A stretch of DNA of 64,000 nucleotides from Saccostrea cucullata (GCF_032062105.1 NW_026936686.1:1-64000); one strand, 5' to 3'. Counted from the first letter of the stretch, positions 1 to 64,000 are shown. Numbers and translations are program-made. The notes: a model not told the origin generated them from the sequence alone.

Positions 1-12402: not shown

Positions 12403-12685
12403 GTCACTTGTGTTGCACAGTGGTTAAAGGCACACACTAAGGAGTTTATCCTTAGTTCGCTGGTTCGAATCCCACTGTGGGATGTGGAGACTGATCGCTT
12501 GGACGAGACCCTTTAAACAGAGCTCCTGTGTCTCTGTAGGTGCTGGAATGAAAAAGATCCCTCACTGCTCAATTGCCCTGAGTGCCAAGTATTGGACAAA
12601 AATTTGTAGATCTCCACTTGCAAGTGGTGGCATCTCATACGAATGAAAAATTCAGAGGGTTGTTAAATAACATACAATCAATCAT
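12403..12685 (+). mobile_element. tRNA-derived SINE
   Basis: A-box-like TGTTGCACAGTGG, B-box GGTTCGAATCCC, CAAT-repeat tail. A related inverted copy lies at 50918-51232. Confidence 0.8.
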
Positions 12686-12796
12686 TTTATGAGAAACGCA
12701 AGTTATATGCAATTTGTAAACCATTTTCACACAAGACTTACCTTGAACATGTGACACACATTTAAGAAATTATATGTACCATATGAATGTATACAA

Positions 12797-13201
12797 AATA
12801 TACTGGCATAGCTTTTGTGCAATAAGTCCAAATTACATACCGTGTAGCGGGTTATTTTAGTGGGGTGCTAATTTTAGCTTATTTTGGCATTTTGATGGTA
12901 GTCCACTAAAATTTTAATCACTAAAAACAAAATATACTGGCATAGGTTTTGTGCAATAAGTCCAAATTACATACCGTGTAGCGGGTTATTTTAGTGGGGT
13001 GCTAATTTTAGCTTATTTTGGCATTTTGATGGTAGTCCGCTAAAATTTTAATCGCTAAAAATAGTCAATACTCATCTTAGTGTTAATCTGCAAACCGCTG
13101 AAACTCTGTCAGCTAAAATAAATTACACCAATTTATTGGCATACCTTTGAGCATGCATAACACCAAATTTTACACCCGCCAAAAAAACTTGCTATATGGT
13201 A
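12797..13201. mobile_element. TA-flanked MITE (12972-13201) preceded by a ~130-bp tandem duplication of its left end plus flank
   Basis: TACCGTGTAGCGGGTTATTTT ... AAAAAACTTGCTATATGGTA; 12797-12925 repeats 12930-13060. Confidence 0.7.
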
Positions 13202-13985
13202 CCTAACCATTGTGGTATTCCATAAAAATTTTCTTTTATCGTGTTTATCGAGAACTGTGTGTACATTGGTATTGTATTTAACCTGCAGTCAAAATTATAA
13301 AAGCAACCCTTTAAGCCATTTCATTTTTTTCTCCCTTATGCCACTACATGTATCTTTATTTTTTCATAACTCGTATCTAAAATTACAGTCTGGATTCTTA
13401 AAATTTCCTATTTTGGTCAAAACCTTTTATTCTGCCATTTCCTCTAAATATTCCTATAACATGTTTTATAATTTGCTAGCATTTAATACCTTGAAATTTC
13501 TTTTGAAAAAGATTGATTAAAATCAATTCCTTTGAATTACATCATTTTTATCATCATAAAGTCTGCAAGTTTTGGAAGTATATATAGTTTTCTTGTCCAC
13601 AAAAACTTTAACCTTGCTTATAACCTTTGATTGGCTCCTCATCCACTATGGCTTTCACATTTCACAGGTGTATTTCTTGTGATAAGACTTTCCAACTTTC
13701 AATTATTAAAAGAAAAATTAATAAACATTTATCATTATGAATAAGTTTAACTTTCCAGTGTTTATGTTATTTGAATTAAAAATTTCAATTATAATTCATT
13801 ATTTATCAATTATGCCCAGCTAATTATTACCGATAATTGATTCTAATTATTTCCGATTTCCCATCACTAGAACTTGAATCAGACTGCTAATTAAATAAAC
13901 CACATTATTATTATTCTACTTTTATATAGCACCTTATGTAAATATGTTATTACCCTGAAGCACCTTACATGTATAAAACAAGTAC

Positions 13986-14805
13986 CAGGGGCGGATACAG
14001 GATTTGTGGTTGGGGGGGGGGGCGTGGATAATTCTGTTGAGGCAAGAGGTCTGGGGGCCGCCTTAAGGCCCTTAGTAGGTCCAGGGCGAAGCCCTGGTGG
14101 AGGCCCAGGGGGCAAAGCCCCCGGAAGCTCTTGGGTTTTCATGTATTTTAAAGTAAAATCAGGCACATTAATAGTGCATATTTTTCAATTATTTTTGTTA
14201 AAAGTATATAGCATATAGGTGGGGGCCCAGCTCCCGGAAGCTCCTGGGTTTTATTGTATTTTAGAGTAAAACCAGGCACATATTAACCAGTGCATATTTT
14301 TCAATTTATTTTTGTTAAAAGTATATAGCATATAGGTGGGGGTCCAGGGGGCGAAGCCCCCTGAAGCTCCTCGGTTTTCGTGTATTTTAGAGTAAAACCA
14401 GTGCCGCACAATAATAGTGCATATTTTTCAATTATTTTTGGTATAAGTAAATAGCATGTAGGTCCAGATGTTTGAAAAATAAATGTTTTGAATATTTCAC
14501 ATTTCTCATTGTATTGTAACACATGTCACTATATAATAAACGATTTACTTACTCATAATGGTATTGGTTAGTGATGTATCAAAGTACGACGTGTTTAATA
14601 CTTGTCATGTCATACTTTGAGTAGTAGGGGCGCAGCCCCCGGAAGCTCCTGGATTTTTGTGTATTTTAAGAATAAAACCAGGCAGAATAACACTTATTTG
14701 ATTAGTTTTGTATCAAAATGTGGCATTATAAGTATTAGTCACATCATACTTTGAAAATTTTAGGGGGGGCGTGCGCCCCCCACGCCCCCCTTAAATCCGC
14801 CAGTG
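13986..14805. mobile_element. MITE with CA termini and 5-bp TSD (AGTAC)
   Basis: agtac|CAGGGGCGGAT ... ATCCGCCAGTG|agtac; internal ~120-bp repeats containing ggaagctcc. Confidence 0.8.
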
Positions 14806-16359
14806 AGTACAATATAAAACAAAGAACAAGTGCAATATAAAAGGCAGAATTGTAAAATCATGAAAATGACACCTTTCTCCTATTAATTTTTTTTTAAATA
14901 AAAAATACCCAAAAACAATAATGAACTGCAAGTAGATCTATAGTCTTTTTATTGTACTGTTGTCTTTTTTAAGCATTTTACGCACACTACTAATAATGTC
15001 TATGCTTTTTTTTAGCCAATTGTCAGGAACCTGTGTAGGCGATATTCTTCATCTCTGCGATTGACACAAAATCACAATTTATGTAGGAGTTTCCTTTCTG
15101 CAAACTTCGACAAACACTTCGTACTGCTGCTAAAGTACTTTCATTAATAATAAGTTATCCTTTATAAATATGTCCTGATGACAGGTGTACCTATATGCGA
15201 GAGTTGTCACTGTAGACGACTCACATTTACAAAAGTTTTTCCCCTTTGTGGGAACTATCCGGGGTCAACCAGCGTAAGGCACTGTTTTCCCTCTATAACC
15301 TTACCAACTTTATAGATCAGTATCTTACTTCTACTCTTAGTAATTAAATCTGCATGAATATGATCATAATTTACCTTACCCCATACTCTGGCAATACAGG
15401 TACAGATCCAAATTGTTCGATAACGTTTGAAAATTAAAAATATTAACAAGTAACTTAAAAAGGACAAAGACAGTGGGAAAACGAGCGTTACGCCGACAAC
15501 GGGACATAATTCTTAGAAATGTAAATATATTAATTATGCAATGACAAACTATTAGTCTATTACGCTTCCTTCTACTAAGTAAATCTAAAAAAAAAAAAAA
15601 TCTTCTCAATCTTTCTTAACACTAGTAAAATGTAGCAGTGCCTAAATGGACTTGTTTTTCTCCATGTGACTTTCTCCGAAGGAGACTTCAACTGCGCAAT
15701 ACGATCGCTGTGCCTAAACACTGCATATATGCTGCATGAACAAATATACGCAAGGTAGTAATTATTCAGCTAAATCCTTTACTCTTCAAACCTTACAGAA
15801 TGAAAACAACAATCAGCAATGAACACTTTTGTTTCAGATCAAAATTCGGTTACTTCTTCACCGTCCACATCAAAAATGGCTGAAGGAGTGAGCCTCGTTT
15901 TCATTTATTATGTACACCGCGCCCGATCGAAAAAAAAATAAACAAAGGTAAACCTAATCCGTTATCATTTCGTACGGGCACAAACTAGACAAAATTGAAT
16001 GCGCACTAAATAAGGTTGCTTGCATATTAATGTAACTAATCATGGCTCTGTTGCTTATGAGATCTAGAGAAGAAGATTTTTAAATTTTAAAGGTTTTCTG
16101 ATGTATTCTTATTTAAAATTTACTCATCCATTACGGACCAACCCTTACCCCAGGGGTCATGATTTGAACAAACTTGAATCTACACCACCTGAGGATACTT
16201 CACTATGAGTCTAATCTTTCCTGGCCCAGTGGTTCTTGAGAAGAAGATTTTTAAAATACATCATTACTTTTTCACAAATTCCTAATTATCTCCCCTTGAA
16301 AGGGAGCATGGCCCCTCATTTGAACAAACCTGAATCCCCTTCACCTAAGGATGCTTTAT

Positions 16360-16432
<73 letters not shown>

Positions 16433-18269
16433 GACAACAACAACGACAACAACGACGACGACGACAGACAACGGACAGATTGTGATCAGAAAAGCTCACT
16501 TGAGCCTTTGGCTCAGGTGAGCTAAAAAGGTATGATAATCAATATTTTGTGGAAAGGACTACCTCTGCATTATTGGGTAAGACAGATGTATATGCATTCT
16601 TTTTTTTTTTTTTTTTGCAACATGACAATATTCAAATAAATCTTCACAAATAACTGATAAAATAAATCTAGCGAGTACATTGCATAATATAATCAGTGTA
16701 ACGTATTCATACCCCTTAAATATTTAAACTGTCACGTTCGTATGGACACATATACTATATACATTTAATATTGATCGATTGATTTTGTTCAACGCCGAGT
16801 CGGCAATATTCCAGTCATATTTCGGTGGTTAAAAGTTATGTTAACGCTTAAAAATATTTTGGATTTCTCTAGATCTGACAGCTTCCATTGAGGCTACTCT
16901 TTTCGGAAACCAGAAAAATGATCTTTAGATTGCCGGGATTGTTATCTTGGACACGAGGCACAATTAACCGTCCCATCCGATAGGATTTAAAAATTTGTAA
17001 ACAGGCAAATTTATAATAACAAAAATCTGCTAACTTGAATTTAAACATTTAAATCTTACTCTAGAAATCTGTAAAAGAATATGGTTTACAGTTATTGCAC
17101 AGTCACGAGATATGTCTTAAGGAGGATGTTCCCAGTTTAGTTAATATGACTGAGTAAACTTTGATTGCCCAATGCGTATGTTTGATATAAAAACTTAGTC
17201 CTGTAGTTCCATGCCAAAATTACATGACTGGTTAACTTTGTTTTGTATTATATAAATTTTATTATTATCACAAAAATCCCAAAATATTTGCCAACTTAGA
17301 TAACATACGTAAGTTTTTACTTAGTATTTTAGATCAGTGGAGGGAATTTTCAAATAAACAATTAATAATGAAGTGCATTATTTGCGGCACTATCGCTTTT
17401 GTGTTCCAGGGAAACCAGTATGAGTTGGGATTCAAAAAAGTTCAACAACAGAACTTAATTTTGTTTATCAAAGTGATATATAGTACTTTGTTAAATATCA
17501 AAAAATAATCAAAATGGTGTTCATATGTGTTCACTAAGCAGAGTCACGATCTTTGAGCAGACTTTCCTCTATTACATTCCCCCTTTCTCTGCCAGAGAAT
17601 GGATGCTTGCTATCCTTCTAACTCTCGATTTACACGAAAACTAAACTTTCATCCATGACAAAATGCTCTTTTTATTATAGATGAGCCAACCACCCCTATA
17701 TTACGCTTCTTCTAAAAGAATTTTTAAAAAAAAAAAGGAATTCGAAATATTTATAAAACATGTGATAAAACCCAAGTTTTACACCGGCACCTAGACACGT
17801 GACACTTTAAAATTACCCTATGCATTGAAGGTTGCCCGAGTGCTAAATACATGTTTTATAAAATTTTAATTGGTCAATGACCCTTGTAAATATAGATTCG
17901 ACTTGATAACGTGTGGTTTGCAACCCGGAAATATGTCAGAGAAAAGCCCCTTGGAAAATTATGTATATGCATGTATATCTTTCACTTGCAATATTTAAAT
18001 AAATATATTTTAAATTTGACAAATTTGTCAATGGGAAGGGGACAAAATGGGAACCGTTGTTCCCTTAATTTTCCGGCGGATCTGTTTATATGGTATGACA
18101 TTTATTTTTTGCTTTCTAACCTAACAATACCCATAAGAATAGTATGGCCGGGTTTATCTCTGCATTTCTGAGTAGTAAATAAGGCATGCTAACTAATAGG
18201 TTTAACGTAATAGATAATTATGTGAATATCTATCCTAGCATTAGTTTTACTCTACAAGCATCTCGTGGA

Positions 18270-18445
18270 GGTGAGACAGTTTAAACCGAGTTTCCGTACT
18301 GTAGCTGGTGTTAGCACGAAAAAAAAATATCTCACTGCTACCTCAATGAGTATATAGATCTAAATTCTGAGCCCTCTCCCAGGAAGTGGTGGTGTCTAAT
18401 TATATGTTAAAATTTTCGAGAAGGACGTTAAACAAAACCAATGTA
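18270..18445 (+). mobile_element. 5'-truncated SINE fragment
   Basis: Similar to the 3' half of 12403-12685 (gagac..taaacc, ctcactgct, ggacgttaaacaa). Confidence 0.5.
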
Positions 18446-18606
18446 TATATACATGTATTTAACATTGGGATTTTAGTATGTACTCGTAATATTCTCTATA
18501 CAGTCATTTTCACAATCTTTAATAATATTTTGAAACATCTCTTCTCAATATATTTTGTGTAAAAATATTAATTTTTCCGTTTAGTAGATTACATACAGGA
18601 CTAGAT

Positions 18607-33945
<15,339 letters not shown>

Positions 33946-35697
33946 AGACTCTAAGACCCATGTTGCTGATTATGCAATATTGTAAATAAAAAAGAAAGAA
34001 AATATACCATGTTGTATTGTTCTTCCTTAACAATTAAAGATGACAAGCAGAATAATATAAATTAATTGGTGCCCCGCTGTGTCTTTGTTGGTAAGATGTC
34101 ATTATTTTTTGCTTATTGTGTCAAATATGAACGCCCTATCACATGTCAAAAGTTATCACCAAAGTAGATTTTTGCGAAAAGGTCAAACAAGAAGGAAAGT
34201 TGTCAGAGATCAGAGCAAGGTTGGATATATCTTGTCAAAGAAAATGCACACGTCAAATATGAAGCTTCTTTGAAATGTAGGTCAAACGTTAATGTTAAGG
34301 CTCAAGGACACAGGGTCAGAAATCTCAGTATATTTTGATAGGTCTTGCCACAGGTAATAGGTCTTGCCACAGGTAATACACAAGTGAAATCCCAATCTCT
34401 TCTCATTTAAAAGATATTACCAAGGTAAAAGGTTTTGAAAAGTAAGCGAAACTTTAAGGTCAAGGTCACATGGTCAACAATCATAATATATTTACTTTTA
34501 AGGAAAGTCTTGTCACAATAAATACACATTTTTATCTCATCTAATTCAAAAGTTAAGGGCAATTTAAGGTTTCACCAAAGGTCAGCATATCCAAAAATTT
34601 ATTTTTACAATTGCTCAAAACTTATGCGAGGTATAAAGTTTAAACTTTTACAGTGTATAAATAAATCATTAAGTAACAGATAGAAGGTTTGTTTGAAAAC
34701 AATTATTTAAAAAAGATTTTTTTTTTGAGACAAATTATATCAAATAATTTGCATATTTTAAAAAAGCACTTGTTTAATGCTGCCCTTTTACTGAAAACCA
34801 TCATTGAAGAAATAATATGTGCTTATCAATGAAGGGCAAGTTTGCCCTGAATGGTCTCTGAAAGGCTGTTATTGAAAGCATATGTAAAAGGACAAGACCC
34901 ATATAAAATACTTTCGATCTCAAATTCTAACATTTGGACAAAATAAACGGGAAAAAAACTTTCCAGAGGCTATCGAAGTCCTTCTTGCCTTCATTGAAAA
35001 ACATTTCATTTTATTTGTTTCTGCAATGGTGAATTTCACTTAAAGCAGATGTACTTAAGTGTATTTTGTAAAAGTATATATATATATTTTTTAAAAAGAA
35101 GTGCTCTCCATAAATATTCTTTTTTAAGTATCTGTTATCAAGTGATACTTTCTATCTTTTAATCGATGATATATTTATAAACTGTAAAATATTTAACTTT
35201 ATAAACTACATAGTTTTGGAGCTATTGTATTAATAAATTTTTGGGCATGTTGACCTTGAAGGACCTTTGTGCTATATTTTAAAGTCTATTTATGGTGTTG
35301 TCTATGAACATCTGATGACACAATAATATTAATATATAGAAATACTGAGTATGTATTTAAAAATTATCAACAGGTAAGGTCGTTGCGCATTTCCTTCAAG
35401 TAAAATTAAATATATTGCAAAAATAGGTCAAACGTCAAGGTCACGGGGTCAAAAATCAACGTATATTTTAAAGACATTGTCTCAGTAATACACAATTGTA
35501 ATATGAAAGTCCTACCTCTATTCATTAAAGAGATATGACCAAGATTAAATTTGTGTGACAGACGGCCAGACTGGCAGAGGAATGAGATTTAATGTCTCCT
35601 CGTTTTCACGAAAGCGGGGGACAATAATCTTCGATGATGTTTGTTTAAAATAAAGCAATGTCGGTCCGTCACAAAAATTTAACCTTATATCTTCTAA

Positions 35698-36690
35698 ACA
35701 AGAGGCCCATGGGCCTTATAAGTCACCTGAGCATCATGTGATTGAATTTGGTAAATGTTTTAAGCTAGATGCTATGGCATTCACAATTTTGAAAGAGGCA
35801 CCATAAATGCTGATCATAACTATATACTTAGAAATTGCTTAGTTTGGTTACTTAATATCCATAGGCAGGGTAGAGGGGACAATAACTGCATTTCAACTTA
35901 TAAGTAATATTCAGCAATAATCAGTAGTGCCCCTAGCACACATGAACCCCCGACCCTAGGTCCAAGCATTGCACAATTTTTGAAAAGACACCCTTGCTTA
36001 TCAAAAATGTTTGATTAATACCAAGGAGCAGATTTTAAACAACTAATTCATTTTCACTGGAGCCCCCACCCCCACTTCTATGGTACTCCTCTACCCTCTA
36101 TGGTACCCCTGACCCAGAGGCCTTGAAATTCACAATTCTGGAAGAAGGACCCTTATTCATGAGTTCATCTGCTAAATACCCAGGAGCAGAGAAGAAGATT
36201 TTCAAAGATTTAGTGTATTTTCACTAGTATATAATTAATCAATAGAACCCAATCCTAACATCAGAACTCCTAATCCTGGAGCCATAAAATTCACAATTTT
36301 GGTAGAGGCACTCTTGCTCATTATAACTATGTTACTTAGTTTTAGTTTAAAACCTAGGAGCAGAGAAGAAAATTTTCAAAGAACTAGTGCATTTTCACTA
36401 TATAATCAACAGAGCCCCACCCTAACACGAGAACCCCTGAACCTCAGGCCATAAAATTTACAATTTTGGAAGAGGTACTCTTGTTCATCATAAATGCATA
36501 TATGTACTTAGTTATGTACTTTAATACCCAGAGGCAGAAAAGAAGATTTTCAAAGAATTAATGCATTTTCACTATGTATAATCAATAAAGCCCCGCCCTA
36601 ACACCTGATCCCAGGGCCAGTACAAAAAGTTATGACGCACAACGACGGACAAAAACGGATAGAAATATAGGTCAAATGAGTGACTCTCAT
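35698..36690 (-). mobile_element. HINE of a second subfamily with ~175-bp internal repeats
   Basis: ACAGAGGCCCATGGGCC..GTCACCTGAG end; repeats containing caggagcagagaagaagattttcaaaga. A related copy lies at ~41490-42238. Confidence 0.7.
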
Positions 36691-37081
36691 CAATATCTAA
36701 CAGCAAATGAAGATTGATGAAAATATCTTAGTTTCTTTGAAACTGAGCTTTGAACTGAGCGAAATGCAAAGTGTACTGTCAGAAGAACAGACCGAAGAAC
36801 AGAAGGATGGAAGGACAGAAGACAGACAAATCAAACACTATATGCCCCCGCCATATTCATAGTGGAACATAAAATCATAACATGCAATGATTGTCGATTA
36901 GCAATGATATTCATGGTGGACATTGAATTTTCAAGGTTAGTTGAGATTAATAACACGAATTCTAGTCGGCAAATATTATTTTCCATCGGCGTTTTAGCTC
37001 TACCAGCTAGCCCTTGCTTCAAAACAAATATGGTCGCTAATCGACAATCATTGCATGCTATGAGAGTGTAGAATTAAAGAA

Positions 37082-38343
37082 AAACTAGTGCTAATTGTAA
37101 CGGGGACCGTTACAGATGTTCCCCAAACGCTCCCAACTCCCTTTTGGTGCCACATTCCCCGTAATCTCTATTAAATAAGAAATACTTTATGGAATTTAGA
37201 CTTAATCAAGGTCTTCCCAGAAAAATACAAAATATATTTAAAAATAGGCATTGCACGCTTATTCATGTGCGTAACGACCATATTATCTTGTCTGCACTAT
37301 CTAAAATTTAAATATACTTAATATCAAAGCATTTAATCCAAAAGTATTAAAAATACACTCATTCCAGTATATTTTTAATTTTACTCATTTCACGTGCACG
37401 CACGTGCAGGCACGTGCATAATGACTACACCTTGTTGTAGGATTCCCTTTTATTTACCTATGTTCTAAGTCTCATCCTGTTTGGTTGAAAAACAAGGGAG
37501 TTATAGCCATTTGAAGTTTCAGCCAATCAGATTGCAGCACACATGCCTGCACGTGATTTCATAAATTTTTATCTTTATCGTATTGAAGGATATCTAAATG
37601 AATGACTATATTTTAAGATTCAGAACATTTCGTCAAAAAAAACAAAGGAGATATAGCCGTATAAAATTTCAGCCAATCAGATTGCAGCACACGTGCATGC
37701 GCGTGATTTCATGAATTTTTTTCTATGTCATATTTTAGGATATCCTAATGTATGACTATGTTTTAAATTTCAAAGCATTTCGTCAAAAAACAAAGGAGAT
37801 ATAGCCATTTAAAGTTTCAGCCAATCAGATTGCAGCACGCGCGCATGCGCATGATTTCACGAAAGTTTTTATATATCATACTGTAGATCTTCATAATGTA
37901 GGACTATGTTCAAAATTTCAAAAGATTATGACAAGACAAGAAAGATACTAAGACTTTAGTTTCAGCCAATCAGAGCAAAGCGCACGTGCATGCGCGTGAG
38001 ATCTTGCCATTTTGACCATGCCATCTTGTCTATACTACTAATGTATCCTTACATTATGAGTTTAAAAAAAATCATCAAAAAAAAGAAAAGTTACAGCAAT
38101 ATCCATTATATTGGTCATTTCACGTGTTGCACGTGCGCGCTCTTGCAAGCACGTGCGCGCAAAATGACCTTCGTTCGGCAAATCTACATAACATGTCTAC
38201 TGACCCTAAAAACATTTTACCTTAGTCGGATGTATAGTTTACAAGATCACTCGTGGACAAAATTTTCCCAGGAATAATAATAATAATAATAAGAAACAGA
38301 GTAAAAACAATATGTTCCCCAACTTCGTTTGGGGAACATAATA
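37082..38343 (-). mobile_element. HINE-like element with ~148-bp tandem repeats (~4 copies)
   Basis: Ends aactagtg..gtaacggggaccgttac (hairpin)..atgttcccc and atgttccccaacttcgtttggggaacat (hairpin); TAA microsatellite; repeats containing tttcagccaatcagattgcagcac. Confidence 0.75.
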
Positions 38344-39341
38344 AATTGCTCATGGAATTACATTCTTATATTTTAATAAAAATATCAATCATTGCCTGAA
38401 TCGGATCAATTTACTACCTGTGTACTGGAATTATTCGAATCAAATGCATAACCGGAAATCGATCTCTTTTGATTGATATACACAACTGCTGGTTGTGCAA
38501 CTGATCGATTAGCAGGCTTGGTTCAAGTGTTATTAATTTCAAGTCTGTATCAGAAAATTTCATCGAAAGCAACAGGAGTCCATAAAATCTGCAGGAAACG
38601 AAATTGATAACTTGAGTTATATTGGGTAAGTAGGAAATTCAACATTTTGATGGAATTTTATTCAGTAAGAAAGTTTCCATACCTCTAAGCCGAGTTACAC
38701 ATCATGATATAACTGAGATACGTCTACAATATTATATTTATTTGTCAAATTAGAATTGTAGATGTCTGAGCTTGACCCCCCCCCCCAATACCTATGGAGA
38801 GGAAGTTCCTTCTCTACCCACACTCTGCACGTGATATTAAATCTGTGACTTCACACTAGCCTACACATCAGCAGAAAGGAATATACGCCACTGAACATGG
38901 ACTCCATTAGAAGCTCACAAACGTAAGTTTTCATTACAAGAATTTAAAACTCTAAAAACAATTCCTAATTCATCTGAATCATTGTAATTTGTTGACAGTA
39001 AAATTAGTTTTCACTTTTTACACCACTGAATTTAAAACATACCCTAGTCACTTTCATTTAAAAATTTCACTTTTTAAAAAAAATGAATGATTTAGTCGAG
39101 TTGAAAAATAACTGATTCAGTTGAGGAAGTTTTTTATTTTATGATTTACACGTATGAAATAATGTAAAAATTCTTTTTTTTTTAATTAAAAAAAATATAC
39201 ACTGTCAACATTTTTTTTAAATAAAACATGATAGTTTATTAAGCTTATCAATTATGATAATTATATTATAGATTTACAAAAGTGAAACACTAATTATACA
39301 CAAATATAAATTCCACTTTAATCATTCTCAGTACTAAAGCC

Positions 39342-41363
39342 ATACAACGCATATCAGAGTCAGTGTTTGTGGGGCTGTGTCGTAAAGTTGGGACCTCACA
39401 ACTGGTGGCCATGAGGAGAGATGTGGTGGACATCTGGGAGATGGTGAGAAATCAAGTGAAAACAAGTGATGAGATCAGAGAGATGTTGAGTGGAAGTTTC
39501 AGAGAAGGACTCAAACTGGAAGGATCAGATATAGACACTATGTCCTGGCTAAATAATTACTGTGGGATCTGGAAATTATCTCAGTCTCAGTATTACAACA
39601 TACACAGACAAGCACTGATCCTCTGTGACTGTTCTGATAGTCCACCAGGATTTACTTTGTTATATTTACTGTCACCTAGCTTGTACAGAGACATCCAGAG
39701 AGTGTGTGTTAGAATGTCTAGCAGATATTATATATCTAGTTCTAAATACAGACAGTTCCCTTTATCTGATTCATCACTACCTTATAACACCACTCAACAT
39801 GGACCCTGTGTCAGTGGAAGATTTGGAACACTAGAATATGATTACGCCCCCTGTTTTGTTAGTGACTTTTGGCCTCCCTCTGCCTTCCCGTGGATAGACA
39901 TATGTCACTCATGGCCCCAGCCTCATGTTATTGTGATATAGTGAAAAATGGATGTCACTTTGTAGCAATTGGACATAAGCTAGGAAATCATGAAGATCAT
40001 GAATGGAGAATTTCTTTCTCCCAAGCAGAACAAAAACTCGTGTATGTAATGAATCACTGTCAATTTTTAACTTACGGCTTACTTAAATTGATCTTAACAG
40101 AAATAATTAACAATGGAGTAGGTGATGATGATAAATTACTGTGTTCCTATCACATGAAGACAGCCGTTTTCTGGGTGATTCAACAAAATACAATACCTCA
40201 CTGGTGTCCACAAAATCTCCTGGGGGGGTTTCTGGGTCTGTTTTAAACTCATCCTCAAATGGGTGAATGAGGGGGTCTGTCCTAACTTCTTTATTCCAGG
40301 CAACAACATGTTTCTGAGTAAAATTCATGGCGTCAAACAACATCAATTATTTATAAGACTGTCAGAGTTGTATGAGAAGGGTTTAGCATTCCTGCTACAC
40401 AGTCCCTCCATTAGGTCTTATATTATAGATGTCCTCTATAACCCCAGAAACTCCATCTGTACAGATGATCATACTCTGATTTCTGAGGCTGAGTTTGATG
40501 AAAATCTATTTGGTGAAACATTACGTAATAGAATAATACATAAATTGGACATACATATCTGTATGAGATATCTACATACAATAGAACAGATGATAGGTTC
40601 ATCCCTCCTGACACAGTATCAAGTCTTAGTGCTACAGAAACTTACAGCTAATGTCCTTCAATATACTGCTTTTATATTACACATGGAAACTTACACACCT
40701 GACAACAAACTGAGTTATAGAGCTGACAAAATGTCCTATCGCATGCTGAAATTAGCAGCCAAATTTGGTTGTATTACAGACATGCTGTACATAGCAATGT
40801 ATTATTACAAGACGCTTAGATACACAGAAGCTATATCTATTATAGAGATGATCAAGGTTAAGTTAGCACAGCCTAAATATGTGATGTATATGGGTAATGT
40901 AGATACAGTGATGTATACTGAGGCTGTAAGAGGAAAGTCCTGGTCTACAAAGATGAGACAGACTGCAGCAGGGATTCTCAGACTTAACTATGAAATCTAT
41001 TTCATCAGTGAATTATTACCAGAACAACAGTCTGCTCTACAGAACAGTAGCCATGTATTAGATATCCCACCCTTGGTACTGTTATACATACTAGAGATCT
41101 TGTGCTACAGACATGTAGACACAATGCGAGCACAAACAGCTCTAGATGATCTACAGACCCTAGTTTACTATGATCAGGGACAGTTTATAGATTACAGAGA
41201 CATATCGTGGCAGATTCTGGGGATCTGTCAACAGGTGACAGGGAACCTCCAGGCTGCTCTATACTCATACCAACAATCTCTCAGACAAGAACCAAACAAC
41301 AACATACAAACAGCTACAGAAATGAGAATACAGAGAGTTTACCATTTGGATTCCCTTAATTAA
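39342..41363 (+). pseudogene. Mab-21/cGAS-like receptor (cGLR) with C-terminal TPR-like region, disrupted
   Basis: Nucleotidyltransferase motif SGSFREG..GSDID and third Asp in EYDYAPC. Mab-21 motifs GCHFVAIG, EWRISFSQAEQKL, LCSYHMKT, CPNFFIP.NNMF. TPR-like ILGICQQVTGNLQAALYSYQQSL. Frameshifts near 39930 and in the G7 run at 40222-40228. The likely start codon reads ATA (39342). Confidence 0.85.
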
Positions 41364-41489
41364 TTAAATGTCAGATGATATTTGTAGGAGTTCACGGATA
41401 GAGATTATCATTTTCATATCCTCTTCTGATTTCATATTTTCTTTTCTGTCTGTTTTATTACATGTATTTAAAAGCTAATGACAAGTCTA

Positions 41490-42233
41490 TAATAAAATGA
41501 AAGAGGCACTATTGCTTATCATAATTATACACTTAGCATGTGTACTCTAGTTACTTATACCCAGAGTTAGATCAGAGTAACAAAGAGAAAATGCATCTCA
41601 ACTTTATATTTGTGCACCCCACCCCACAGGAACCACTGACCCTGGGGCCACATATTTCAAAATTATTTTTATCATAAATTTATACAGATGTAATCTTTTA
41701 ACGCACTTTGAAAATTTTTTTCAAAGTGCGTTGAGTTGGTTCCAAATTTAACGCACTTTGAAAAAAAAAGTTCAAAGTTTGTTGATTTTGTCCCAATTTT
41801 AATGCACTTTAAAAAAAAAATTTCAAAGTGCATTGCCAAAAGACATCCCTCCTATTCATAACTATGTATATGATTCATTGATTTAATACCCAGGAGCACA
41901 GAAGAAGATTTTTAAAGAATCAATGTATTTTCACTATATAATCAATAGAGCCCCAACCTAACACCAGAACTCCTGACCCTGCATGGGGCCATAATTTACA
42001 ATTGTGGAAGATGCACTCTTGTTAATCATGACTATGTACTTATTTTATTTGATAACCAGGAGCAGATGAGCAGATTTTCAAATCCGTTCACCCATAGATG
42101 CTGTATACCAAATTTGGTTGAAATTGGTTCTGTGGTTCTAGAGAAGAAGCTTGAAATATTCAAAATTTAACGACTGACATACAACGGACGAAAACAGATA
42201 GCAGTAGGTCACCTGAGTTTAGTCAGGTGACCT

Positions 42234-42238
<5 letters not shown>
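41490..42238 (-). mobile_element. HINE second-subfamily copy
   Basis: Terminal hairpin TAGGTCACCTGAG..TCAGGTGACCTAAAAA; shares units with 35698-36690. Confidence 0.7.
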
Positions 42239-42271
<33 letters not shown>

Positions 42272-43559
42272 TAACTTTGGTGTTGCTGTTTTTTAACCGA
42301 TTTCCTCCTATTGTGGCCTAGTCGTACCAACCCCCCCCCTTTCCCCCATGTCACAATTATAACAATTTTGAATGTACACTACCCAAAGATGCTTCCACAT
42401 AAGTTTAAGATTTTCTGCGCATGGCCCAGTGGTTCTTGAGAAGAAATTTTTTTTCTTAAAACATTTCTATGTAAAACTTAGATTCCCTATTGTGGCCCGG
42501 CCCAACCCTCAGGGATCATGATTTTAAAATTTAAAATCTACACTACCCAAGGATGCCTCCACATAAGTTTCAGTTTTACTGGCCCAGTGGTTCTTGAGCA
42601 GAAGATTTTCATAGTTTTTTCCTAAAATATTTCTATGTAAAACTTTGATTCCCTATTGTGGCCCTGCTCAACCCCCGGGGGTCATGATTTTAAAATTTAG
42701 AATCTACACTACCAAAGGATGCTTCCACATAAGTTTCAGCTTTTCTGGCCCAGTGGTTCTTGAGAAGATTTTTAAAGTTTTTTTCCTAAAATATTTCTAT
42801 GTAAAACTTTCATTCCCTATTGTGGCCCCGACCAACCCTCAGGGATCATGATTTTAACAAATTAGAATCTACATTACCCAAGGATGCCTCCACATAAGTT
42901 TCAGCTTTACTGGCCCAGTTGTTCTTGAGAAGAAGATTTTTAAAGTTTTTGCCTATATATTTCCATGTACAACTTTGATTCCCTATTGCGGCCCCGCCCA
43001 ACCCCCGGGGGTCATGATTTTAACAATTTAGAATTTACACTACCCAAAGATGCTTCCATAAAAGTTTCAGCTTTACTGGCCCACTGGTTCTTGAGAAGAA
43101 AATTTTTAATGTTTTTGCTTTTGCTTATATATTTCTATGTAAATCTTGATTCCCTGTTGTGGCCCCGCCCTCCCCCCGGGGGTCATGATTTTAACAATTT
43201 AGAATCTCTACTACCCAAGGATGATTCCACATAAGATTCAGCTTTTATGGCCCAGTGGTTCTTGAGAAGATTATAAAATTTTTTGTCTATATATTTCTAT
43301 GTAAAACTTTGATTCCCTATTGTGGCCCTGCCCTACCCCCTGGGGTCATGATTTTAACAATTTATAATCTCTACTACCCAAGGATGCTTCCACATAAGTT
43401 TCAGCTCTACTGGCCCACTGGTTCTTGAGAAGATTTTTTAATGACCCCACCCTATTTTTGTCTTTTCTTGATTATCTCCCCTTGTGAGGGGTTTTGGCCC
43501 TTCATTTTTACAATTTACACTCCCCTTTACCTATGAATGCTTTGTACCAAGTTTGGTTA

Positions 43560-43590
<31 letters not shown>

Positions 43591-43668
43591 AAAAATGTGA
43601 AAAGTTAACAGACGGACGGACAGCTAGACGGATGACGGACAAAATGTGATCAGAAAAGCTCACTTGAG
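42237..43668 (-). mobile_element. HINE with ~6.5 tandem copies of the ~165-bp satellite-like unit
   Basis: AACAAGAGGCCCATGGGCCACATCGCTCACCTGAG end; ggcccagtggttcttgag recurs every ~158-171 bp; far end truncated at aaaagctcacttgag. Confidence 0.9.
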
Positions 43669-43674
43669 TAATAT

Positions 43675-44100
43675 ACCCCCTCCATTCCCCTGTAATCTTA
43701 ACACACTTTAGTTTACCTGGCTAGGAAATGTATCTCTTTTTTTGACCCCCCCCCCTTCTCCTGTAATTTTTACACACTTCTAGTGTACCTTGCTAAGAAA
43801 TGTATCTCTCATGGACTCATGAGTTACTCTAACATGCTCTAAGTTCGCATTGAGATACTTTTAACTTAATGCCAAGTATATAAGTAGCGTAGGGACCAGC
43901 CTTCACTTGTAGGAGTAACTTTAGTGTAAACCTGACTAGGAAATGTATCTCAACCCCCATTCCCCTGTAATCTTCACACACTTAAGTTTACCTGGCTAGA
44001 AAATGTATCTGCCCCTATTTTCCTGTAATCTTTACCCACTAAAGTTTACCTGGCTAGGAAATGTACCCCTCACCCATTCCCCTGTAATCTCAACACACTT
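43675..44100. repeat. ~55-60-bp tandem repeat (cccctgtaatct..acactt..gtttacctggctaggaaatgta)
   Basis: About five to six recognisable copies. Confidence 0.8.
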
Positions 44101-45318
44101 AACGTAGCTATGGATAGCGATCACGTGACATTGCATGTGAATTCTAAATTAAGAATTTTTCGGTTCGCTTATTTCGGAAATGCGCATAGTTCAATATGGC
44201 GGACTGCTGTTGTAAACAACGTGCTTCGAGAAAAGTACATGGGAAACGTTATAGGAACGCTCAGCTGTAAAGGTAGATCAAGTAAATTAGAGCGAATGAG
44301 AGAATATAACATCTTAAGGTAGAGACCGATAGCAATCACGTGATAGAAAGAATTCGCCTATGTGCACGTGCTGTTTTTCCGGATTCCGCAACACCGTCAA
44401 ATAAAAGTTTCAATTTACACATTATTGTCTACGCTACAAGATGGCCGACGAAGAAATCGAGAAATTTCCTCGATTTAAAAGACAAACCCACCATACAAAT
44501 TTAATCTTCACGGTTCTCGAAATTGAAGCATCTTCATAAGAATCAAAATAGAAGTAATACTGAAACCGACCATCAACATGATTTTGATGAAACTACTCCT
44601 TGTCCGGTGTCCACTTTAGCACCACGTGGGTACACCGTATCGATCTGTGCCTGATGTTGTTTTCAATATAGACATTAAAGATAATGAGCCTGCAGATGTT
44701 AATTGGTAGGACGGAAGAAGTTAAATTTTTGCTGAACAGATTTTTGTTTGCTGTGTCCGTGTCAGATACAGGCATAACGTGATTATTTACGACTTAGTAT
44801 CATGACTATGGTGCTTGTTTGTTTACATACAGGTCTGGTACAACCACTAAAGTTGGCTTGAATTACCTACATCGATTTTTTTACCTTTCGAAAGTAGTTT
44901 TATTTAGCTAAAATGTAAAACTTATTTTATGACCAGACTGTAACTTTTATAGTAGAATAACAAAACCAGTCATTTCTGGTGTCAGAACATGATAAAGGCC
45001 GGATTGGTAAAATTGGCAAAATGTAAAGTAATCATACTTATTCATGCTTAACATACGAGGTGGTGTTTGGTTACTCTGTAACTCGAAGAATGGAAAAAAC
45101 ATATTTTGCTTATATTGTTCACATACAGAAATGTGTAAACATTCTCTGCTTTTAATGAAAGATGCTTTTTAATTCATAATGAACCCTTTGTATAAATGAT
45201 AGAGGACATTTGTCTTTTTGAAATTTTTGAAATAAAAAGCAAATTGTAAAGAGTTGCATCGAGAAAAAAAGAAAGAAACAACTTTAGGATCAAGTGCCAA
45301 AAAATAGGGTCAGTCTGG

Positions 45319-45762
45319 TATGGAAGGGAATTACCGCCAAAAGTCTATGTATCTTGCTTTTATTCTTATTCTGCCTGCTTCTTTATGCTTTGTTATTGTT
45401 GTAATTATATGTCGCTTTATTGTTTTCATATTCGTCTTTATTACATTTCACTTTGACTTTTATCCTTCTTCATTTTGCCCTTACTTCTATGTTGCTTTAT
45501 TCTTGTAGATTCATTTTACTTTCTTTTAAATTGATTCAGTTTCTTAAATGATTATCTCTATTACGAACGTGAATTCAATCACACAAAGAATGAAGCATAT
45601 TCAATGAAGACGAATACAAGTTGTCAAAATTTAGTGCCGCATTATAACGCTAGGTGGCAGGGGTGTTCGCTACGAGTGTTGGTAAAACTAGGTAAGCAAA
45701 CCCGGGCCGGGGTTATTCGAGATTTTCCAATTTTCTGCCTTAATACTTTATCAATCGAACTT
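45319..45762 (+). repeat. Dispersed repeat fragment, inverted copy of 58397-58840
   Basis: Near-identical reverse complement; both copies give the pseudo-ORF MEGNYRQKSMYLAF. Confidence 0.9.
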
Positions 45763-46933
45763 CTGAACTGATCCAATGATGGAAACTCCATATTTATTTT
45801 CTCTGGGCACACAGGAATAGCGGCCTCTTTTTTCAGACATAACTTTATATAATTTGCTGAATATGTTCATGGAAGGGCCGACCCACTTTTTGTAAGGGTA
45901 AGGGTCAAATAAGGTTAATGTAGTATAGTAGGGAAAAATTTAAATTTGATACTATAGAAGAAGTTGAATCTAACCCAAAACCCACCCCGCCCCGAAATAG
46001 GATTCCAATGGCGTCGGACAAAGTGAAAGTTGGGGCCCGGGGGCGGGGGCAAAGTGTAAGAAATATTTTTTAGAACTTCAAAAAAAAAAAAACTTGACAA
46101 GCCAAAAAAAAAAAAAATGTCCACTGTCCAAACACAAAAATCCTATTTCGTGGAGGGGGGGGGGGGTTTGAACCTCAGTGCCTTTTTTTTTCAAAACACC
46201 ACCACTTTCCCTATTTTAAACCTATACTGCATCGTGTCCATGGAAAGGGGGGGGGGGGGGGCTAAACCTACGCAGCAATGTTCAATGTCTGTTCTAAGTC
46301 TATCTTTGGAAAGAAAAGTGGGGGCTAAGCCCCCCTCCCCCTCCCCGGTTCCGACGCCTATGTATTTTCAAGTTTGGACAATTTCCTTTTTTTTTTTTTT
46401 TTTGGTTGTCAAGTTGTTTTCAGCCAGTTAGCTTGAATTTTTAAAAACGATGCTACGTCAGTGTTCTCTCGCCTGAAAAAAATATAACTCTATTAAAGTT
46501 ATTTGTTGGATAATTGAATTCCAGTTTAATTGATATAAAAATGTTAAATATTTTGATACTAGTTACCCCTTATAAATTGATTTATTTTCAGGACCTTCCA
46601 CTGAACTGAACTTTATTTCACGACAAATAGTAACTGCTCATGCGTGTGATTCTAGGGACGGGGCTTTGCAAAGGAGTGAGGAGCGTTATGGGTATGCGAA
46701 GTCGGAACCAGGCTACACCCCAGGCATACTAGAAACTCCCCGGTTATAATATTTTATGCTGAAATAGTACTTTTCAATAAAGAAAAGAAATATCTTTGTA
46801 CGCACCGTATTTTACATCAGCCAGGAGAGCTAAAAAAATCTTAAAACTTGAAAATTCTATTTGGTGGTGGTGAAGGGGAGGGGGGGGGGGGGTTTCGTCA
46901 ACTTTTTTCAGTACCAAATATTACTCACTAAGT

Positions 46934-47997
46934 TACGGAAGCCCGTTGGTGCCACGTACGAAAAATATTTTATCTGGCGGCCGCCACTTATAATTTGGCG
47001 ACCGCCACATATATATCTGGCGGCCGCTACTTATTATTTGGCGGCCGCCACATATATATCTGGCGGCCGCCATTTATTATTTGGCGGCCGCCACTTATAT
47101 ATCTGGCGGCCGCCACATACATGTAATTTATATGGCGGCCGCCACATAAATTATTTCGCAAAATGTGAGTGTTATTGGGTTAAGAAGAAAGAAGATGGAT
47201 GTTGACACAACCGCAGCTTACTGATAAAAAAGAAAATGATAAAAAACGAATTCTGAAATATTGGAACACTATTCTTGGAAATCCAAAATGCAAAACTTTA
47301 TTTAATTCTCAACCAATCATAGCTTACAGCAAACACCATGATTTATGTCCGTGACCCCTGATGAGGCTTCCTAATAATCGAAACACTCTACAAATACTTG
47401 CATAATTCAAATCAAATATTAATCTGCGCTATGCAAAAACATATCTATTAGAGGTGTGGATTGGAGTGTTGGTTCATAAAAAATCTCTTACAAGTTTGGT
47501 TGATTGATGTTGCTATTATAATTTTAACACTGTATCCACCTCTTAAACCACACATTAAAACATGCGTGCGCATCAGGAAGCCAGGTGTTATCTGGCGGCC
47601 GACATATAAATTATGTGGCGGCCGCCAGATATATAAGTGGCGGCCGCCGGATAAATATTTGGCGGCCGCCAGATAAATCATGTGGCGGCCGCCAAATAAT
47701 AAGTGGCGACCGCCAGATGTTATATAGCGGCCGCCAGATAAATTATGTGGCGTCCGCCAGATATTATATAGCGGCCGCCAGAAAAATATGTGTCGGCCGC
47801 CAGAAAAATGTGTGGCGACCGCAAGATAAATTATGTGGCGGCCGCCATAAAAATTATTTGGCGGCCGCCAGATAATAAGTGGCGACCGCCACATAATTAT
47901 CTGGCGGCCGCCAGATATACAAGTGGCGTCCGCCAAATAATAAGTGGCGGCCGCCAGATAAAATATTTTTCGTACGTGGCACCAACGGGCTTCCGTA
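46934..47997. mobile_element. Non-autonomous TIR element with subterminal arrays of GGCGGCCGCC palindromes
   Basis: TIR of more than 55 bp, TACGGAAGCCCGTTGGTGCCACGTACGAAAAATATTTTATCTGGCGGCCGCCAC; flanks ctaagt / ctaaga. Confidence 0.9.
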
Positions 47998-48003
47998 CTA
48001 AGA

Positions 48004-50342
48004 CAGACCCTGAGACGTGCTACTACCCCACACGCTCGCTGCACGAACGGTACACGAACGCTACACGGTTTGCACGAAACGCTGCACGGTTTACACGAAA
48101 CGCTACACGGTTTGCACGAAACGCTACACGGTTTACACGAAACGCTTTGCACGAAAGGCTGCGCGGTTTACATGAAAGGCTGCACGAAACGCTTTGAACA
48201 CGTTTCTCACACGCTTTGTACACGATTCTCGCACGTTTTGGCCTCGGTTTGGATTTTTACACTCGGAATATCTCGGGCATTATTACGGTTTTATCATTAA
48301 TTTAATGGAAATCTTCACAAAGTCACATTTAGCACCTGTTTAAATTAAATATCAATTAACTAGTATTACTTAAACCGATGGAAATATTTAATACTCTGAC
48401 AGTTGTAATTAATAAGTAAATAATTGTCATTTCGTATTTATGTATTTATTTATTTATTTATTTATTAAACTGTTTAAAAACGAAATGCCGATATTATGAA
48501 TGACTGTTTAATAAAATACATTTTTTAATTATATTAGTCATTCATTTCAATGTAATATTTTGACGAGTATAATTTAATAAATTAAACACAAATTCGATTT
48601 CTTACGGCAGGAATATGAACTCATTGATTTTAAATAATATTGATTATATTGTGTTTGATTTCCGTAGGCAGATTATTTTTCTAGATTTTGATTTAGTAAT
48701 AAAATTTGCCTATATACTCTACTGACGATTATTGATACATTTTTTAATGATTTTTTTTATCTTACGTAAGCATTATCTATAGGAGGGAAACCGGTAAAGG
48801 GGGGAGGGGTTAAATGTGATGTCTTAATCTATTTTTATTCTCTTTCTCTTTTTACATGAAGCTTATCAAATAACATCAGAATACCCATCATACTGTAAAA
48901 TCAATCATTTCAAAACCCGACTAAACGTATGTATATATGTGTACACTAATTAATAGTCGCGGCATTTGACTATACATTGTACATACAATGTAGATCGATC
49001 TTTACACCGGCATTCAGGTATATTACAAGAGAACTGAAATATCTTAGATGAAATAAAAAGCACGTGATTTATAAAACAAATAATTTACAATTATTCATGA
49101 TTTACTCCTAAGCTTTTCTTACATGATATTCATGAAAAGACTACCAAATTAGTTCTGTTAATTTTACTGTTTACGGCTAGAAATTTGGATTTACAAATAA
49201 AAGATGAAATCCGCTGATTTATAAGTTGTACCAATTAAATGTTTTTAGAACCATTTTATTTCAAAAACAATAAAATCCAGTCGTAATTTTCAGGTGTCAT
49301 TAAGCCGTGAACTCGTATAACAAAACAGGTTTTCAGTTGCCATGCACTCGGAGCCCGTGATCGCTGTTGTAAATGACCTTGATCACAGTTGAAAGGCGGA
49401 AAGAAGATTCCAATACATTTTTAAGGGGTGTATCTGTGCACATATTTAATAAAGCATTTAAAAAAGAATAGAAAATTAAGCATTTATTTAAACTAACATT
49501 AGATTGAAAGTAACATGTACAACAAAAAATGAAAGACTGTACTAGTAATTTAATTTACCCCCCCCCCCCCTGTTTCTAAACATGTGGTCGTCAGTGCATG
49601 TGAATTAAAATTATAAAATCCATTTATTTGACAATGATGAGCAACAGGTTTCATGTATTAAAATGTATTAAATGACACATCGTTTTAAAACTTTCTTTCA
49701 CGCACTTTAAATGTAAAGACAAGAGCGGAGTCCTGATATATTTTTGCTTTAAATTAAAAAAAAAATTTACCGATATCTTTATTTGAGAAAAAAAATATTT
49801 CAGAAGCCATAATCGCGTTGAAAGTATATTGAATTCAATGCCCTTAAAATTTTTGTACATAGTTGATTAATTTGAACACATTTTCTATAGAAGGAAAAGA
49901 AAACAAACAAATATAAATTATACATTACCGTGTAATTTCATTTTGTTGTTTCTTTTTTTTTTTACTCCTAAAATATCACAAGCATAATTAATTTAATAAC
50001 AAAATACTAATACAATTTAACATCCTGACCCATCGATAGCCATATCTAAAATGAAATGACTTCCGAATGAATCCTACACGATTCTTGCAAGAAAGTCACA
50101 CGTTTCTCACACGGTTCTTACACGAAAGTCGCACGTTTCTCACACGCTTTTCGCACGCTCGCTACACGGTTTGCACGAAACGCTTTGGAGCTTACACGAA
50201 ACGCTGCACGGTTTACACGAAACGCTACACGGTTTGCACGAAACGCTGCACGGTTTACACGAAACGCTACACGGTTTGCACGAAACGGTAAGCGCACGAA
50301 AGTCACACGCTTTTTTGGGGTAGTAGCACGTCTCAGGGTCTG
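48004..50342. mobile_element. Non-autonomous TIR element, 2.3 kb, with 21-bp subterminal repeats
   Basis: CAGACCCTGAGACGTGCTACTACCCCA ... TGGGGTAGTAGCACGTCTCAGGGTCTG; arrays of acacggtttgcacgaaacgct at both ends. Confidence 0.9.
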
Positions 50343-50494
50343 TACATGACTTTTAAAATATAAATTGACTATTAGTGCTGCAACAAAAAGTGTAAGGGAT
50401 GGGGGCAACAAGCCTTTCGCTGAACTTTGCCAGTAGTAAAAAGTCTGTTACGTTTAGGAAAATGTTTCGTGGCCACCCTCCCCTCTACCGGTGC

Positions 50495-50852
50495 TGGCGC
50501 GGATCCAGAAATTTTTTTCTAGGGGGGGTCCACCCCTGTCAAAAAAAAACCCAATCCCAGAAATTTCTTGACAAGCAAAAAAAAAAACAAAAAACAAAAC
50601 AAAAACAAAAAAACCTAAACTCGCCCAAACGTGAAAATCCTACTTCGTTGGGGGGGGGGGGGGGGGGTTGGTTAGGGGGGACTTCTATTGCCTCAAATCC
50701 TTCACTGTTCATACCCATTTCACACATATTCATGTTTACCGGGGGGGATTCCAAGGTAATTTTTTTCTTGCTTTATATATACATTTCTTAACCTTGTAAA
50801 TTCCAGGGGGGGGGGGGGGCTGACCCCCGACCCCCCTCTAGATCCGCGCATG
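50495..50852. mobile_element. Short GCGCGGATC-type MITE
   Basis: gcgcggatccaga ... tctagatccgcgcatg. Confidence 0.6.
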
Positions 50853-50917
50853 TGGTGAAACTTACCCCATAGGAGGTCGTTCAGACGGAAGTCAGTAAAT
50901 ATATTGAGACTTGGGGG

Positions 50918-51232
50918 TGTGATTGTACATTGTATAACGTCCCTTTAAATTGGAGAATTTTTAACTCAAATGGAGAAGCCACCTCTGCCGGCGGAGAGCT
51001 ATAAATTTGTCCTATATACCCGGCACTTATAGCCATTGAGCAGTGAGGGATCTTTTTTCGGGCCAGCACCTACTGCGATACGGGACCTTGGATAATACGG
51101 TCTAGATCTCATCCGAAGGACTGAACTCCACGTCCCATAGTGGGACTATGATTCGAACCCACGACGTATTGATCGACTCCTTACTACTGTGTTTCGTGAC
51201 TCTAGAGCAGACGCCGTAACCACAGTGCCATG
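50918..51232 (-). mobile_element. tRNA-derived SINE
   Basis: Minus strand reads TGGCACTGTGGTTA (A-box) and GGTTCGAATC (B-box); body similar to 12403-12685. Confidence 0.75.
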
Positions 51233-52349
51233 CTGGCGACTGCACCCGGGGGGGGGGGGGGGGGGGCGGGGCTGCGTCCAAGGGGGGGGGGGGGGAGTCA
51301 TTATCCATTAATAATCGTGGAAATTATCTATGTTTAACTAAATGGTTAAAATGATTTAATTATTAACCACTATTAAAATGATATCATTAAAAAATTTATT
51401 CATATAGGACGGATAACTTTTCTTCAAAAACTGAAAATGTTAGTATATAAACATTGTTTTACGATTTAAAAAAAAAAACTATTCGGGGGAGGGGTTTCTA
51501 TGAAGGGGGACGAATTGCTATATACAGCGAGATTGCCCACGGAAGACTAGCTATATATTAAAACTTCCCCGGGGGAAGTCTCACTGTATAATCTTCCGAA
51601 GAAAGCATCACTATCACGGCGGGGAATCTACGTCATCAATCGGGATTAGAGCACACAAAAATGGCGAACATTTTGTCGACTGAAGCTATGAAATTGCATT
51701 TTATGTTCAAGGATCGCAATATATGGAGACTTCAGGTAACCTAAAGAATGTAGAAAAGGTAGCAGGTCTATAATCTTTAAAAAAATTCCTGAATTTAACG
51801 TTAAATTTGCCAAACACTTCGACACAGTTATTGACGTGAGCGCGAAGTGTTGGGGTATAGGGCACACAATTTTACAAAAAAATCGCATATGTACAAATAT
51901 CCACAAAATGGTGACTGTCTAAGCTTAGAAATAATAACCCATATGTTAGAAGTATGTTTTTTATGTTACTTTTTATGTAAGACTTTTAAATTACGGTTGG
52001 AAAATACGATTTTATTTGTGTCTTGGTGAAACTGATATAGGTCACACAAGTTATAAAGAAGGTATGGGGCACACTTTTTTTATTGATGTACAGCTTCCAG
52101 TACTTTTTAAGCTTACATAATTCTATCATACGCACTAAAAATTTAATTAATCGAGCTTTACTTGATACTTCTTAATTGAAGTTTTCAAATTGACTTCTTA
52201 AAAATGAGTTTTTGTTGATTAAGTCCTCTTTCAAACATCAACTGTGAAAACTGATAATTATTTTAAAGAAAATATACCTTTTACAAAAGATATCTAATAT
52301 AACATATTATTTAAAAAAAAATTTAAAAATTGTAGATCAAACGAAATAA

Positions 52350-54974
52350 ATGACAAAGAGGAAAAGCAATTTGAGTCTAAATCTCCCAAAAAGGCACAGA
52401 CACAGAGATAATGAAAATAAAGATATTTCAAATGCACAAAAGCGGAAACGAATTTTCTCAACGCCTTCAAAAAGGATATCGTTCCGCCCATGGTGCACTA
52501 ACTTTCAGGGAACAAGATTGGGATGTAAGACCCCATCAAAGACGGTCAGAAAATCACCTTCAAAATCTCCAGCTCGGAAAATTCCCAGAACGCAGTTATT
52601 CAACGAATCGCTGATCAACCGCTCTGAGGACAATTTTGATATGATACCAATAGGTAACGAAAGAGAAAATAGTACTCTCCTAGATAAATTCTTAGAACTG
52701 GCACCAGATGTTGTTTCTGCGATTCAAAGACATGATCAGGGTTGCAATTTTTATAACCTGTTACAGTTGATTGCACAAGAAAGGTTTCCATGGAGAAATA
52801 TTTCATACACCCTGCTCAGTGATATTATTCAGTGGCACAGTAAAGAAAATACAACATGCATGCGATATAGCAATGAATCAAAACTTTTCTGGAAGCTGGG
52901 CTGGATTATATTTGGGGGTAAATTTATTAGATTTATGAGTGGATTCAAAAATGCCACACAACTTATATCTGGAGAAACGAGTCGCGGAAAATTCAAGCCC
53001 GACAAAGCTGATGTTAACTTTGCTGTGCCAGATATCTCCGTTCTTCGTAGTTTTTCTCCGTATGGTACCCAATCTCCTCACAGATCACCAGGAATATTTA
53101 CCGATTTGATGAAGGACATTGCAACAGCACTGCAAAACACTTCTGCATGTTTATCTTTTGATGGAAAAAAACTTAAACAAGGTTTGACAGACAGAACAGG
53201 TGATATAGACCTTCTTGGATTTGAAAAGGGAAAGTCACTGCATCAAAGGCAAAAAGAAAGATTTGAAGAACTAGATAGAATAAAGGAAATTTTAGACATA
53301 ATTACATCTAGAGCAGACGAAGAAGATGTACAGGAAATGCCCATTGATTTGAAGAGAAATATATGCAAACTGCTCAAAGGCATTCTATTATCACTGTCCA
53401 AATATGCACAGATTTCTCGAAAAACAAAAGTCAAAAAGAGCTACGCAAAAGAAAAATTCATCCAGAGATCTGGTGCAGACTGGAAGCGAGGACAATTTGT
53501 GTACGTCATCAGTGCCATTAATGCACTACTTTTTGAAATTGACGCTTTCTTAACAAGTTACAAAGACGTCATAGAAAAGATATGCTTTTATGTGTCTGTG
53601 CTCCAAGGATCCCATGGTCAATACATTTTAGGGAAAAATGTTCATTTGAACGCTTGTGAAAATTATGAGGCCCTATCCACAACAGAATCAACAGATACTC
53701 GTCTTGTTAAGCAGCGTTCCGAAACATGGTTTTACATTAGGAGGGAGGGGAGAGTTTCCGGTAGTACTATATATGCAGCAGTTGGTTTGGATGGATTAAA
53801 AAAGCTACAAGAGCATTTTGAGCGTGTTGTTTGCAAACTGCCCGAAAAAGAAAAAACAGAGTCATTGAAACAGATATTAGAATATGGAACAGAGAATGAG
53901 ATAAATGCGGTTTCAACCTTGGTATCTAAAGTTCTACCTGTTCTGTATCCGGATTTAGTGTACTTTGAAGAAGGTTGTATTCGATTACAATACAATGGAA
54001 ATACATTTATGATTGTGTCGCCTGATGGAAGCATACGACACAGAATCAATGGAAAGACGGTCGATATAATGAGCGTTGAATTCAAGTGTCCAATACGAAG
54101 TTTGCATGAAGAGTTGCCTGAAAGGTACTTGCTTCAATGTCTTGCAGAAATGGAAGCTTTAAAAGTAGAAAAGTCTCTTTATGTCTGCTGGAGACCTGAC
54201 TTAACAAGTGTGTTTGAAGTGTCCCATAATCATGAGCTTTTCGATCGTGTGGTAGGAGAAGCTGCTACTATGTATTGCATAGAAAATCCAAAACGTCCAA
54301 CCAAACTTCCAAATTCCCTAGCAGAAATTAGAGCACTTATAAAGCAAGAGTGTAATAAGGCAAAGTTCTTAGGAGAATTTCCGTCTACATTTGATTGTCA
54401 GGAAGATTGCATTAACAGAGGTTTTACCAGAAATGTTACTAACAAAGATCTACAAGATTTGATTAAAAAACTCCACTGTTTATTGATAGACGGATATGAG
54501 CTTCAAAGAGAGAAAGCTACAGAGGCAATGGTGTTTTTATGTTGTGACCTGGACAGAAATTGGTCAAAGGATCCGTTTAGATGGGCCCCAGTCTGCTGGT
54601 TTCCAAAGGGGTACAGCCTAACAAATGAGATATTTAGACCAATTGTGGAGGAGGTCCGAAACCAGTGTCATCAAAATGGAATACATGTACCGTGTTCTTC
54701 CTTTGATGGGCAATGGCATAATATTGCAGTTAGAAGTGTCAAAGGCGAACCATTGACAATCTATCAGTTGCAAAAGGATGTATGGCGTTTTGTGGAGAAA
54801 ACACAGAAATCCCAGATTGTAAAAGCTTTCAGCACAATCAACATGAATCCCACTTGGACAATTACGAGGGTCAGGTGCTCTGAAGAAGACAAAAGAAATG
54901 AGACTGTTCATATCTTATTCAAAGGCGAACCATTGACAATTTACTTTACACAATTTTCAAACAAATTAAATTGA
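52350..54974 (+). CDS. Putative DDE transposase with inserted YqaJ/lambda-exonuclease-like domain, probably C-terminally truncated
   Basis: YqaJ motifs QRSETW..R..RVSGS, YGTENE, EEG, VSPDG, VEFKCP, YLLQC (~53712-54200). They are flanked by RNase-H-like, P-element-like segments CLSFDGKKL..GDIDLLG (Asp at 53160) and ATEAMVFL..W..APVCWF..GIHVPCSSFDGQ (Asp at 54705). The basic N-terminus resembles an NLS. Confidence 0.8.
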   Translation: MTKRKSNLSLNLPKRHRHRDNENKDISNAQKRKRIFSTPSKRISFRPWCTNFQGTRLGCKTPSKTVRKSPSKSPARKIPRTQLFNESLINRSEDNFDMIPIGNERENSTLLDKFLELAPDVVSAIQRHDQGCNFYNLLQLIAQERFPWRNISYTLLSDIIQWHSKENTTCMRYSNESKLFWKLGWIIFGGKFIRFMSGFKNATQLISGETSRGKFKPDKADVNFAVPDISVLRSFSPYGTQSPHRSPGIFTDLMKDIATALQNTSACLSFDGKKLKQGLTDRTGDIDLLGFEKGKSLHQRQKERFEELDRIKEILDIITSRADEEDVQEMPIDLKRNICKLLKGILLSLSKYAQISRKTKVKKSYAKEKFIQRSGADWKRGQFVYVISAINALLFEIDAFLTSYKDVIEKICFYVSVLQGSHGQYILGKNVHLNACENYEALSTTESTDTRLVKQRSETWFYIRREGRVSGSTIYAAVGLDGLKKLQEHFERVVCKLPEKEKTESLKQILEYGTENEINAVSTLVSKVLPVLYPDLVYFEEGCIRLQYNGNTFMIVSPDGSIRHRINGKTVDIMSVEFKCPIRSLHEELPERYLLQCLAEMEALKVEKSLYVCWRPDLTSVFEVSHNHELFDRVVGEAATMYCIENPKRPTKLPNSLAEIRALIKQECNKAKFLGEFPSTFDCQEDCINRGFTRNVTNKDLQDLIKKLHCLLIDGYELQREKATEAMVFLCCDLDRNWSKDPFRWAPVCWFPKGYSLTNEIFRPIVEEVRNQCHQNGIHVPCSSFDGQWHNIAVRSVKGEPLTIYQLQKDVWRFVEKTQKSQIVKAFSTINMNPTWTITRVRCSEEDKRNETVHILFKGEPLTIYFTQFSNKLN

Positions 54975-55429
54975 TGTATCACGAATTCCTTGATTTGAAG
55001 AATTTTAGTTTGGAATACAATAAAAGTTATGCACAAAACGTTTGATTTATTATGATTTATTTAGCATTAACAAGTAACAATGTTTGCAAAGTACTATGCA
55101 AAAATAAACAAAATCAATATGAAATCATACCTGAATACTTAGTAAAACAATAAACGAGGAGAAAAAACATTGCTTTTTGTTAGAACAATTTTACGAAATA
55201 TGAAAAATCAACTGGATTTCTTCCAAATATCTCAAATTAATCTATAAAAAGAACTGTTTCTCTGAACAAAAAAAGTAATGAATGTGTACAAGCAAAGACA
55301 GAAAATTTACACATTAACCATGTTAAGCAGAACAAAACATTTAAAATGATGTCACATTTCACTCGAATGTTACAGAAAGAGAATTAGCCTAGAATGTAAA
55401 ACATCTGTTCATACCAAATAATACTATCC

Positions 55430-58250
55430 TTAATCATTTTTACTGTGTCTCTCTAGGTGTTTATCAAGATAGCGCTTTGTTTTGAAGACTTTCTTGCAAA
55501 CTCCACAAGGATACAAGCAGGCATTGTGAAGTTTGAAATGTCTATTCATATTACTTTGGAACCTAAACAATTTGTTGCATTCTTTGCATCTATGTCTCTT
55601 TTCACCTGTGTGCGTTCCCATATGATCCATTAATTGCGCTTTCTGTTCAAATGGCATATTACACTGATCACACTTGTACTTCATCCTTTTCTCCTCTCTC
55701 TTTGTATGACGTTCCAAATCTTTTATTGAGAAAAATTTCTTCTTACAAGTTCTGCATTCATATTTCCTAATTTTAATATGTTTACAATCGTGTCGTCTGA
55801 AATTGGCATTGCTGTAAAAGGCTAATCCGCATTCTTTACACTTGTAAGGTCCAACTCTCGAATGTCTTAACTCGTGCTGCCTTAATGAGCTCAAGTTTGA
55901 TAGTTCCTTGGCACAAAATTGGCAAAGTCTTTTTGAGATCTCACTACAAAGGATGAGGAAAAGAGTGGAATAACTTATTTTATGCTCAAATATTAGCAAC
56001 AATAAACATACTAGTGTCAAAAGTCTTTTTACAAAAAGCCAAATAAGGATCCAGGAACTTTTTCGAGGGGGAGGGGGGGGGGGGGTTACACAAAATCAAA
56101 AAATATTTTGACCCTAAAACATTTTGATAAACAACAAGCAAAAAAAAAAATAAATAATAAAAAAATAAACAAACATGGAAAAATTATTTCGAGTATTTGT
56201 ATGTAAGAGGGTGTTTGTTTCTGTGTTTTTGGAGGGGCATGATACTTAACATAGAAATATCGTAAAGAACTTAGAATATAAAATCTAGATTCTGGATATC
56301 CTTCTAGATCCGCGCTTGTAAAATCGCGGTAAAGGATGAGGTGACTTGCGGCCCCTCGTATACTGACAAAAAATTAAATGTCTAAATTTTACTCAAATTT
56401 TTGAATGTAACTAATCACTGATATGTGTACCTTTATAGAATACTAATTCTAACAAAAATAGAAACGTGATTTGAAAGATATAGATCTTTTATTGTGGTAG
56501 GGGTATCATGTTTACATTCAATTCCCATTGCATTTTAACCCCGCCCCACTCTTTGAAGCCCTTAAAATATACGAGCGCATGTAGGTACAATTTTCTCCTT
56601 TGGCTGGTCACTGTATTTTATTCAAATCTACCTATATGTGAAAGCAGAAAATTGTACCTAACTGCGCTCACATGCTATTTTTTAAAACATGTAAAATCTA
56701 GTTGGCCTTTCCCATTATAAACAGATCGACGGAACAAGGTTTTCTGATGTAAGAATGAATTCATATGCTAATCGAGGCACAGGCGATACTTTCTAACTGA
56801 CCAATCAGCTAAATGAAATTCGTTACGAGTGAGTACCACAAAAATATTATGGTAACATGCTTGGAATTTTACTGCTTTCCGATATCTTTTATGCATTTGA
56901 GTCACAGATTAGACACGGATCTACATATGTACCATTTCCGAGACCACAGTAAAATTTTTATACAGTTACAAATAATTGATAGAATATACATGATATACAT
57001 TAGTTTAAAGTTTTGTAGCGTGTTTGGTGAGCAATTCGTTAGGTCTGTACACGTATTCCCGAGTATCGGTGAATACAAGTTTCATGTGCATTTCTTGTCC
57101 TAAAAACCGTAAATGCTGAAAATTCATGCGTATTATTAAGTATAAACAGCATTGGCTGACCATTATAAAAGTTTGAAATGTAGAAAAGGACAACAGGTAA
57201 ATTGACCAAAACCACGTGTCTGCGATAAAATGTTAACGTAGTAAACCAGCATGTTTAGTTGTTCTGTCATCGGATTGGACAATGACTAAGTGCGAAATAA
57301 TAACAATAGCCATATAAGGTCTTCTCGGGCACGCATATCCCTCTATTGTACTAAGACCCGCCCATTCTCTTGCCATAAAAGAACATATTCGCACAAACCT
57401 GGCCGAATTTAGCTGTGATAGGGTCTAAAAAATCAAAGATAATGCAGTATTCCTTATAATTAAAATGTGTCTCAACTATTGAAACTATTCAAAAGGCGTC
57501 GTATTTATTCACTCATGTTTGAAAACTACCAACATCGTTATAGATTAAATATAATTCGTCGTGGAAAAAGGGGCCCCAGATAGCAGTTATGTCACATCAT
57601 CCTTTGATATAAATGAAAGTTAAACTCTTAATAAATTTAGGATTTTGCTTCTAGATTTGAGTTTCATCTTATAATTTTTATATGAATATAACCAAACAAA
57701 AAAAAATGAAGTATTAAGTACTAGTGTTTGAAAAGGTACTACAGGGATACGTTGTACAGGTCATTGTTAATAAACTATCGAATACCAGTCATTAAAAGGG
57801 AAACGTCAAGTTTTGATTGCATTGACAAAGAAAGGTATCATAATAATGTGGCCCATATCCCGTTTTAATACTGGTGTGCCCTACATCATTTCTAAAAAAG
57901 GGAGATTTTTACTTTTTCCCATGAATTAATAAACTTTCAAACAAGTCAAGATATTTCAAATGTTAGTTCTTAAGTGAACAAGGGGAGAAGAAAGTGTCTG
58001 ATTCATATGAAAATGTGAATAAGCGGTCGAGTTTTCAAAGTGTGTGCCCTACGTCCCGAGTTTTTCTCCCTTGTTTACAAACTGTGTCGAAGTGTTTGGA
58101 AGAATAAGATTCTATCACGGGCCAACGTAGAATATCTACGGTAGTTGACACTCTTTTGCATACTTTAGACAGTATATTGCGTTAATATTGTTTCGTTATT
58201 CGTGCAAAAAAACCAACTTCTTACCTCGAGGTGGAGTTTTCAAGCGCCAT
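55430..58250 (-). CDS. C2H2 zinc-finger protein, 6 fingers (one degenerate), ~179 aa; exons 58250-58225 and 55943-55430
   Basis: CxxC..H..H repeats with an HTGEK linker. Exon 1 (MALENSTS + AG|gtaag) joins in phase 2 to tttgtag|T GAG ATC TCA, matching the finger frame. Additional internal exons cannot be excluded. Confidence 0.8.
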
Positions 58251-58301
58251 TTTTGTGTGTTCTAATCCCGATTGATGACGTAGATTCCCCGCCGTGACTA
58301 T

Positions 58302-58840
58302 GTAGACAGTCTTCCAGGGGAAATATTACCATCTTCCGAGGGAGTGGCATTATCGGGTACATACCTGAACTTATAACAAACATCATTTGAAAATTTAAGT
58401 TCGATTGATAAAGTATTAAGGCAGAAAATTGAAAAATCTCGAATAACCCCGGCCCGGGTTTGCTTACCTAGTTTTACCAACACTCGTAGCGAACACCCCT
58501 GCCACCTAGCGTTATAATGCGGCACTAAATTTTGACAACTTGTATTCGTCTTCACTGAATATGCTTCATTCTTTGTGTGATTGAATTCACGTTCGTAATA
58601 GAGATAATCATTTAAGAAACTGTATCAATTTAAAAGAAAGTAAAATGAATTTACAAGAATAAAGCAACATAGAAGTAAGGGCAAAATGAAGAAGGATAAA
58701 AGTCAAAGTGAAATGTAATAAAGACGAATATGAAAACAATAAAGCGACGTATAATTACAACAATAACAAAGCCTAAAGAAGTAGGCAGAATAAGAATAAA
58801 AGCAAGATACATAGACTTTTGGCGGTAATTCCCTTCCATA
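58302..58840 (-). repeat. Dispersed repeat adjoining, and probably interrupted by, the CAC element
   Basis: 58397-58840 matches 45319-45762 in inverted orientation. Similar cccc..ggaag / gggggaa motifs occur on the other side of the CAC element (~51480-51609). Confidence 0.6.
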
Positions 58841-59528
58841 GTCTGGTAGCAGGAAACATGCAAGACTATTTTTTTTTTTTTTGCCTTATGTAATATTTAT
58901 GTACATGTAATAAAATTATGTAACTATGTACTTGTTGTATGCTCAAAAGGGTGTTGATTATAAAGATATAGATTCTTAAAGAAATATTAAATACTACAGG
59001 TAAAGCAAACTTTGGACTAGACAGTGTATTCAGCTTTCTCTGCTGAAATAATGTGGCCAAATCAAGTGTCACCTGGAATGAGGAATGGCAAGGGTGCTTT
59101 TTACTTTAACTCCAAAATAGCCATTGGTTTGTATTTAAAACTTCATTTGTTTCCTTTCTTATTTTTTCCTTTCAGTTTACACTTGCACATGTATCAGGGT
59201 AAATCCAGAATTTTTTTCCAAGGAGGGGGGTGGGGTTGGTAAAAAGGAGGTGTTTTATAATACATGTATTATAGATTTAAATTTATGATTTTAAGTCCTT
59301 GTATTTTTAAGTTACACACCATAATGTACAAATTATTGTATACATGTAGAAGAATTTTCTGAGTCAAATAATTTCTCAAAGATCATATTAATATTTCAGG
59401 AAAGTTCAAGCCAGATCTACTATAGCAAACTGAACATAAAGTGGCATACTTGTGTGACAGGAATCCATTAATATGTATGCTTGGACTGAGATTCTAACTG
59501 GGGATCCCTGCATCGCTAGTCAGGTGCT

Positions 59529-60919
59529 CTATTGACTTAAATACATGTACCAGTAAATGCTTGTGTATAGACATGCAAAAAAGACATATTGTACGAGGGT
59601 TGTCCCAAAAAGTCGTAGACAATGTTCATAACTTTTTAAACACGCAACCAATACTAACCAAATTTTGCATAGATATAATACATTCAATGTTCTTTAAAAT
59701 TGTGAATTTGTAAATAAATATCTTTCATATTAATTATATTGGAGCGATATGGTCTGTCGGCGCACGACCAAAATTTGGAATGATTTACGCATATAACTAT
59801 TACATTTGCTTTTATTTCTTTGGTACTATGTAAAAGATTGAATTAAAATTTATATCACTGAAACCAGAATCACAATCGTAATAATATGTCAAAATTTCAG
59901 AGAAATTGAATTAGAAACAGACGACTAATGGCATGATTTTCAAAGTCTTGTTGGAATTAAGACTGATGAAAATGACGTCATCGAATGCGTACCCGGCGCA
60001 AGGAAATGTGATAAATTGTTTTTGGTATGTTTAATCTTCATCAGAGACGGGGGAAAAGAGTACAAAAAGGATATTACACACTAGATTTTAAGAGAGAAGT
60101 TGTTTTTAAATAGCATGAGATTCAAAGATAGTTTTTTCCTCTATATCGAAAAAAAGGTATTGCATGTAAGAAGTAGAGTACTGTTAGTTAAACGCAGACA
60201 TTTGGGAACGTTCTAGGCCATGAACGTGGTCAAACACTGTGTATTCTCTGCTTCTATTGACTTAAATACATGTACCAGTAAATGCTTGTGTATAGACATG
60301 CAAAAAAGACATATTGTACGAGGGTTGTCCCAAAAAGTCGTAGACAATGTTCATAACTTTTTAAACACGCAACCAATACTAACCAAATTTTGCATAGATA
60401 TATAATACATTCAATGTTCTTTAAAATTGTGAATTTGTAAATAAATATCTTTCATATTAATTATATTGGAGCGATATGGTCAGTCGGCGCACGACCAAAA
60501 TTTGGAATGATTTACGCATATAACGATTACATTTGCTTTATTTCTTTGGTACTATGTAAAAGATTGAATTAAAATTTAAATCACTGAAACCAGAATCACA
60601 ATCGTAATAATATTTAAAAATTTTTGAGAAATTGAATAAACAGACGACTAATGGCATGATTTTCAAAGTCTTGTTGGAATTAAGATGGATGAAAATGACG
60701 TCGTCGAACGCGTACCCGGCGCACGGAAATGATAAATTGTTTTTGGTTTGTTTAATCTTCATCAGAGACGGGGAAAAAGAGTACAAAAAGGATAATATTA
60801 CTCACTAGATTTTAAGAGAGAAGTTGTTTTTAAATAGCATGAGATTCAAACATAGTTTTTTCCCCTATATCGAAAGAAAGTTATTGCATGTAAGAAGTAG
60901 AGTACTGTTAGTTAAACGC
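59529..60919 (+). repeat. Tandem duplication, ~724-bp period, each copy containing a mariner-like TIR start
   Basis: 59529-60195 is repeated at 60253-60919; TA|CGAGGGTTGTCCCAAAAAGT occurs in both copies. Confidence 0.9.
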
Positions 60920-61114
60920 CAATCTAATTAAAATTAGATCCTTTGATCCGCTCACCTAAGATCGCTACACAAAGGATCTAACAACTGCGCGTTAGGGGTC
61001 ACCTCAGCATGACCTTTTGAAAAAAATATACAGCCAATGAAAATTGGTATGTGACGTCATCATCCGACCAATGAGTAAGAGTGTTTTATACAGCTTCTAG
61101 CTTACACAAGCAAA

Positions 61115-64000
61115 ATGGCTGCGCCCATACGTAAAGTTGAGAGAGAATTGGATATTAAATTAAAGAGCGAACAGGTGGAAATATTGCAAAGCCTTGTGGA
61201 AAAGAGGGACTGTATGGCAGTTTTACCAACAGGGTTTGGCAAATCATTGCCTTTTCAACTTCTCCCGCTTGTTCAGAAGGAGATGGGTCGTACCGGCATG
61301 GTTCTGGTGTGCTGCCCGCTTGTGTCTTTAATGAGAGACCAAGTGGATAGAACAAATACAATTAAAGGCTTGACAGCGGCATACAAAGGTATATGGCTTT
61401 TAATATTATTTTGTAATTATATATATTCATAAATAATGAAATGAGGGAGACGAGGACTAACTCGTCACTAACACTTTGAGGAAATTCCGGTTATTGCAAG
61501 TCGTGAAGTTGACACGCTCAAGATTCCTCACTGCTCAAAAGCCCTGCGTGCTAAGTAAAGCTTTGAACTTAAAGCCCTTCATTGATGTTTGGGAATGTTT
61601 TATATTTGTGCGAAAATGTAAAAATTCTCACATCAGACGTAAAACAATAAATAAACAGGTCCAGCACAATCTCTTGATTTAGCTATATAGCTTGAAATAG
61701 CTATATAGCTTGATTTAGCTATTTAAAATAGCTTGATTTAGGTATTTCATCATACTTTTTTTCTAAATTTGTGTAATTTTTTCAGTAGGTATAAAAATTC
61801 TAACTTTAATGCAGTGATAGTTTGGAACTTTGAACTGTTCTGTAAACAATGCATGTGAAAATTGCTAATCAAAACACGTCTCTTTCATAGACTTTGCACT
61901 CAAAGTTCTAAAAGTTTTGGGGCTCTCTAAGGCAATTGATTCATGACCACACAGTTACTTCTGGAATGAAATTATAAAGGAGGTAAAGATAATTGATTGG
62001 TGATAATTCAGCACAATATGAAGCAATCATACTTATCCATGCCTCAATGCACACAAAGTGGTGTACAGTTACCCAAACAATGGAAATACATCTTTTGCTT
62101 AAAAGTGTTCAAAAGCTGCAATGTTAAAATTATCTTTCATTTGGGTTGCTTTTTTGAAAGTCCATAGTACAAATATGAGTAATCACAAACTTGCGACTTT
62201 TTGTCTACTTCTTTAAAAAACCATTTCTGTGAAAAAGTGCATATAAATAGCTTTATCAAGCTATTCTGAATAGCTTAATAAAGCTATATACCTATTTCAA
62301 GCTATATGGCTAAATCAAGAGATTGTGCTGGACCTGATAAACAAACCACAGTGACTCAGATGAGAGTTGAATCAATAAATATGCAAACATGGTAATTCAT
62401 AATGTGCAAGCATTTTGTTTGAATTTGGCAGTTTACTCGATATAATTAGGTTCTGAAATAAAATATTCTATTTAATAGGTCAAACTCCTGATTTGGACAA
62501 GGAGATATTGGATGGGAAAATTGATGTTGTGTATGGGAGTCCCGAGTCATTACTGGGTGAATGGAGGGAACAGCTGCAACATCTTGATGTATCTGCTATT
62601 GTCATTGATGAATTTCATTTGATTTCCACATGGTAAGTAGTCAGTTAATATGTTTGATGGTGCGACCGTTGGAGCGAGGGCAGTTTTGTATATTTTAAAA
62701 ACCATTTCTAGATCTGCCTCTTCAAACCACACAAGACTCATGAAGGTTAAAGGTCAGATGCACTCGGTCTAGACTGTGACGTCACATCATTTGTATGTTA
62801 ATTTTGTTTCCTTTATGAGTGTAAAAAGTGAAAGTTTTTTTAATGGTGAGCATTTAATCTGTTTTATATCTGCAATTTCCATTAAAGCAAGACGAGTTTC
62901 TTTTTTTATTTGTGAATTTTTCCTTGGTTGTCGGAGAACGTAGTTTAGAAAACTGAAAGCGGTGCATTGTGGGTCCATAGGTACTGCGGAAAAAAATTCT
63001 ATTGAATCAATGTGCAGCAGTCCAAATTTTCTCTTCCCTCAGGCATTGCTTTAGGAGCTCGCAGTGATGCTGCGCTCGCTATAATAAGAATTGTTGGTAC
63101 AAGTAGAAACAGTTCCAATACGCTTTTCATAAAATTTAAATAACTCTGAGTTACCTTCTTAATATTAAGAAATGGAAGAAGAAATCTTCCTTAACAATTT
63201 TCTTGAAATATTTTAGGGGAGATGATGATGCACAAAATGGGAAGAAGGCATTCCGACGGTGGCTTGGTGAGCTGGGAGAACTTAGATCCCTGTTCCCTAG
63301 TGCTCCTTTGTTGGCTCTGAGTGCGACATGTACACAGAACATACAGAGACGAGTCATCAAAGCCTTAGCCTTGAATCATCACACATACGTGTATAAATCC
63401 CCTGACAAGAGGAACATCAAGTATAGTGTTAAAAAAGTTCCCGGTGACATTGATATGGCATGGACATGGTTAGTGGATGGTCTCATGGAACTGGGAGCTT
63501 TGTTTCCAAAAACACTTATATACTGTAAGTCCATTAGTGATGTAGCGAAGATCTATGACTACATAAATGATGAGGTGTCCAAAGAATTTGAGTCATTCAT
63601 TGGTATGTTTCACTCTGAGACGGAGAGTTCTATAAAGGAAAGAATATTGTTATCTATCAGGGATGAGCAGAGCCTACTGAGGATCATCATATCCACAAAT
63701 GCAATGGGTATGGGAGTGGACTTTAAGGGTCTGTCTAACATTGTTTTATATGGCCCACCTTGTTCAATGCTCGATCTCGTTCAAGAAATTGGACGTGCAG
63801 GGAGGGGGGGGGGGTGAGAAGTCTATAGCCGTACTTATGTACAACTCTCATCACCTGCAACAGTGTGACTCTGACGTGAAGAGACTTTATAAAGAGAACA
63901 CATGCAGAAGAATTCTGATGATGGAACCATTTCTCAGAGAGAATGATCTGGATGATCTCAAATCCAGCACTGGAGACTGTACCTGCTGTGATATTTGCCA
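61115..64000 (+). CDS. RecQ-family (SF2) helicase, minimal core + Zn-binding domain. Exons 61115-61388, 62479-62632, 63217->64000; +1 frameshift in the G11 run 63804-63814
   Basis: Motifs LPTGFGKS, PLVSLMRDQ, YGSPE, VIDEFH, ALSAT, STNAMGMGVD, QEIGRAGR. After the shift the frame continues with CRR...CCDIC. Splice phases 1 and 2 are consistent. Confidence 0.9.
61656..62336. mobile_element. MITE with CAG termini and 5-bp TSD (ATAAA) in RecQ intron 1
   Basis: ataaa|CAGGTCCAGCACAATCTCTTGATTTAGC ... GCTAAATCAAGAGATTGTGCTGGACCTG|ataaa. Confidence 0.85.

What the first reader, a model, noticed from the sequence alone, without database searches (positions are those of the whole stretch)
51615..58296. 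Unclassified DNA transposon: CAC termini, 5-bp TSD, DDE-YqaJ fusion gene facing a C2H2 zinc-finger gene
Seen: 52-bp near-perfect TIRs, an exact ACTAT duplication and two convergent genes. Known: CAC ends with a 5-bp TSD are typical of Transib/ProtoRAG. P elements make 7-8-bp TSDs. ISL2EU elements carry YqaJ but as a separate ORF beside a Harbinger-type transposase. Inference: this combination fits none of these groups and may be an undescribed lineage. It is the best candidate here for a new system.
Basis: partly seen in the sequence, partly recalled or inferred. Interest (0 to 1): 0.9.

Follow-up and report, generated by a model that had tools for sequence, protein, structure and literature searches.

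The report
P-type transposon with built-in exonuclease
This is a broken copy of a widespread, apparently undescribed group of jumping genes in marine invertebrates, whose cut-and-paste enzyme is related to the fruit-fly P element but has a virus-like DNA-trimming enzyme built into its core and travels with a separate DNA-binding gene.

Summary
Real element: 52-bp TIRs, ACTAT duplication, two convergent genes. It is not superfamily-less and not Transib-like. A model of a full-length relative matches P element transposase (Z 29.2; RAG/Hermes at most 9.5) and keeps D, D, DxxH and E.

It departs from known P elements in four ways:
- 21 of 24 insertions have an exact 5-bp TSD, none 7-8.
- No THAP domain.
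- A lambda-exonuclease (YqaJ) with conserved active-site motifs sits inside the RNase H fold, between D1 and D2.
- A C2H2 gene lies on the opposite strand in all 9 TIR-bounded coding families.

Relatives with TIRs occur in bivalves, a gastropod, an annelid and amphioxus; one family has 99.97% identical copies. The window copy is a non-autonomous deletion derivative: it lacks DxxH and E and carries a nested Spy-type MITE. CAC ends and convergence are common, not universal.

Likely mechanism (inferred): P-type cut-and-paste in which the exonuclease processes the 5' strand at the ends or the donor break, and the zinc-finger protein stands in for THAP. No paper found, but Repbase/Dfam could not be searched.

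The parts
51610..51614 (+). Left target-site duplication ACTAT
   Evidence: sequence
51615..51666 (+). Left TIR, 52 bp, begins CACGGCGG; holds the CTACGTCA motif at nt 14, also in Mytilus, Branchiostoma and Batillaria families
51810..51829 (+). Left subterminal inverted repeat, 20 bp, with conserved 10-mer AACACTTCGA about 200 nt inside the end; candidate protein-binding site
   Evidence: (I7)
52350..54974 (+). Truncated P-type transposase ORF (874 aa): basic N-terminus without THAP, D1 = D271, coiled coil, YqaJ nuclease (about aa 450-660), D2 = D786; similarity to relatives stops near aa 838; DxxH and E missing
53712..54152 (+). YqaJ / lambda-exonuclease core inside the RNase H fold; Q455, W460, R464, S472, E517, S557, D559, E577, K579, Y593, Q596 all present
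54919..54940 (+). Deletion scar: 22-nt exact copy of 54739-54760, read as templated filler at an internal deletion junction (inference)
   Evidence: (D12)
55430..55943 (-). Main exon of the C2H2 zinc-finger gene (5-6 fingers), convergent with the transposase; splice acceptor immediately upstream
56334..57602 (.). Nested 1,269-bp non-autonomous repeat between AAA and TTT with no TSD (Spy-type), at least 39 other copies at 91-100%; not part of the lineage
57662..58296 (-). Right terminal region, 75% like both long TIRs of a 3.3-kb non-autonomous family in the same genome
58080..58099 (-). Right subterminal inverted repeat with the same 10-mer
58225..58250 (-). Candidate first exon of the zinc-finger gene: ATG inside the right TIR, AG|GTAAG donor, phase 2 fits the acceptor before 55943; inference, no RNA data
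58245..58296 (-). Right TIR, 52 bp
58297..58301 (+). Right target-site duplication ACTAT
   Evidence: sequence

Best explanation
An internally deleted, non-autonomous copy of a distinct two-gene lineage of the P superfamily.

Shown: full-length members (about 1,300-1,550 aa) have the P-type DDE fold, with a coiled-coil-mounted lambda-exonuclease domain inserted after strand 1 and a small helical domain inserted between D2 and DxxH. They have no THAP domain, lie in CA..TG TIRs, make 5-bp TSDs and carry a C2H2 gene on the opposite strand.

Inferred mechanism: the DDE site nicks the 3' ends and joins them to target sites 5 bp apart. The YqaJ domain removes or resects the 5' (non-transferred) strand, giving the 3' single-stranded ends that Drosophila P makes by a 17-nt staggered cut, or it resects the donor break to favour gap repair (about 55% for some 5'-strand processing role). 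The zinc-finger protein binds a subterminal site and recruits the THAP-less transposase (about 50%).
For: Fold: VIA-align Z 29.2, rmsd 3.1 A, 372 of 442 residues to 6p5a; RAG1L 9.5, RAG1 9.3, Hermes 8.8 (model pLDDT 86.6). The ESM Atlas returns THAP9/TNP-like clusters.

Catalytic residues: D 55, D 56, D/H 57/58 and E 50 of 59 rows, with the D1 and E misses nearly all gaps. All 11 nuclease motif residues are kept in 54-59 of 59. YqaJ and DDE distances co-vary (Mantel r 0.52).

TSDs: 21 exact 5-bp of 24, plus one 5-bp with a mismatch, one 4-bp and one 6-bp. Six 14,353-bp copies at 99.97-99.99% lie in different flanks.

Partner gene: a zinc-finger gene in all 9 TIR-bounded coding families, with recognition helices alike among the close ones. 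THAP in 0 of 50. The subterminal 10-mer occurs only about 190-210 nt inside the ends.
Against: Zinc-finger binding to the 10-mer is untested, and two close families have only a variant of it. Not all GTP-binding residues of P are kept: the D528 position (E-3) is mostly Leu. No tree with reference P transposases could be built. One family member shows a 6-bp TSD. Two loci (L081, L094) gave no TIR pair within 10 kb.
Confidence: 0.8

Rival explanations
1. Same element class, but YqaJ works as a Tn7 TnsA-like strand-specific endonuclease that cuts the non-transferred strand at a fixed place, not as a processive exonuclease.
For: It has the PD-(D/E)XK fold and is tethered next to the DDE site. Lambda exonuclease acts as a trimeric ring (own knowledge; three chains per entry), which is hard to build in a dimeric transpososome.
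Against: It keeps the 5'-phosphate-binding motifs of lambda/alkaline exonucleases (Q, W, R, S). Best structural matches are exonucleases (Z 16.5 and 14.9).
Confidence: 0.25
2. The group deserves its own superfamily rank, as sister to P rather than a member.
For: TSD of 5 against 7-8, no THAP, two large insertions, a second gene. Sequence profiles do not detect 6p5a, and only the RNase H N-terminal Pfam model scores, weakly.
Against: Whole catalytic core and GTP-domain fold superpose on P. TSD-length variants are normally kept within a superfamily (hAT5/6/7, PMC12730594).
Confidence: 0.2
3. Already catalogued in Repbase or Dfam under a P, DNA5 or other name, so not new.
For: It is abundant in well-studied genomes (Mytilus, Branchiostoma), and Repbase curators have named other exonuclease-bearing lineages from molluscs (PMC9587614).
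Against: No paper holds YqaJ + transposase + P element. The YqaJ and lambda-exonuclease searches return only ISL2EU/PHIS and KolobokE. NCBI/UniRef name the proteins only as hypothetical or YqaJ-domain.
Confidence: 0.35
4. The zinc-finger gene is passive cargo or a regulator/repressor, not a transposition factor.
For: C2H2 genes are common cargo. Its position flips between clades, and distant copies are only 26-33% alike.
Against: It is retained in every TIR-bounded family across three phyla. The closest zinc finger in this genome with a contig context (46%) again faces a homologous transposase on C11428.
Confidence: 0.35
5. Transib/ProtoRAG relative, as the CAC ends, 5-bp TSD and convergent genes suggest.
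For: Termini and TSD length fit the CMCT description (PMC12730594).
Against: It has DxxH rather than the C(2)C/H(3-4)H signature. RAG1/RAG1L give Z 9.3-9.5 against 29.2 for P. The partner is C2H2, not RAG2-like.
Confidence: 0.02

Closest known systems
P superfamily (Drosophila P, 1360, Galileo, THAP9)
   Same: Catalytic fold including the helical insertion domain, D-D-DxxH-E signature, CA..TG ends, subterminal inverted repeats, internally deleted derivatives; long TIRs as in Galileo.
   Different: 5-bp rather than 7-8-bp TSD; no THAP; lambda-exonuclease inserted between D1 and D2 (513 aa apart against 73); D2 to DxxH 365 aa against 36; separate C2H2 gene; D528 position not conserved.
KolobokE
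   Same: [quoted passage not shown]
   Different: There the nuclease lies downstream of the transposase, the TSD is TTAA and the ends are RR..YY. Here it is inside the core, with 5-bp variable TSDs and CA ends.
ISL2EU (PHIS)
   Same: Two genes, YqaJ nuclease (PMC4482050).
   Different: YqaJ is on the second ORF, the transposase is Harbinger-type with THAP, the TSD is AT and the ends are GG.
Transib / ProtoRAG (CMCT clade)
   Same: CA..TG ends and 5-bp TSD; convergent two-gene layout (ProtoRAG, own knowledge).
   Different: Different transposase signature and fold; partner is not RAG2-like; CAG/CAA ends and divergent layouts also occur here.
PIF/Harbinger
   Same: Transposase plus a separate DNA-binding protein (Myb/SANT), the model for the proposed role of the zinc finger.
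   Different: Unrelated transposase, 3-bp TSD, no nuclease insertion.
Tn7 TnsA/TnsB (own knowledge)
   Same: A DDE enzyme paired with a PD-(D/E)XK nuclease; 5-bp TSD.
   Different: Bacterial, separate proteins, TnsA is an endonuclease; no homology shown.

Membership tests
P superfamily | DDE triad with C/D(2)H signature | tested here: met
   D337, D850, D1215xxH1218, E1380 of P0004 conserved across 59 rows; window copy keeps only the two D
P superfamily | P-type RNase H fold with helical (GTP-binding) insertion domain | tested here: met
   Z 29.2 to 6p5a; PF21788/PF21789 clusters at 0.96; PF21787 in 12 of 35
P superfamily | 7-8-bp TSD | tested here: not met
   0 of 24 insertions; 21 exact 5-bp; P 8 bp in PMC7776569, Galileo 7-8 bp in PMC4168063
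P superfamily | N-terminal THAP (C2CH) domain | tested here: not met
   0 of 50 full-length proteins by motif; no Pfam THAP; 6 have a single N-terminal C2H2-like finger. An unannotated upstream exon is not excluded.
P superfamily | GTP-binding residues (K385, K400, V401, S409, F443, D444, N447, D528) | tested here: inconclusive
   E-3 (D528) is Leu in 36 of 59; the others could be placed only by spacing, with no residue-level superposition
P superfamily | GTP dependence and 17-nt staggered end cleavage | not testable with these tools
   biochemical
P superfamily | Phylogenetic placement inside P | not tested
   no reference P sequences obtainable as tool output
Transib/ProtoRAG (CMCT) | CA..TG ends and 2-5-bp TSD | tested here: met
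Transib/ProtoRAG (CMCT) | C(2)C and H(3-4)H motifs, RAG1-like fold | tested here: not met
   DxxH instead; RAG Z at most 9.5
KolobokE | TTAA TSD, RR..YY ends, nuclease downstream of the transposase | tested here: not met
ISL2EU | YqaJ on a separate ORF, AT TSD, GG ends | tested here: not met
hAT5 | hAT transposase with 5-bp TSD | tested here: not met
   TSD fits, but Hermes Z 8.8 against P 29.2 and no hAT Pfam domain
YqaJ / lambda exonuclease | Q..W...R, S, E, SPDG, ExK, Y..Q motifs | tested here: met
Any classified Repbase/Dfam family | Full-length DNA match | not testable with these tools
   these libraries are not available

The most novel reading that the evidence does not exclude
A superfamily-rank sister group of P, still active in marine invertebrates, that transposes by a two-nuclease mechanism not yet shown in eukaryotes: a DDE site for the transferred strand, a built-in lambda-type nuclease for the other strand, and a separate zinc-finger protein that reads the ends in place of THAP, perhaps without GTP.
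Probability: 0.3. Interest if true: 0.85.

Novelty: new variant of a known kind. Interest (0 to 1): 0.63.

Why it matters
Three unrelated eukaryotic transposon groups now carry a lambda-type nuclease (ISL2EU, KolobokE and this one), and its role is stated as unknown (PMC4482050). [quoted passage not shown] A young family with an uninterrupted transposase ORF exists (L082), so both questions can be tested with point mutants. It also shows that CAC ends plus a 5-bp TSD do not by themselves indicate Transib/RAG, and it gives a parent for abundant non-autonomous 5-bp-TSD repeats in mollusc genomes.

Tried and rejected
Rejected readings:
- Transib/ProtoRAG, ISL2EU, KolobokE, hAT5 (see membership test).
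- Domesticated single-copy host gene: 9 coding families lie in TIRs with TSDs, and there are 55 matches in this genome.
- A bacterial home: P0003 is labelled as a Thiodiazotropha MAG but sits on a 5-kb contig and is 46% like the window protein; taken as host contamination (inference).

Searches that led nowhere:
- Sequence searches of PDB find only the exonuclease.
- The helical insertion between D2 and DxxH folds well (pLDDT 91) but gives only weak SAP/Rho-N-like matches (Z 3.4-4.1).
- The YqaJ-only search gave no stand-alone donor.
- The viral-contig scan could not run.
- The YqaJ tree timed out, and the DDE tree is the quick version only.
- The scan's own index gave nothing for this lineage.

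Limits respected:
I did not use the fetch from genomes, and later genome searches were coordinate-only, so the intact G000 relatives were not read.
- The N gap at the left end of L095 was left unfilled.
- The spliced zinc-finger model was only phase-checked; it was not joined or searched.
- Four papers were not held.

Full report
1. Observation. TIRs of 52 nt with one mismatch lie at 51615-51666 and 58245-58296, flanked by ACTAT on both sides. A 20-bp perfect subterminal inverted repeat lies at 51810 and 58080. The + strand ORF 52350-54974 has a YqaJ domain above the Pfam cut-off and a weak P-type RNase H hit; the - strand frame 55430-56020 has six C2H2 matches.

2. This copy is defective. The genome (1.17 Gb; nearest named proteins are from bivalves) holds 55 matches to the ORF, with open frames up to 1,500 aa, and nearly all long matches stop near query residue 835. 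Full-length relatives of about 1,300-1,550 aa go on through a DxxH motif and a final E, both absent here. At the break a 22-nt exact copy of sequence 180 bp upstream is found, which I read as filler from interrupted gap repair (inference). Only 511 bp separate the junction from the zinc-finger stop, against 1.5-4.7 kb from ORF end to zinc-finger stop in four relatives. A 1,269-bp repeat at 56334-57602 is a later insertion: it sits between AAA and TTT without duplication in all eight other copies read, the Spy signature (PMC4482050). The exact TIR occurs only at these two ends in the assembly, so this subfamily is single-copy here.

3. It belongs to a mobile lineage. The right end is 75% like the long TIRs of a 3.1-3.4-kb non-autonomous family. 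Of 10 copies with both ends, 8 have exact 5-bp TSDs, one a 5-bp TSD with one mismatch, and one a 4-bp TSD. In other assemblies: six copies of a 14,353-bp element, 99.97-99.99% identical, in unrelated flanks, all 5-bp; Mytilus edulis, 5-bp; Mya arenaria, 5-bp in an A-run; Branchiostoma belcheri, Batillaria attramentaria and Owenia fusiformis, all 5-bp; L096, fetched after the pattern was set, 5-bp; L088, 6-bp. The total is 21 of 24 exact 5-bp and none of 7-8. Ends are CAC (6 families), CAG (2) or CAA (2). TIRs run from 52 to about 900 bp. The representative library holds 289 proteins at E 1e-30 or better. No TIR pair was found within 10 kb for L081 and L094, and L095 has its left end in an assembly gap.

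4. The transposase is P-type. The AlphaFold model of P0004:225-1421 (pLDDT 86.6) aligns to the Drosophila P transposase at Z 29.2, rmsd 3.1 A over 372 of 442 residues. RAG1L, RAG1 and Hermes score 9.5, 9.3 and 8.8. Foldseek and both Atlas searches agree. D337, D850, D1215xxH1218 and E1380 are conserved and match the P signature D230/D303/D339xxH/E531 (PMC8230255). Two insertions explain why sequence profiles miss P. After strand 1 come a coiled coil, the YqaJ domain and a return helix, and only then strands 2-4. Between D2 and DxxH lie a variable linker and a small helical domain with weak SAP/Rho-N-like resemblance (inconclusive). No THAP motif was found in 50 full-length proteins. The D528 position is mostly Leu, so GTP use is open.

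5. The nuclease looks alive. The profile aligns to lambda and LHK exonucleases (Z 16.5 and 14.9) and to the RecE-like PHROG 434. Eleven motif residues are kept in 54-59 of 59 sequences that are only 34% alike in this domain, as well conserved as the DDE triad. Distances in the two domains co-vary (r 0.52), which is consistent with one old acquisition but is not proof.

6. The zinc-finger gene is part of the system. It lies on the opposite strand in all nine TIR-bounded coding families (frameshifted in Mya), and also beside L094, L095 and G000 C11428. It is convergent in ten cases and divergent, upstream, in Batillaria and Owenia, which fall in one clade of the quick tree. Among close families the proteins are 39-46% alike, with similar recognition helices. 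The 10-mer AACACTTCGA occurs about 190-210 nt inside both ends of the window, Mytilus and Mya elements and of the non-autonomous family, and nowhere else in 13 loci and the window; it is also at both sides of L095. In the window the frame has no Met before finger 1. A candidate first exon starts inside the right TIR with a canonical donor in the right phase (a 1-in-3 chance fit, unverified).

7. Mechanism. Shown: cut-and-paste hallmarks, 5-bp staggered integration, P-type core, conserved second nuclease site, linked C2H2 gene. Known: P binds internal sites through THAP and leaves 17-nt 3' extensions by a mechanism not understood (PMC7776569); lambda exonuclease degrades 5' strands and leaves 3' tails (own knowledge). 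Inferred: the inserted domain deals with the 5' strand, at the element ends or at the donor break where resection favours copy-restoring repair (about 55%). A TnsA-like fixed cut is the main rival (about 25%). The zinc finger supplies end recognition as the Myb/SANT partner is thought to in Harbinger (about 50%); cargo or repressor is the rival. The window copy cannot make an active transposase but keeps both ends and could be moved in trans.

8. Comparison and novelty. It works like a P element and its enzyme is of that superfamily, but it fails two features of described P elements, TSD length and THAP. I therefore file it as a new variant lineage, not as an ordinary member. It fails the defining tests of Transib/CMCT, KolobokE, ISL2EU and hAT5. 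Ten full-text searches found no description. Repbase and Dfam could not be searched, and I put about 35% on a prior database entry. Exonuclease-bearing transposons are precedented (PMC9587614, PMC4482050), which keeps it short of categorically new.

9. Verdict. Interest 0.63: a broad, recently active and experimentally tractable lineage with an unusual enzyme architecture, represented in this window by a broken copy. Limits on G000 sequence and on read data are listed under Tried and rejected; the joined zinc-finger model was left out.

Noticed in passing
window 4526-12118 (-): Uninterrupted 2,530-aa ORF that reads as a Helitron Rep-helicase with a C-terminal endonuclease-like domain and an N-terminal protease-like region with basic repeats (by eye).
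   Followed up: no
window 39363-41363 (+): Two ORFs (192 and 366 aa) that look like a Mab-21/cGAS-like gene with a TPR tail, split in the assembly (by eye).
   Followed up: no
window 63203-63817 (+): RecQ-type helicase fragment at the window edge, possibly from an AcademH-like element (by eye).
   Followed up: no
window 56334-57602: Spy-type non-autonomous element in AAA|TTT, at least 39 further copies, one 100% identical (C6218), so recently mobile.
   Followed up: partly
G000, e.g. C3012:2215-5518, C16470:48963-52284: 3.1-3.4-kb foldback-like non-autonomous family with about 940-bp TIRs built from the zinc-finger-side end of a related element; AT-rich 5-bp TSDs.
   Followed up: yes
L086 1-6417 and 20771-24266: Further identical, inverted partial copies of the 14-kb element directly abut the full copy on both sides, suggesting insertion into itself or local hopping.
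   Followed up: no
P0003: Family member annotated as a Candidatus Thiodiazotropha protein on a 5-kb contig; probably host DNA in a symbiont bin.
   Followed up: no
window 52117-52213: About 97-bp repeat at about 80% with more than 30 copies in the genome, inside the left non-coding region.
   Followed up: no
window 50076-50315: Tandem arrays of 21- and 33-nt units upstream of the element.
   Followed up: no
P0031, P0045, P0070, P0073, P0127: One group of family members has a single N-terminal C2H2/BED-like finger on the transposase itself.
   Followed up: no
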